From a virus (Duplodnaviria > Heunggongvirae > Uroviricota > Caudoviricetes): a stretch of 30,441 bases of DNA. Shown one piece after another: positions 1 to 30,441 of this stretch. The stretch lies in the IMG/VR virus record IMGVR_UViG_2563366799_000003; one strand, written 5' to 3'. Position numbers and translations under genes: made by a program. Numbering within the stretch: the first letter of the stretch is position 1; the number at the start of each line of letters is the position of its first letter. The notes under the pieces were generated by a model, which searched no databases, was not told the DNA's origin, and was given only the letters and a program-made list of their open reading frames with translations.

Positions 1-2
1 TG

Positions 3-1982
3 GATTTCTGGGTTACCGCAAAAGAATGCGTAGGAATTTGTTCTTTTCCTAATGCAGAAAAGAACGTCAGAAAACATTTGGAGTCTTTTGTCAGTGGACG
101 TAGTGAACTACGCCGTAAACGTGCTGGCACCAAAGCATTCGAATACCACATATCGGTGTTGCCACCTGAAGTCCGCGCTGAACTGCTGGCCGCACGTGGC
201 CTGATTGAAACATCATCCGGGCTGATTACATTGCCACAGGAGCCTGAGCGCGTGGCGGCTGACGATCTGGAACGCCAGCGACTGTGGTCTGCATGGGAGA
301 AAGCTACCGGCGAGCAGCGTCTGCATGCAGAACGCCGGACTAAAGCTGCCGCGCTGGTGGCGGAACTGATGGCTTCCGGCATCGGCAATCGTAAGGCGAT
401 CACGCTGGCAGCAAAACAGCTGCAAATCAGTGAAGGTACGCTGCGCAATCTTTACTACAAAGTCAAAGACCATAGTCCTGACCTCTGGGGTCCGGTACTG
501 CTTGACCGCCGTGTGCGTGAAAAACGTCAGACTGGCCGGACTGCCGATATCTCTGAAGATGCCTGGCAGTTCTTCCTGGGCGATTATCTGCGAAACGAAG
601 CGCCGTTCTTCTCCAAAAGCTATGAGCGCCTTGAAAAGGCGGCAGATGCTCATGGCTGGATTATTCCCGCTGAGCGCACTCTGCGCCGCAAGCTAGAACG
701 TGAAGTTGATCCGCGTATCGTCGTTGCCACCCGTGAGGGCGAGAACGCGCTGGCGCAGATGTATCCGTCGCAGCAGCGCACCGTGGCATATCTTCATGCG
801 ATGGAGTGGATCAATGGCGACGGTTACCAGCACAACGTGTTTGTCCGTTGGTTTAACGGCGACATCATCCGTCCTAAAACGTGGTTCTGGCAGGATGTCC
901 ACAGTCGCAAAATTATTGGCTGGCGTGCTGATTTGTCGGAGAACAGTGACAGCATCCGTTTATCCCTGATGGATACCATCCGCGCTTACGGTAAGCCTAA
1001 ACATGTGACCATCGATAACACCCGCGCTGCTGCAAATAAATGGCTGTCCGGTGGCGTTCCTAACCGTTACCGCTTCAAAGTCAAACCTGATGACCCGATG
1101 GGGATCATCCCTCTGCTGGGAATGAAGCTGCACTGGACGGGGGTGATTGGCGGTAAGGGCTGGGGACAGGCAAAGCCCGTTGAACGTGCCTTCGGCGTGG
1201 GCGGTCTGGGCGAATATATCGACAAACATCCTGCGCTGGCTGGAGCATTTGCCGGTGAAAACGTCAGCTCCAAGCCAGAGAACTACGGCAGCCGGGCGGT
1301 GGATGTGGATACATTCCTGGAAACCATCAGCGAAGGTGTCGCCATGTTCAACGCGAAGGCCGGGCGCGAGACCGAGATGTGCCGGGGGGAACTGTCCTTC
1401 GACCAGGCGTTTGAGCGCAGCTACAGCCAGTCAGTCATCACCCGTATGACCGAAGAGCAAATTCGTCAACTGATGCTGCCTGCGGAAGCTGTACGCGTGA
1501 AGACTACAGGCGAATTTACGATGGAGTGCGGGGGCTCGTTATTTGGCCGTAAGAATACTTACTGGAGTGAACAGCTCGTCAGCCACCGCTCGCGCAAAAT
1601 CACCGTCCGGTTTGATCCAAGGAACCTGCACGGAGAAGTCGCCTGTTATGACCTCGACGGCCGTTTCCTTTGCATGGCTGAGTGTCGTGCCGCCGTGGCC
1701 TTTGGCGATACCGAGGCTGGACGTGAACACAACCGTGCACGCCGCGAGATGATCAAGAGTACGAAGAAAGCGACTAAGGCTCTGAACCGTATGACGGCGA
1801 TTGAGGTGAATGACCTGCTGCCGAAGACTGAGCATGCAGAACTGCCGGAGCGGCATGTGGTGGAGCGTGTATTTACCCTGGGCAACACCGTCAAGCGCGT
1901 GGAGGACATACAGGAAACGCAGAGCGAAAACGACGTTATTTTCCAGCAGTTTGTTAATAAGGCTAAACAGGCACGGAAATAA
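3..1982 (+). CDS. A: Mu A-type DDE transposase, 5'-truncated by window edge
   Basis: Frame is open from base 3 to the window start (DFWVTAKEC... precedes the ORF-track Met at 78) and aligns from about residue 4 of MuA as I recall it; catalytic-core motifs WINGDGY, ITIDNTRAAANKW and GQAKPVERAFG (DDE) are present. Confidence 0.92.
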   Translation, partial: DFWVTAKECVGICSFPNAEKNVRKHLESFVSGRSELRRKRAGTKAFEYHISVLPPEVRAELLAARGLIETSSGLITLPQEPERVAADDLERQRLWSAWEKATGEQRLHAERRTKAAALVAELMASGIGNRKAITLAAKQLQISEGTLRNLYYKVKDHSPDLWGPVLLDRRVREKRQTGRTADISEDAWQFFLGDYLRNEAPFFSKSYERLEKAADAHGWIIPAERTLRRKLEREVDPRIVVATREGENALAQMYPSQQRTVAYLHAMEWINGDGYQHNVFVRWFNGDIIRPKTWFWQDVHSRKIIGWRADLSENSDSIRLSLMDTIRAYGKPKHVTIDNTRAAANKWLSGGVPNRYRFKVKPDDPMGIIPLLGMKLHWTGVIGGKGWGQAKPVERAFGVGGLGEYIDKHPALAGAFAGENVSSKPENYGSRAVDVDTFLETISEGVAMFNAKAGRETEMCRGELSFDQAFERSYSQSVITRMTEEQIRQLMLPAEAVRVKTTGEFTMECGGSLFGRKNTYWSEQLVSHRSRKITVRFDPRNLHGEVACYDLDGRFLCMAECRAAVAFGDTEAGREHNRARREMIKSTKKATKALNRMTAIEVNDLLPKTEHAELPERHVVERVFTLGNTVKRVEDIQETQSENDVIFQQFVNKAKQARK

Positions 1983-2077
1983 AAAAGCGACGTAGTGAGC
2001 GCCGCTTCTGAATTAAGTGAATCAGTTTTAACACCTGAATAATTACAGGCCATTTAAAAAATACAGGATTAATAATC

Positions 2078-3016
2078 ATGACGCAAATTAACCATGATGT
2101 TGTGCGCAGTGCCATTCGTGAACTTATCGACAGCAAGACGATTTCCGGTGCAGCGCTGGCGCGTGAGACCGGTACATCAACCGCGACGGTTTCACAGTTC
2201 CTGAACGGGAAATACAAAGGTGACAATGACACCGTAGCTGCCAGCCTGAATACCTGGCTTGAAAGTCACAACGCCGCGAAAACCACGCTTCCGGTGGCCC
2301 CTGATTTCGTTGAGACACCGACCTCTCAGAAAATCCTCGCCACCCTGACGTGGGCGCAGCTGGCCGGGACGATTGTGCTGGTTTACGGCAATCCGGGCGT
2401 GGGTAAGACAAAGGCTATCCGGCAGTATGCCGCAGGCGGTAATAACGTCTGGCACATCACCGCCAGCAAATCCCGCAGCAATGAGCTGGAGACCCTGTAT
2501 GAACTGGCCCTGAAAATGGGCATCAGCGATGCGCCATACCGCCGTGGTGCACTCTCTCGCCTGCTGCGCCAGCGTCTGCCGGACACGCGCGGCCTGATAG
2601 TGGTGGATGAAGCCGACTGGCTGAGTCTGGATGCGGTGGAAGAGCTGCGTATTCTCCAGGAGGAATGTGGCGTGGGGCTGGCACTGGTGGGTAACCACAA
2701 GGTCTATGACCGTCTTACCGGCGGCCAGCGCAGCGTGGATTTTGCCCGCCTGTTCTCCCGCGTGTCCAAGAAGTACGTCATCAATACCGTTTCCGCTGGT
2801 GACGTGGACAGCTTCTGCGATGCCTGGCAGGTCACCGGCGCTGACGAACGCAAGCTGCTGAAGGCTATCGCCCGACGTCCGGGGGCGCTGCGTTCTCTGT
2901 CGCACATCCTGCCGCTGGCCGGAATTTACGCTCAGGGCAAGGGTGAGACCATTGGCACGGCGCACATCCAGTCCGCCATGCTGGAGCTGGGCCACAGCGG
3001 TATCGGAGAGGAGTGA
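2078..3016 (+). CDS. B: Mu B-type transposition ATPase (AAA+ target DNA activator)
   Basis: 312 aa, directly downstream of A; Walker A GNPGVGKT and Walker B LIVVDEAD; N-terminal HTH-like segment; ATG at 2078 preceded by an AT-rich leader. Confidence 0.9.
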   Translation: MTQINHDVVRSAIRELIDSKTISGAALARETGTSTATVSQFLNGKYKGDNDTVAASLNTWLESHNAAKTTLPVAPDFVETPTSQKILATLTWAQLAGTIVLVYGNPGVGKTKAIRQYAAGGNNVWHITASKSRSNELETLYELALKMGISDAPYRRGALSRLLRQRLPDTRGLIVVDEADWLSLDAVEELRILQEECGVGLALVGNHKVYDRLTGGQRSVDFARLFSRVSKKYVINTVSAGDVDSFCDAWQVTGADERKLLKAIARRPGALRSLSHILPLAGIYAQGKGETIGTAHIQSAMLELGHSGIGEE

Positions 3017-3020
3017 CATC

Positions 3021-3260
3021 ATGATCGCCGAACGTATTGCAGAGCACATCAGCATGGCAGAAGCGGCGCAGAACTGGCTGCGTGCGCGTGGCAGTCGCGT
3101 GACTGACGTTCGGGTGTTTATGCGTCGCCCGCTGCTGGAGATTGCCTGCCCGCCGGTTGAGCTGCTTAACAGCGCAGAGCGCATTGCTGAATCACACAAC
3201 GGTGGCACCCGCTCCGTCTGGGTCGCCAGTCTGGAAGGTTGCCGGATTATCTGGAGGTAA
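3021..3260 (+). CDS. hypothetical early protein (79 aa)
   Basis: Internal ATG of ORF 2943..3260, 4 nt after the B stop, with GGAGAGGAG ribosome-binding site; occupies the Mu semi-essential early-region position. Confidence 0.5.
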   Translation: MIAERIAEHISMAEAAQNWLRARGSRVTDVRVFMRRPLLEIACPPVELLNSAERIAESHNGGTRSVWVASLEGCRIIWR

Positions 3261-3262
3261 GC

Positions 3263-3553
3263 ATGGGGTGGAGAACGGGTAAAACATGGTCCCCCGAAGA
3301 GCTTCGCATTCTTGAGCAGAGTGCAGGGAAAGTCAGTGTTATCGGGCTGGCTCAGCAACTGGGACGTACAAAACAGTCCGTTCAGAATTGCGCTCTTCGT
3401 CTTGGACTGTCACTGCGTATTCGTACAGAGGACGAGCATGATGCGTATTTATGCCGTGAGCTTTATAAGGAGGGGCTGACCGTTGCGATCATCGCAGAAA
3501 AAATGGAAATGTCCCGTCGTCAGGTTTTTAACATCGTTTATCGCGACAGCTAA
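3263..3553 (+). CDS. hypothetical early protein, possible small HTH DNA-binding protein (96 aa)
   Basis: ATG 2 nt after the upstream stop (ORF-track start 3239 is a TTG overlapping the upstream gene); contains HTH-like segments LAQQLGRTKQSVQNCALRLG and TVAIIAEKMEMSRRQVFNIVY. Confidence 0.5.
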   Translation: MGWRTGKTWSPEELRILEQSAGKVSVIGLAQQLGRTKQSVQNCALRLGLSLRIRTEDEHDAYLCRELYKEGLTVAIIAEKMEMSRRQVFNIVYRDS

Positions 3554-3567
3554 CTTAAAGGTTTTTT

Positions 3568-3843
3568 ATGACTGAGAAACAGCAATCAATATTAATCGCT
3601 TATGCGTGGGCCAGCGGGCTGATTGAATTTGGTCAGACACTCCCGGAAGGCGCTTTACCTATCGCGAGCGCCCGTCATCACAAGCGGCTCCGGGAGGTCA
3701 TAAATGTTTACGCACGCCACGGATATGCCCCTGGGCAGCTACTGGTTCCGGGGATTCCTGAAGCAGCCACCCAGAACGAAGCCGGAGTGGCTCTGACAAA
3801 GTTCTGTTTTTATGTTGAACGCGCATTACTGAATAAGGATTAA
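3568..3843 (+). CDS. hypothetical early protein (91 aa)
   Basis: ATG with AAAGG ribosome-binding site; tightly packed in the early operon; no recognisable family. Confidence 0.5.
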   Translation: MTEKQQSILIAYAWASGLIEFGQTLPEGALPIASARHHKRLREVINVYARHGYAPGQLLVPGIPEAATQNEAGVALTKFCFYVERALLNKD

Positions 3844-3847
3844 AACA

Positions 3848-4099
3848 ATGGCTAAACAGGTTATCACCATTGTCATTGAGGATGGCATCGTTCAGAAAAG
3901 TGACAAATCAATTAATAACGAACTACCTGAAGGGAAACTCAATATTCAGTTTCATCTTAATAACACAAATGATGATGGTTCATTTTCGTTTCTGGTTGCT
4001 GAAGGTCTGTCAGCTATTTTCCCGATGGCGATCCAGCAGGTCACCACGTTTGTGAAAGCAAGGGTGGAGCAGGATAACCGTAAAATAATCAAACACTGA
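3848..4099 (+). CDS. hypothetical early protein (83 aa), visibly AT-rich
   Basis: ATG with AAGGA ribosome-binding site 4 nt after the upstream stop; more AT-rich than flanking genes; immediately upstream of gam. Confidence 0.45.
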   Translation: MAKQVITIVIEDGIVQKSDKSINNELPEGKLNIQFHLNNTNDDGSFSFLVAEGLSAIFPMAIQQVTTFVKARVEQDNRKIIKH

Positions 4100-4106
4100 G
4101 GTTGAT

Positions 4107-4634
4107 ATGAAAGCACCTAAAAAACCACGAGCCAAGTCTGCTGCGGCAGTGGCCGTTCCGCAGTCACGTGAAGACGTGATTAACGATATCCGAAAAATTG
4201 GCGACATCACCCGTGTCATTTTGCGCCGTGAAACAGAACTGAATGACAAACTGGCCGAGCTGACTAACGACGCCGCTCCCGGAATTGAAGCGCTCAAGAA
4301 AGAGCTGGGCCGCTTACAAACTGGCGTCCAGACGTGGTGTGAAGCCAACCGTGCAGAGCTTACGAAAGACGGTAAGACCAAGACGGCCAACCTGACAACG
4401 GGCGAAGTTCGCTGGCGTAAGCGCCCGCCCAGCGTCACCATTCGCAAAGTTGAAGATGTTATTGCGTTACTCAAGAAATTCAGCCTGGGTAAATTTCTTC
4501 GCAATAAAGAGGAAATTAATAAAGAGGCAATTCTTGCATCACCGAATGAAGTTAAGGGAATTGCAGGGATATCCATTAAATCAGATGTTGAGGATTTTGA
4601 AATAATCCCATTTGAACAAACTGTAACTGATTAA
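4107..4634 (+). CDS. gam: host-nuclease inhibitor Gam (Mu Gam / Ku-like DNA-end-binding protein)
   Basis: 175 aa; strong similarity to Mu Gam as recalled (basic N-terminus, VPQSREDVINDIRKIGD, GVQTWCEANR, KTKTANLTTGEVRWRKRPPSV, EINKEAIL, IIPFEQ); GAGG ribosome-binding site. Confidence 0.9.
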   Translation: MKAPKKPRAKSAAAVAVPQSREDVINDIRKIGDITRVILRRETELNDKLAELTNDAAPGIEALKKELGRLQTGVQTWCEANRAELTKDGKTKTANLTTGEVRWRKRPPSVTIRKVEDVIALLKKFSLGKFLRNKEEINKEAILASPNEVKGIAGISIKSDVEDFEIIPFEQTVTD

Positions 4635-4723
4635 TTAACTTTCTTTGATTCTCAGAATTTTAATACGGTATGCCTGCCGGGGCTTCGTGCACCCGCAGGC
4701 AACTAAATATGGAGTTTAAGCGA

Positions 4724-5380
4724 ATGACCAGGCATACGATTATCAATATCCAGCAGATACGTGACGATATCTGCAAACGTAAAGCAATGCCGCCATTTGG
4801 CCCCGATACCAGTATTAATCGTCTTAAAACTATCAATGAGACCCAGCGCAGTTTCACTCTTGAAGTCGTGGAATTGTTGCTGGGTGAAATAGACGTCCTG
4901 TCAAAATCAGAATGGACACTGGCGGATGAACTGGTCAAGGCCCAAAAACGCATAGCTGAGCAGGAACGCACTAACACCGCCCAGGACGATCACATCAATC
5001 AGCAGGCAGACCGTATCGAATGCCTGGAAAAGAAAAACGACGATCTGGGCAAAGCTATTAGGGCCGCACTTCCATCGTTTTCACTGTCACCAGCAGCATC
5101 TGATGTTCTGGCCGAGCGCCAGCGGCAGATATCGGTTAAGGGGTACACTACACAGCAGGACGACACATATATTGAAGGTGAGCTGGCCGCAGCGGCTATA
5201 AGTTACATAGAGCCTTTGGCGGCTGAAGAATACTGGCCTGCTGACTGGCATGATGACAGTTTCAAACCGTCAGACTATCGTCGAAATTTAGTGAAAGCAT
5301 GTGCGCTTTTGATTGCAGAAATTGAGCGTATTGACCGCCAGTCGGAGGGAAATAACGATGAGTCGCGCATCCCTGATTAA
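4724..5380 (+). CDS. hypothetical early protein: coiled-coil N-terminal half plus acidic, Trp-containing C-terminal domain; tentatively Ea22-like with a nucleotide-pyrophosphohydrolase-like C-terminus
   Basis: ORF 4670..5380; ATG at 4724 preferred because it has a GGAG ribosome-binding site 9 nt upstream, whereas the 4670 ATG lies inside a hairpin; heptad-like segment VELLLGEIDVLSKSEWTLADELVKAQKRIAEQER. Family assignment is unverified recollection. Confidence 0.45.
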   Translation: MTRHTIINIQQIRDDICKRKAMPPFGPDTSINRLKTINETQRSFTLEVVELLLGEIDVLSKSEWTLADELVKAQKRIAEQERTNTAQDDHINQQADRIECLEKKNDDLGKAIRAALPSFSLSPAASDVLAERQRQISVKGYTTQQDDTYIEGELAAAAISYIEPLAAEEYWPADWHDDSFKPSDYRRNLVKACALLIAEIERIDRQSEGNNDESRIPD

Positions 5381-5885
5381 GTTAATCCATGTTGCCCGTC
5401 GCAATCTACAACTGGACGATGACACCTACCGCTCTGTACTGATGCGAGTGACGGGAAAGCAAAGCTGTCGTGACCTGAGAGTCGGCCAACTGGAGGATGT
5501 GCTGAAGGTACTGGAGGATAAGGGTTTCATTCGTACCCGTCCCCGTTCTCCGGCTCGCCGTCATCGTGAGACAGATATCACCGCAAAGGTCCGCAGCATC
5601 TGGCGGCAGATGCATCTTGATGGGTTTATCCGTGATGGCAGCGATACCTCACTCGATTCGTTCGTCGCGAAGATGACTGTCAGAACCAACAAAGGTAAAG
5701 GTATCGCCAGCCTGGCATGGTGCCGTGGCGATAATCTTCTGATGGTGCTGGAAAGCCTCAAGCAATGGCACCTGAGAGAAATGACAGAGGCGCTGAGTCC
5801 GCGAGACCTGGCATTTCAGGATAATCGGGGTTATGACGCCATCAACAGCCTGTATTCCAGTAAAGTAAGAAAGGTGCGCACATGA
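5358..5885 (+). CDS. gemA: GemA-like early regulatory protein (Mu gp16 family)
   Basis: ATG at 5358 with GAGGGA ribosome-binding site; N-terminus MSRASLIKLIHVARRNLQLDDDTYRSVL matches the gp16/GemA family pattern as recalled; position immediately upstream of mor as in Mu. Confidence 0.65.
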   Translation: MSRASLIKLIHVARRNLQLDDDTYRSVLMRVTGKQSCRDLRVGQLEDVLKVLEDKGFIRTRPRSPARRHRETDITAKVRSIWRQMHLDGFIRDGSDTSLDSFVAKMTVRTNKGKGIASLAWCRGDNLLMVLESLKQWHLREMTEALSPRDLAFQDNRGYDAINSLYSSKVRKVRT

Positions 5886-6289
5886 GCGAAAAGCAGAATG
5901 ACCTGTTTGGTGATATCCAGGATGACAGCATTCTGGAGCACCTGGACGATGACAGTTCGGCGGAAACTGTGCGTTTCCCTGCACTGCTGACAGAACTGAA
6001 TACGCTGTTGCGTGGCGAACTGACAAAGCATGGTGTTGACCCACGAATCTCTCTGGAGCTGGTCTATGCGATTAGCTGTCAGATTGGTGGAATGCAGATT
6101 TATTTTCCACGCGGCCAGACTCTTGAGTCATTGATTCGTGATATGAAAATCTGGCGTGATTTCAATGGCAGAAACATCACAGAGTTGGTTGAGCGTTACC
6201 GTGTTACCTATAAAACGGTGTATAAAGCAATCCGGAGAATGCGAAAGTTAGAGCAAGGTAAGAGGCAGCTCTCATTTAATATGGAGTGA
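5882..6289 (+). CDS. mor: Mor/C-family transcriptional activator (middle/late gene activator)
   Basis: 135 aa; acidic N-terminus DLFGDIQDDSILEHLDD, dimerisation region RFPALLTELNTLLRGEL, C-terminal HTH GRNITELVERYRVTYKTVYKAIRRMR; ATGA overlap with gemA stop. Only Mor/C-family member in the window. Confidence 0.85.
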   Translation: MSEKQNDLFGDIQDDSILEHLDDDSSAETVRFPALLTELNTLLRGELTKHGVDPRISLELVYAISCQIGGMQIYFPRGQTLESLIRDMKIWRDFNGRNITELVERYRVTYKTVYKAIRRMRKLEQGKRQLSFNME

Positions 6290-6293
6290 TAAT

Positions 6294-6617
6294 ATGGTTG
6301 GTGTGATTGTTATTAACATAGTTTGTATTATATGTGTTTTTTGGGTTTTCTTTGATGCTACTTCTAACAACATAGGAAGTTATGTTGTTAGAGACGGTGT
6401 GCGAAAAGGATGTCGCAGAGGCATACACCCTGTGGTTTGGGCTGCGCTGAGTATATTTATACTTCCTTTTATTTGGTATCTGATCAACAGGAAATCTTTA
6501 TTGATCGCTGCGGAAGAATATCCAGTAAAGACTGATAAAAGCGTAAGTTTTATTATTCTACTTTTGTTGGTATCAGGATGGTTGCTCTATCGCTACAAAG
6601 ATTATTTATTCTATTAA
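6294..6617 (+). CDS. small integral membrane protein (107 aa, three predicted TM helices), AT-rich moron; possibly PLD-nuclease-N-terminal-like fold
   Basis: ATG 4 nt after the mor stop with GGAG ribosome-binding site (translational coupling); three hydrophobic stretches (res 3-21, 47-63, 84-99); motif VVWAALSIFILPFIWYLINRK; markedly AT-rich codon usage unlike neighbours; followed by an intrinsic terminator. Confidence 0.55.
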   Translation: MVGVIVINIVCIICVFWVFFDATSNNIGSYVVRDGVRKGCRRGIHPVVWAALSIFILPFIWYLINRKSLLIAAEEYPVKTDKSVSFIILLLLVSGWLLYRYKDYLFY

Positions 6618-6633
6618 GTTATAGCCAATACAA

Positions 6634-6649
6634 TGAAGCCGGTTAATCC
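6634..6649 (+). promoter_or_regulatory. candidate late-promoter activator site (motif TGAAGCCGGTTAATCC) upstream of the endolysin gene
   Basis: Identical 16-mer recurs at 14608-14623 upstream of gene I; motif centre is 69 bp upstream of the lys ATG (6714). Confidence 0.4.
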
Positions 6650-6660
6650 GGCTTTTTTTT
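6636..6660 (+). terminator. rho-independent terminator ending the early/middle transcript
   Basis: Perfect 7-bp stem AAGCCGG / CCGGCTT (6636-6642, 6648-6654) with loop TTAAT, followed by a T8 run to 6660. Confidence 0.7.
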
Positions 6661-6713
6661 CGTCCGGCACATGATGGAAGGGAAATCTAACCCACTTCCA
6701 AAGGTGCCGTTTT

Positions 6714-7304
6714 ATGAACAACACCCCCGATTCTCCCGCATTTCGCAATGCTCTTGCTTTCGTGCTCAGCGCAGAACGCGGATATGTCAATGACCCCACT
6801 GACCGTGGCGGTGAAACTAACTTCGGTATATCAGATAAACGCGACGGTGTTGCCGATGGCATGACCGACGTTAATGGCGATGGCAAGCCTGATACTCGTA
6901 TTCGTGATTTAACGGTTGAACAGGCCGGACAGATTTACTTCCGTGACTACTGGTATCCGGCGTATTGCCAGTTATGGCCGGATGATATCGCCCTGTTTGT
7001 CTTTGATTCTGCCGTCCAGCATGGCGTCAAAAAGGCTGTCCAGTTGCTTCAGGAAGCTGTGGGTTTCACTGGCAAAAGCGTTGACGGTATCGCCGGTAAA
7101 AACACCCGTGCAGCCGTTGAGCGTGCTGACCCTGACTGGCTGCTGAACCGTTTGTTTCTGCAACGTTCCCGCTATTACGCCGACATCATCAAAGCAAACT
7201 CTTCGCAGGGCAAGTTCCTCAACGGCTGGTTTAACCGCCTTGACAACCTCGCTGACGCCTGTCGTGAGATTTCCGGTGTCCGCTATTCGGTAGCCCGGAG
7301 CTGA
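6714..7304 (+). CDS. endolysin, glycoside hydrolase family 108 N-domain with C-terminal peptidoglycan-binding domain
   Basis: 196 aa; GH108 signature SAERGYVNDPTDRGGETNFGI; C-terminal region RSRYYADIIKANSSQGKFLNGWFNRL resembles PG_binding_3; no N-terminal TM or signal anchor. Confidence 0.8.
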   Translation: MNNTPDSPAFRNALAFVLSAERGYVNDPTDRGGETNFGISDKRDGVADGMTDVNGDGKPDTRIRDLTVEQAGQIYFRDYWYPAYCQLWPDDIALFVFDSAVQHGVKKAVQLLQEAVGFTGKSVDGIAGKNTRAAVERADPDWLLNRLFLQRSRYYADIIKANSSQGKFLNGWFNRLDNLADACREISGVRYSVARS

Positions 7305-7305
7305 T

Positions 7306-7524
7306 ATGGGCAAGGGATGGGACGCTTCGCTGAAACAGGGACGACGTGACCGGCTGAGGCAGGAAGTTCTTCACCGAATAGCAGGTGGCCCCGTCCCCGT
7401 TCCGACAAGTTATGCAGGTCATGACGGTACACACGCCAGTTACTACATGCGCGGCTGGTCATCCGTCGATATCAGAGACATCGTCTGGCAATGCCAGCGA
7501 TACAAGGAAAAACACAATGTTTAA
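7306..7524 (+). CDS. hypothetical protein (72 aa), lysis region
   Basis: ATG 2 nt after the lys stop with GGAG-like ribosome-binding site; overlaps the next gene by 8 nt; preferred over the 7385..7924 long reading, whose N-terminal 44 aa are low-complexity. Confidence 0.35.
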   Translation: MGKGWDASLKQGRRDRLRQEVLHRIAGGPVPVPTSYAGHDGTHASYYMRGWSSVDIRDIVWQCQRYKEKHNV

Positions 7525-7924
7525 ATCGTTTAGCTGCGACTGGTTAAGGCTGGCACTGGTACAGGTTTTGCGCTCCGGATGGAGCATTGTCATTCTCGTC
7601 GGCCTGTCGCTGTTCATCTGTAGTTTCTCAGGCCGCCAGGCATTTATGGTCTGGTGGCTGGCACTCTCCGGCGTGGTTCTGATCGGATTCAGTATCTTTC
7701 TTGGCAATCTTCCGTACAGGCTTCTTAAACCTGAAATGCATATCAGCCGGCATGCCCGTTTCTGGGCGTGGGTCATCTGGGTTGTAGGCGGTTTTCTTCT
7801 CATTCTGAGCCAGCTATATGCCACCCCGTTATACCTGATTCTTCTTACACCAGTGGGTGCTGCAATCGGCGTTCTTTTCTGTATGTGGGTTGAACGTAAG
7901 GGGCTTCTTGCATGGATCCAGTAA
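7517..7924 (+). CDS. integral membrane protein with four predicted TM helices (holin candidate)
   Basis: Internal ATG of ORF 7385..7924 with AAGGA ribosome-binding site 8 nt upstream; hydrophobic stretches IVILVGLSLFICSF, MVWWLALSGVVLIGFSIFL, FWAWVIWVVGGFLLIL, LILLTPVGAAIGVLFCMW. Confidence 0.45.
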   Translation: MFKSFSCDWLRLALVQVLRSGWSIVILVGLSLFICSFSGRQAFMVWWLALSGVVLIGFSIFLGNLPYRLLKPEMHISRHARFWAWVIWVVGGFLLILSQLYATPLYLILLTPVGAAIGVLFCMWVERKGLLAWIQ

Positions 7925-8520
7925 CCATCTCTACCGTTGCCAGCGTTCTGATGAAGGCAGGACCGTCGTTACTGCGTACCGTGGGCGGCTGGTTCGGTGG
8001 CGACACCGCCAGAACGGCAGATTCTGTGGCGGGGATCGTTGAGAACGTCAACAGCGTCATCAACCCGCAGGACCAGCAGCGGGTGCTTGAGCAAAAACTG
8101 GCGGCGCTGCCGCCAGAACAGTTCGTCCAGCTCCAGTCCCTGAAGGTCCAGATTGAACAATTCCAGCTTGAGCGGGACAAAGCCGTACTGGCTGACCGTC
8201 AGGCTGCCCACCATGAACAGCAGGAAACCATCCGTAACGGGGACAACGCCACGGATGAATATGTCCGTCAGACCAGACCGCTGATGGCCCGGCTGTCGCT
8301 ATACAGCAGCATTGCGTATGTGATGCTGATGTCTGTGGGTCAGCAGGCTGGCGCGGTATCCGGTGCTTTTGGTCATGCCTTCTCCATGCCATCACCGGAC
8401 TGGGATATCGCACTCATGCTGGCGACACCGGCGCTTGGGTATCTTGGTTTTCGTACCCTTGACGGGTTCGCCCGGTACAGCAAATCCAGCAAACACAAAA
8501 CGATGGCGGCGGGTAGATGA
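7912..8520 (+). CDS. hypothetical lysis-region protein with hydrophobic C-terminal segments (possible holin-like or spanin-like component)
   Basis: 202 aa; soluble coiled-coil-prone middle (QQRVLEQKLAALPPEQFVQLQSLKVQIEQFQLERDK); C-terminal hydrophobic stretches LYSSIAYVMLMSVG and IALMLATPALGYLGF; 13-nt overlap with upstream gene. Confidence 0.4.
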   Translation: MDPVTISTVASVLMKAGPSLLRTVGGWFGGDTARTADSVAGIVENVNSVINPQDQQRVLEQKLAALPPEQFVQLQSLKVQIEQFQLERDKAVLADRQAAHHEQQETIRNGDNATDEYVRQTRPLMARLSLYSSIAYVMLMSVGQQAGAVSGAFGHAFSMPSPDWDIALMLATPALGYLGFRTLDGFARYSKSSKHKTMAAGR

Positions 8521-8723
8521 CGGATGAACTGGACAAGGCCAGCGGCCTTGAGATGGCAGACCGTGAACGGGCATTAAATGCTCAGTTAAACAGGGTTAAA
8601 GAATCTCCTGACACGCCAGACCACTGCAACGACTGTGGTGACGAAATTGACCCGAAACGACTGGCGGCCATGCCGGATGCCGTGACCTGCATTGACTGCC
8701 AGACACTCAGGGAGACGGCATAA
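8517..8723 (+). CDS. TraR/DksA-family C4 zinc-finger protein
   Basis: 68 aa; CNDCGDEI ... CIDCQ four-cysteine motif with typical spacing; ATGA overlap with upstream stop. Confidence 0.7.
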   Translation: MTDELDKASGLEMADRERALNAQLNRVKESPDTPDHCNDCGDEIDPKRLAAMPDAVTCIDCQTLRETA

Positions 8724-9029
8724 ATGGAATGGGAAACCGTAAGAAGTAACTGGGCTGTCATCTGGGCCGGACTGATGTCCGGTATCAATATTATCCACCT
8801 GCTGCTGGTGAAAACCTATGCCCGCCGGGAAGAGATGGAGAAAGTTAACAGCCGGATGAGTGCACTTGAAAAGGCCATCGACGGGATGCCGTCACGGCAG
8901 GAACTCCACCAGTTGCAACTGGATATGAGCAACCTGCGCGGCGAAATACGGGAGTTCTCCGGAATGCTCCGGCAGGCCACACGTATCAGCGATCTGTTGC
9001 TGGAAAACGAACTGAAGGAAAAAAATTAA
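8724..9029 (+). CDS. membrane-anchored coiled-coil protein (Mu-like DUF2730-type; possible inner-membrane spanin)
   Basis: 101 aa; N-terminal TM WAVIWAGLMSGINIIHLLLV followed by a coiled-coil-prone periplasmic region; ATG immediately after upstream TAA. Confidence 0.5.
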   Translation: MEWETVRSNWAVIWAGLMSGINIIHLLLVKTYARREEMEKVNSRMSALEKAIDGMPSRQELHQLQLDMSNLRGEIREFSGMLRQATRISDLLLENELKEKN

Positions 9030-9035
9030 GAGGCT

Positions 9036-9329
9036 ATGAGCATGCAAGAAATCCTCAACAGCGACCAGCGTCTGGTCATTCTGCGCTCACTGGTGGAGTG
9101 CGGAGACAGTGCAAACGAATCCATTCTACAGACCTGCCTCCAGACCTACGGCCACCGGGTTTCCCGTGACACCGTCCGCACCCTCCTTGCGTGGCTACGT
9201 GAACAGGGACTCGTCACCCTGTCAGATGTCTCCGGGTGTTACGTCGCCGGCATCACAGGACGCGGTGAAGATGTGGCCTTTGGGCTGGCGACGGTCCCCG
9301 GCGTCAAAAAACCACGTGCGCGGGAGTGA
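9036..9329 (+). CDS. hypothetical protein (97 aa), possibly winged-helix-like
   Basis: ATG with AGAGG ribosome-binding site; segment LVILRSLVECGDSANESILQTCLQTYGHRVSRDTVRTLLAWLREQGLV resembles a wHTH; no family assigned. Confidence 0.5.
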   Translation: MSMQEILNSDQRLVILRSLVECGDSANESILQTCLQTYGHRVSRDTVRTLLAWLREQGLVTLSDVSGCYVAGITGRGEDVAFGLATVPGVKKPRARE

Positions 9330-9331
9330 CG

Positions 9332-9706
9332 ATGGAACGGGCCAGAATACTTCAAATGTTAATGACCTGCCGCCAGCAGGCGGAACAGTTGCGCCGCCTG
9401 TCAGGTCTGGCGGAGCGTCGGGAGTCCGGTGAAATCGGCATGTCAGCGAATGCGCTTTTTCAGGCCGCTGTGATCATTGATTCCCTTATCAGTGCAAATG
9501 AAAAAGCACTGGAAGGCATTGCCCGGTTGGACCGCTCTGAAACCCAGCTTATAGGAGAGCGCGATCAGGTTATCGCCGTACTGGACAGCATGTATGAGGC
9601 TGTAACCGGTGCGCCCCCTGAGTGGAGCAGCGCATTTGGTTTTACGGATGCGATTAACGATGTGACAGAGCGTATTTTTGAACTGGAGAACATCTGCCAT
9701 GACTAA
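9332..9706 (+). CDS. hypothetical protein (124 aa)
   Basis: ORF-track start 9326 is GTG overlapping the upstream stop; ATG at 9332 sits 6 nt after GGGAG; coiled-coil-like sequence. Confidence 0.5.
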   Translation: MERARILQMLMTCRQQAEQLRRLSGLAERRESGEIGMSANALFQAAVIIDSLISANEKALEGIARLDRSETQLIGERDQVIAVLDSMYEAVTGAPPEWSSAFGFTDAINDVTERIFELENICHD

Positions 9707-9977
9707 AGCCCTTAAGCCACTGAGCAGCAGCCAGCGCGACATCATCCGGAAAATGGCCGCCATTCTCGTCTGTGCGGAAATTGAAGTCAGAGCCATTGCA
9801 CCGCAGTTTGAAAAATCGACGGGTAAAAAATACAACTCCGAATCCGCTGATTCGTATCTGAACACATTCCTCAACAGCAACCCGGAATACAAACGCGTCT
9901 GGAAGTTGCTGCTGAAAGACAAATCCAGCGTTGAACGTGACTTCCTTGAACGTATGAGGAGGGAGAATGGCAAGTGA
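9699..9977 (+). CDS. hypothetical protein (92 aa)
   Basis: Internal ATG of ORF 9678..9977 with GGAG ribosome-binding site; ATGACTAA overlap with upstream stop. Confidence 0.5.
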   Translation: MTKALKPLSSSQRDIIRKMAAILVCAEIEVRAIAPQFEKSTGKKYNSESADSYLNTFLNSNPEYKRVWKLLLKDKSSVERDFLERMRRENGK

Positions 9978-10545
9978 ACGCCAGACGCGCGGACGACCCT
10001 CAAAGATTGATTTGCTCCCGGATGCGGTCCGGGAGCAACTTCATCAGATGCTGCGCGACAAACGACATACCCAGGAAGAAATCCGCGAAGCGATTAACGA
10101 GCTGATCAACGAATATAACCTTCCGGAGGACATGCAAATCAGCCGTACCGGTCTGAACCGCTACGCAAGCCGCATGGAAACGATGGGGTCAAAGATTCGC
10201 GCTTCACGCGAGATGGCTGAAATATGGGCATCAAAACTTGGCTCAGCGCCGACGTCTGACGTCGGAAAATTACTGCTGGAGTTTGTCAAAACACTGGCCT
10301 TTGAAACCTCAATGGAAATGGCTGACAGCGATAAAACTGTCGAACCAAAAGCGCTGGGCCAGCTTGCGCTTGTCGCCCAGCGACTGGAAGCCGCAGCGAT
10401 GGCAAGCCACAAACGCGAGAAAGAAATCCAGCAGGAGTTTGCGAAAAAAGCCGCTGCGGCCGCAGAGACCATAACCCGTTCTGCTGGTCTGTCTGCTGAG
10501 ACGGCGGCTGATATCAAACGTCAGATTCTGGGGATTGCAGAATGA
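9967..10545 (+). CDS. Mu gp27-like protein (putative small terminase / DNA-recognition subunit)
   Basis: 192 aa immediately upstream of and overlapping (ATGA) the large terminase; basic N-terminus QTRGRPSKIDLLPDAVREQLHQMLRD suggests DNA binding; position as in Mu. Confidence 0.65.
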   Translation: MASERQTRGRPSKIDLLPDAVREQLHQMLRDKRHTQEEIREAINELINEYNLPEDMQISRTGLNRYASRMETMGSKIRASREMAEIWASKLGSAPTSDVGKLLLEFVKTLAFETSMEMADSDKTVEPKALGQLALVAQRLEAAAMASHKREKEIQQEFAKKAAAAAETITRSAGLSAETAADIKRQILGIAE

Positions 10546-12125
10546 CGACGATGACGCCGGACAGAACACTCACCAGTCAGTCCGCTGCGGCTATCCTGTC
10601 GGGCGAGTTCGACAAAAGCCAGCTACTGCTTCCCTACCAGAAGCGGTGGATTGCCGACTCCTCTCAACTGAAGATTGCCGAGAAGTCGCGTCGTACCGGT
10701 CTGACCTGGGCGGAAGCCGCTGACGCGGCCCTCAACGGCTCAATGTCGGTGGAGGCCGGTGGGTGCGACACATTCTACGTCGGCACAACGAAAGACATGG
10801 CCCGTGAGTTTATTGATGCCTGTGCCATGTGGGCGAAAGCCTATGACCGCGCCGCGTCTGGCATTGGTGAAGAAGTGCTGAAGGATGAAGACAAAGACAT
10901 CCTGGTCTATGTCATCCAGTTCGCCAGTGGCTACAAAATCAAGGCGCTGTCGTCTAACCCGTCGAACCTGCGTGGTATGCAGGGTAACGTCATCATTGAT
11001 GAGGCCGCATTCCAGGCTGACCTTGCAGCGGTACTCAAGGCGGCGCTGGCGCTGACAATGTGGGGGAATAATGTTCGCCTTATTTCCACTCACAACGGTA
11101 TTGATAACCTGTTTAACACCATCATCACCGACAGCCGGGCCGGGAAAAAACGCTACTCTGTCCATCACGTCGATATTGAAACGGCCATTGCAGAGGGGCT
11201 GTATCAGCGCATCTGTCAGGTTACAAAAAAAGTCTGGTCTGTGGAGGCCGAAGCGGAATGGCTGGCTAACCTGCTGAGCGACACGGCCACAGAGGAAGAT
11301 GCCCGCGAGGAATACTACTGCGAGCCGAAGAACGGCGGTGGCGTCTATATCGCACGTTCCCTGCGCGAACGTGCGGCCAGAGGTCCGACCGTTGTCCTGC
11401 GCTTCACCGGTACGGCTGATTTTAACGCGATGCCGGACGGACTGCGCCGTGTGGAAATGCAGGAATGGCTGGAGACGGTCGTACTACCCGAACTGGAGAA
11501 GCTGCCGCAGAACCTGCGCCACTGTCTGGGGGAGGACTTTGCGCGTAATGGTGACCTGACCGTGTTTGCACCGGTGACAGTCAACGATGACACGACGCGC
11601 AACGTCCCGTTCCTGGTGGAACTCAGCAATGTGCCATTTAAACAGCAGGAGCAGGCGCTGTTTTATATCTGTGACAGGCTTCCCCGCCGTGACGGCATCA
11701 AGCTCGATGCGCGGGGTAACGGTCAGTATCTGGCAGAACAGGCGGCGGAAAAATACGGTGATGAAGTTGAGCAGGTGCAGCTTTCCGTCAAATACTACCG
11801 GGAGAACATGCCACGGTTCCGTGCGGCATTCGAAGACAATGAGCTGGTACTGCCAAAGCATGAAGATGTGATCACAGACCTCGGCGCAATTCAGCTTTAT
11901 CGCGGCGTACCGGGCATTGATGATGCACGAACTACCGGCACCGATGGCCGCAAGCGTCACGGTGACTCTGCTATCGCTATTTTTCTCGGTTTCCTCGCCA
12001 GTCGCGAGGACTGCCGCCGTTATGAAGTCCACAAGTTAAAGAAACCTTCCCGCCCCGATGAGCGTAATGAACACCGTCAGGTCCGCATCACACGGGGTCT
12101 TAAAAATCAGCGGGGATTACTCTGA
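10542..12125 (+). CDS. terminase large subunit (Mu gp28-like)
   Basis: 527 aa; position between gp27-like and portal; ATPase/nuclease-sized protein with acidic motifs (e.g. VIIDEAAF) consistent with terminase. Confidence 0.88.
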   Translation: MTTMTPDRTLTSQSAAAILSGEFDKSQLLLPYQKRWIADSSQLKIAEKSRRTGLTWAEAADAALNGSMSVEAGGCDTFYVGTTKDMAREFIDACAMWAKAYDRAASGIGEEVLKDEDKDILVYVIQFASGYKIKALSSNPSNLRGMQGNVIIDEAAFQADLAAVLKAALALTMWGNNVRLISTHNGIDNLFNTIITDSRAGKKRYSVHHVDIETAIAEGLYQRICQVTKKVWSVEAEAEWLANLLSDTATEEDAREEYYCEPKNGGGVYIARSLRERAARGPTVVLRFTGTADFNAMPDGLRRVEMQEWLETVVLPELEKLPQNLRHCLGEDFARNGDLTVFAPVTVNDDTTRNVPFLVELSNVPFKQQEQALFYICDRLPRRDGIKLDARGNGQYLAEQAAEKYGDEVEQVQLSVKYYRENMPRFRAAFEDNELVLPKHEDVITDLGAIQLYRGVPGIDDARTTGTDGRKRHGDSAIAIFLGFLASREDCRRYEVHKLKKPSRPDERNEHRQVRITRGLKNQRGLL

Positions 12126-13693
12126 TGTTTAAACAACTAACCGGAGCCGTTCGCCGGCTGCTCAGTCCTGCCACGGGAGAAGTTGTCACCGTGAACAAGG
12201 ATGAGCTGAAGCAGACGCAATCCGCAGCGGCGGTAATGAGTGTACGTTCCCCCTCGGCAGGTATCAGCGTTGCCAGTACGCTGAGTCCCGGCAGGCTTGC
12301 GGGGATCTTACGTAATGCAGCCGATGGTCATGCCCGTGATTTCTTCATTATGGCGGAGGAACTGGAGGAACGTGACCTCCACTACGCCAGCGTTTTACGT
12401 ACACGCAAGCTGACGGTTTCCGGGATTGAACCTTCAGTGGAGGCCGGGAGCGATTCCCCGCGGGATGTGGAAATCGCAGATGATATCCGTAACCTCATGG
12501 CGCAACCGCAGGTTCCCGAACTGCTGTTCGATTTGCTGGACGGGCTTGGTAAAGGCGTTGGTGTCTGCGAAATCCTCTGGAATACCAGCACCACACTCTG
12601 GAAACCCCGCGATTATGAATGGGTAGATCCACGTTTTCTGAAACCTGACCGGGAAACGCTGCGTGATTTCAGACTACTGACGGACAGGAACCCCATCGAT
12701 GGTGAGCCATTGTCACCGGGGAAATTTATCGTCCATAAGCCCCGCCTGAAATCCGGTCTGCCCTTGCGTAACGGTCTGGCGCGTCTGGTGGCCGTCATGT
12801 ATATGCTCAAGTCCTACACAGTCCGGGACTGGTGGGCGTTTGCTGAAAAATTTGGCATCCCGATTGTGGTGGGTAAATACGGCAACAACGCCAGCCCGGA
12901 ACAAATCCAGACATTGCTGGATGCGATTGCATCACTGGCATCAGATGCCGGCTGCGCAATCCCCGACTCGATGAAACTGGAGATGCAGGAAGCGGCGAGC
13001 CGTAACAGCGGTGGCACTCTCTTTAAAGAGATGGCCGAATGGTGTGACGCGCAGATTAGTAAGGCCGTACTGGGGCAGACCATGACCACGGATGACGGCA
13101 GTTCACGTGCTCAGGCGGAAGTCCACAATGGTGTGCGTATGGACATCGCCAAATGGGATGCCTGGCAGTTATCCAACACGCTGTCTGAATTCCTTGTTCG
13201 TCCCTATGTGGATATGAATTACGGACCACAGGAGCATTACCCCCGCGTCGTTCTGCGCATCAGCAAACCGGAAGATCTTAAGGTTCTGGTGGATGCACTG
13301 TCGCCGCTGATTGACCGGGGGATGGAAGTTCAGATGTCAGAGATCCGTGACAAATTCGGGCTGTCTGAACCGGAGAAAGGCGCAAAAATTCTGACACCAA
13401 CGGCGCAAATGACTAACCCACTACCGGCCATGAACCGTGAGCAGACTGCGCTTAACCGCAGCCAGCCTGACGTTCTTGATATGATGGTGGATGAAGCGAT
13501 GAATGACTGGCAGCGTACCGGCGATGCGTTCACCAGTCCGGTGCTTGAGCTGGCAAAGAAATCTGACAGCTTTGAATCTTTTCTTGCTGGCCTGCCGGCG
13601 CTTCAGAAAGAACTTGATGCGGATGAGTTTGCGACGCAGCTGGCGATGCTCTGTTTTAAAGCCCGGTCGCTGGGAGATGTAAACGATGGCTAA
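12125..13693 (+). CDS. portal protein (Mu gp29 / DUF935 family)
   Basis: 522 aa directly after the large terminase with a 1-nt TGATG overlap; size and order as in Mu. Confidence 0.85.
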   Translation: MFKQLTGAVRRLLSPATGEVVTVNKDELKQTQSAAAVMSVRSPSAGISVASTLSPGRLAGILRNAADGHARDFFIMAEELEERDLHYASVLRTRKLTVSGIEPSVEAGSDSPRDVEIADDIRNLMAQPQVPELLFDLLDGLGKGVGVCEILWNTSTTLWKPRDYEWVDPRFLKPDRETLRDFRLLTDRNPIDGEPLSPGKFIVHKPRLKSGLPLRNGLARLVAVMYMLKSYTVRDWWAFAEKFGIPIVVGKYGNNASPEQIQTLLDAIASLASDAGCAIPDSMKLEMQEAASRNSGGTLFKEMAEWCDAQISKAVLGQTMTTDDGSSRAQAEVHNGVRMDIAKWDAWQLSNTLSEFLVRPYVDMNYGPQEHYPRVVLRISKPEDLKVLVDALSPLIDRGMEVQMSEIRDKFGLSEPEKGAKILTPTAQMTNPLPAMNREQTALNRSQPDVLDMMVDEAMNDWQRTGDAFTSPVLELAKKSDSFESFLAGLPALQKELDADEFATQLAMLCFKARSLGDVNDG

Positions 13694-14480
13694 GCCGGTC
13701 AGCGATAAATACAGCATTATTCCCCAGGAAGCACTGGCCTGGCTGAAGGCGAAAAAGCTGAAGCCGGGATTTGATTACCGCGATGTCTGGATGGAAGAAC
13801 ACAGCATCGGCTTTACTGTGGCAAAGATGACGCAGCTTGATTTGCTGGCGGACGTTCGCCAGCTCGTGGAGGACGCACTGGAGAGCGGCCAGACCTTTGA
13901 GCAATTTCGCGAGGTTCTTAAACCTATGCTGGTCAAACGTGGATGGTGGGGACAGCAACTGATGGATGATCCACTGACCGGTGAAACCCGTACTGTCCAG
14001 CTCGGCAGTGACCGCCGGATGCGCGTTATCTACGACACCAACATGCGGACAGCCCGCGCGGCGGGACAATGGCAGCGTATTGAACGGACCCAACGGGCAA
14101 TGCCTTATCTTGTCTACACCGTCGGCCCCTCACGTGAGCACCGTGCGGAGCATCTGCGCTGGAAGGATGTCTGCCTGCCGGTGGATCATCCGTTCTGGCG
14201 AACACACATGGGGCCGAACGGCTGGGGATGCAAATGCGGTACACGGCAAATCAGCCGGTATGAGTATGAGCAGATGAAGGCCAACGGCACTATCAACACG
14301 GAAGCCCCTGAAGTGCGTACGGTCAGATGGGTTAACAAACGCACCGGCGAAGAAGAGACCATTCCGGAGGGGATTGATCCCGGCTGGGCGTACAACCCCG
14401 GAATCTCCCGCAGTCGCGAGCTGGATGAACAGCTACGCAGAAAACAGGACGCGTTTGACAGTCATTCGCCACAAAGATAA
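13686..14480 (+). CDS. head morphogenesis protein (Mu F-like)
   Basis: 264 aa overlapping the portal end by 8 nt; minor-head-protein-like sequence; order as in Mu. Confidence 0.75.
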   Translation: MAKPVSDKYSIIPQEALAWLKAKKLKPGFDYRDVWMEEHSIGFTVAKMTQLDLLADVRQLVEDALESGQTFEQFREVLKPMLVKRGWWGQQLMDDPLTGETRTVQLGSDRRMRVIYDTNMRTARAAGQWQRIERTQRAMPYLVYTVGPSREHRAEHLRWKDVCLPVDHPFWRTHMGPNGWGCKCGTRQISRYEYEQMKANGTINTEAPEVRTVRWVNKRTGEEETIPEGIDPGWAYNPGISRSRELDEQLRRKQDAFDSHSPQR

Positions 14481-14580
14481 AAACCATCCCACAACGCGCG
14501 TGGCGGCATTAACGATTATTACGTCATGACGGCACGTGAAAAAATCGTTAAACGCGCCACAGCGTTTTTAAACGTGTTTT

Positions 14581-14603
14581 AAACGCGGTTTCATGCCGCG
14601 TTT
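14581..14603 (+). other. 8-bp-stem hairpin AAACGCGG / CCGCGTTT (loop TTTCATG) within a cluster of TTAAACG(C/T)G dyad repeats
   Basis: Directly readable inverted repeat; three TTAAACG(C/T)G copies at 14548-14556, 14568-14576 and 14579-14587; a further AAACGC / GCGTTT dyad at 14550-14567. Confidence 0.5.
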
Positions 14604-14607
14604 ACAG

Positions 14608-14623
14608 TGAAGCCGGTTAATCC
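14608..14623 (+). promoter_or_regulatory. second copy of TGAAGCCGGTTAATCC motif, candidate late promoter of the I-T head operon
   Basis: Exact 16/16 match to 6634-6649; motif centre is 65 bp upstream of the gene I ATG (14684). Confidence 0.4.
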
Positions 14624-14683
14624 ACCTGCATCCCCGTTCCCCCCCACACTGTCCGGAAGTAAACAACGTGACCGGACAACACC

Positions 14684-15640
14684 ATGAACCCGAACAATAC
14701 GGAACTGCTGGCGCTCTGCTTTCAGCTTCCTGACCTTACCGATGATGCATTGCCGGAATGGCTGCCGATGATACCGGCGGGAACCTTTACAGGGCGTGAT
14801 GGCCGTTCGTGGGTGAACAACAATCCGGAAGCCATCATTCGTGCCTCGATGGCTTATCCAAAGCTCCCGTTTGATATCGAGCACTCTACCGAACTGAAAG
14901 GCCCGAAAGGCGATGAAGCCCCGGCTTATGGCTGGATTGACGGCTATCGCGTCAGTGATGGCGTGGTGGAGGCGCACGTTGAATGGACTGATGACGGCAT
15001 GGCGCAGCTGCGCGGCAAGAAGTACCTCTATTACAGTCCGGCCTTTCGGTTCACTGCGGACGGTCAGGTCACCCGCCTGTCCAGCGCCGCGCTGACCAAC
15101 AAACCCAACCTTGATTTACCCGCACTCAACTCTGAGGAAAACACGATGACCGTACCTGTCCAGATTGTGACAGTGCTTGGCCTCGCGGCCACTGCCACAG
15201 CAGACGACGCAGTAAAAGCCATTCAGCAGATTAAGACCGCCGAGCAGGTGGCGCTTAACCGCGCTGAGAATCCTGACCTGACGAAGTTCATTCCGGTAGA
15301 GACCCACCAGTTAGCACTTAACCGTGCGGAAAGCGCTGAAAACAAACTCAATGAGATTGCCATCAAAGAATCAGAAGCACTGGTGGACAGCGCCATTGAG
15401 TCGGGGAAAGTCGCACCGGCCAACCGAGAAATGTATCTCGCCACCTGCCGCTCTGAAGAGGGCCGAAAGCGGTTTGCTGAATTCGTGAAAGCGGCACCGG
15501 TCATTGTCAGCAAGACCACGACGACCAAAAAAGAAGGCACCGAAGGTCATGCCTCGCTTTCTGACGAAGACCTCGCGATGTGCCGCCATATGGGCATCAG
15601 CGAAGAAGAATTCCTTTCCGTTCGTAAGCAGGAGAAATAA
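14684..15640 (+). CDS. head maturation protease / scaffold (Mu I-like)
   Basis: 318 aa immediately upstream of the major head gene; N-terminal protease-like domain and coiled-coil-rich C-terminal half (scaffold-like). Confidence 0.85.
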   Translation: MNPNNTELLALCFQLPDLTDDALPEWLPMIPAGTFTGRDGRSWVNNNPEAIIRASMAYPKLPFDIEHSTELKGPKGDEAPAYGWIDGYRVSDGVVEAHVEWTDDGMAQLRGKKYLYYSPAFRFTADGQVTRLSSAALTNKPNLDLPALNSEENTMTVPVQIVTVLGLAATATADDAVKAIQQIKTAEQVALNRAENPDLTKFIPVETHQLALNRAESAENKLNEIAIKESEALVDSAIESGKVAPANREMYLATCRSEEGRKRFAEFVKAAPVIVSKTTTTKKEGTEGHASLSDEDLAMCRHMGISEEEFLSVRKQEK

Positions 15641-15643
15641 TTC

Positions 15644-16537
15644 ATGCAGGTATCCGCAGAAGTGTTGCATGCCCTGACCACCGCACTGAGCGCCGCCTTT
15701 ACCAAAGGTGTTGGTCGGGTCAATCCGCAGTATCGATCCATCGCCACGGTCATCCCCAGTTCCGGCGCGTCTAACACTTATGGCTGGGTTGAAGACTTCC
15801 CGACCATCAAAGAATGGATCGGGGCGCGTCAGCTGAAAGAACTGGCTCAGGCCGGGTATGTCATTACCAACAAGACCTGGGAAAACTCGGTCAAGGTCAA
15901 GCGCGAAAAAATCGAGGACGATCAGATTGGTCAGTATTCCGTGATTGCTGAGCAGCTTGGCCGCGATACCACGATTTTCCCGGACAAGCTGTCGTTTGAG
16001 TTGCTGTGCAAAGGCTTCGATACGCTGTGCTGGGACGGTCAGTATTTCTTCGATACTGATCACCCTGTTGGTACATCCACCAAATCGAACGTTGTGGGCG
16101 ACCCGGCGACCGATACGGGTGAGCCGTGGTTCCTGATTGATGCAACGCATGCGCTGCTGCCCATCATTTACCAGGAGCGCCGTCCGTTTAACTTCATCGC
16201 CCTTGATGATCTCACCAGTGAGCGTGTGTTCCTTCAGAACGAATTCGCCTACGGGACCGATGGCCGCAGCAACGTTGGCTTTGGTTTCTGGCAGACCTGT
16301 GTGGGGTCAAAAGCAGCACTGAACAAAGCGAACTATGAAGCCGCTGTCTCCGCAATGATGGGTATCACGGACTCTAACGGCGAACCTCTGGGCATGAATC
16401 CGACATTGCTGGTCGTCGGTAAGAACAACCGTGGTGCGGCCAAGGCGCTGATTGAAGCGGTTACGGCTGATGGTGGTGGTTCAAACATCTATTACAAGGA
16501 TGTTGACCTGCTGGTCTCACCTTACGTCAAAGCATGA
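15644..16537 (+). CDS. major head subunit (Mu T-like)
   Basis: 297 aa, 3 nt after the I stop; size and position as Mu gpT; followed by hairpin structures. Confidence 0.85.
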   Translation: MQVSAEVLHALTTALSAAFTKGVGRVNPQYRSIATVIPSSGASNTYGWVEDFPTIKEWIGARQLKELAQAGYVITNKTWENSVKVKREKIEDDQIGQYSVIAEQLGRDTTIFPDKLSFELLCKGFDTLCWDGQYFFDTDHPVGTSTKSNVVGDPATDTGEPWFLIDATHALLPIIYQERRPFNFIALDDLTSERVFLQNEFAYGTDGRSNVGFGFWQTCVGSKAALNKANYEAAVSAMMGITDSNGEPLGMNPTLLVVGKNNRGAAKALIEAVTADGGGSNIYYKDVDLLVSPYVKA

Positions 16538-16571
16538 CGTCATTACGTAAAAAATCACGTAATGCCGGATT

Positions 16572-16592
16572 AAGGAGGGGTTAACCCTCCTT
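16572..16592 (+). terminator. terminator-like hairpin after the major head gene (no clean U-tract)
   Basis: 8-bp stem AAGGAGGG / CCCTCCTT around loop GTTAA; preceded by a second inverted repeat CATTACGT ... ACGTAATG at 16541-16564. Confidence 0.35.
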
Positions 16593-16620
16593 TAAACCCA
16601 ACCTGAATGAGGTTTAAAAA

Positions 16621-17214
16621 GTGAGTGGAAAAGTTAATAAGTCAGCCGCTGGTAAGACCGGAACCACTTCGGAAAAGAAAGACGACAAAGCAACGAAGGA
16701 TACGCCTGTCCCGGCGAAACCGGCACCGGTGGCACCAGTTATTACTGATGACAGTCAGGCATCACAACCGGCGGTTGCAGCTTCAGATGTCGCATCTGAC
16801 CCGGAACCTGTACCCGGTGACAATGGAATAACGGTTATCCCGGCCACAGTCAGTCTTGTCACCATACCGGGTGAGAACACGGGTGATGACCTGAGAAAAC
16901 ATCTCTGGCAGGAGACGCTGGCACATGACCATTCAGAGGCTGTTCGCATTGCTGAAAATGTCGTGGTGCTGGAGGTCCGCGCCATTCCGGAAAACGGTTT
17001 TCGCCGGGCTGGCCGATTCTGGCCGCACGATACGGTGCATGTGTTTGTCAGCGATAACCCGGATGAACAGATTCTGGAAGATGCCGGTGGTAATCCGCTA
17101 CAGGGGTGCGTGATCAGTACCGACACAGCCCTGCGTCTGAAGGCTGAAAAGATGCTGATTGTGACCGAACTGGCGACCGTTGCCGGGACTGAAGCCGACG
17201 TGGAGAGCAAATAA
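16621..17214 (+). CDS. hypothetical virion protein with Pro/Ala/Thr-rich low-complexity N-terminus
   Basis: GTG start (first start after an in-frame TAA) with GAGG ribosome-binding site 8 nt upstream; 197 aa; located between major head and gp36-like genes. Confidence 0.45.
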   Translation: MSGKVNKSAAGKTGTTSEKKDDKATKDTPVPAKPAPVAPVITDDSQASQPAVAASDVASDPEPVPGDNGITVIPATVSLVTIPGENTGDDLRKHLWQETLAHDHSEAVRIAENVVVLEVRAIPENGFRRAGRFWPHDTVHVFVSDNPDEQILEDAGGNPLQGCVISTDTALRLKAEKMLIVTELATVAGTEADVESK

Positions 17215-17654
17215 TGGGCATCTACGTAACGCGTGAGGACCTGCTGGCAACCGATGGTGACCGCGTCTGGAACATGGCAATCAACAAAGAGACGCAGCAG
17301 CTCGACGAAGAAAAGATCCAGCGTGCGATTGATGACACTGATGCAGAAATTAATTCCTTTCTGGCAAAGCGTTATCAGTTGCCGCTGAACCTTCCGAGCC
17401 TGCCGAGTCCGTTGCGCCGGGCGGCGGTTTCCATCGCGTTCTACTGGCTGTCTGAACGGGACCATCAGATCACCGATGAAATCCAGAAGCGTTACGACGA
17501 AGCCCTCCGCACCCTGCGTGAAATCGCCAACGGCACCCGTGACCTCGGTGTGCCGTCTGACACCCCGGTCCCTGAGACCGACACCGGAAAGCTGATCATC
17601 GTCAGTGAAAACCGTCGTCTGTTCACCCGTAACAACCTGAAAGGGGTGCTGTGA
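17214..17654 (+). CDS. Mu gp36-like protein (DUF1320 family; head-tail joining candidate)
   Basis: 146 aa; 1-nt overlap with upstream stop; position after the capsid gene as in Mu-like phages. Confidence 0.55.
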   Translation: MGIYVTREDLLATDGDRVWNMAINKETQQLDEEKIQRAIDDTDAEINSFLAKRYQLPLNLPSLPSPLRRAAVSIAFYWLSERDHQITDEIQKRYDEALRTLREIANGTRDLGVPSDTPVPETDTGKLIIVSENRRLFTRNNLKGVL

Positions 17655-18196
17655 TGGGAATTACTGTCGAGGTCAGAGGAGACCAGAAGTTTCAGGACAT
17701 TCGCCGTGCGATTGAGCGACTGGCTGACCAGTCGCTGCAACAGGAGCTACTGGAGAGCATTGGCGCTGTGGTGGAGTCACAGACCCGCCGGCGCATCTCC
17801 AGCGAAAAATCCAGTCCTGCCGGCGAGAAATGGCAGGACTGGTCTGACAGCTACGCGAAAACCAGACACAGCAACCAGAGCCTGTTACAGGGCAACGGCG
17901 ATCTGCTCGACAGTATCCAGTATGTGGTCAGCGGCTCTGTCGTTCGTGTGGGTACGCCGCTTGATTATGGCCGGACGCACAACGAGGGGTTTTCCGGCTC
18001 GGTGTCTGTGTCAGCCCATAAGCGACTCATCTCACAGGCATTTGGACGGGCGCTTAAACACGGGGTATGGCAAACCGTGGGGGCGCATAAACGTATGTTG
18101 AACATCCCGCAGCGTGAGTTCCTCGGCCTGTCCTCCGGGAACAGTCAGGAACTGCTGCACGTCATCGGGGATTTCTGGAATGAGGTTCTGCAATGA
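17654..18196 (+). CDS. phage virion morphogenesis / tail completion protein (Mu G / P2 S-like)
   Basis: ATG at 17654 in TGATG overlap (ORF-track start 17651 is GTG); C-terminal motif IPQREFLGLSSGNSQEL recalled as typical of this family. Confidence 0.45.
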   Translation: MGITVEVRGDQKFQDIRRAIERLADQSLQQELLESIGAVVESQTRRRISSEKSSPAGEKWQDWSDSYAKTRHSNQSLLQGNGDLLDSIQYVVSGSVVRVGTPLDYGRTHNEGFSGSVSVSAHKRLISQAFGRALKHGVWQTVGAHKRMLNIPQREFLGLSSGNSQELLHVIGDFWNEVLQ

Positions 18197-18816
18197 ATGA
18201 ACGTCCGGCGTTCGTCACCCTGGGCAGTACGGTCAGTGCCGCCGAGAATATTGTTAACTGGCTGAAAGCTGAACTGGAGGGTGAAAAGCAACCTGACCGG
18301 GTTGAAAAGGTGGAGCGTCACATCGGTCAGTTTAACACCCCGGATCAGGTCAAAAGCTATATGTCCGGGCGCGGCGGCAGTATCCGTATTGCGGCCTTAC
18401 GGGTCAGGAATATCCAGAACCGTCGCGGCATGACCGGACTTGTGACCTGGGCGGCCTACATCATGATGGCTGATTTCTGGGGATACCCGCGCGATGCCCG
18501 CTGTGAGGTTATTGCCGGACGCCTTGCCCGTCGTATCAGTTGTCGTGAAGCGGCTGCGGGCATGAAGGCTGAGCGTATGGCTGAGAACATCGCCGCTGAA
18601 AACCTCTGGTCGGGTGGCCTGGACAATCTCGGGATCACCATGTGGGCCGTTACATGGGAACAGGAATTCCGTCTTGATGATGAGATAGACCTGTCCACGC
18701 TGCCGGAATTCCTGCGACTGGGGGCAACCATTGTGGTGAACGGACAGCCTGTAAGCGATGAGCCGCAAATCATAAACGTAAGAGAAGGACAGACTGATGA
18801 CAAAGAAAATGATTAA
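18193..18816 (+). CDS. Mu-like tail completion protein (gp37-type)
   Basis: 207 aa; ATGA overlap with upstream stop; sits between morphogenesis protein and sheath. Confidence 0.4.
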   Translation: MNERPAFVTLGSTVSAAENIVNWLKAELEGEKQPDRVEKVERHIGQFNTPDQVKSYMSGRGGSIRIAALRVRNIQNRRGMTGLVTWAAYIMMADFWGYPRDARCEVIAGRLARRISCREAAAGMKAERMAENIAAENLWSGGLDNLGITMWAVTWEQEFRLDDEIDLSTLPEFLRLGATIVVNGQPVSDEPQIINVREGQTDDKEND

Positions 18817-18985
18817 GCCATCACGGGCGGGCCTGCTCGTTCGTAAGGCTGATGGCAGTCACCTTGCCGCTGATGGCGAGACGCTGCCGGTCAATGCGTA
18901 CTGGCTGCGCCGTGAAAAAGAAGGCGATGTGAATATCACTGAGCCACCGAAGTCCCGCACACCTAAAACCGATAAGGAGGCATGA
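18797..18985 (+). CDS. small conserved Mu-like protein (DUF2635-type, 62 aa)
   Basis: Small ORF immediately upstream of and overlapping (ATGA) the sheath gene, as in Mu-like tail modules. Confidence 0.45.
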   Translation: MTKKMIKPSRAGLLVRKADGSHLAADGETLPVNAYWLRREKEGDVNITEPPKSRTPKTDKEA

Positions 18986-20463
18986 TGTCCATCGGTAATA
19001 TTCCTGATGATATTCGTGTCCCGCTGGTCTGGATCGATATCGATAACTCTATGGCGATGAGTGCCGCGCCGGCACAGTCCCGAAAAATTCTGGTTGTGGG
19101 TCAGCAGCTCGCCAGCGCGACTGCTTTACCGTTGACGCTGAACCGTATTACTGGCGACAGCATGGCTGATGAACTCTATGGCCGTGGCTCCATGCTGGGT
19201 GAAATGGCAAAGATGGTCCGTATGGCCAACAGTTACACCGAGATGTATGCGATGGGACTGGAAGATATTGCCCAGGGTGCCGCGGCGAGTGCCACAGTCA
19301 CGATGCTCGGCACCGCCACTCAGGCTGGTACGCTGGCACTGATGATCAATGGCGTATCTGTCCAGGTCGGGGTCAGCATCGGTGATGAAGCGGCAACCAT
19401 TGCCGGCAATATCATCGCTGCAATTACCGCAAAGCCTGCCACTCAGGTTACTGCCACAGCAAAAGCTGAAGCTGCTGCAACGGTAGTGCTGACCGTGAAG
19501 TGGAAAGGCGTCACGGGAAATGACAGTGATGTGCGCCTGAACTATTACGCCGGAGAAAAAACACCTGCCGGCATCAGTGCAACACTGACCGCATTTTCGG
19601 GTGGTACGGGGACGCCGGATATTCAGTCTGTTGTCGCGGCGCTGGGAGATGACTGGTACACGGATATCATCTTCCCGTACCTCGATGCCCAGAGCCTGAA
19701 CACCATTCGTGACGAACTGCTGGAACGCTGGGGGCCGCTCAAGATGATGGAGGCGCTGTTGTGGTCTGCTTATCGCGGAACACATGCCCAGAGCGGAACA
19801 TTCGGACATACCCGCAATGACTGGCTGATTTCCTGTATCGGCACCAACATCGCACCTGAACCGTCATGGATGTGGGCCGCCAGCTACGGTGCAACGGCGG
19901 CATACCAGCTTGCCATAGATCCGGCCCGTCCTCTCCAGACTCTGATCCTGACAGGCATCAAGCCCCCCGCTCGCGGTATCCGCTGGGATATGCCAGAGCG
20001 TAACCTGCTGTTGCATGACGGTATCGCCACGCACTTTGTTGATGCCGGAGATAACGTCTGTATTGAGCGCGAAATCACCATGTACCGCGTAAACCGCTAT
20101 GGCGATACGGACATTTCATACCTCGATGTGCAGTCGCCAGCAACGCTTGGCCGTATCCGTTATGTCATCAAAAACCGTTTCACCAGTCGCTACCCACGCC
20201 ACAAGCTGGCGGGTGATGACGTGCTTGATTTGCTCGATGCCGGTCAGCCAGTCATGACGCCAAAAATCTGTCGGGCTGAGTTACTGGATATTGCGCTGAC
20301 TGAGCTTATCCCGGCAGGTCTGGTGGAGGATTTCGAAGATTATAAAGACACGCTTGATGTCACCATCGACAGCAAAGACCCAAACCGTCTGAACTTTATC
20401 TGCCACCCGAATCTGGTGAATCAGTTGCGCGTTCTGGCCGGTCTCATCCAGTTCAAACTTTAA
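18982..20463 (+). CDS. contractile tail sheath protein (Mu L-like)
   Basis: 493 aa, followed by a small tube-sized protein; sheath-typical size and order. Confidence 0.85.
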   Translation: MMSIGNIPDDIRVPLVWIDIDNSMAMSAAPAQSRKILVVGQQLASATALPLTLNRITGDSMADELYGRGSMLGEMAKMVRMANSYTEMYAMGLEDIAQGAAASATVTMLGTATQAGTLALMINGVSVQVGVSIGDEAATIAGNIIAAITAKPATQVTATAKAEAAATVVLTVKWKGVTGNDSDVRLNYYAGEKTPAGISATLTAFSGGTGTPDIQSVVAALGDDWYTDIIFPYLDAQSLNTIRDELLERWGPLKMMEALLWSAYRGTHAQSGTFGHTRNDWLISCIGTNIAPEPSWMWAASYGATAAYQLAIDPARPLQTLILTGIKPPARGIRWDMPERNLLLHDGIATHFVDAGDNVCIEREITMYRVNRYGDTDISYLDVQSPATLGRIRYVIKNRFTSRYPRHKLAGDDVLDLLDAGQPVMTPKICRAELLDIALTELIPAGLVEDFEDYKDTLDVTIDSKDPNRLNFICHPNLVNQLRVLAGLIQFKL

Positions 20464-20472
20464 GGAACCAGC

Positions 20473-20829
20473 ATGGCAAATATTCTGGGTATGGCGGCGA
20501 TTCGTATTAATGGCCGTGAAATCAAAACTGAAGGCAAGTCCACCCTGAATCCGGGTGGCTATGCCCGCCAGCAACACATGGGCGGCGGTAAGGTCTGGGG
20601 GAATTCCCGCAAGATGGCTGCCCCCTCCATCAAACTGACCATTGCAGCGGATCGTGACGTTGATGTGATTGAAATCAGTAACTGGGAGGACGTGACCGTC
20701 ATGTTCTACGGTGACAACGGCCTCAACTACATGATGACCGGCGCGGCCACCGATAACCCGGCTGAACTGGACGAAGACGCGGGGACAGTTTCGGCTAACT
20801 TCATCGGCGTCAAGTGTGTGAAGGTGTAA
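20473..20829 (+). CDS. tail tube protein (Mu M-like)
   Basis: 118 aa immediately after the sheath gene. Confidence 0.8.
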   Translation: MANILGMAAIRINGREIKTEGKSTLNPGGYARQQHMGGGKVWGNSRKMAAPSIKLTIAADRDVDVIEISNWEDVTVMFYGDNGLNYMMTGAATDNPAELDEDAGTVSANFIGVKCVKV

Positions 20830-20832
20830 GAC

Positions 20833-21228
20833 ATGGCTGAACTGACATTCCCTCTGGTACACGGTCTGCGCACCGGCAAAGGTACTACCGACGAAATGCT
20901 TCACAAGGATGTGACGCTACGCGAGCTGACATCACGGGATGTTATCGAATCACAACTGGCCTCCGAGCGCGTTGTGATTGGGGATAACGGCAAGGCGGTT
21001 GCCTACTGCTCTGAGGTCATGATGGGTCTGGAGATGATGCGCCGGCAGATTAAGAAGATTGGAGAAATCCCCGGCCCGCTGGACATGAATCAAATTTATG
21101 CCCTGCATCCGGAAGATTTGAAGTTGCTGACAGAAAAGGGTCAGGCGATGGATGACATGCTGGGGGAGACTGCCGAACGGGGGCGACATGATGCCGATGG
21201 CAGCGGCGCTCAATCTACTGCTGATTAA
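20833..21228 (+). CDS. tail assembly chaperone (Mu Y-position)
   Basis: 131 aa between tube and tape measure; acidic C-terminus; an overlapping alternative-frame ORF bridges to the tape-measure gene (see findings). Confidence 0.6.
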   Translation: MAELTFPLVHGLRTGKGTTDEMLHKDVTLRELTSRDVIESQLASERVVIGDNGKAVAYCSEVMMGLEMMRRQIKKIGEIPGPLDMNQIYALHPEDLKLLTEKGQAMDDMLGETAERGRHDADGSGAQSTAD

Positions 21229-21314
21229 CCTCTCTCAGCGTTTCGATGTTAACCGGCTTGAGCAACTGCCCCTACGGCAGTTGCTTATTCAGGTCAGGCA
21301 ACTGAGGAAGCAAT

Positions 21315-23234
21315 ATGACAAACCGCCTAAGCACTGAAATTCTGATTAACCTTGCCGGGAACCTGACGGCTAAAGCCCGCCAGTACGGCGCTAACATGAG
21401 CGAGTTTGCCAGCCGTAACCAGAAAGCAATGTCTGTTGTTAAGGCCGCGTCTGAATCTGCCGGACGTGGTCTGGACATGCTCAGTAATCGCTATACAACG
21501 ATGATTGCCGGCCTTGCCAGCGGCGCAGCGCTGAGAGAATTTGCTAAAACAGATCGACAATTAACCGGGCTGGGTATTGCCGCCGGTAAAACTCGTGATG
21601 AGATGCGCAATATCTTTGATGGTATTCAGGATACCGCCATCAAATTCCGGGTGGATGACTCGGAGGTGTTGGCCGCACTGGAGAATGTCAACAAAACGAC
21701 CGGTGATCTGGATTTCGGTATTCAGAATAAGGGCATGATAGCCGCCTCTATCGCTGCATCAGGCTCTCAGGGGGATTCGATTGGCGGACTGTTTTCTCAG
21801 TTCCCCAAATTTGGTCTTCAGACTGAAAAGCAGACGCTTGCAGCTATGGACACGTTAAACCTTCTGGGAAAAGAAGGCGCATTTGAGCTGAAAGACATTG
21901 CAGAAAAAGGCGTCAGAGCCTTCTCTATGTACTCCGCTGCTGGCGGGAGTGGCGTTAAGGGAGTCAAAGACGTAGGCGTTGTACTGGAATCAGCCATTGA
22001 TGCCACAGGCAACCGTGATACAGCAGCCACGGCGACTGAAAACCTTATTCGTGATCTGCAGTTGCCAAAGGTTGTTAGCACCCTTCGAAAGAATGGTGTC
22101 AACGTTTATGACAAAGATGGGAAGATGCGATCACTTCCAACACTCCTGGAGGAAATCGCTAAAAAATCAGGGAGTAAAGGTTCTGAGAAACAGAATAAAA
22201 GACTCCTGGAAGCCGGTTTTAACCAGGACAGTATTTTACTTATCAGCAGTGCCACCTCTGGTAAAGGAGCAGAAAACCTCAAGCGATACCAGTCAGTTGT
22301 CGGGGACGGCACAGGCATCATGAAAGATGCTGAATATGCGGCGAAAGATTTTACTTCGGCACTGACCAGCCTGAATGTTACCTGGAAGAAGTTTTCTAAC
22401 AGCAATCTTGCCGGCCCGGTACAGGACCTGGCTGATGCTATCAATTCAGTTGATCAAAAGACGGTTCAGAACTGGCTGGAAGTCGGCAAGAAAATAGCCA
22501 TTGCGACCGCTGGAGTCATTGCGGCACGTAAAGCATTTAAAATTGGTAAAGGTGCATGGGAGTTTCTCCAGCCAGAAAAAGGCGGAAAAGGCATCCCTAA
22601 AGGCGTCTCCGATGTTTTTGGCTCCGGTGTTATGCCCGTTTATGTCGTGAACATGGGCAAAGGTGGGATGGGGGGGCCGGGTGATTTAATCCCCGATGGA
22701 CCTGATGGAAAAAATCCCCGTAAACCTAATAGTCCCAGACGTCCTGGCAGCCCACAGGAAATGGTCGGCCTGACCATGCTGGCGTCAACTATTCCATACC
22801 TTTATGAAGAACCATCACTGAGCAGTGATGACAAAGCTGGCATGGTTCAGTGGGCAAAGGATCGTGCCAAACGCAAAGCAAATGAGAAACCGGTTATTGA
22901 CCCGCGCCCGTGGGCATCACTGACCCCGGCGACGCCGTTCATTCCTGCGGCTGAAAATCCCCCGGCAGACAGACCGCGCCCTGAAACGAGTGATCATTCT
23001 TTGTTTGGTGTCATCGTTGATTTTCTGCGTGGCACCAACGCCGCAATTGAAAACAAAAACGCGTTTGATAAGCCTGTTCAGCCACCTGCATTACCCACAA
23101 CCCTACAGAAAATGCAGGGTGAAATCCGCGTGATCCTTGAGGGTGGCGGTGGCCGTGTTAAAAGCGTCACCATGAACCAGCCGGATATCAAACTTAGTGC
23201 ATCTGCTGGCGTGTCCAGCGTGGAGCAAGGCTGA
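21315..23234 (+). CDS. tail tape measure protein (Mu N-like)
   Basis: 639 aa; Ala/Gly-rich helical regions and a Gly/Pro-rich segment (GKGGMGGPGDLIPDGPDGKNPRKPNSPRRPGSP); located after tube and chaperone. Confidence 0.85.
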   Translation: MTNRLSTEILINLAGNLTAKARQYGANMSEFASRNQKAMSVVKAASESAGRGLDMLSNRYTTMIAGLASGAALREFAKTDRQLTGLGIAAGKTRDEMRNIFDGIQDTAIKFRVDDSEVLAALENVNKTTGDLDFGIQNKGMIAASIAASGSQGDSIGGLFSQFPKFGLQTEKQTLAAMDTLNLLGKEGAFELKDIAEKGVRAFSMYSAAGGSGVKGVKDVGVVLESAIDATGNRDTAATATENLIRDLQLPKVVSTLRKNGVNVYDKDGKMRSLPTLLEEIAKKSGSKGSEKQNKRLLEAGFNQDSILLISSATSGKGAENLKRYQSVVGDGTGIMKDAEYAAKDFTSALTSLNVTWKKFSNSNLAGPVQDLADAINSVDQKTVQNWLEVGKKIAIATAGVIAARKAFKIGKGAWEFLQPEKGGKGIPKGVSDVFGSGVMPVYVVNMGKGGMGGPGDLIPDGPDGKNPRKPNSPRRPGSPQEMVGLTMLASTIPYLYEEPSLSSDDKAGMVQWAKDRAKRKANEKPVIDPRPWASLTPATPFIPAAENPPADRPRPETSDHSLFGVIVDFLRGTNAAIENKNAFDKPVQPPALPTTLQKMQGEIRVILEGGGGRVKSVTMNQPDIKLSASAGVSSVEQG

Positions 23235-24565
23235 TGGCTGCTACCCGATGGGAAGACCTGCGCGATGCTTCGTTCCGGGGCGTCTCGTTTTATCTGGTCG
23301 ATAACGAAGGCACCAGCGGCCGTCGGGCAATTCCCCGCGCCTACCCCAAAAAAGAAGTGGGCTGGACCGAGGATAACGGTGCCGTTCTGACCCAACAGCA
23401 AATCAACGGCAAGCTGATTGGAAAGAACTACCAGAGCCAACTGGAGGCACTTCTCCGGGCTCTGAACACACCTGGACCCGGTGAACTTATCCATCCGTGG
23501 TTCGGCATTCAGAAGGTTCAGATTGGTAAGGTGACTCACCGTCTGAGCACTGAGGAAGGCGGCATTGCCTACATCTCTTTTGAGGTATCTGAGGCGGGCG
23601 AGCGCCTGTTTCCTGCGCCGGCAGAAAATACCAGCCTGACGGTACTCAGCGCAGCGGATAAGGTCAAAGCTGCGCTGGCGAATGGCGATGTCTTTGCCCT
23701 GCTTGATGGTCTTGGTGAGATGGCCGATACGTGGATGGACGACATGGAAAATCTGGTAGTGGGTGTGCTGACGCTGCCCTCCGCGATTACTGAATGGACT
23801 GACCGTTTAGGGCGTTTTCGTGGGTTGATTGAGCTGGCCGTCGCGAAACCAGCCGGATTTATCAATGATGTTCTGAACCTTGTCAGCGGTGTACGCGACA
23901 CCGTGACCGAACCTCTTTGGTCAATGCGGGTTTATGATCAGATCCGCAACCGGTGGCAGGGAGATCAGTTTTCCGGTTCTTCATCTTCGCCGTGGTCGTC
24001 GCCGGTTTCGCCAACAAATACAAGTGACCGGGCGACAGCCGCTGCACTTCACCAGTTGCCCAAATACATGTCAGTCACACCAGGTTCAGTGACTGACGGA
24101 AAGTATGGTTTTGCCAGCAGCCTTCCGGACGTTGTCCCTGAACTGACCGATGCCATGCAGGCCAACATCACTCATTTTCGTCAGCTGATTGTCGTTGCCA
24201 GCCTAATTGGACAGGCAGAGACCGTTGCCAGCACCGAGTTCAGAAGTAGTGAGGAAGCCATAAGTGCGGGTGACACGCTGGCTGAGCAACTGAATGAACA
24301 AGCTGTGTATGCCGTAGAAAACGGTCAGCGGAATTTGTGGCATGCCCTGCGCGAGCTGCGCTTTGCCGTCGTCAATGACGTGCGGGTCAGAAGCGCTCAG
24401 CTACCACAGACACGAACGGTCATTCTGACCACAACGTCCCCGGTATCTCTGATTGCATGGCGTGAAACCGGTAATACCGAGAACCGTGACGCCATCGCGT
24501 CAAGGAACCGATTGAAAGACCCGGCGTTCGTTCTTCCGGGTAAACCTGTCGAGGTAACAGATTGA
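23234..24565 (+). CDS. DNA circulation protein (Mu P-like), baseplate-associated
   Basis: 443 aa; TGATG overlap with the tape-measure stop; N-terminus MAATRWEDLRDASFRGVSFYL matches the DNA_circ_N pattern as recalled. Confidence 0.75.
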   Translation: MAATRWEDLRDASFRGVSFYLVDNEGTSGRRAIPRAYPKKEVGWTEDNGAVLTQQQINGKLIGKNYQSQLEALLRALNTPGPGELIHPWFGIQKVQIGKVTHRLSTEEGGIAYISFEVSEAGERLFPAPAENTSLTVLSAADKVKAALANGDVFALLDGLGEMADTWMDDMENLVVGVLTLPSAITEWTDRLGRFRGLIELAVAKPAGFINDVLNLVSGVRDTVTEPLWSMRVYDQIRNRWQGDQFSGSSSSPWSSPVSPTNTSDRATAAALHQLPKYMSVTPGSVTDGKYGFASSLPDVVPELTDAMQANITHFRQLIVVASLIGQAETVASTEFRSSEEAISAGDTLAEQLNEQAVYAVENGQRNLWHALRELRFAVVNDVRVRSAQLPQTRTVILTTTSPVSLIAWRETGNTENRDAIASRNRLKDPAFVLPGKPVEVTD

Positions 24566-25656
24566 TGGAAATGGTTGTGCTTGAGGTTGACGGCCAGCAG
24601 TGGGACGGATGGACAGAGATGTCCATCACTTCCTCACTGGAGGCTGTTGCCGGCGAATTTGATCTCACTGTCACCACACAATGGTCAGAAGCATCACCAC
24701 GCGTGATTAAGCAGGGCATGCCCTGCATCGTCAGGCTGGGAAAAGATACGGTTCTGACGGGGTATATTGATGATTTCATTCCCAGCTATGACGCAGAAAA
24801 CATGAGTATTCGCGTTATGGGGCGGGATAAAACCGGCGATCTCGTTGACAGCTCAGTGGTGCATAAATCCGGCCAGTGGAAAGGTGTTCGACTGGAGCAA
24901 CTGGCAGTGGAAATCTGCAAACCCTATGGCATCAGTGTTATCAGTGAAACTGACACTGGTGAAACCTTCGGTAGCGTGGTGCTTGAACAGGGAGAGACCG
25001 CCTTCGATCTTCTTGACCGCCTGGCTAAACAACGCGGCGTTCTGCTGACTGCTGATGGTCTGGGTAATCTGATCATCACCCGTGCATCAACAAAGCGTGC
25101 CGGCGTTCCTCTGATTTTCGGGACCAATATTCTTGCAGCCCGCGGCCGGTTCAGCTGGCGTGAGAGAAACAGCCAGTACATCGTGAAAGGCACCTCCAGT
25201 GCGGGTGGGAGCACGTGGGACGATCAGCCAGTCAAAGTGATTGGAGGACGTCAGACCATCGTTGATGATGGTGACATCAACCGTTACCGCCCGAAAATTC
25301 TGGTCAATGAAGACAGCCTGACCGTCGGAGGCGCAAGTACACGCGGTGAATGGTACAAAGCGCGGATGATGGGCGAAGCCAACAGCACCGAAATTACACT
25401 GGCAGGATGGCGAGAGAATGGCGATGAAGGCCCGTTATGGCAGAAAAACAGGCGCGTTGATATTGATGACCCGGTACAGAACCTGAAGGACTCATGGCTG
25501 ATTAAAACCGTCACGTTTACTGAAGGTGATAACGGACGTCTCTGCGTTCTGACGCTGGTTCCCCCTGAGTCGATGGATATGCCTGAAACCAGTGCGAAAA
25601 AAGCAGGCAAGAAAGGCAAGAGATCAAAGGCAAAAACGGAGGAAACATGGGACTGA
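24565..25656 (+). CDS. baseplate hub protein (Mu gp44 / P2 gpD-like)
   Basis: ATG at 24565 in TGATG overlap (ORF-track start 24562 is TTG) with GAGG ribosome-binding site; Lys-rich C-terminus. Confidence 0.7.
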   Translation: MEMVVLEVDGQQWDGWTEMSITSSLEAVAGEFDLTVTTQWSEASPRVIKQGMPCIVRLGKDTVLTGYIDDFIPSYDAENMSIRVMGRDKTGDLVDSSVVHKSGQWKGVRLEQLAVEICKPYGISVISETDTGETFGSVVLEQGETAFDLLDRLAKQRGVLLTADGLGNLIITRASTKRAGVPLIFGTNILAARGRFSWRERNSQYIVKGTSSAGGSTWDDQPVKVIGGRQTIVDDGDINRYRPKILVNEDSLTVGGASTRGEWYKARMMGEANSTEITLAGWRENGDEGPLWQKNRRVDIDDPVQNLKDSWLIKTVTFTEGDNGRLCVLTLVPPESMDMPETSAKKAGKKGKRSKAKTEETWD

Positions 25657-26189
25657 ATCCGGCAAATATCGGTCGCACACTTGAAGGTATTGGACGCCGG
25701 CTGCGATTGCTCGTTGACAGGGCCGTTGTTCGTATCGTTACAGACAGTCTCGGGCGTCAGAACCTCCAGATCCAGTCTCTGGCGGATTCCACCAATGATG
25801 ATGTTGAACGTTTCCAGAACTACGGCCTGACGTCTGTGCCGCCAGTCGGTTCAGAAGCACTCATTCTGGCAGTGGGGGGACGCCGGGAAGGTCTGGTGGC
25901 AATCGCTGTTGAAGACAAGCGCTGTCGTCCAAAAGGTCTGGAGGATGGAGAGGTCAGGTTATATCACGGCGATGGTCAGTCTTATATCACCCTGAAAAAA
26001 GGTGGTCTTATCGACGTTAAAGGGAAATCGGTTAATTACGATGCCGGCGAATTGTTTGCGATAAATACAAAATTATTAAAAGTTAACGGCCCATCTGTAT
26101 TTTCAAATGATATTCAGGTCGCCGGTAAATCTGTTCTTGAGCATTTCCATATGGACGGGGATGGCAAAAAAACATCGGAGATGAAATGA
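25647..26189 (+). CDS. baseplate spike / assembly protein V (Mu gp45-like)
   Basis: 180 aa; ACGGAGG ribosome-binding site; size and order as gpV-type spike. Confidence 0.75.
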   Translation: MGLNPANIGRTLEGIGRRLRLLVDRAVVRIVTDSLGRQNLQIQSLADSTNDDVERFQNYGLTSVPPVGSEALILAVGGRREGLVAIAVEDKRCRPKGLEDGEVRLYHGDGQSYITLKKGGLIDVKGKSVNYDAGELFAINTKLLKVNGPSVFSNDIQVAGKSVLEHFHMDGDGKKTSEMK

Positions 26190-26638
26190 CTATTGGTATC
26201 AGCTGGAATAATCAACTCTCCAGAGGTGAACTGACAATTAACCATGATGGTTTATCGCGTGATGAAGGACTGGTCACTTTGGTTCTGATTTGTCTTTTCA
26301 CCGACGTCCGTGCTGATACTGATGACATTATTCCTGATAACTCATCGGACCCGAGAGGCTGGCCCGGCGACACATTTAGTGATTATCCGTGGGGATCGAA
26401 ACTCTGGTTGCTGGATCGCGAGAAGCTGACGGAATCCGTCAGAATGCGGGTGGAAGATTATGCACTGCTTTCTATGCAACCGCTTTTACGTTCTGGTTAT
26501 GCGCGTAATGCAGCAGTCACAGCCACTATAAGCGGCAATGACCGAATTAATTTTATTGTCATTCTAACCCGCCCGGATAAAACGACGCTCCGGATTGAAA
26601 TAAGTAAACGCTGGGAGTCCACTGCTAATGCCTTATAA
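26186..26638 (+). CDS. baseplate protein (Mu gp46 / gpW-like)
   Basis: 150 aa; ATGA overlap; position between gpV-like and baseplate J-like genes. Confidence 0.7.
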   Translation: MTIGISWNNQLSRGELTINHDGLSRDEGLVTLVLICLFTDVRADTDDIIPDNSSDPRGWPGDTFSDYPWGSKLWLLDREKLTESVRMRVEDYALLSMQPLLRSGYARNAAVTATISGNDRINFIVILTRPDKTTLRIEISKRWESTANAL

Positions 26639-27704
26639 CGTTCCCGCGCTGCGCAAGCTTATTACTGACGGCGAAAAAGATATTGCCTTTGAACTGGGGC
26701 TGCAAAAACTTCCGCCAGTAGGCGTTGAGAAAGCTCTAAATACCTCATTCAGCAATCAGGTTCGTGATTTATACGACCATCAGAGCTGGATTAAAGACCA
26801 GATTATTCCGTCTGTTAAATCTGATGATGAAACCATCATTGAGACTGCGGCCAGCGAAGGCGTCGTCAGAAAACAGGCCACGTTTGCTACGGGGCCGGCG
26901 GTATTTAAAGGGAATACACCGCTGCCGGAAGATATGGAGATGCAAACCGCTACCGGTATTGTTTATGCCGTGACGACTTCCGGCGTTCCTGTAGATGGGG
27001 TCATGACTGTAACCATTCAGGCCAGCGATGCCGGCGCGTCAGGAAACCTTCCGGAAGGTGAAAGCCTGACCCTGCTGTCCCCCGTTCCCGGCGTGGAAAG
27101 TATTGGTTTAACGGGTACGGGAGGCATCATCGGTGGTTCGGATATTGAGCCAGTTTCTGAATTGCTTGACCGGCTTTTATTCCGTAAACGCAATCCCCCC
27201 GTTGGTGGGGCTGTGCATGACTATGTCATCTGGGCGCGAGAAATGGCTGGTGTCAGTCGGGCGTGGGCATTTGATGCCTGGCATGGTCCCTGCACAATCG
27301 GACTGGCATGGGTTTATGACGATCGTTCAGTGATTACCCCCGGATATCAGGACCGGAAAAATATGGAAGATTACCTTTTCCGTCATACCGACCCGGCGAC
27401 TGGCGTATGGGTTGGTAAACCTGGAGGAATAGAAGTCTGGCCCGTGGAACTGGTGCTCCGTCCCGTCAATATGATTATTGGCATAACACCGGATACACCG
27501 GCCACGCGTAAAGCTGTCCAGTCCCGCCTGTTGACGCTTCAGAAGACGCTGCAACCAGGACAAACGCTGCCCATTTCAGCGATTCGCACTGCTATCGGCA
27601 CCGCATCTGGCGTGACGGATTACACGCTGAATCTGACCGCTGACATTCCCTGTGCTCAGAATGAACTTATCACTATCGGAGTGCTGACATGGCCCACAGT
27701 GTAG
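26628..27704 (+). CDS. baseplate J-like protein (Mu gp47)
   Basis: 358 aa; overlaps neighbours; size and order typical of baseplate wedge J. Confidence 0.8.
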   Translation: MPYNVPALRKLITDGEKDIAFELGLQKLPPVGVEKALNTSFSNQVRDLYDHQSWIKDQIIPSVKSDDETIIETAASEGVVRKQATFATGPAVFKGNTPLPEDMEMQTATGIVYAVTTSGVPVDGVMTVTIQASDAGASGNLPEGESLTLLSPVPGVESIGLTGTGGIIGGSDIEPVSELLDRLLFRKRNPPVGGAVHDYVIWAREMAGVSRAWAFDAWHGPCTIGLAWVYDDRSVITPGYQDRKNMEDYLFRHTDPATGVWVGKPGGIEVWPVELVLRPVNMIIGITPDTPATRKAVQSRLLTLQKTLQPGQTLPISAIRTAIGTASGVTDYTLNLTADIPCAQNELITIGVLTWPTV

Positions 27705-28279
27705 ATGAATGGCTGGGCGCTTTATGGCAGGTCATGCCACGTGGCAAAGCGTGGTCACGCGATGAGGATGGTGATTTAAACCGTTTTTTACGGGCGTTAG
27801 CCAGGCGTTTAAGTCAGACGGAATTTGATGCAGAAAACCTGCTACCGGAGATGCGGCCAGAAACAACATTTATGCTGCTGGAAGAATGGGAGGAATACCT
27901 TGAACTGCCGGAGTGTGGGCAGTTAAGCGGTACTGTAGAAGACCGACGTCGTGCTGTCGTGGAGAAGTATCACCGCAAAGGTGGCCTTTCCCCGTGGCAG
28001 ATTGAAGCTGTGGCTGCCGCGCTTGGATTTACTATCCGGGTTACTGTCATTCTGCCTCACCACTGCATGCGTAGCTGCGTGTATCCCCTTTATCCAGCTC
28101 GTTATCGCTGGACGTTACAGATTGATGTGATCGGTATCAACGGCGGACGTTTTACCTGTATCGATAACGTCATGACACCGCTTCTGAGCGAACTTGCAAG
28201 AGAACTGGAGTGTGTGCTGACGAAATACCGTCTCGGCGGCACAGCATACGAATATTTTTATTCTTCAGGAGATAACTGA
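27689..28279 (+). CDS. tail protein (Mu gp48 / P2 gpI-like, DUF2313-type)
   Basis: 196 aa immediately upstream of the tail-fibre gene with a 1-nt overlap. Confidence 0.7.
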   Translation: MAHSVDEWLGALWQVMPRGKAWSRDEDGDLNRFLRALARRLSQTEFDAENLLPEMRPETTFMLLEEWEEYLELPECGQLSGTVEDRRRAVVEKYHRKGGLSPWQIEAVAAALGFTIRVTVILPHHCMRSCVYPLYPARYRWTLQIDVIGINGGRFTCIDNVMTPLLSELARELECVLTKYRLGGTAYEYFYSSGDN

Positions 28280-29049
28280 TGTTTCACGTAGATAATTCAA
28301 CCGGTGTTCCGGTTATGCCACAACCGTCTCCTGTCACCAGTGAGACCGAGCTTTTCTTTACTGAAGGAGGTAATGGCGTTCCTCCGACGTATCCCGGACC
28401 GGACTGGTTTAATGTCATTCAAAGCGAGCTGCTCAATATTCTCAAGGCCGCTGGGATTGATCCTGACAAAATGGACAACACGCAGATTCTGGTCGCTCTC
28501 AAAAAACTGTTTCTGAGTCGTTCCAATCCATTTGGCGACATTAAAGCAGATGGTGCGGCAGCAATCGCGGCGGCTCTCACAAACCTTGATTTGGGAGAAG
28601 GCTCAGCGTTACCAGTTGGCGTCCCTGTACCATATCCACTGGCTACACCACCAACCGGCTGGATGAAATGCAATGGTTCATCTTTCAACCTGGCTAGTTA
28701 CCCTAAACTTGCCGCCGTGTTTCCTTCTGGTGTGCTTCCAGACCTGCGCGGTGAGTTTATCCGTGGATGGGATGATGGTCGCAATGTAGATTCGGGGCGA
28801 CAATTATTATCACAACAAGGTGATACCATTCAGAACATTACAGGTGAGGTCGGAGTTATTCAGTATGTAGGCCCGAGTCACACAACAGGGGCGCTTTATA
28901 ATGGAGGGGCGCAATGGAAGACTGTAACCACAGATGGCGGGAGTACCGTTGCTCAAAGTGTTTTTTTTGATGCATCCAGATCGGCACGGACATCAAATGA
29001 GACACGCTCTCGAAATATCGCATTCAACTACATTGTAAGGGCAGCATAA
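28279..29049 (+). CDS. tail fibre protein S (constant N-terminus plus currently expressed variable C-terminus with tail-collar-like domain)
   Basis: 256 aa; segment TGWMKCNGSSFNLASYPKLAAVFPSGVLPDLRGEFIRGWDDGR resembles a phage tail-collar domain; contains a hix/gix-like site at 28574-28599. Confidence 0.8.
   Translation: MFHVDNSTGVPVMPQPSPVTSETELFFTEGGNGVPPTYPGPDWFNVIQSELLNILKAAGIDPDKMDNTQILVALKKLFLSRSNPFGDIKADGAAAIAAALTNLDLGEGSALPVGVPVPYPLATPPTGWMKCNGSSFNLASYPKLAAVFPSGVLPDLRGEFIRGWDDGRNVDSGRQLLSQQGDTIQNITGEVGVIQYVGPSHTTGALYNGGAQWKTVTTDGGSTVAQSVFFDASRSARTSNETRSRNIAFNYIVRAA
28574..28599 (+). other. candidate serine-invertase crossover site (hix/gix-like 12-2-12 dyad) inside the tail-fibre gene
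   Basis: CTCTCACAAACC-TT-GATTTGGGAGAA: arms match each other at 9/12 in inverted orientation with an AAACC-NN-GnTTT core; 12/13 bases of the right arm recur inverted at 30429-30441. Confidence 0.45.
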
Positions 29050-29657
29050 TGAGCGAGAAAGAAATCACCTTAGACGAAAACGGGTTTGCCACGGAAGCTG
29101 GCTTTATTACCGTTTACAACTACAACGGCGAAACGCGGGAATATATTTCTTCATCGCTCGAATTCCTGCCTTTTGGTGTTGGCGTTCCAGGTAATTCATG
29201 CGCGGACGCACCAATACGCAAAAAAGAAGGTTTCGCCATCTGCCGGAAAGCCGATTTAACTGGTTGGGAATACGTTGCAGACCATCGAGGCGAAACGGTT
29301 TACAGGACAGCTACTGGCCAACCCGTGACTGTTTCACAGTTGGGAGAATACCCAGAAGGAACAACCACCACTTCGCCATCCACACCATACGACAAATGGG
29401 ATGGCCAAAAATGGGTGACAGATACTGAGGCACAACACGGTGCCGCAGTAGAAGCGGCAGAAGCACAGCGCCATTCACTGATTGATGCAGCAATGGCTTC
29501 CATTAGTCTGATTCAGCTGAAATTACAGGCCGGACGTAAACTGACGCAGGCAGAAACAACCAGACTTAACGCTGTGCTGGATTACATTGACGCGGTGACG
29601 GCAACAGATACCAGCACCTCGCCGGATGTCATCTGGCCTGAACTGCCGGAGGCGTAG
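29049..29657 (+). CDS. tail fibre assembly protein (U-like)
   Basis: 202 aa; TAATG overlap with S; C-terminal motif LDYIDAVTATDTSTSPDVIWPELP is shared with the convergent minus-strand paralogue. Confidence 0.8.
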   Translation: MSEKEITLDENGFATEAGFITVYNYNGETREYISSSLEFLPFGVGVPGNSCADAPIRKKEGFAICRKADLTGWEYVADHRGETVYRTATGQPVTVSQLGEYPEGTTTTSPSTPYDKWDGQKWVTDTEAQHGAAVEAAEAQRHSLIDAAMASISLIQLKLQAGRKLTQAETTRLNAVLDYIDAVTATDTSTSPDVIWPELPEA

Positions 29658-30069
29658 GCCATTCAATATCTGGAGCACTGGAGGTATCAACCAGTTCCAG
29701 TGCGTCCAGATAATCCAGCCACAAATTATATTGCGCCAGTTCCTCACCTTTCAGACGACCAATAGCCGCTTTACCAGGCCATTGTTTACTGTTCATATAA
29801 TCGTTGGCCTGATTAATCAATTGCTGCTTCTCCAATTCGGCTGCAGCAATTTGTTCCTCATGTGTTGGTGGTGGAATTTCAGACCATGCAGGAAAACCAT
29901 TTTCTCCAGCGATACGGATTTTTCCTTTCGGCGGTAATCCGGAAAACTCAATATACACTTGCTCATCAACTTCAACAGCATCATCTGGCCATGAGTCAGC
30001 TTGAGTGTAATCCTCTTTCATCTCCAGCGGATAGAAAGAGTTTGTAGTCGCGGAATATATGTAATTCAT
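29629..30069 (-). CDS. alternative tail fibre assembly protein (U'-like) in inverted orientation
   Basis: 146 aa on minus strand; C-terminus LDYLDALELVDTSSAPDIEWPTPP parallels the plus-strand protein; GGAG ribosome-binding site upstream on minus strand. Confidence 0.75.
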   Translation of the reverse strand: MNYIYSATTNSFYPLEMKEDYTQADSWPDDAVEVDEQVYIEFSGLPPKGKIRIAGENGFPAWSEIPPPTHEEQIAAAELEKQQLINQANDYMNSKQWPGKAAIGRLKGEELAQYNLWLDYLDALELVDTSSAPDIEWPTPPAVQAR

Positions 30070-30090
30070 TTTTCACTCCATATAGCTAAA

Positions 30091-30441
30091 TTAACAGCCT
30101 AACGCTAAAAATGAAGCGCCGAGGCCAGGAGTACTGGCTCTGGATATAAATTTAACCGGGTCGGGACTAAAACCTGCACAGGCAATATAACCAACAGCCC
30201 CGCTATCTGGTGTGTAGTCTTGTGAGACCAAAACACGCAGACATCTGTTTGGAAATGCAATCGGGAAATGGGTTACTACATCCTGTGCAATGCCTGGTGC
30301 GCCGATTGAGCCCCACTGAAGAATAAAACCTGATGGTAATTTTTGATATCCAGTACCTGAAACAGAAAGCGTGAAGCTACCCATATCAGGTATCTGATTC
30401 GCCCCTGTCCCTACATTCCTTTTAGCCGCTTCTCCCAAACC
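30091..30441 (-). CDS. alternative tail-fibre variable C-terminal segment (S'v-like), frame open to window end, no own start
   Basis: Minus-strand frame is open through 30441 (ORF-track Met at 30438 is a TTG); begins with the same in-frame LGE codons (TTG GGA GAA) as S at the crossover site. Confidence 0.65.
30429..30441 (-). other. partial right-hand invertase crossover site (inverted copy), truncated by window end
   Basis: CTTCTCCCAAACC is the reverse complement of GGTTTGGGAGAAG, matching S-gene 28588-28600 (GATTTGGGAGAAG) at 12/13. Confidence 0.4.

Follow-up and report, generated by a model that had tools for sequence, protein, structure and literature searches.

Exchangeable genes between kil and gam in the semi-essential early region of a Mu-like Escherichia coli prophage

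Main

Which functions are encoded by the four small open reading frames that lie between the transposition gene B and gam in a Mu-like prophage: ordinary early functions of a transposable phage, or cargo for host takeover and counter-defence? An earlier note on this DNA had put forward the latter as a candidate reading. We analysed these genes in the context of the window, that is, the whole 30,441-nucleotide stretch of IMG/VR virus record IMGVR_UViG_2563366799_000003, together with related prophages and protein families. It is highly probable that the locus as a whole is a Mu-like semi-essential early (SE) region, in which ORF1 is Kil, ORF2 the counterpart of Mu gp9, ORF3 a member of a large uncharacterised family and ORF4 an accessory gene, with ORF2–ORF4 behaving as cassettes.

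Results

Layout of the early region

All four ORFs are on the plus strand (Table 1) and lie as close together as the earlier note had described. Their coordinates are those of RefSeq CDSs in E. coli ECONIH4, the prophage of which is 100% identical across this interval. Between the end of B (stop at 3016) and the start of gam (4107), the successive intergenic gaps measure 4, 2, 14, 4 and 7 nt, and a purine-rich, Shine–Dalgarno-like stretch directly precedes each of ORF1–ORF4. Inside the four-gene run, no promoter- or terminator-like sites exceeded shuffle expectation, and Rfam and repeat scans of the interval returned nothing relevant.

Table 1 Features of the early region from B to gam
Feature	Coordinates	Strand	Supporting matches
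B (Mu B transposition ATPase gene)	2078..3016	+	Pfam Phage-MuB_C E 2e-22, AAA_22 E 2e-17; RefSeq CDS in ECONIH4
ORF1, 79 aa, kil, orthologue of Mu gp5 Kil	3021..3260	+	phrog_2743 E 8.7e-36
ORF2, 96 aa, orthologue of Mu gp9 (E8)	3263..3553	+	phrog_323 E 3e-25; HTH_23
ORF3, 91 aa, uncharacterised early-gene family phrog_1518	3568..3843	+	phrog_1518 E 1.2e-34
ORF4, 83 aa, AT-rich lineage-restricted gene	3848..4099	+	phrog_18464 E 7e-56
gam (Mu Gam-like DNA-end-binding protein)	4107..4634	+	Pfam Phage_Mu_Gam E 1.3e-36; phrog_491 E 8e-63

The ECONIH4 prophage reads repressor, a ner-like helix-turn-helix (HTH) gene, A, B, four hypothetical genes, Gam, gp16/GemA and Mor, and Pfam matches to MuB, Gam, GemA and Mor agree with a Mu-like gene order. 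This interval opens the SE region of a transposable, Mu-like E. coli prophage (for the role of this region in Mu, see PMC4553209 and PMC3820752). The earlier note had correctly placed the block at this position, the first gene of which is kil itself. B forms the constant left flank and gam the constant right flank of the variable block. A megablast search of positions 2900–4700 against phage records gave no DNA match; only prophage copies of the element are known.

A, B, the four ORFs, gam, gemA and mor follow one another closely on one strand without a break, which, taken together with the analogy to Mu, suggests that ORF1–ORF4 are most likely carried on the early (Pe) transcript. By their spacing and the same analogy, translation would most likely be handed from gene to gene.

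The ORFs are short, and for ORF4 homologues are scarce and the structure model is of low confidence, as might be expected if some of the four were chance open frames. Such an origin is hardly credible: each of them has conserved protein homologues at the same position in other prophages, the dN/dS of ORF4 is about 0.2, the genes are regularly spaced and equipped with ribosome-binding stretches, and RefSeq calls the same four CDSs. Nor are they without recognisable family, as the earlier note had stated. All four match PHROG families (E 1e-25 to 1e-56), among them those of kil and gene 9/E8. Other parts of that description stand, namely the lengths of 79–96 aa, the HTH content of ORF2 and the AT-richness of ORF4.

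ORF1 and ORF2 match Mu Kil and gp9

ORF1 aligns with the PHROG profile annotated 'Kil protein' over positions 1–75 of 75 (Table 1). In BLASTP, it is 55% identical over 74 aa (E 2e-28) to Mu Kil (gp5, also cim; PHROG 2743/PF26843), that is, over the whole of the Mu protein. The two are of similar length (79 versus 74 aa), ORF1 differing by five additional N-terminal residues. Gene order agrees, with ORF1 starting at 3021, directly after B; in Mu, B occupies 3358–4296 and kil 4315–4539. Using a copy of Pfam without PF26843, we found no Pfam match for ORF1, nor an NCBIfam match, and phmmer returned no PDB match at E ≤ 10. In precomputed tables, the 79-aa homologues of ORF1 in relatives carry Pfam PF26843 Kil_protein. 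On this sequence evidence, ORF1 is the orthologue of Mu Kil.

In Mu, kil is a host-killing function of the SE region (PMC4553209, PMC3820752). By homology at 55% identity, ORF1 would likewise be a host-killing early protein that disturbs cell morphology. The host-takeover function proposed in the earlier note is therefore borne out, as a prediction, for Kil only; we found nothing specific to host shut-off, anti-restriction or anti-CRISPR activity for ORF2–ORF4.

ORF2 is 46% identical to Mu gp9 over 87 aa (E 2e-25) and is its orthologue. Mu gp9, formerly E8, belongs to PHROG 323 ('transcriptional regulator, D5-like'). The proteins are nearly equal in size (96 versus 95 aa), have the same HTH content and are both encoded between kil and gam. 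They differ in their immediate surroundings, as gp6, gp7 and gp8 separate kil from gp9 in Mu, whereas ORF2 directly follows kil here. The C-terminal residues 67–94 of ORF2 match Pfam HTH_23 with 29 bits (cut-off 24.6), and residues 14–43 give a weaker N-terminal HTH_11/MarR_2 signal; against the PDB, phmmer found only non-significant, chance-level matches (E ≥ 0.07). Conserved counterparts of ORF2 occur in Mu, D108, SfMu and Kp4866-3, and a literature search found no functional study of Mu gp9. ORF2 is a small basic protein with two HTH units and most likely binds DNA, in an accessory or minor regulatory role.

ORF2, ORF3 and ORF4 are exchanged among relatives

The earlier note had suggested comparing gene content at this locus among relatives. 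Doing so revealed that ORF2, ORF3 and ORF4 are independently exchangeable cassettes. The window has the order kil–ORF2–ORF3–ORF4–gam. The order is kil–ORF2–ORF4–gam in ECONIH5, L088 and L089, kil–ORF3–ORF4–gam in L087, kil–ORF2–ORF3′–gam in L014, L024 and L029, and kil–ORF3′–gam in L011 and L028. ORF2 is missing from the relatives L011, L028 and L087, and ORF3 is cleanly absent from ECONIH5 and L088. An ORF3 allele of 49–52% identity occurs where the flanking genes are 87–97% identical. DNA homology breaks off at 3260, 3541–3544, 3848 and 4092–4096. Thus, the three genes are present or absent independently among close relatives, with breaks at gene boundaries. They are probably swapped as whole-gene cassettes between a fixed kil and a fixed gam, by recombination at these boundaries.

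Independent exchange fits accessory cargo, and it is one of several observations that would be expected if the block were family-less anti-defence or host-takeover cargo, with at least one of ORF2–ORF4 encoding an anti-restriction, anti-CRISPR or similar inhibitor. The genes are early and small and adjoin Gam, the ORF3 allele has diverged amid well-conserved flanks, ORF4 is AT-rich and rare, and the PHROG category of the ORF3 family is 'moron, auxiliary metabolic gene and host takeover'. However, that category was assigned because of a name that is itself unsupported (see below). None of the proteins shows sequence similarity to any solved structure, deposited anti-CRISPR, Ocr/ArdA-type and nucleotide-sponge proteins included, and ORF3 has no significant fold match in the PDB. 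ORF2 is kept in Mu, D108, SfMu and Kp4866-3 and looks like a DNA-binding protein, and ORF3 is near-universal in transposable phages with Gam or DUF3164, unlike sporadic counter-defence genes. Taken together, we regard anti-defence cargo as a rather unlikely description of the block and favour the SE region with exchangeable cassettes.

ORF4 is a rare, AT-rich gene

Of the exchangeable cassettes, ORF4 alone is a genuine candidate for cargo specific to a strain, for example an anti-defence factor. It has a GC content of 40.1%, compared with a window mean of 53%, which corresponds to the 2.9th percentile of 252-bp windows. Its family comprises only 14 clusters among 5.8 billion proteins, and tblastn against 50,697 phage records gave no match. 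In comparisons with four homologues, dN/dS ranged from 0.09 to 0.52, indicating that ORF4 is under purifying selection. In all five contexts seen, gam lies directly downstream. Pfam and NCBIfam contain nothing that matches ORF4, phmmer gave no PDB match at E ≤ 10, and a literature search on the family found no functional study. ORF4 is probably a recently acquired AT-rich accessory gene that has been kept by purifying selection.

We also considered a relationship to Mu gp7, which like ORF4 begins with MAK(Q)VI.I and ends in His; the similarity is not significant, and the relationship was dropped.

ORF3 belongs to a large family named 'host nuclease inhibitor'

ORF3 has 145 close clusters, most of the named ones carrying the NCBI name 'host nuclease inhibitor protein' and no Pfam domain, and a profile search extended the family to 1030 clusters at E ≤ 1e-3 (clusters counted at 50% identity). 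Its members are 80–110 aa long and share the motif AYxWASGxIEFG...ARH...LLVPG[IV]PEA, which ORF3 fits; among 95 diverse members, R50 and E65 are invariant. The closest described relatives are the 'host nuclease inhibitor' proteins of Pseudomonas Casadabanvirus (for example JBD69 gp14 and MP38 ORF13; PHROG 1518), which are about 50% identical to ORF3, agree with it in size and motif and are likewise encoded in the early region near gam. They differ in that JBD69 gp14 lies two genes downstream of gam, whereas ORF3 lies upstream.

The remote-homology searches and structure predictions recommended in the earlier note yielded families for all four proteins, no significant fold match for ORF3 and an unusable AlphaFold2 (AF2) model for ORF4 (pLDDT 52.7). 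The AF2 model of ORF3 (pLDDT 91.5) predicts a compact fold of three beta strands, a helix, two short strands and a further helix, for which fold searches, Foldseek against the PDB included, returned no significant match. MbtH-like proteins gave the best fold match, with 9% identity and a marginal score, and have no motif or biological context in common with ORF3. As a single sequence, ORF3 has no relative in Pfam, NCBIfam or the PDB (phmmer, E ≤ 10), and the family profile found none in the PDB (best E 0.62).

Size and occurrence in Pseudomonas Mu-like phages had made an Acb2-like nucleotide sponge a candidate for ORF3. We rejected it, having found no PDB sequence or fold match.

The invariant Arg50 and Glu65 could also be read as catalytic remnants of a degenerate GIY-YIG-like or Bro-N-like domain that binds or cleaves nucleic acids. 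All matches of this kind were below significance, the Foldseek search against the PDB was empty, and none of the 95 diverse members matched the GIY-YIG, T5orf172 or Bro-N Pfam models at E ≤ 0.1. In addition, strands and helices in the AF2 model appear to follow another order than in GIY-YIG (strand, strand, helix, strand, helix). Such a domain is very unlikely.

Does the family name describe its function? As an inhibitor of a host nuclease (RecBCD), or a cofactor of Gam, ORF3 would protect linear phage DNA ends. NCBI and PHROG both use the name, and Gam, a Ku-like DNA-end-binding protein (PF07352), is a gene neighbour of ORF3 that carries the same database label. We sampled the neighbourhood of 51 distinct ORF3 alleles in IMG/VR loci. 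A Gam gene lies within about 1 kb of the ORF3 homologue in 23 alleles and less than 100 bp away in 12. ORF3 also weakly matches the C-terminal portion of the 298-aa profile phrog_18351, the N-terminal portion of which is Gam.

By contrast, ORF3 has no sequence similarity to Gam: it gave no Pfam hit, Phage_Mu_Gam included, at E ≤ 1, and none of the 95 family members matched Phage_Mu_Gam at E ≤ 0.1. Its model, a small beta-alpha fold, has no Ku/Gam-like match in fold searches. About half of the alleles come from phages that lack Gam, ORF3 being found equally where DUF3164 is present instead. Moreover, the alleles neither co-vary nor cluster with the type of neighbour, Gam or DUF3164, a pattern that speaks against ORF3 having either of them as a specific physical partner. 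The C-terminus of phrog_18351 is heterogeneous, and JBD69 gp13 and gp14 both match it and are mutually non-homologous; the fusion argument is therefore weak, and we dropped the Rosetta-stone link between Gam and ORF3. The ten longest proteins in the set of the top 150 representatives included no fusion of ORF3 with Gam. A literature search found no experimental paper or functional study on the family. An inhibitor of RecBCD or a Gam cofactor is thus an unlikely identity for ORF3. For ORF3 and the Casadabanvirus proteins alike, which have no detectable homology to Gam, the name 'host nuclease inhibitor' appears to be without support.

ORF3 accompanies Gam or DUF3164

The same survey places the family in one genomic slot. 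In each of the 25 Gam-less alleles with 1.5 kb or more of flanking sequence on each side, DUF3164 lies within about 1.7 kb of ORF3; DUF3164 replaces Gam in the slot near ORF3. In the transposable phages, the distance to this slot never exceeds about 1.7 kb and is usually far shorter. The homologue in phiSHP3 obeys this neighbourhood rule, and that in KL4, a lambdoid-type phage, is located upstream of exoVIII/RecT. ORF3 is nearly universal in transposable phages that bear Gam or DUF3164, and is a broadly conserved gene of one phage lifestyle, unlike sporadic cargo. The family is missing entirely from Mu, D108 and SfMu and hence is not required for that lifestyle.

As a best guess from gene neighbourhood, ORF3 would be a small binding protein that acts in the same early step, related to DNA ends or recombination, as its neighbours. 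It may act on a component, of host or phage origin, that is shared by Gam-type and DUF3164-type phages, through a surface formed by the invariant Arg50 and Glu65.

Discussion

The locus is mostly ordinary, with ORF4 as its one rare orphan. It adds little as a whole, being a variant of the Mu SE region with kil and a gene 9 counterpart where they are expected. Four 'hypothetical proteins' in RefSeq are now open to more precise naming. In addition, natural prophages in which ORF2, ORF3 and ORF4 are cleanly present or absent between kil and gam offer a directly comparable natural experiment.

The ORF3 family is the only lead at this locus worth following. The label 'host nuclease inhibitor protein' has been propagated on thousands of small proteins without a detectable basis in Gam homology. 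It is possible, and we propose it tentatively, that the family provides transposable phages, and occasionally other temperate phages, with an early function that is widespread yet has escaped recognition and is functionally tied to the DNA-end module, be it Gam or DUF3164. If so, ORF3 might, for example, counteract a host factor or defence directed at incoming linear DNA or at intermediates of transposition, and the name would turn out right by accident, through a new mechanism, or else plainly wrong. Independently of this, ORF4 could be a counter-defence gene specific to the strain. Its size, strong conservation and positional link to the Gam/DUF3164 slot make the ORF3 family an inexpensive, clearly delimited target for learning what else transposable phages need early in infection.

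Gene run between B and gam

In the window, which is a Mu-like transposable prophage, Pfam confirmed MuB, Gam, GemA and Mor. Bases 2900–4700 match the chromosome of E. coli ECONIH4 at 100% identity, as they do that of a second strain; a third strain matches at 99.9%. The annotated order in ECONIH4 is repressor, ner-like HTH, transposase, AAA ATPase (B), four 'hypothetical proteins', Gam, a hypothetical protein, gp16/GemA and Mor. The four ORFs had been placed exactly in the earlier note, which saw no recognisable family in them; that description did not hold, as each has a PHROG assignment.

Small genes between B and gam; all coincide with RefSeq CDS calls
Gene	Position	Strand	Length	Assignment
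ORF1	3021–3260	+	79 aa	phrog_2743; predicted Kil
ORF2	3263–3553	+	96 aa	phrog_323; predicted Mu gp9 counterpart
ORF3	3568–3843	+	91 aa	phrog_1518
ORF4	3848–4099	+	83 aa	phrog_18464

Between the stop of B and the start of gam, the genes are separated by gaps of 4, 2, 14, 4 and 7 nt, and a purine-rich Shine–Dalgarno-like stretch precedes the start of each ORF. We found no promoter-like or terminator-like sites above shuffle expectation within the gene run, no Rfam matches in the window and no meaningful repeats in the ORF1–ORF4 interval. All four are real genes. Protein homologues of each are found at this locus in other prophages. On the minus strand, a 388-aa open frame (2192–3358) runs opposite B, kil and the beginning of ORF2, in the locally most GC-rich region (59–64% GC); we regard it as a shadow frame and not a gene.

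Several neighbouring features were also recorded. Within gam, a tandem pair of 15-nt repeats at 4503–4532, AATAAAGAGGAAATT and AATAAAGAGGCAATT, probably reflects a short in-frame duplication spanning five codons. The gene after gam (4670–5380; RefSeq start 4724) matches phrog_9763 (E 5e-112), and its C-terminal domain of approximately 100–140 aa is common to at least nine other function-unassigned PHROGs. By eye, its C-terminal segment resembles the N-terminal part of the protein P0167, in which an ORF3-family domain forms the C-terminal part. In ECONIH4 (NZ_CP026399.1, 1635–2171 of the fetched locus), the Mu-like prophage adjoins a truncated tail assembly gene of a lambdoid-type prophage and appears to have transposed into this resident prophage; a related Mu-like element (LC727881.1) is annotated as inserted within an Stx2c-converting phage.

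ORF1 and ORF2 as predicted counterparts of Mu genes

Judged by homology, ORF1 is kil. It covers the whole of phrog_2743 ('Kil protein for bacterial septation inhibition'; E 8.7e-36), is 55% identical to Mu Kil across all 74 residues of the latter, and occupies the same place as Mu kil, directly after B. The earlier note's placing of the run at 'kil and similar' genes thus came close to the truth. Homologues of 79 aa in relatives carry PF26843 (Kil_protein) in precomputed Pfam tables; ORF1 had no match in our Pfam scan because this model was absent from the set scanned. Kil/cim is described, with primary references, in the Mu record, and kil figures in a comparative paper's list of semi-essential early genes with a part in host killing (PMC4553209).

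ORF2 can likewise be assigned, from its sequence, as the counterpart of Mu gene 9 (E8), with 46% identity across 87 residues, the same length and a common PHROG. The HTH-like segments first noticed by inspection were borne out by HTH_23 at residues 67–94 (29 bits against a cut-off of 24.6) and weaker HTH_11 and MarR_2 signals at residues 14–43, with which precomputed domains of close homologues are consistent; the protein is basic (pI 9.1). The Mu semi-essential genes have been described as largely uncharacterised (PMC3820752). In E. coli ECONIH5 (L003, NZ_CP026202.1), RefSeq leaves a 305-bp unannotated gap from kil to the ORF4 homologue. This is a missed gene call, because an intact 96-aa ORF2 homologue (3364–3654, within open frame 3340–3654) sits in the gap.

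Gene content between kil and gam

Close relatives retain kil and gam and differ in ORF2–ORF4 between them, as the comparison of gene content suggested in the earlier note brought out.

Arrangements from kil onwards
Gene order	Where found
kil-ORF2-ORF3-ORF4-gam	window and identical loci
kil-ORF2-ORF4-gam	ECONIH5, L088, L089
kil-ORF3-ORF4-gam	L087
kil-ORF2-ORF3'-gam	L014, L024, L029
kil-ORF3'-gam	L011, L028
kil-ORF2-DUF3164	Klebsiella phage Kp4866-3

ORF3', a divergent ORF3 allele, is only 49–52% identical to ORF3 in loci where Kil is 87–97% and Gam 88–95% identical. DNA homology to relatives breaks or resumes at gene boundaries (3260, 3541–3544, 3848 and 4092–4096). Such exchange at gene borders in the kil–gam block is normal phage mosaicism; it fits accessory, fast-changing functions without proving them. 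That one of ORF2–ORF4 is an anti-defence protein, as the earlier note had proposed, is a tentative reading that we consider rather unlikely; the analysis gave no evidence for it.

ORF4 is a rare orphan. It matches phrog_18464 over its full length, has just 14 clusters among 5.8 billion proteins and gave no tblastn match in 50,697 phage records. It is AT-rich, as first noted (40.1% GC versus 53% for the window; 2.9th percentile), and the least conserved of the four (dN/dS 0.09–0.52 against four homologues), with a conserved C-terminal half and a variable N-terminal third. It lies immediately upstream of gam in all five contexts seen; its structure model is unusable (pLDDT 52.7). The ORF4 start (3848–3871) has an N-terminus, MAK(Q)VI.I, in common with Mu gp7 (E6, 87 aa; 1785–2048 of the Mu locus), and the two also have a C-terminal His and are similar in length; significant similarity was found with neither BLASTP nor hhalign, and any relationship is unproven.

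The ORF3 family and its neighbours

ORF3 belongs to a large and uncharacterised family whose name is probably wrong. It matches phrog_1518 (E 1.2e-34) and has 145 close clusters, chiefly from Salmonella prophages, none with a Pfam domain; NCBI labels most of those named 'host nuclease inhibitor protein'. Searched with a profile, 1.84 billion representative proteins yielded 1,030 clusters at E ≤ 1e-3 (592 at E ≤ 1e-10), nearly all stand-alone proteins of 80–110 aa, a few with unannotated extensions and one a tandem duplication. Arg50 and Glu65 do not vary in any of 95 diverse members, and the motif AYxWASGxIEFG ... P.GALPI ... ARH ... LLVPG[IV]PEA is nearly invariant. ORF3 matched nothing in Pfam or NCBIfam, nor, profile included, in PDB sequences; family members gave only chance-level Pfam matches, in single members. 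In P0251 and P0152, two family members, the N-terminal extensions resemble ASCH/PUA-like domains by eye (for example 'ISLWQPWASAMAVGSKRIETRGW'), with no Pfam match at E ≤ 0.01.

The AlphaFold model is confident and compact (pLDDT 91.5), with three strands, a helix, two short strands and a long helix. Foldseek returned nothing at E ≤ 1e-3 from the PDB and viral models. Sub-threshold matches to GIY-YIG/Slx1 and Bro-type proteins recurred, making a GIY-YIG-like ORF3 a low-probability lead that we think very improbable. By sequence and by fold, ORF3 is not related to Gam, and nothing we found supports the family's database name; that ORF3 is a true nuclease inhibitor, as that label would have it, or a Gam cofactor seems improbable. 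A Gam–ORF3 fusion read from phrog_18351 was withdrawn: gp13 and gp14 of phage JBD69 each match its C-terminal part and are not homologous to each other.

Homologues occur in 75 records of the phage collection, 65 of them from Pseudomonas; the Pseudomonas records examined are D3112-type, such as Casadabanvirus JBD69. Further sources are the Stenotrophomonas transposable phage phiSHP3, the Mu-like element in an Stx2c phage and Burkholderia phage KL4; Mu, D108 and SfMu lack the family. We mapped Mu genes onto 80 IMG/VR loci carrying 51 distinct ORF3 alleles. In loci captured with both flanks, the homologue maps to the early region, between B and GemA. Gam lies within approximately 1 kb on either side in 23 of the 51 alleles (within 100 bp in 12), and a DUF3164 gene within approximately 1.7 kb in all 25 Gam-lacking alleles that have 1.5 kb or more of flank on each side; the same holds for phiSHP3. 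No Gam-bearing locus had a DUF3164 match and none was seen to carry the two together. Gam and DUF3164 thus appear to be mutually exclusive alternatives in one early-region slot of Mu-like phages, with ORF3 accompanying either, and this suggests that DUF3164 may stand in functionally for Gam. Loci bearing on this exclusivity are L007–L086 (for example L013, 4022–4639, and L015, 5565–6182), Klebsiella L006 (4043–4663) and phiSHP3 L090 (2908–3531).

Mean ORF3 identity is 0.51 among Gam-type loci, 0.58 among DUF3164-type loci and 0.52 when one type is compared with the other. The alleles do not group by partner, and a specific physical pairing of ORF3 with Gam is therefore unlikely. Nor is the family strictly confined to transposable phages: KL4 carries a repressor, a CII-like regulator, exonuclease VIII (exoVIII) and RecT, and does not look transposable. 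Its ORF3-family gene (NC_047958.1, 4013–4276 of the fetched locus) lies approximately 1.5 kb upstream of the exoVIII/RecT pair.

Proposed working of the locus

Gene order, spacing, homologies and neighbourhood statistics were observed; the working set out here is proposed. ORF1–ORF4 would share an early-promoter transcript with A, B and gam, with coupled translation. Kil would damage the host early, as in Mu, and through it the host-takeover part of the earlier proposal probably stands. ORF2 would most likely bind DNA. ORF3 may be a small binding protein at the stage of DNA-end handling or recombination, with a target common to Gam-type and DUF3164-type phages, and ORF4 may be strain-specific cargo. 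We think it likely that the locus and its parts are correctly identified, and hold any specific activity of ORF3 or ORF4 to be much less so. The locus is of an already known kind and modest in interest; the ORF3 family, a large and strongly conserved group tied to the Gam/DUF3164 slot, is the only lead that we would pursue.

Follow-up and report, generated by a model that had tools for sequence, protein, structure and literature searches.

The 30,441-nt stretch of DNA analysed here (IMG/VR record IMGVR_UViG_2563366799_000003; hereafter the window) belongs to a Mu-like tailed phage and carries, between the activator gene mor and an endolysin gene, a short AT-rich reading frame for a small membrane protein. 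An initial annotation had taken this frame for a moron of classic architecture. The locus raises the question whether the frame is (i) a foreign unit that is expressed autonomously from the prophage or (ii) a component of the early operon of the phage, and which task a membrane protein could have at this position. Comparison with related phages shows that the gene is an uncharacterised example of a familiar feature, the variable accessory slot of a temperate phage.

An AT-rich gene under purifying selection

The reading frame at 6294-6617 on the + strand starts with ATG and encodes 107 residues (MVGVIVINIVCIICVFWVFFDATSNN...RYKDYLFY). Its GC content is 35.2%, compared to a window mean of 53.1% (sd 4.6); just 0.09% of all 324-nt windows are as GC-poor, and the minimum at this window size (start 6306) falls inside the frame. 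The atypical composition reported initially is thus confirmed. The adjoining genes, described as GC-rich, are so by comparison; in absolute terms they range at ~47-53% GC. GC by codon position is 0.41/0.33/0.32 in the frame vs 0.54/0.35/0.52 in mor and 0.60/0.44/0.55 in the endolysin gene. Recoding of the protein with the codon usage of the phage yields an expected GC content of 46%, so that amino-acid content accounts for part of the AT bias and codon choice for the remainder.

In comparisons of the frame to 18 distinct homologues, synonymous divergence has reached saturation (pS 0.65-0.84), pN amounts to 0.21-0.39, and dN/dS, where calculable, lies between 0.05 and 0.28. The frame is a genuine protein-coding gene under purifying selection. 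A non-coding or spurious frame at this position is ruled out by this selection together with the deep conservation of the gene. All features of the locus are compiled in Table 1.

Table 1 Features of the locus and of the encoded 107-aa protein, in window coordinates
Feature	Position	Strand	Basis or remark
mor, Mor/C-family transcription activator, only one in the window	5882-6289	+	PF08765, E 1.8e-30
Exchanged cassette: 3' tail of mor and whole ORF	6230-6617	+	ECONIH5, VREC0864 alignment
GGAG Shine-Dalgarno in the last two sense codons of mor (ATG GAG TGA), 7 nt before ATG	6283-6286	+	Read directly
Gene under study; predicted three-helix inner-membrane protein, ~12 kDa	6294-6617	+	WP_016239619.1; phrog_36430
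TM helix 1 (aa 2-24), ending in invariant D21-A22; conserved I27-G28 next, in loop	6297-6365	+	AF2, 44-sequence alignment
Loop 1 (aa 25-45), basic, short beta-hairpin (30-31 / 41-42)	6366-6428	+	AF2
TM helix 2 (aa 46-64), kink at P58, W49, invariant Y62	6429-6485	+	AF2, alignment
Amphipathic helix (aa 66-75): invariant R66, near-invariant L69, A73	6489-6518	+	AF2, alignment
TM helix 3 (aa 82-100), then short tail RYKDYLFY	6537-6593	+	Hydrophobicity, AF2
Backbone hairpin GAAGCCGGTTAATCCGGCTTT and T-run	6635-6660	+	Same sequence at Mu 9179-9200
Putative Mor-dependent (Pm-like) promoter core and endolysin-operon leader	6661-6713	+	Position relative to dyad matches Mu Pm
GH108 endolysin with PG_binding_3, first gene past the slot	6714-7304	+	PF05838 8.9e-22, PF09374 7.9e-16

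The last cistron of a Mu-type early operon

The MuA-like and MuB-like genes, gam, gemA and mor are all located upstream of 6294 on the same strand, with the GemA-encoding gene preceding mor and the GH108/PG_binding_3 endolysin gene following the frame. No convincing terminator was found in the early operon before 6635. The gene is the last cistron of a Mu-type early operon, and it has the strand, the place in the gene order and the position upstream of a t9.2-type hairpin that go with membership. The order gemA-mor is the same in Mu, whose Mor is 63% identical to that of the window phage; when Mu C is compared to the window, mor is the sole match (35%), and a separate C activator is not present in the window.

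A start codon 4 nt past the mor stop and coupling to mor had been proposed initially, and both are borne out: the TGA of mor occupies 6287-6289, the ATG follows at 6294, and a GGAG sequence is embedded in the last codons of mor (Table 1). In most distinct related loci that carry a homologous gene, mor terminates in '...ME*' (ATGGAGTGA/TAA), with an ATG 3-9 nt past the stop. As this Mor ending encodes the GGAG ribosome-binding site, translational linkage to mor is supported. We further scanned the + strand between 5282 and 6700 for sigma-70-like sites and found none with this consensus scan, which may miss a weak or unusual promoter.

Downstream of the gene, a hairpin at 6635-6655 begins 17 nt past the stop codon and is followed by 8 T. 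Folding of nucleotides 6618-6670 yields -16.4 kcal/mol (z -3.6), and 0 of 200 shuffled sequences are as stable. The hairpin AAGCCGGTTAATCCGGCTTTTTTT is common to the window phage and Mu, directly downstream of the end of the early operon. In Mu (AF083977), mor ends at 9170 and the hairpin at 9179-9200 is located inside the annotated Mor-activated middle promoter (9163-9233; L118 2164-2234); AAAGCCGGTTAATCCGGCTTTTTTTACGTCC of Mu and window 6634-6664 are essentially the same sequence. With 8 nt from the mor stop to the hairpin, the slot of Mu is empty, whereas the window phage carries the three-transmembrane (3-TM) gene there. On Mu Pm, the dimer of Mor occupies a dyad at -51 to -36 with its centre at -43.5 (PMC4287176, PMC4390567), and by its coordinates this dyad would coincide with the hairpin stem.

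A hairpin mostly of the type (C)AATGAAGCCGG(T/A)TAATCCGGC-T7-9 is found in 91 of the 104 loci scanned, irrespective of the slot content and also when the slot is empty. Since the hairpin is kept whatever separates it from mor, it represents a backbone element that was not brought by the gene. By homology, we consider it to be the intrinsic terminator of the early transcript and a putative Mor operator. The initial description of a gene placed just before the operon terminator therefore holds for the position, but this terminator belongs to the phage backbone and is part of the Pm region in Mu. The Pm-like region of the window phage contains a GCAC-N3-4-ATGR motif common to its relatives.

Whereas Mu employs a three-tier cascade with a separate C, the window phage lacks C and has the Pm-like region directly before the endolysin gene. 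The endolysin gene is followed by a 72-aa ORF (window 7306-7524) with 67% identity to Mu gp18, the first gene of the Mu middle operon. These three properties together point to an apparent two-tier cascade, early and then Mor-dependent, in which the Pm-like region appears to drive the endolysin operon. Three further genes lie downstream of the endolysin gene: a multi-TM protein gene at 7385-7924 (phrog_12596), a gene at 7912-8520 for a 202-aa protein with weak matches to GTA_holin_3TM and to a holin PHROG, and a DUF2730 gene (Mu releasin family) at 8724-9029. All three are likelier candidates for lysis control than the 3-TM gene.

Four states of one slot

The locus recurs without change in three strains among the complete E. 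coli genomes. In ECONIH5 and VREC0864, flanks with 95-96% identity surround an unrelated 169-aa gene in place of the 3-TM gene. Identity to these two genomes is lost at ~6229, ~60 nt before the mor stop, and is regained at 6618, the base immediately after the stop of the frame, so that the last ~20 codons of mor (from ~6230) are contained in the exchanged segment.

To avoid selection bias, we surveyed loci picked by Mor similarity (60-100%) and not by the slot gene: 79 loci from IMG/VR and 12 from GTDB genomes (Klebsiella, Raoultella, Kluyvera, Pluralibacter, Serratia, Brenneria, Trabulsiella), some of which duplicate one another. The GTDB loci were found with a Mor alignment, after a single Mor query had found none. 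The interval from mor to the endolysin gene was resolved in 87 loci. Type A, the 3-TM protein of 103-111 aa, occupies 27 of these (19 distinct). In 33 loci (27 distinct), the slot contains type B, a protein of 159-177 aa with an N-terminal signal or anchor and two conserved Cys (phrog_38744; for example L002 3997-4506), and 14 loci (13 distinct) contain type C, a protein of 165-178 aa with a cleavable-looking signal peptide and two conserved Cys (phrog_28288; for example L030 2921-3439). The slot is empty in 12 loci, with a spacing of 82-86 nt between mor and the endolysin gene, and degenerate in one (L098; 1 distinct), which has no ORF of useful length.

Loci with 95-100% Mor identity show a mixture of these slot types, and so do loci at ~70%. 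The B and C proteins are unrelated to the 3-TM protein, match no Pfam family and only the unannotated PHROGs 38744 and 28288, and their genes are as AT-rich as the 3-TM gene: GC3 amounts to 0.345/0.346/0.353 in A/B/C cassettes vs 0.50-0.53 in mor and 0.57-0.60 in the endolysin gene. Since all alternative occupants carry an N-terminal signal peptide or anchor, they are predicted to be sent to the envelope as well. Because the slot is empty in Mu and 12 relatives, the slot gene is dispensable. The C-terminal tail of Mor co-varies with the cassette type, with most type A loci ending in ...KRQ(Y/L)S(L/F)(D/N)ME*, while types B, C and empty slots have tails of the form ...RK(H/Y)Q.(D/P)LF.... This co-variation shows that cassettes are exchanged through recombination, within limits set by the conserved mor body and the hairpin.

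The accessory status of the gene, suggested initially, is thus confirmed in related Mu-like prophages by its replacement beside nearly identical flanks and by the empty slots. Universal conservation at this position with uniform composition across relatives was looked for and is not the case.

An old companion of mor

In Klebsiella-type phages, type A homologues are 44-64% identical to the window protein, and the same loci show identities of 65-72% for Mor, 68-73% for the endolysin and 39-47% for GemA. A more distant Mu-like group (Mor ~30%, GemA ~40%) carries a homologue of 102-105 aa with ~42% identity immediately upstream of mor; this 3-TM gene is likewise AT-rich and abuts its neighbours. 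The co-divergence with Mor, endolysin and GemA of homologues in the same slot characterises the 3-TM gene as an old companion of mor, repeatedly lost or replaced, and not as a recent import. Low GC3 despite saturated synonymous sites indicates that the AT bias is maintained. Either the AT bias of the cassettes is kept by selection, or the cassettes move within a common AT-rich pool.

The comparison to lambdoid morons (in the Hendrix/Juhala sense) is instructive. As for these, we find an extra gene that some phages have and close relatives lack at the corresponding position, with an atypical composition (35% vs 53% GC; GC3 0.32 vs 0.52-0.55 in neighbours). Unlike these, the 3-TM gene has neither a detected promoter nor a terminator of its own, is linked to the early operon and has co-diverged with the phage. 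The consensus scan of the + strand (5282-6700) yielded no promoter, and the hairpin is common to A, B, C and empty loci and to Mu. Absence of a promoter-like site before the gene combined with a backbone terminator gives no sign of an autonomous, prophage-expressed unit, and the label of a classic moron architecture is not supported.

A three-helix module shared with cellular proteins

The 107-aa protein contains three hydrophobic segments (aa 2-20, 46-64, 83-99), and AlphaFold predicts helices at 2-24, 46-64, 66-75 and 82-100, in agreement with the initial assignment of a three-TM membrane protein. AlphaFold2 reaches a pLDDT of 51.6 with 9 close homologues only and of 92.8 (pTM 0.81) with 44 diverse homologues; this increase implies a defined, co-evolving fold. 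A structural search with the model against PDB and BFVD found no neighbour.

We performed an HMM search of 1.84 billion cluster representatives and obtained 63 relatives at E <= 1e-3. Over 44 homologues, no variation is seen at D21, G28, Y62, R66 and P77 and hardly any at A22, I27, L69 and A73, resulting in the signature W-x-x-x-D-A-x4-I-G ... W ... P-x3-Y-L-x2-R-x2-L-x3-A-x3-P. Loop 1 is strongly conserved across the phage subfamily (IGSYVV..G..KG.R.G.HP), and P77, located after the amphipathic helix, is followed by the phage-subfamily motif TDKS. Many relatives are 170-445 aa long and carry the ~95-residue 3-TM module at the N-terminus with varied domains after it; partners include a ~85-residue domain with a conserved Cys pair, DUF4352 and, once, a preceding zinc ribbon. 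By profile similarity, the 107-aa protein is a member of an unannotated 3-TM module that is also present in cellular proteins.

Distant homologues are found in ordinary chromosomal contexts, e.g. between yggT and a yggU-like gene. The neighbourhoods of six of them are heterogeneous, and no common neighbour gene was found around these six. The chromosomal contexts and the assorted C-terminal fusions suggest a generic membrane activity that is not specific to phages. Throughout the family, K+R counts show next to no bias across the membrane (~0; mean -0.3 in phage copies, +0.2 in distant homologues), so that the positive-inside rule yields no orientation. Two homologues, P0019 (187 aa) and P0020 (416 aa), contain the module twice in tandem, head-to-tail; with an odd number of helices per copy, all of them spanning, the two halves would be oppositely oriented. 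The near-zero bias and the tandem homologues are hints of dual topology of the module.

In database scans, the protein matches phrog_36430 over its full length (E 1e-71, 1-107 of 107), and 44 of the 44 members of the extended alignment match it too. This PHROG carries no functional annotation, and membership provides a label only. Pfam, NCBIfam and PADLOC, including their known exclusion and defence families and the Pfam superinfection-immunity family, gave no match to the 107-aa protein, and phrog_36430 is its sole PHROG. Scans of the 44 family members against Pfam and PHROG yielded nothing beyond this unannotated PHROG and chance TM-family matches.

The initial annotation had noted a resemblance to PLDc_N (PF13396) and had suggested profile searches for PLDc_N and for holin and Sie families; none of these families is matched. 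The likeness to PLDc_N is superficial and comprises an acidic residue ending TM1 and, in TM2, a W...P...Y pattern with basic residues after it. PF13396 does not hit the window protein even at E <= 10; among the 44 homologues it hits one, at E 0.036, below the cut-off and among chance TM-family hits. PLDc_N forms a two-TM hairpin with a short loop and often precedes PLD domains, whereas the 3-TM protein has three helices and a structured loop of 25 residues, and no PLDc domain was found in the ten longer fused homologues scanned. A PLDc_N identity is rejected on the HMM scans and the three-helix architecture.

A proposed role in the envelope and competing explanations

We are highly confident of the anatomy and of the predicted expression timing, the latter deduced from homology to Mu and from the consensus promoter scan. 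The protein would accompany Mor as a product of the repressor-controlled early promoter within the first minutes of infection or induction, and would not be made in the lysogen. It would insert into the inner membrane and perform a dispensable, interchangeable task in the envelope during lytic growth. Such an accessory envelope function is favoured because all alternative occupants of the slot are exported and the slot can be empty.

In temperate phages, genes for exclusion, defence and counter-defence tend to accumulate in variable accessory slots. The task could be to shield a cell that is already infected against additional phages, through a block to DNA entry or another change of the envelope, and the periplasmic cassettes of sister phages may be other routes to the same end. 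Phage T4 possesses small early superinfection-exclusion proteins in the inner membrane (Imm, with two TM helices) and in the periplasm (Sp). This pair mirrors the membrane and secreted alternatives of the slot, as a functional analogy only. We tentatively propose superinfection exclusion in parallel to T4 Imm/Sp, a possible rather than a probable role for the 3-TM protein. Against it count the lack of similarity to exclusion, defence, holin and PLDc_N families and of a neighbour in PDB or BFVD, as well as the generic membrane activity suggested by the contexts and fusions of the distant homologues; moreover, co-divergence with the phage fits any useful early function equally well.

One such function would be that of a host-takeover effector that attaches to an envelope machine of the host (divisome, peptidoglycan or lipid-carrier enzymes, a transporter or an ion pathway) and favours transpositional replication but excludes no phages. 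Expression with the early genes, as predicted here, is also that of the semi-essential accessory genes of Mu, and D21, Y62 and R66 are invariant at both membrane faces from phage to cellular proteins, which suggests a conserved ligand or partner; one cellular homologue adjoins yggT. We nevertheless regard this explanation as rather unlikely, since a single shared target is hard to picture for interchangeable occupants that are unrelated secreted proteins, and the cellular homologues have no conserved gene neighbour. Phage counter-defence loci are typically early, AT-rich and allelically diverse at one slot. These properties would suit an anti-defence factor that neutralises a membrane-associated abortive-infection effector or sensor of the host early in infection, and one distant homologue is located near UvrD-, WCX- and AAA-type genes. 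However, homology to known anti-defence proteins is lacking, the neighbourhoods are mixed, and a reason for its substitution by periplasmic proteins is hard to see, which makes this explanation very improbable. Similarly small is the chance we assign to the 3-TM module being an unrecognised, widespread though rare domain that acts as an antiparallel (dual-topology) dimer with a small channel or a lipid or ligand site and, when made early, blocks incoming phage DNA via altered permeability or energisation of the inner membrane; it derives from hints, namely the near-zero K+R bias, the tandem 3TM+3TM fusions and the confident fold without structural neighbour.

A function in lysis timing, as a class-I-like holin, antiholin or lysis inhibitor working with the adjacent endolysin, is suggested by size and position. 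With 107 aa and three TM helices, the protein has the size (~100 aa) and shape of a class I holin; lambda S is comparable in both respects. The gene is located directly upstream of the endolysin gene, and the endolysin has no signal or SAR sequence and thus needs a holin. Yet a strong terminator and an activator-dependent promoter intervene before the endolysin gene, so that the protein would be made early and apart from the lysis genes, outside a late cassette. The C-terminal tail of 8 residues (RYKDYLFY) is not highly charged, no Pfam or PHROG holin profile matches, and the slot otherwise contains secreted soluble proteins or nothing. The separation by terminator and promoter, the lack of a highly charged tail and the replacement by secreted proteins make a holin unlikely, and better candidates are available at 7385-7924 and 7912-8520. 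In Mu, gp19 and gp20 are likewise small non-essential membrane proteins encoded between mor and lys, and they are dispensable for lysis (PMC9239132). They differ from the 3-TM protein in being middle gene products with 4 TM and 1 TM, encoded downstream of Pm, whereas the 3-TM gene is early and upstream; no sequence similarity between them and the 3-TM protein was detected. We therefore consider lysis timing improbable. Equally little weight is given to a true lysogenic-conversion moron with a hidden promoter in the cassette or in mor, which would be expressed from the prophage and confer exclusion, abortive infection or another fitness trait. The gene is AT-rich, swappable and flanked by a terminator, and the distant homologue P0037 is located on the repressor side of a possible other prophage. 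On the other hand, the + strand scan (5282-6700) revealed no sigma-70-like site, the terminator is a backbone element, and the start codon always lies within ~9 nt of the mor stop, with its Shine-Dalgarno sequence inside mor, an arrangement that speaks for dependence on early transcription. L025 and L027, two prophages whose copies of the gene are nearly identical, also share one genome.

The slot is unusually well defined, as it extends from the mor stop to a hairpin that hardly varies among the relatives surveyed. Its four states are scattered over nearly identical phages from E. coli, Klebsiella, Raoultella, Serratia, Brenneria and others and represent a natural allelic series in a genetically tractable Mu-type system. 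A membrane-protein family without database description thereby gains a confident structural model and a phage context. Should the exclusion proposal hold, transposable phages would have their first described early exclusion module of the Imm/Sp kind; otherwise, the gene still provides a handle on an uncharacterised bacterial membrane domain.

Additional observations

A near-identity DNA search of phage GenBank records yielded no match to the locus, a protein search of phage records matched the 107-aa protein in one unannotated Klebsiella phage, and literature searches found no paper on the gene or its slot. The sole Rfam result between 5800 and 6800 is a sub-threshold match to the sroD sRNA (window 6588-6660; 29.1 bits at a gathering score of 50, E 0.002) that extends over the end of the frame and the terminator hairpin. 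Probably the terminator sequence produced this match by chance.

In Raoultella sp. BIGb0138, the related Mu-like prophages L101 and L104 occur together with cassettes A and B, and the prophages L025 and L027 of IMG genome 2924896205 carry near-identical type A copies. Empty-slot relatives (L072-L075, L078-L082, L086, L088 and L089; ~2840-3025) have a Mor with a Pro/Arg-rich C-terminal extension of ~17 residues (...YHSPNLPHPVRRPPRRP) that reaches the hairpin. In L119-L123 (~3460-4750), the 3-TM homologue follows a ~170-aa zinc-finger-like protein starting MRIGRCPVCHSDFHLDA, which is absent from the window phage. Other patches with GC contents of <=40% are found in the window at 3783-4139 and 4418-4843, in the early accessory region around gam, and at 25970-26342 in the tail/baseplate region; they may represent other accessory or exchanged segments.

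Follow-up and report, generated by a model that had tools for sequence, protein, structure and literature searches.

Predicted Mor-dependent promoters of the Mu Pm type upstream of the lysis and head/tail operons of a Mu-like prophage

The middle promoter Pm of bacteriophage Mu is activated by the protein Mor. A Mor dimer binds a 16-bp element, which consists of two 5-bp inverted repeats around a G/C-rich hexanucleotide and is centred at position -43.5 (Ma and Howe, 2015, PMC4390567), with a range of -51 to -36 (PMC4287176). The proximal UP-element subsite of Pm is at positions -57 to -52, and the bases named for Pm are -57G, -56T and the adenines -55 to -53 (PMC4390567). For the C protein of Mu the binding consensus is TTAT-N5-6-ATAA, and Qx[D/E][L/M]F is the sliding-clamp-binding consensus of the Mor/C family (PMC12867686).

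The GenBank record of Mu (AF083977) annotates nucleotide positions 9163-9233 as the Mor-activated promoter Pm and shows a predicted terminator (positions 9179-9200) inside it, i.e. the overlap between terminator and activator site is already annotated there. Pm reads ACAGTAAAGCCGGTTAATCCGGCTTTTTTTACGTCCTCAATATCCTG, in short form ACAGTAAAGCCGGTTAATCCGGCTTTTTTT...TATCCT. The numbering used here was derived from the base identities quoted in PMC4390567: as -57G, -56T and the adenines -55 to -53 fix the Mu +1 at 9224, the element AGTAA-AGCCGG-TTAAT is found at -51 to -36 and the -10 hexamer TATCCT at -13 to -8.

The DNA analysed here (the window, 30,441 nucleotides) is a Mu-like prophage whose genes are all on the plus strand. 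The gene order is transposase A and B, early genes, GemA, mor (5882-6289), a cargo open reading frame (6294-6617) and the GH108 endolysin gene lys (6714-7304), followed by the terminase and portal genes, F (13686-14480), the protease gene I (14684-15640), and capsid and tail genes. The prophages of E. coli CAVP776 and EC09 are identical to the window; in these strains the left border is a repressor/Ner pair and the right border an invertible fibre segment with a recombinase, and the prophage so bounded has no C, com or mom gene. A megablast search of the region against isolated phages gave no match, and no Rfam family was found in the window. The 107-aa open reading frame at 6294-6617, between mor and the motif described below, has no Pfam match and is exchangeable cargo. 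Other strains have at this position either an unrelated 169-aa open reading frame (positions 997-1506 of relative L001) or none, and homology between strains restarts past the cargo gene at the left edge of the motif.

A 16-nt sequence, TGAAGCCGGTTAATCC, is present at positions 6634-6649 and 14608-14623, both times on the plus strand. An earlier note on this DNA had described these copies as identical, and they are; the similarity extends further, to 20 of 21 nt (TACAATGAAGCCGGTTAATCC at 6629-6649 and TACAGTGAAGCCGGTTAATCC at 14603-14623). Both copies are intergenic and have essentially the same distance to a start codon, and the hairpin centres agree with the distances given in that note, 69 nt before lys (6714) and 65 nt before I (14684). 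The window has three matches to the motif with up to three mismatches, a number reached in none of 100 shuffles. Other chance repeats of 15-17 nt do occur in this 30-kb window, which is what speaks for a chance origin of the motif repeat as well; by itself the repeat is modestly above background, and its weight therefore rests on comparison with other genomes. The comparative data refute chance, the probability of which is negligible: the copies are intergenic, on the same strand and equally far from a start codon, and they are kept in about 80 relatives and in Mu.

Both copies display the 16-bp arrangement of two 5-bp A/T-rich inverted repeats flanking a G/C-rich hexanucleotide, and both have a -10 hexamer with no -35 hexamer, as is characteristic of the Mor type. 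The predicted promoter features are as follows.

6632-6647, plus strand: site 1, predicted Mor-binding element of the lys promoter, AATGA-AGCCGG-TTAAT; PWM score 31.3 of a maximum of 31.4 bits; aligns base for base with the Mu Pm element
6670-6675, plus strand: predicted -10 hexamer of the lys promoter, CATGAT, 22 nt past TTAAT; predicted +1 near 6683
14606-14621, plus strand: site 2, predicted Mor-binding element of the I (head/tail) promoter, AGTGA-AGCCGG-TTAAT; PWM score 30.8 bits
14645-14650, plus strand: predicted -10 hexamer of the I promoter, CACACT, 23 nt past TTAAT; predicted +1 near 14658

The PWM was made from the sites of relatives. It gives more than 30 bits for the two window sites and 13.0 bits for the next best, and in the Mu genome it finds Pm alone (28.8 bits). 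The second-best match in Mu (L085 in our set) is AGGCAAAGCCGGTAAATCC at 30675-30693 in the gp47 baseplate gene, with 17.0 bits, which is at the top of the shuffle range.

The Mor element of Pm is matched at 14 of 16 positions by site 1 and at 15 of 16 by site 2, with left half-sites (AATGA and AGTGA) that are one or two positions off the AGTAA of Mu. As in Pm, CC follows immediately downstream at both sites, and at site 1 the full CCGGC and T-run are present. The distance from TTAAT to the -10 hexamer is 22 nt in Pm, 22 nt at lys and 23 nt at I; CATGAT and CACACT are weak hexamers, and a weak -10 at this spacing, with no -35, is shared with Pm. In the -35 region of lys the best match to TTGACA is 2 of 6, and a sigma-70 consensus scan showed no promoter at sites 1 or 2. 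Predicted from the spacing, as a proxy for start-site mapping, the element centres are at -43.5 (lys) and -44.5 (I). The -57 to -52 subsite reads CAATAC at lys and GTTTAC at I; both are A/T-rich and keep the AC end of the Mu sequence GTAAAC, with the A-tract lost.

Site 1, like Pm, comes just after the mor-encoding early operon. There are also differences. Mu has one such site, which drives the middle operon (E18-E20 and C), whereas the window has two copies, possibly three, which are predicted to drive lys and I directly. The window has no C gene, and the cargo open reading frame at 6294-6617 separates mor from the site.

The protein that would act at these sites is encoded as follows.

5882-6289, plus strand: mor, the sole Mor/C-family activator gene of the prophage and the last conserved gene of the early operon

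The 135-aa product matches Pfam Mor with E = 1.8e-30. Its identity is 63% with Mu Mor (E = 6e-59) and 35% with Mu C. In the window protein and in Mu Mor alike the recognition helix reads TVYKAIRRMR, and in Mu C it reads QIYQIIARQR; the longer segment VT(Y/F)(K/N)TVYKAIRRMR is conserved in Mor, its counterpart in Mu C being LSQPQIYQIIARQR. Tblastn found no second Mor/C-family homologue in the window, nor was one found in the remainder of the prophage. Judged by its sequence, the window protein is a Mor orthologue and not a C orthologue. Because the helix is identical in Mu Mor, cross-activation by Mu Mor is predicted, and existing Mu reagents could thus be directly usable. At the N-terminus the sequence QNDLF (window positions 5894-5908) fits the sliding-clamp-binding consensus, and DLF is kept in most relatives.

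It had been proposed that the motifs mark activator sites of -35-less promoters comparable to the C-dependent late promoters of Mu. The anatomy of sites 1 and 2 bears out the first part of this proposal, but the appropriate model is the Mor-dependent Pm. [quoted passage not shown] At I, the window can be aligned with Mu PI over the -10 region, the leader hairpin and the intergenic repeats upstream: CACACT aligns with CAAACT of PI (read as the -10 from the annotated promoter span), and the sequence before the I site is aligned with the Mu G-I intergenic region, so that only the activator box differs. That box, however, is a Mor site and not TTAT-N5-6-ATAA, and the only member of the family in the prophage is the Mor orthologue with its 35% identity to C. 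Three C-type late promoters with half-site recognition at sites 2 and 3 are accordingly highly improbable. Site 2 keeps the whole 16-bp Mor element despite the loss of the hairpin, and half-site recognition is thus wrong for it; the third site, discussed below, is non-conserved coding sequence with a score below 8 bits and a chance probability of about 0.12.

The F-I intergenic region (14481-14605) has three TTTAAACG(C/T)G repeats, as well as two hairpins (14546-14574 and 14581-14603) with a combined fold energy of -23.8 kcal/mol (z = -4.2). The Mu G-I region that aligns with it has an annotated gyrase cut site and a predicted terminator.

A terminator scan found one further feature at site 1.

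6635-6660, plus strand: hairpin GAAGCCGG-TTAAT-CCGGCTTT followed by T8, overlapping site 1; predicted intrinsic terminator of the early operon

The stem is a perfect 8 bp with five G-C pairs, the T8 is at 6653-6660, and the RNA fold has -12.6 kcal/mol (z = -3.6). The sequence thus has the G+C-rich stem-loop and U-run of an intrinsic terminator, and site 1 looks like a terminator besides an activator site; the earlier suggestion that the palindrome with T8 has both roles is supported by this hairpin and by the match to Mu Pm, whose hairpin and T-run likewise read as a terminator of upstream transcripts. The early terminator of Mu at the position of Pm is a prediction of the GenBank record; the name t9.2 for this terminator was not found in a literature search. 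Site 2 continues as ACCTGC, and with the right hairpin arm and T-run lost (fold -5.4 kcal/mol, z = -1.0) it does not have the structure of an intrinsic terminator; in this it differs from Pm.

The hairpin palindrome, centred at 6645, was considered as the Mor dyad and rejected, since its centre would be at -38 and the published centre is -43.5; the register AGTAA-N6-TTAAT was taken. The predicted protein-binding dyad is therefore the left arm plus loop of the hairpin (AGTAA-AGCCGG-TTAAT in Mu), not the hairpin palindrome.

About 80 related loci were fetched by their portal protein (71%-100% portal identity) from Raoultella, Klebsiella, Kluyvera and Pluralibacter genomes and from viral contigs. 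The earlier note had called for a scan of related Mu-like genomes. The core CGGTWAATCC was found in these loci on the plus strand before lys and before I, but never near the tape-measure gene. Among these relatives there is no third conserved place for the element, apart from one weaker intragenic candidate.

The loci provide 50 distinct lys sites, this being the number of relatives' sequences with a detectable element, and 44 distinct I sites. Of these 94 sites, 93 have, 22-23 nt past the element, a hexamer whose second base is A and whose sixth is T; at lys the spacing is 22 nt in 47 of 50, and at I it is 22-23 nt in all 44. The -35 match to TTGACA is 2 of 6 at lys and at most 3 of 6 in 43 of the 44 I sites. 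Across the 50 distinct lys sites, each position of the hairpin and T-run shows at least 90% conservation. This is no less strict than for the Mor element, and terminator function alone would thus account for the conservation of site 1. At the I sites conservation is limited to the Mor element and the CC next to it. Many relatives have the full hairpin and T-run at the I site too; in many others the right arm or the T-run is lost and the left arm, loop and CC are kept.

These data bear on the possibility that the motif is a conserved intrinsic terminator at operon ends, with no activator role, whose copies are alike through duplication. A textbook hairpin with T8 at site 1 would agree with this, as would the many relatives with a full hairpin and T-run at both places and an identity between copies of up to 32 nt. 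It is nevertheless unlikely, because site 2 of the window and many I sites of relatives lack the right arm or T-run yet keep the experimentally defined Mor element of Mu, and because a correctly spaced -10 hexamer accompanies 93 of 94 distinct sites.

The full cassette, AAGCCGGTWAATCCGGCTTTTT, occurs at least 125 times in the fetched viral-contig loci. Among the matches listed, every cassette with identifiable neighbours is located from mor to lys (80), from mor to E18, which is the true Mu arrangement (13), or from F to I (21). Alternatively, the repeat could be a modular-recombination junction or gene-conversion remnant with no regulatory function. The cargo gene does vary by strain with the break in homology at the left edge of the motif, and the identical stretch of up to 32 nt between the copies of some relatives suggests conversion. 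This explanation is very unlikely: recombination is to be expected at conserved regulatory DNA as a by-product of its conservation, and a junction leaves unexplained why the element agrees with a mapped Mor operator, why its distance to the -10 is fixed and why it is conserved amid diverging flanks.

Klebsiella phage Kp4866-3 (OK490420, an unannotated record) belongs to the same family as the window. Its Mor is 71.5% identical, and its three best plus-strand PWM matches are before lys, before I and at the position of the gp45 gene. It differs in the I site, which is the variant GGGAAAGCGGTTAATCC with no T-run. No published analysis of the Kp4866-3 promoters was found.

By their anatomy, their homology to Pm and their conservation, sites 1 and 2 are probably Mor-dependent promoters of the Mu Pm type, for which Mor binding, start positions and termination at site 1 are predicted. 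The early operon ends with mor, and early transcription would yield Mor. Mor would bind the 16-bp element, i.e. the 5-bp A/T-rich inverted repeats around AGCCGG, with a centre about 43-45 bp upstream of the start; bound Mor would replace the missing -35, and sigma-70 RNA polymerase would start from the weak -10 (CATGAT at lys, CACACT at I). Since the prophage has neither a C gene nor a middle operon, Mor would switch on the late operons directly, that is the lysis/packaging operon and the head/tail operon, in a cascade of two tiers versus three in Mu. On a transcript arriving from upstream the right arm of site 1 and the T8 would complete the hairpin. With this hairpin and U8 on early-operon transcripts, the same 30 bp would end early transcription and restart it under Mor control, in line with the annotation of Mu Pm.

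Of the three candidate late promoters proposed earlier, sites 1 and 2 look real. The third was said to be an inverted half-copy of the motif upstream of the tape-measure gene, about 64 bp before N.

21249-21259, minus strand: inverted 11-mer TTAACCGGCTT (site 3 of the earlier note), inside the open reading frame 21152-21337 at codons D-V-N-R-L-E

The 11-mer is present, but it precedes the tape-measure gene (21315) and not N (23234). It is confined to near-identical relatives; there is a mismatch in one close relative, and the sequence of every distant one is different. Its PWM score is below 8 bits, and in a simulation some 11-nt sub-word of the palindrome occurs somewhere in the window with P of about 0.12. 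As a promoter site it was rejected as a chance match, being coding, not conserved and compatible with chance.

The open reading frame 21152-21337 is a +1/-2 frame extension of a gp41-like tail assembly chaperone, with a conserved peptide ...NLSQRFD..L.QLPLRQLL.... An overlapping conserved extension of this kind is consistent with a programmed frameshift, which is verified in Mu.

A PWM match at 24460 (10.3 bits, about 100 nt before a P-like gene, a place where a PP analogue would be plausible) was dropped, as no relative has 12 bits or more there. Another match is the weaker intragenic candidate mentioned above.

26021-26036, plus strand: candidate third Mor-type element AGGGA-AATCGG-TTAAT in the baseplate-spike (gp45-like) gene; PWM score 13.0 bits (26020-26038)

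In the window, 13.0 bits is within the shuffle range. Nearly all relatives, though, have a score of 12-22 bits at the homologous position, which ranks third among the plus-strand matches of Kp4866-3. The element is encoded at codons G-K-x-V-N, where synonymous sites are frozen: AAT and a third-position G are each found in 50 of 50, and Val only as GTW. Over the whole gene the entropy of third positions averages 1.14 bits. When the codons were recoded synonymously, the observed score was reached with p = 0-0.024 (median about 0.002) in 12 of 13 peptide variants, a test that is biased because the position was picked by score. A -10-like hexamer, GATAAA, is found 23 nt downstream (26060-26065), and across relatives the hexamer at this distance is GATAAA, CATTAT, CATTGT or TATAAA. 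The segment 26021-26065 may be a third promoter embedded in coding sequence, like Mu PP, which is likewise intragenic (in gene N); it is presented as a candidate only.

A 20-nt repeat with 90% identity, GCGATAAATACA..ATTATT, is found at 13702-13721, which is the start of gene F, and at 26058-26077, the -10 region of the intragenic candidate. It may be due to chance.

The sequences downstream of both Mor elements can form hairpins with a similar arrangement.

6665-6709, plus strand: lys leader hairpin, with its 5' arm across the -10/+1 region and its 3' arm over the ribosome-binding site; -20.5 kcal/mol, z = -4.2
14650-14678, plus strand: I leader hairpin TGTCCGG..CCGGACA, arranged like the lys leader; -11.0 kcal/mol

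Both structures are kept in relatives with differing sequences, and that of I is kept in Mu PI too. Each leader was folded separately, as a read-through transcript and from the predicted +1, and the values depend on the predicted start sites. For 37 distinct lys leaders the mean MFE is -21.6 kcal/mol in read-through transcripts versus -4.5 from the predicted +1, and accessibility of the ribosome-binding site is 0.29 versus 0.54. The corresponding figures for 36 distinct I leaders are -14.6 versus -2.5 kcal/mol and 0.18 versus 0.64. RNAalifold gave no structure for the lys leaders on a MAFFT alignment, which is not structure-aware. Given the predicted starts, the folding suggests that good translation is limited to promoter-initiated transcripts.

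A wider reading is offered tentatively and is doubtful as a whole, namely that the large group of enterobacterial Mu-like prophages to which the window belongs has collapsed three tiers to two by means of a portable terminator-plus-Mor-promoter cassette at operon boundaries (mor-lys, F-I and perhaps the spike gene), together with leader hairpins that mask the ribosome-binding site on read-through transcripts. The 5' arm of the leader precedes +1, so that on read-through transcripts the ribosome-binding site would stay masked, and only transcripts initiated by Mor would be translatable. If this is true, cassette and leader hairpin would hold the lysis and morphogenesis genes off until Mor acts.

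The motif, the binding protein and the terminator overlap are already known from Mu; what is new is the predicted use of the Mor element at late operons in this prophage family, the candidate intragenic site and the leader design. An anonymous repeat thereby becomes a testable regulatory map with one activator, two (perhaps three) promoters and predicted starts, and this map covers a family of Mu-like prophages, widespread but unstudied, that occurs in E. coli, Klebsiella and relatives. Late operons that, with no C, appear to use the middle-promoter module of Mu and not a C-type late promoter bear on the evolution of the Mor/C cascade.

One further observation concerns a subgroup of relatives (such as L004, and L143 at position 8361), in which a Mor-like word, CAAGGAAGAAGGTAAATGT, is found on the minus strand of the lys leader with 15-18 bits. 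This word is near-identical to the intragenic candidate site of other relatives.

Follow-up and report, generated by a model that had tools for sequence, protein, structure and literature searches.

[quoted passage not shown] Central sites of other Mu-like prophages, from E. coli O157:H7 Sakai, H. influenzae, S. Typhi and N. meningitidis, were reportedly tested by Oram and Pato in 2004; like the site described here, these were candidate gyrase sites at the centres of Mu-like prophages. The Mu SGS has been described as the strongest gyrase site studied (PMC3820752), and according to a review, among the sites tested in its place only that of the O157:H7 Sakai prophage promoted Mu replication (PMC10052514). 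Gyrase cleavage induced by quinolones at a Mu-type SGS is very efficient, occurs at a single place and has a 4-bp stagger, and the site is needed for fast replicative transposition and for synapsis of the prophage ends. In genetic analyses of the Mu SGS, loss of the left arm had no consequence, whereas the right arm proved essential (PMC10052514, PMC13284261). Deleting the SGS is reported to delay lysis by roughly 100 min (PMC10052514). The SGSs of the plasmids pSC101 and pBR322, together with a 130-bp motif derived from Topo-Seq, have arms in which GC- and AT-rich DNA alternates with a period of ~10.75 bp (PMC6379681), and the presence of such phased arms on either side of the cleavage core has been attributed to wrapping by the C-terminal domain (CTD) of GyrA (Sutormin et al. 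2018, PMC6379681). With the frequency matrix of that study the Mu SGS scores 14.3. A candidate SGS was proposed in Pseudomonas phage Ab30 in 2018 on the basis of an insertion-free segment (PMC5977238), and a 2021 paper described the conservation of gyrase sites in transposable phages as unclear, with anti-CRISPR (acr) genes sitting where the SGS would be expected (PMC8705779).

The stretch of DNA analysed here (30,441 nucleotides, hereafter the window) is a rare Mu-like prophage of E. coli. The segment of interest, comprising an F-like gene, an intergenic gap and an I-like gene, is found with 100% identity in a chromosomal prophage of E. coli ECONIH4, and occurs in 5 of 5426 complete E. coli genomes. 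The ECONIH4 prophage has TG...CA ends with a 5-bp duplication (ATGGC) and is inserted within a lambdoid tail gene. A ~2.5-kb IS66-family element sits in its tail-fibre region; without this element the prophage measures ~32.35 kb. No isolated phage in the phage collection was matched by megablast with the F-gap-I segment, and a more distant blastn search across the gap returned only Klebsiella phage Kp4866-3, the nearest isolated phage, with ~70% DNA identity and an I protein that is 65% identical. A scan of contigs with the I protein gave one irrelevant Rhodospirillales locus only, and the prophage lineage was absent from the papers that our literature searches found.

The genes on either side of the gap make up a Mu head module, as judged by Pfam:

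9967-10545, Mu Gp27 family
10542-12125, large terminase
12125-13693, Mu portal
13686-14480, + strand, F-like head morphogenesis gene (PF04233, E 5.8e-13), the left border of the gap
14684-15640, + strand, I-like protease/scaffold gene (PF10123, E 3.3e-47), the right border of the gap
15644-16537, Mu T major head protein
17214-17654, Mu Gp36 family
17651-18196, G-family gene (PF05069)

In RefSeq the F-like gene is labelled 'phage head morphogenesis protein'. Since this gene ends at 14480 and the I-like gene starts at 14684, the F-I gap spans 14481-14683 and is 203 bp long. An earlier, sequence-only reading of this DNA had described a gap of about 200 bp with no ORF of 60 amino acids or more, empty of genes and with no G-like gene between F and I, and each of these statements holds: no ORF of at least 60 amino acids lies inside the gap, no + strand ORF longer than 26 amino acids lies wholly within it, and the G-family gene is found elsewhere, at 17651-18196. 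The sole long ORF that reaches into the gap (14591-14977, 128 amino acids) is on the minus strand, antisense to I.

The larger, left-hand part of the gap has the following anatomy:

14486-14509, small left-arm palindrome CCACAACGCGCGTGG, containing an AACGCGC unit that recurs at 14551
14500-14520 and 14540-14560, imperfect 21-nt inverted repeat, 81% complementary, with its centre at ~14530
14519-14540, predicted gyrase cleavage core, placed by register with the Mu cut
14539-14605, + strand, near-certain homologue of the SGS right arm (by Mu alignment and leave-out profile), including both hairpins
14539-14544, right-arm A6 tract
14548, 14568 and 14579, right-arm units TTAAACGCG, TTAAACGTG and TTAAACGCG, respectively
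14597-14604, right-arm inverted CGCGTTTA

Three TTAAACG(C/T)G repeats and two hairpins had been reported here by the sequence-only reading and all five were located. The repeats coincide with the three right-arm units, fall within 40 bp of each other and are the only three copies in the whole 30.4-kb window, against an expectation of 0.52. Hairpin 1 (AAACGC/GCGTTT, 14550-14567) has a DNA folding energy of -4.9 kcal/mol (z -2.5), whilst hairpin 2 (TAAACGCGG/CCGCGTTTA, 14580-14604), with a stem of 9-10 bp, reaches -10 kcal/mol (z -5.0). The 14500-14560 inverted repeat, the left arm of which is a mirror of the conserved right-arm box, folds with -15.4 kcal/mol (z -2.9), and the gap taken as a whole folds better than 200 of 200 shuffled sequences (z -3.9). 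The A/T tracts of the right arm are phased at ~10.5-11.5 bp.

In the Mu record, the annotated gyrase cut lies at 17879/17880, inside the 196-bp gap between G and I, in agreement with the earlier statement that the Mu counterpart of this region holds the gyrase site. Immediately to the right of the cut, the Mu sequence reads GATTTTTTAAAACGCGCCACGGGATTTTTAAACCGGTATTTAACGG and is resembled by the stretch AAAAATCGTTAAACGCGCCACAGCGTTTTTAAACGTGTTTTAAACGCGG in the window. Local alignment of window positions 14550-14603 with Mu positions 17898-17950 extends over 54 columns with a score of 49, compared with 19.3 +/- 2.9 (maximum 33) in a shuffle control (n=1000), and 21 positions of a 24-nt core are identical. 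As the most powerful single test, we also built a leave-out profile from 19 relatives, excluding the window's own group, Mu itself and the groups with G upstream. Across the 36.7 kb of Mu this profile has one significant match (17888-17937, E 1.7e-6), which sits 8 bp rightward of the annotated cut, and it has one significant match in the window (14526-14602, E 2e-18). Such similarity is striking because the flanking proteins can barely be aligned, the identities between the window and Mu being 24% for I, 36% for T, 35% for F and 28% for the portal. [quoted passage not shown] The cleavage core and left arm bear no sequence relation to those of Mu. As the Mu cut lies 19 bp to the left of AAACGCGCCAC, the same register predicts a top-strand cut in the window near 14531/14532 (G/GCAC/G), give or take a few base pairs.

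The two sites resemble each other in further respects. Both lie directly upstream of I in intergenic regions of similar length (203 bp in the window, 196 bp in Mu), and in both the homologous right arm is followed by a late promoter (PI in Mu). They differ in that the upstream gene is G in Mu but F in the window; in addition, the AAACGC/GCGTTT dyad is cleaner in the window, where a third exact TTAAACG unit and a mirror copy in the left arm are also present. The Mu SGS has been defined experimentally; the window site is a candidate.

The phasing of the right arm is also shared. Measured from the predicted cut, the centres of the A/T tracts lie at +36, +48, +59.5 and +70.5, with equal values in Mu and in the window. 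Fourier analysis of A/T content at periods of 10-11.5 bp gives z-scores of 3.8 for the window and 4.0 for the Mu right arm. In the window this periodicity ranks 23 of 30,388 windows (the 7th best cluster) and the Mu right arm is the 3rd best cluster in Mu; both right arms are in the top 0.1% of genome positions and neither is unique. Phased arms of this kind are the feature held in common with the pSC101 and pBR322 SGSs and the Topo-Seq motif; there is no sequence homology with any of these, and where they are degenerate the block is conserved base by base. A crude score based on the 133-bp Topo-Seq consensus (base identity or G+C/A+T match, used as a stand-in for the Topo-Seq matrix) did not single out the gap region and missed the Mu SGS in Mu too. 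Since it fails to place the true Mu SGS near the head of the ranking for Mu, we regard this score as uninformative.

Measured from the left end of the ~32.35-kb IS-free prophage, the predicted cut is 15,759 bp in, at 48.7% of the prophage length, and the Mu cut, at 17879 of 36717, is also at 48.7%. In 21 near-full-length contigs the block is found at 41-52% (median 47%), with values of 48.1% in Kp4866-3, 50.7% in Shewanella phage MuM16-2 and 50.2% in Vibrio phage martha 12B12. The sequence-only reading had placed the gap at the position of the Mu gyrase site near the genome centre, and both the right-arm homology and the 48.7% location support this. The central position is consistent with a gyrase site rather than independent evidence for one, however, because much of the agreement would be expected simply from the conservation of gene order.

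The block is conserved across many phages. A pattern common to Mu and the window, AAACGCGCCACNGNNTTTTTAAAC (21 specified bases), is present in 36 viral contigs belonging to six sequence groups; wherever I was detected in such a contig, it follows the pattern at a distance of 134-193 bp. Mu proper and two other groups have G upstream of the pattern, whilst F occupies this place in the window type and one further group. Because a pattern search selects for the motif, we also collected a protein-based sample, comprising 80 loci identified via alignment of their I proteins and then searched with a 70-bp profile. The block was found upstream of I in every locus of this sample with an I protein at least 62% identical to that of the window and in several loci with I at 48-61% identity; the remaining loci (I at 41-61% identity) gave weak or no profile matches. 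The block is kept in ~45 of the protein-found contigs. Amongst isolated phages, it is carried by Klebsiella phage Kp4866-3 and, as seen with a broader profile, by MuM16-2 (E 1.5e-8), with a marginal broader-profile match in martha (E 0.017) that is backed by reading of the sequence. Both MuM16-2 and martha have the F-I arrangement.

Alignment of 25 sequences (alignment A2) reveals three conserved blocks with variable DNA between them. Within block 1, (TACGATG)...GAAAAtTTnTTAAACGCnnnnnnGCGTTTTTAAACGnGnTTTAAACGnGGTT, it is the AAACG and TTTAAA units that hold the invariant columns, and variation is free at the six bases that separate AAACGC from GCGTTT. The invariant positions of the right arm comprise the A-tract, TTAAACG and then TTTAAACG units ~20 and 31 bp further on; in the left arm, an AAACGC unit at the position of the small palindrome is common to many relatives. 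Changes in the arms of hairpin 1 (GGGATTT in Mu, AAACGT in contig L049, GATTT in MuM16-2 and martha) are uncompensated, whilst the TTTAAAC spacing of 20 and 11 bp is kept. It is thus the helical phasing of A/T-rich, TpA-containing units that is conserved, not pairing. At the same time, the near-exact base conservation of AAACG and TTTAAAC goes beyond what bendability by itself would obviously demand.

Among close relatives, 3 of the 65 right-arm columns vary (4.6%), a figure to be read in the light of the 21 of these 65 bases that were fixed by the search pattern. The predicted core (14519-14540) is the most variable segment, with 8 of 22 columns varying (36%), compared with 16% in the left part and 11-20% in the coding flanks. 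This asymmetry, with the right arm kept and the core and left arm variable, parallels the genetics of the Mu SGS as a pattern of conservation only.

The rest of the gap is predicted to comprise a Mor/C-type late promoter for I, and the features relevant to it are:

5882-6289, Mor-family activator gene (PF08765)
14608-14633, + strand, late-promoter activator box (TGAAGCCGGTTAATCC followed by a degenerate right dyad half), a predicted Mor-family activator site
14645-14650, + strand, -10-like hexamer CACACT, in (near-)invariant columns nAnACT in alignments A2 and A3
14650-14678, + strand, inverted repeat TGTCCGG/CCGGACA, following the -10 hexamer and preceding the start codon of I

A late-promoter motif had been noticed in the gap by the sequence-only reading and is recovered here as an exact 16-mer, TGAAGCCGGTTAATCC, that occurs exactly twice in the window, at 14608 and at 6634, the latter upstream of the lysis genes. 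The copies at 6634 and 14608 lie 80 and 76 nt, respectively, before the next start codon. We read the box as an activator site because its two copies stand at similar distances from a start codon and a Mor-family activator is encoded by the prophage. The 6634 copy folds as a hairpin that is followed by T8, whilst the gap copy has the degenerate right half. In relatives, the box (block 2 of the alignment) is conserved as a dyad that in many is perfect (GAAGCCGG-TAAAT-CCGGCTTT), and where this is so it may double as a terminator. The counterparts of the hexamer in Mu are TAGACT in Plys and CAAACT in PI.

The inverted repeat at 14650-14678, which with the hexamer makes up block 3 of the alignment, ends 5 nt before the ATG and its 3' arm overlaps a weak Shine-Dalgarno sequence (GGA). 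Across 19 relatives, 81% of its cells are paired, versus ~37% in slid controls, and three pairs are changed on both sides. Mu has an unrelated repeat (CTGCTCA/TGAGCAG) with the same symmetry in the same place before I. The repeat may serve as an operator; alternatively, in transcripts that read through from upstream it may hide the ribosome-binding site. Overall, the arrangement is reminiscent of the C-dependent promoters of Mu (Plys, PI, PP and Pmom) in the presence of a Mor/C-family activator gene, in having a box common to the lysis and head operons and in a weak -10 (nAnACT) without a recognisable -35. It differs in the box itself, a GAAGCCGGTTAATCC dyad in the window compared with CCCGCACCT in Mu, and in that a scan of window proteins recognised only a single Mor/C-family gene. 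On the minus strand, a sigma-70-like site running from 14542 to 14515 was set aside, there being no downstream minus-strand gene.

The block and the promoter are separable. In six related contigs (L057, L058, L059, L061, L062 and L069), an ORF of 104-111 amino acids is found between the two and, with ~330 bp of cargo inserted, the block stays beside F and the promoter beside I. MuM16-2 and martha have ~300 bp with terminator-like hairpins between block and promoter. The cargo ORFs are homologous to each other and very divergent. They have no match in Pfam or PHROGs, and a search of 5.8 billion proteins returned four homologues only, all of them unnamed Klebsiella proteins, which point to no function.

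Taken together, these results lead us to propose, with a probability of roughly 0.7, that a strong gyrase site and, behind it, a late promoter operate in this region. The gap would be a two-part control region derived from a common ancestor with Mu. Its first part (~14487-14605), the Mu SGS homologue, would be bound by host DNA gyrase, with the cleavage core near 14531-14536, and the phased TTAAACG and A-tract array at 14539-14605 would be wrapped around a GyrA CTD, with the arm supplying the T segment. Highly processive supercoiling from this central site would then extrude the prophage as a plectonemic loop, and loop extrusion would in turn place both prophage ends side by side for transpososome assembly after induction. 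The second part (14608-14683) would act as the late promoter of the I-T head operon, made up of the Mor-family dyad box, the weak -10 hexamer CACACT and the inverted repeat over the ribosome-binding region. The central position, right-arm homology, phased A/T tracts and asymmetric conservation of a Mu-type SGS were all found in the element, and its binding and cleavage by gyrase, the exact cut position and a role in transposition are predicted on that footing. Homology is no guarantee of strength, because only the Sakai site was able to replace the Mu SGS (PMC10052514). The element is not of a new kind, Mu-type SGSs being already known.

The strong conservation of the repeats might also be explained if the TTAAACG array were an iteron-like site for a sequence-specific DNA-binding protein of phage or host, such as a nucleoid protein or a Mu-family factor yet to be described, instead of or besides a surface for gyrase wrapping. 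Such a protein would account for the (near-)invariance of AAACG and TTTAAAC across very diverged phages, for the coexistence of direct and inverted copies and for the mirroring of the right-arm box by the left arm in the window lineage. We consider this unlikely: in published work the homologous Mu DNA is cut and wrapped by purified gyrase with no other protein present (PMC10052514, PMC6379681), our data point to no candidate binding protein, the 20- and 11-bp unit spacings correspond to helical repeats, as expected of bending signals, and the Vibrio and Shewanella phages keep the phasing but lose the dyad partner. Somewhat less likely still is a role for the block as curved upstream DNA, UP-like or activator-assisting, that boosts only the late promoter of I. 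The predicted -10 hexamer is indeed preceded, at 50-115 bp, by phased A/T tracts, and in Mu the SGS and PI share one intergenic region. In the six cargo-bearing relatives, MuM16-2 and martha, however, block and promoter are ~300-350 bp apart whilst the distance from the promoter box to I is fixed, and no such array accompanies the promoter motif at the lysis genes.

Were the hairpins intrinsic terminators of the F transcript, the region would be merely a terminator plus a promoter, the explanation that the sequence-only reading had named as telling against its own proposal. In favour of this, both hairpins are stable, TTTTT comes after hairpin 1, and in several relatives the promoter dyad forms a perfect hairpin with a T run. 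Yet a + strand scan of 14000-15200 passes no terminator site, the folding energy of hairpin 1 is low (-4.9 kcal/mol), a T tail is missing from hairpin 2, and the arm changes in relatives and Mu are uncompensated with the TTTAAAC phasing kept. With no + strand terminator found and the repeats located upstream of the promoter motif and separable from it by ~330 bp, a terminator plus a promoter does not explain the repeats, and we think this reading improbable. That the block encodes a cis-regulatory RNA or a small RNA is more improbable again: the fold z-score of -3.9 would be in keeping with it, but an Rfam search of 14300-14850 gave no match at E <= 1, the hairpins of the block lack covariation, and conservation tracks the helical phasing of the DNA. 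Hairpin-based readings of either type, RNA or terminator, were rejected on the grounds that covariation is absent and that pairing is lost in Mu, MuM16-2 and martha whilst phasing is kept.

The reading of the block as a gyrase site has several implications. The special character of the Mu right arm has so far been argued from one sequence; the window and its relatives now allow dozens of naturally diverged right arms to be aligned, and so provide a testable consensus. The block also offers a signature by which the centre of a Mu-like prophage can be annotated. Its distribution suggests that a gyrase-recruiting element is conserved well beyond Mu, and so bears on whether SGSs are general in transposable phages. 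A bolder proposal, which we put forward tentatively and consider less likely than not, is that the phased TTTAAAC(G) array is a sequence-defined, portable gyrase-capture module of transposable phages of several genera. If this were true, strong gyrase sites would be general in transposable phages, and gyrase breakage at the site could explain the build-up of accessory and anti-defence genes at the junction.

The cargo slot, empty in the window and filled in relatives, lies directly beside the putative gyrase site. The sequence-only reading had proposed this junction as an accessory hotspot to be compared across related prophages, and had noted that acr and aca genes insert at the G-I junction of Pseudomonas Mu-like phages. 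Both points stand up: in addition to the small ORF in the six contigs, Pseudomonas phage JBD30 has AcrF1 and a winged helix-turn-helix (wHTH) gene (aca1) between G and I. In the acr-aca loci of the Pseudomonas casadabanviruses (JBD30 and D3112) the same junction is the cargo slot, as it is for the small ORF of the six enterobacterial relatives; the slot of the window differs in being empty, with neither an acr-like ORF nor an aca HTH gene. The only profile match with E <1 in the 37-kb JBD30 genome falls in the gap between aca1 and I (19366-19406, at 52.5% of the genome), in inverted orientation; the match is weak (E 2e-4 to 5e-4) and we treat it as a lead only. The array as such was seen in phages of Escherichia, Klebsiella, Vibrio and Shewanella and possibly, inverted, near the acr loci of Pseudomonas casadabanviruses.

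Six Mu-like phage contigs related to the window prophage (L057, L058, L059, L061, L062 and L069) carry an inserted open reading frame of 104-111 amino acids at the junction between head genes F and I. Five of the copies are placed as follows, and in L059 the spacing between the putative strong gyrase site (SGS) block and I is the same as in the others:

L057:2568-2897, cargo ORF
L058:2549-2884, cargo ORF
L061:299-628, cargo ORF
L062:2568-2897, cargo ORF
L069:2560-2874, cargo ORF

The ORF lies immediately 3' of the last TTTGAACGGGGG unit and ahead of the late-promoter box, and its copies are homologous to one another, if strongly diverged. None matches a Pfam or PHROG family, and only four database homologues were found, all of them unnamed and from Klebsiella wherever a source is stated. 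The ORF can be regarded as a putative accessory or anti-defence gene, and the slot that it fills holds no gene in the window.

In Pseudomonas phage JBD30 (L125), where acr and aca1 genes lie between G and I, a search of the whole genome with a profile of the enterobacterial SGS block gave a single match with E <1, which falls in the aca1-I gap at 52.5% of the genome:

JBD30 19293-19507; best match 19366-19406, minus strand (profile, E 2e-4 to 5e-4)

The match is composed of 11-bp repeats (AACCCCGTTAG AACCCCGTTAG), and ~40 bp upstream lies AAACGCGC...AAACGGGGTTAG in forward orientation. These repeats may represent an inverted, GC-rich counterpart of the SGS block, beside the acr locus.

Within the window, the 22 bp predicted to include the gyrase cleavage site (14519-14540) contain eight columns that vary among near-identical relatives, in which the adjoining right arm is nearly invariant; substitutions are concentrated in the predicted core. 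Most other relatives have a conserved TACGATG at this place. Further downstream, an inverted repeat separates a -10-like hexamer from the I start codon:

window 14650-14678, inverted repeat before I
Mu 18018-18044, inverted repeat at the corresponding place

The window repeat is retained across relatives, with three pairs altered on both sides, and its 3' arm overlaps the weak ribosome-binding site of I. The Mu repeat (CTGCTCA/TGAGCAG) is unrelated to it in sequence.

Whereas in Mu G lies between F and I, the G-family gene of the window is found 3 kb downstream, past the head genes, a displacement shared by relatives L012 and L019:

window 17651-18196, G-family virion morphogenesis gene (PF05069)

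Two strong dyads, CATTACGT...ACGTAATG and AAGGAGGG-TTAA-CCCTCCTT, lie in the gap downstream of the major head gene (16538-16620), which also gave the strongest 10-11-bp A/T periodicity signal of the window and probably serves as a terminator region. At 6634-6662 the 16-mer promoter box recurs, and this second copy folds into a perfect hairpin of 7 bp with T8 behind it. Since this terminator-like sequence is located between the lysis genes and the gene that follows Mor, it may serve both as middle-transcript terminator and as late-promoter activator box.

A tail fibre assembly gene is disrupted by an IS66-family element that extends beyond the window end and displaces the apparent prophage centre by ~2.5 kb. 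The E. coli ECONIH4 locus carrying the same prophage (L001) includes the whole element and both prophage ends:

window ~29064 to end, L001 35379-37884, IS66-family element (tnpA, tnpB, tnpC; imperfect 27-nt terminal inverted repeats)
L001 5088 and 39945, outside the window, prophage ends (TG...CA, 5-bp target duplication ATGGC)

Such ends and duplication are the hallmark of Mu-type transposition, and the prophage interrupts a tail gene belonging to a lambdoid prophage.

Follow-up and report, generated by a model that had tools for sequence, protein, structure and literature searches.

The window, a 30,441-nucleotide stretch of tailed-phage DNA, very probably carries a Pin/Gin-type (Din-family) site-specific inversion switch in the tail-fiber operon of a Mu-like transposable Escherichia coli prophage. 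It is a genuine case of a kind of phage host-range switch already known from textbooks. Its crossover sites, its reading frames, an invertase in identical sequences, and both isomers with the exchange at the core were all observed (Table 1). A 26-bp site divides the fiber gene: residues 1-103, on the baseplate side, stay constant, and the tip varies. In the proposed mechanism, a small serine invertase, whose gene lies immediately to the right of the segment, would pair this left site with its inverted counterpart at a distance of 1,856 bp, cut both TT/AA cores, and rejoin them after a 180-degree rotation. One orientation specifies S (256 aa, collar-type tip) and then U, the other S' (219 aa, gp53-like tip) and then U'. 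A lysogen population should accordingly release virions with one or the other of two receptor-binding tips. From Mu, P1, and e14 we infer that the two tips recognize different receptors and that inversion needs a Fis-bound enhancer in the 5' part of the invertase gene; the presumed switching rate is likewise borrowed from these precedents. The prophage appears to be largely complete, with transposase, MuB, terminase, portal, head, sheath, tape measure, and baseplate functions.

Table 1. Features of the fiber switch (window coordinates unless indicated)
Feature	Position	Strand	Remarks
gp48-like baseplate gene	27689..28279	+	Directly 5' of S; Pfam Phage_Mu_Gp48, E = 1.5e-30
S, tail-fiber gene expressed in the window's orientation	28279..29049	+	ORF, 256 aa; Pfam Collar
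Sc, constant fiber part (residues 1-103)	28279..28587	+	Outside the invertible segment
Left crossover site	28574..28599	.	CTCTCACAAACC-TT-GATTTGGGAGAA; 26 bp; core TT 28586-28587
Invertible segment	28587..30441	.	1,856 bp core center to core center; ends at window-equivalent 30442
Sv, variable fiber C terminus, collar type (S residues 104-256)	28588..29049	+	46% identical to e14 stfE
U, assembly protein paired with Sv	29049..29657	+	202 aa; Caudo_TAP, E = 3.6e-30
U', assembly protein paired with S'v	29629..30069	-	146 aa; Caudo_TAP, E = 1.9e-38
S'v, gp53-like alternative fiber C terminus, silent here	30091..30441	-	Gp53-like_C, E = 3.7e-15
Right-site inner half	30430..30441	.	TTCTCCCAAACC; final 12 bases of the window, which has no second exact copy
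Serine invertase gene	L003 8232-8786 = window-equivalent 30510-31064		Domains Resolvase+HTH_7

The initial annotation had placed a 12-2-12 dyad at the LTNLDLGE codons of S. The dyad is present there: the left site spans codons L100 to E107, with 9 of 12 positions matching in its internal dyad. A scan of the window for Pin-type 26-mers with up to three mismatches returned this site as its sole match, and none of 100 shuffled sequences contained one. The e14 left site, CTCTCGAAAACCTTGGTTTGGGAGAA, differs from it at 3 of 26 positions, and the inner half-site deviates once (GATTTG versus GGTTTG in e14). In full, the right site reads TTCTCCCAAACC-AA-CGTTTTCGATAA (30430-30455); its final 14 nt, i.e., the core AA and the outer half CGTTTTCGATAA just past the window at window-equivalent 30442-30455, were read from the 100%-identical public sequence L003. 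Scans for sites and half-sites found no more of either within 28600-30429. As there are two sites only, a multiple-inversion arrangement (Min of p15B, or shufflon-like) was ruled out. The 11-nt perfect inverted repeat common to both sites is not above chance on its own, and chance inverted repeats of 10 to 13 nt also occur in the same 2.2 kb. The significance of the sites thus derives from the match to the family site, from position and frame, and from the database evidence, rather than from the repeat itself. Exchange at the TT/AA core joins S residues 1-103 in frame, via G-LGE, to 112 further residues (219 aa in total), so that the frames fit the anticipated fusion of a constant part of about 105 aa to an alternative C terminus of about 112 aa.

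All four coding regions lie where they had been annotated, S and U on the plus strand facing U' and S'v on the minus strand. The gp48-like gene preceding S is 34% identical to Mu gp48, and its stop codon overlaps the S start codon (TGATG). S residues 1-115 match Mu S in PDB entries 5YVQ and 8JU3 (E about 1e-19), residues 74-254 match a phage short tail fiber (PDB 9CUY, E = 3e-27), and the Collar domain occupies residues 114-161; a search of NCBIfam returned no family for S or S'v. Sc, a homologue of the Mu S N terminus, is the same in the S and S' forms. For Sv, similarity to other phages starts no more than about 7 nt from where the left site begins (query 876-882, corresponding to window 28575-28581).

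The Collar domain of Sv and the Gp53-like_C domain of S'v are unrelated families; S'v has weak PDB matches to the short tail fiber gp92 (9ZD7), AP22 gp53 (4MTM), and the R1 pyocin fiber (6CXB). U is 75% identical to e14 TfaE and found no match in a PDB sequence search, and residues 51-146 of U' are 61% identical to e14 TfaP. The convergent overlap reported for the 3' ends of U and U' measures 29 nt (29629-29657). Two other claims stood in part. The S'v frame is open to the window edge and lacks a start of its own inside the window, but ATG codons occur 17 and 21 codons past the right site in the 100%-identical extension. The fiber, described as unusually short, is so relative to Mu S but not relative to e14 StfP (209 aa) and homologues; most of the best-scoring database homologues listed have 211 to 214 aa, and a short fiber is normal for the e14-type class.

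A serine invertase gene and the full right site had been expected downstream. Both were found, beyond the window, in public E. coli sequences (L003, L004, and L005) that are 100% identical to its last 8 kb; what is said here of the invertase and of the right site's outer half is taken from such identical sequences. A scan of viral contigs with a 50-mer from Sv yielded one IMG/VR contig (L017), identical over 10,439 nt (100%); as it extends through the invertase gene into the yidB flank, it is not the contig from which the window came. These extensions complete the right site, which is followed by a 54-bp gap and then by a gene for a 184-aa protein with Resolvase and HTH_7 domains. This invertase is 87% identical to PinE and 80% to Gin, and its residues 1-182 match the Gin crystal structure 3UJ3 (E = 6e-93). 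Position 9 of its N terminus (MLIGYVRVS) is a serine, presumably the catalytic one. The prophage ends about 65 bp 3' of the invertase stop codon.

In its 5' part, the invertase gene is strongly conserved relative to gin and pinE, a conservation that coding constraint could explain. This part contains two conserved G-N13-C motifs, GTATCAACAAATGAC and GTGCAGGATGTGAGC, whose centers are separated by 49 bp. Some 95 bp lie between the first motif and the site center, which fits the enhancer geometry described for such systems, i.e., about 100 bp from one site and within the 5' part of the invertase gene (PMC3798978). A search with the strict Fis motif (G-N2-Y-N7-R-N2-C) at 46- to 50-bp spacing found no pair that is conserved across all three of the window extension, Mu, and e14. 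Scanning the segment and the invertase flank for promoters and terminators gave nothing above shuffle expectation: neither the invertase nor the minus-strand frame yielded a promoter, and no terminator turned up between the two assembly genes. The window may plausibly end at a contig break that inversion caused: the de Bruijn branch arising from mixed orientations is expected after the core, at 30443, and the window stops at 30441.

Evidence for both orientations came from simulating the inversion at the 2-bp core and comparing the product with four independent public contigs (ENA and Logan assemblies). The simulated product is 100.000% identical to L007 (9,063 nt), L008 (5,186 nt), L009 (7,441 nt), and L010 (5,388 nt), in which the flanks are unchanged and the segment is inverted. 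In addition, the predicted 219-aa fusion is, residue for residue, the database protein P0001, in which S'v is fused to Sc. P0001 includes the change of D104 to G that the inner half-sites predict, which places the exchange within CTTG, i.e., at the core. Together, the exact contig matches and the exact fusion protein indicate that both orientations of the same prophage exist, as the initial annotation had proposed. The predicted switch of the coexpressed assembly protein is also borne out, since the inverted loci in L007, L008, and L010 carry S' (219 aa) with U' behind it on the plus strand, followed by minus-strand U and Sv. L008 and L003 share the same yidB-gyrB flank in opposite orientations and hence the same insertion site. 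On L012, a contig from one sequencing run, one end carries the Sc-S'v junction and the opposite end the Sc-Sv junction in reverse complement, which suggests that both orientations occurred in one sample. In a P2-like prophage, an 82%-identical cassette is inverted between the sibling strains E. coli 0H23 and 0H26. Collection blocks that index the exact S protein number 292, against 20 for S', an imbalance that could reflect slow or biased switching, or clonal sampling.

Inversion might serve another end. In the lysogen, the switch could act mainly on the host cell, the prophage fiber-tip protein blocking the receptors of other phages, but we consider this improbable. The source would be the "silent" tip, which by analogy with e14 could conceivably, if with low probability, yield a free receptor-binding fragment (129 or 166 aa) in lysogens. 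The minus-strand frame across the right site can start at ATG codons in the flank (MPFERL..., MAGIMPF...; window-equivalent 30480 or 30492), and a gene caller predicts products of 129 aa and 166 aa, one for each orientation. The ATG of this frame is conserved and lies in the 54-bp flank beside the invertase gene; the ATGCCAT motif is conserved in e14 and Mu, although it could belong to the invertase promoter instead. A precedent exists in e14, where the equivalent chimera StfE2, formed after P-segment inversion, is reported to block T2 adsorption (PMC12529663). Unlike e14, however, the prophage is apparently largely complete, which makes a role in the virion the simpler reading, and no promoter-like site was found for the minus-strand frame. 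If the host-cell role were true, one inversion would switch the host range of the virions together with the superinfection resistance of the host, and would do so in a Mu-like phage that appears intact.

It is very unlikely that the cassette is a frozen remnant of the G/P type that no longer switches here, with the database orientations representing old fixed alleles. The uneven representation of S and S' (292 versus 20 blocks) and the single deviation in the left inner half-site would be compatible with such a relic. However, the isomers are 100.000% identical over up to 9 kb save for the inversion, which argues for recent inversion events; the invertase is intact and shares 87% identity with PinE, an active enzyme, and junctions of both orientations occur on L012, from one sequencing run. 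We give almost no credence to homologous (RecA-type) recombination between short inverted repeats, or to assembly artifacts, as the source of the inversions, since, although the two sites share the 11-nt perfect inverted repeat and metagenome assemblers yield chimeras in this region (L011 and L012), 11 nt is far below the length for efficient RecA recombination, an A/G difference 2 nt inside the core travels with the segment and so places the exchange outside the repeat, at the core, as for 2-bp staggered cleavage, the inverted form appears in several independent assemblies, and a related cassette occurs in both orientations among complete genomes.

Site-specific inversion of the fiber tip by the adjacent invertase thus remains our preferred reading, and it adds a well-documented Pin/Gin-type fiber switch in a Mu-like E. 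coli prophage. The backbone has no close relative among the deposited phage genomes of the phage collection, the closest showing 74.6% identity over 32% of it. The P-segment cassette of e14 has been known chiefly from a defective element; here it sits in an apparently intact transposable phage, where a role in host range is testable. The current understanding of such switches is unchanged. For annotation, the fiber gene product should be given as 256 or 219 aa according to orientation. Metagenome assemblers produced chimeras at the switch region in L011 and L012; broken and chimeric contigs are therefore to be expected at the site in assembly and annotation.

The initial annotation described the inversion as G-segment-like. 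This holds for the type of switch, but the closest relative is the P segment of e14, with PinE, and not Mu G. The P segment of this defective E. coli K-12 prophage has the same gene order (stfP-tfaP-tfaE-stfE-pinE), and both switches lie downstream of baseplate J-like and gp48-like genes. The e14 right inner half-site and core are identical to those of the window, tfaP and tfaE overlap convergently by 29 nt as U' and U do here, and short fibers of about 210 to 260 aa are common to both. In experiments, PinE and PinQ are reported to invert the e14 segment (PMC12529663, PMC4272514). The two systems differ in their backbones, e14 being a defective lambdoid element and the present one an apparently largely complete Mu-like transposable prophage. 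The constant N terminus here is Mu S-like and 46% identical to e14 StfP across 87 residues; between S'v and the StfP tip, identity is only 27%. The window shows the "E-type" (collar) orientation, and the K-12 annotation the "P" orientation.

The Mu G segment (S/U, S'/U', gin, gix) occupies the same right-end position, after gp47 and gp48, and its 26-bp site, TTATCCAAAACC-TC-GGTTTACAGGAA, has the same half-site pattern, with a TC/GA core instead of TT/AA. The segment is shorter here (1.86 kb versus about 3 kb in Mu), as are Sc (103 versus 169 aa) and the whole fiber, which at 256 or 219 aa is without a shaft region (504 aa in Mu). No homology was detected between the variable tips and Mu Sv or S'v, and similarity of the Tfa proteins to those of Mu is at most weak (U' versus Mu U', 33% over 73 residues, E 9e-7). 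Unlike in Mu, no com or mom genes follow the invertase gene. Cin of P1 and Min of p15B belong to the same recombinase family and have the same site design, Min acting at several sites to give many isomers, in contrast to the two sites here. Hin/hix of Salmonella shares the recombinase family and the site design but inverts a promoter, whereas the present system inverts a coding tip. P2-like E. coli prophages (0H23/0H26, NRZ14408) carry cassettes 82 to 99% identical to parts of the segment, which adjoin a gene of the recombinase family and differ in orientation between sibling strains; there, the constant part is that of a long P2 H-type fiber (392 to 466 aa in total), and the flanking phage is unrelated.

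The analysis supports the identification of the fibre region as a Pin/Gin-type invertible fibre switch of the e14 P-segment type on a Mu-like backbone, a kind of system already well known, and demonstrates its two crossover sites, reading frames, invertase, both isomers and exchange at the core. The layout proposed in the initial annotation, with a fibre gene (S) and its assembly gene (U) facing minus-strand alternatives (U' and S'v) and with U and U' overlapping convergently (29 nt), was found as described, as was the hix/gix-like dyad within S. The Collar-type tip is similar to T4 gp37 and to the short tail fibre 9CUY, and the gp53-like tip to AP22 gp53 and a pyocin fibre. The two tips would be expected from the family to differ in receptor specificity, solely on the basis of their unrelated domain families. 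An 18-nt inverted repeat (29576-29593 and 29702-29719; 83% complementary) on either side of the U/U' overlap originates from the conserved LDYIDA/LDYLDA codons in both convergent assembly genes.

Coordinates of the fibre switch and of the transposase and MuB genes (window numbering unless another locus is named)
Feature	Position	Strand	Description
Mu transposase	78-1982		DDE_2, E = 8e-112
MuB	2078-3016		
S	28279-29049	+	256 aa, Collar domain; start overlaps gp48 stop codon
Left site	28574-28599		CTCTCACAAACC-TT-GATTTGGGAGAA, 26 bp, covering S codons L100-E107
U	29049-29657	+	202 aa, Caudo_TAP
U'	29629-30069	-	146 aa, Caudo_TAP
S'v frame	30091-30441	-	Gp53-like_C, open to window edge
54-bp flank	30456-30509 (window-equivalent); L003 8178-8231		

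A search for Pin-type palindromic 26-mers with up to 3 mismatches returned the left site as the sole match in 30.4 kb and none in 100 shuffled controls. The inner right half-site, TTCTCCCAAACC, occupies the final 12 bases of the window and has no other exact copy in it; allowing up to 2 mismatches gave six matches, three of them part of the two sites and none within the segment. By itself, the perfect 11-nt inverted repeat shared by the segment ends is unremarkable, as chance repeats of 10-13 nt are also present in the vicinity. The case for the site rests instead on the family-specific pattern, the frame, the downstream sequence and the inverted isomers.

The sequence beyond the right edge was recovered from loci retrieved by exact look-up of the S protein. 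These (L003, L004 and L005) match the final 8,000 bases of the window at 100% identity; L003 is the E. coli chromosome CP056396.1, with a gyrB flank 100% identical to E. coli gyrB. Identity with the IMG/VR contig L017 is complete over 10,439 nt. In these identical sequences the right site is completed by the core AA and, after it, the outer half-site CGTTTTCGATAA, and 54 bp further on lies a 184-aa gene with Resolvase and HTH_7 domains. Extension to the right, as the initial annotation had advised, thus yielded both the full right site and a serine invertase. The protein begins MLIGYVRVSTNDQN, and its serine 9 is the catalytic residue of this recombinase family. It matches the Gin crystal structure 3UJ3 over residues 1-182 (E = 6e-93) and shares 87% identity with e14 PinE and 80% with Mu Gin. 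Conservation with gin and pinE is high in the 5' part of the gene, for which coding constraint could account. Two G-N13-C motifs occur in this part; they are separated by 49 bp, and the one closer to the site is about 95 bp away from it. Such spacing agrees with the enhancer arrangement reported for hin (PMC3798978); a scan with a stricter Fis motif found no conserved pair. Judged by the family, inversion would be activated in a Fis-dependent manner.

Inversion was simulated between the two core centres on the window joined to its L003 continuation. The predicted fibre of the inverted form has 219 aa, with S residues 1-103 followed in frame by G-LGE and 112 more residues, which bears out the proposed fusion of a constant part of about 105 aa to an alternative C-terminus of about 112 aa. 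A protein search returned P0001, named by NCBI as an E. coli protein, which equals the prediction residue for residue. The contigs encoding it stem from ENA and Logan assemblies that are independent, and their identity to the simulated product is 100.000% over 9,063 (L007), 5,186 (L008), 7,441 (L009) and 5,388 nt (L010), so both forms of the same prophage are present in public sequences. L008 has the same yidB-gyrB flank as L003 in the opposite orientation. In the inverted loci, U' follows S' on the plus strand, the anticipated switch of co-expressed assembly protein, and U and Sv adjoin the invertase on the minus strand. The inner half-sites differ by one base (GATTTG versus GGTTTG; D104 in S, G104 in S'), and since this base moves with the segment, exchange must occur within CTTG, at the 2-bp core; this fits staggered cleavage by a serine invertase. 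Recombination inside the 11-nt repeat does not fit, since the differing base travels with the segment.

One 2.5-kb contig from a single run (L012, Logan SRR33441983) has Sc joined to S'v at the left and, as the reverse complement, Sc joined to Sv (...CCCAAATCAAGGTTTGTGAGA) at the other end. No single molecule should carry that path; the coexistence of both orientations in that sample is the best explanation, though no more than a suggestive one, as just 11 nt tell the readings apart. The exact S form occurs in 292 indexed blocks of the collection and S' in 20; slow or biased switching could explain the excess, as could clonal sampling. Some public contigs stop within U, L006 just past the 18-nt repeat and L009 and L013 further upstream, and the final 29 nt of L009 diverge; these ends suggest assembly problems across the segment.

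The S'v frame crosses the right site to ATGs in the 54-bp flank (minus-strand ORF, L003 7813-8202), with starts reading MPFERLTIIIENVGLGE... and, further upstream, MAGIMPF.... An ATGCCAT motif at the flank ATG is conserved in e14, where stfE begins MPFACYFF..., and in Mu; it may serve as the genuine start of the silent tip copy or belong to the invertase promoter. A receptor-blocking fragment has been claimed for e14 StfE2 (PMC12529663), and we consider it quite improbable that the crossing frame would be expressed likewise in lysogens.

Gene and domain content identify the window as most of one Mu-like transposable prophage, with endolysin, terminase, Mu portal, gpF, gpT major head protein, sheath, tape measure and baseplate (gp45 to gp48) genes; the fibre region follows directly. 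Both window ends are cut within the prophage. The left edge lies inside or just before the transposase gene (window 1-1982), and therefore the repressor, ner and the prophage left end are absent. On the right, an assembly break from mixed orientations is a plausible account of an end within the crossover site; we go no further than inferring it, because the predicted assembly-graph branch point lies 2 nt beyond the window end. The invertase is the final prophage gene, without com or mom, and the prophage ends about 65 bp past its stop at ...GCGCGCGGCA (L003 8787-8852 versus L004 and L001). Up to this point L003 and L004 are identical; thereafter their host genes differ, with yidB-gyrB flanking one prophage and fbaA-pgk the other. 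Identical prophages at different chromosomal places (these two and beside an IS66 element) are expected of a transposable Mu-like phage. Among about 50,700 deposited phage genomes, none is closely related to the backbone (window 8000-28570), and the top match is Klebsiella phage Kp4866-3 (74.6% identity over 32% of the query), despite which the prophage is common in E. coli assemblies.

Cassette matches in other phages start at window 28575-28581, about 7 nt or less from where the left site begins. The E. coli CAVP776 prophage (L001) is 99.6% identical up to about window 28677 and then carries a different Sv and N-terminal half of U, and a different S'v; identity is 94.8% over U's C-terminal half and most of U' (L001 5001-7800 versus window 28677-30441). 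The segment thus acts as an exchangeable module. Cassettes are swapped here within an otherwise identical prophage, and the N-terminal half of U changes together with the fibre tip. In a P2-like prophage of the sibling complete genomes E. coli 0H23 and 0H26 (L018/L019), an 82%-identical cassette is inverted between the two; among sibling strains, one carries it one way and five the other, with annotated fibres of 392 and 427 aa in the two forms. In an ENA scaffold (L011; ERZ28577046 scaffold_11377, 1704-2908), an approximately 99% identical Sv tip is joined, at the far side of the segment and through the site TTCTCCAATACC-TT-GGTTTGGGAGAA, to a different constant part; the resulting fibre has 297 aa and begins MAINNFKPFALDPNANV.... 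The scaffold represents either a chimeric assembly of two cassette-sharing phages or a second phage in the sample with the same tip.

The Mu G segment shares the phage type, location and invertase family, a site of the same design (TTATCCAAAACC-TC-GGTTTACAGGAA) and a homologous S N-terminus (PDB 5YVQ and 8JU3, E about 1e-19). Mu S differs in its 169-aa constant part, its long shaft (504 aa for the whole fibre) and its unrelated tips. The P segment of e14, a defective prophage of E. coli K-12, is the closest system known; experiments have demonstrated its inversion by PinE and also by PinQ (PMC4272514; PMC12529663). Its gene order is jayE, ymfQ (gp48-like), stfP (209 aa), tfaP, tfaE (-), stfE (-) and pinE, its sites are CTCTCGAAAACC-TT-GGTTTGGGAGAA and TTCTCCCAAACC-AA-CGTTTATGAAAA, with repeats given as TTGGTTTGGGAGAAGG (PMC12529663), and tfaP and tfaE overlap by 29 nt, like U and U'. 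Identities to the e14 proteins are 75% for U with TfaE, 61% for U' with TfaP and 46% for Sv with stfE. The best-scoring S' homologues in the database are mostly 211-214 aa, with several different constant parts of about 100 aa. The fibre had been called unusually short; it is indeed shorter than Mu S but not unusual, since e14 stfP and most top S' homologues are about as short, which makes this length a trait of the e14-type class.
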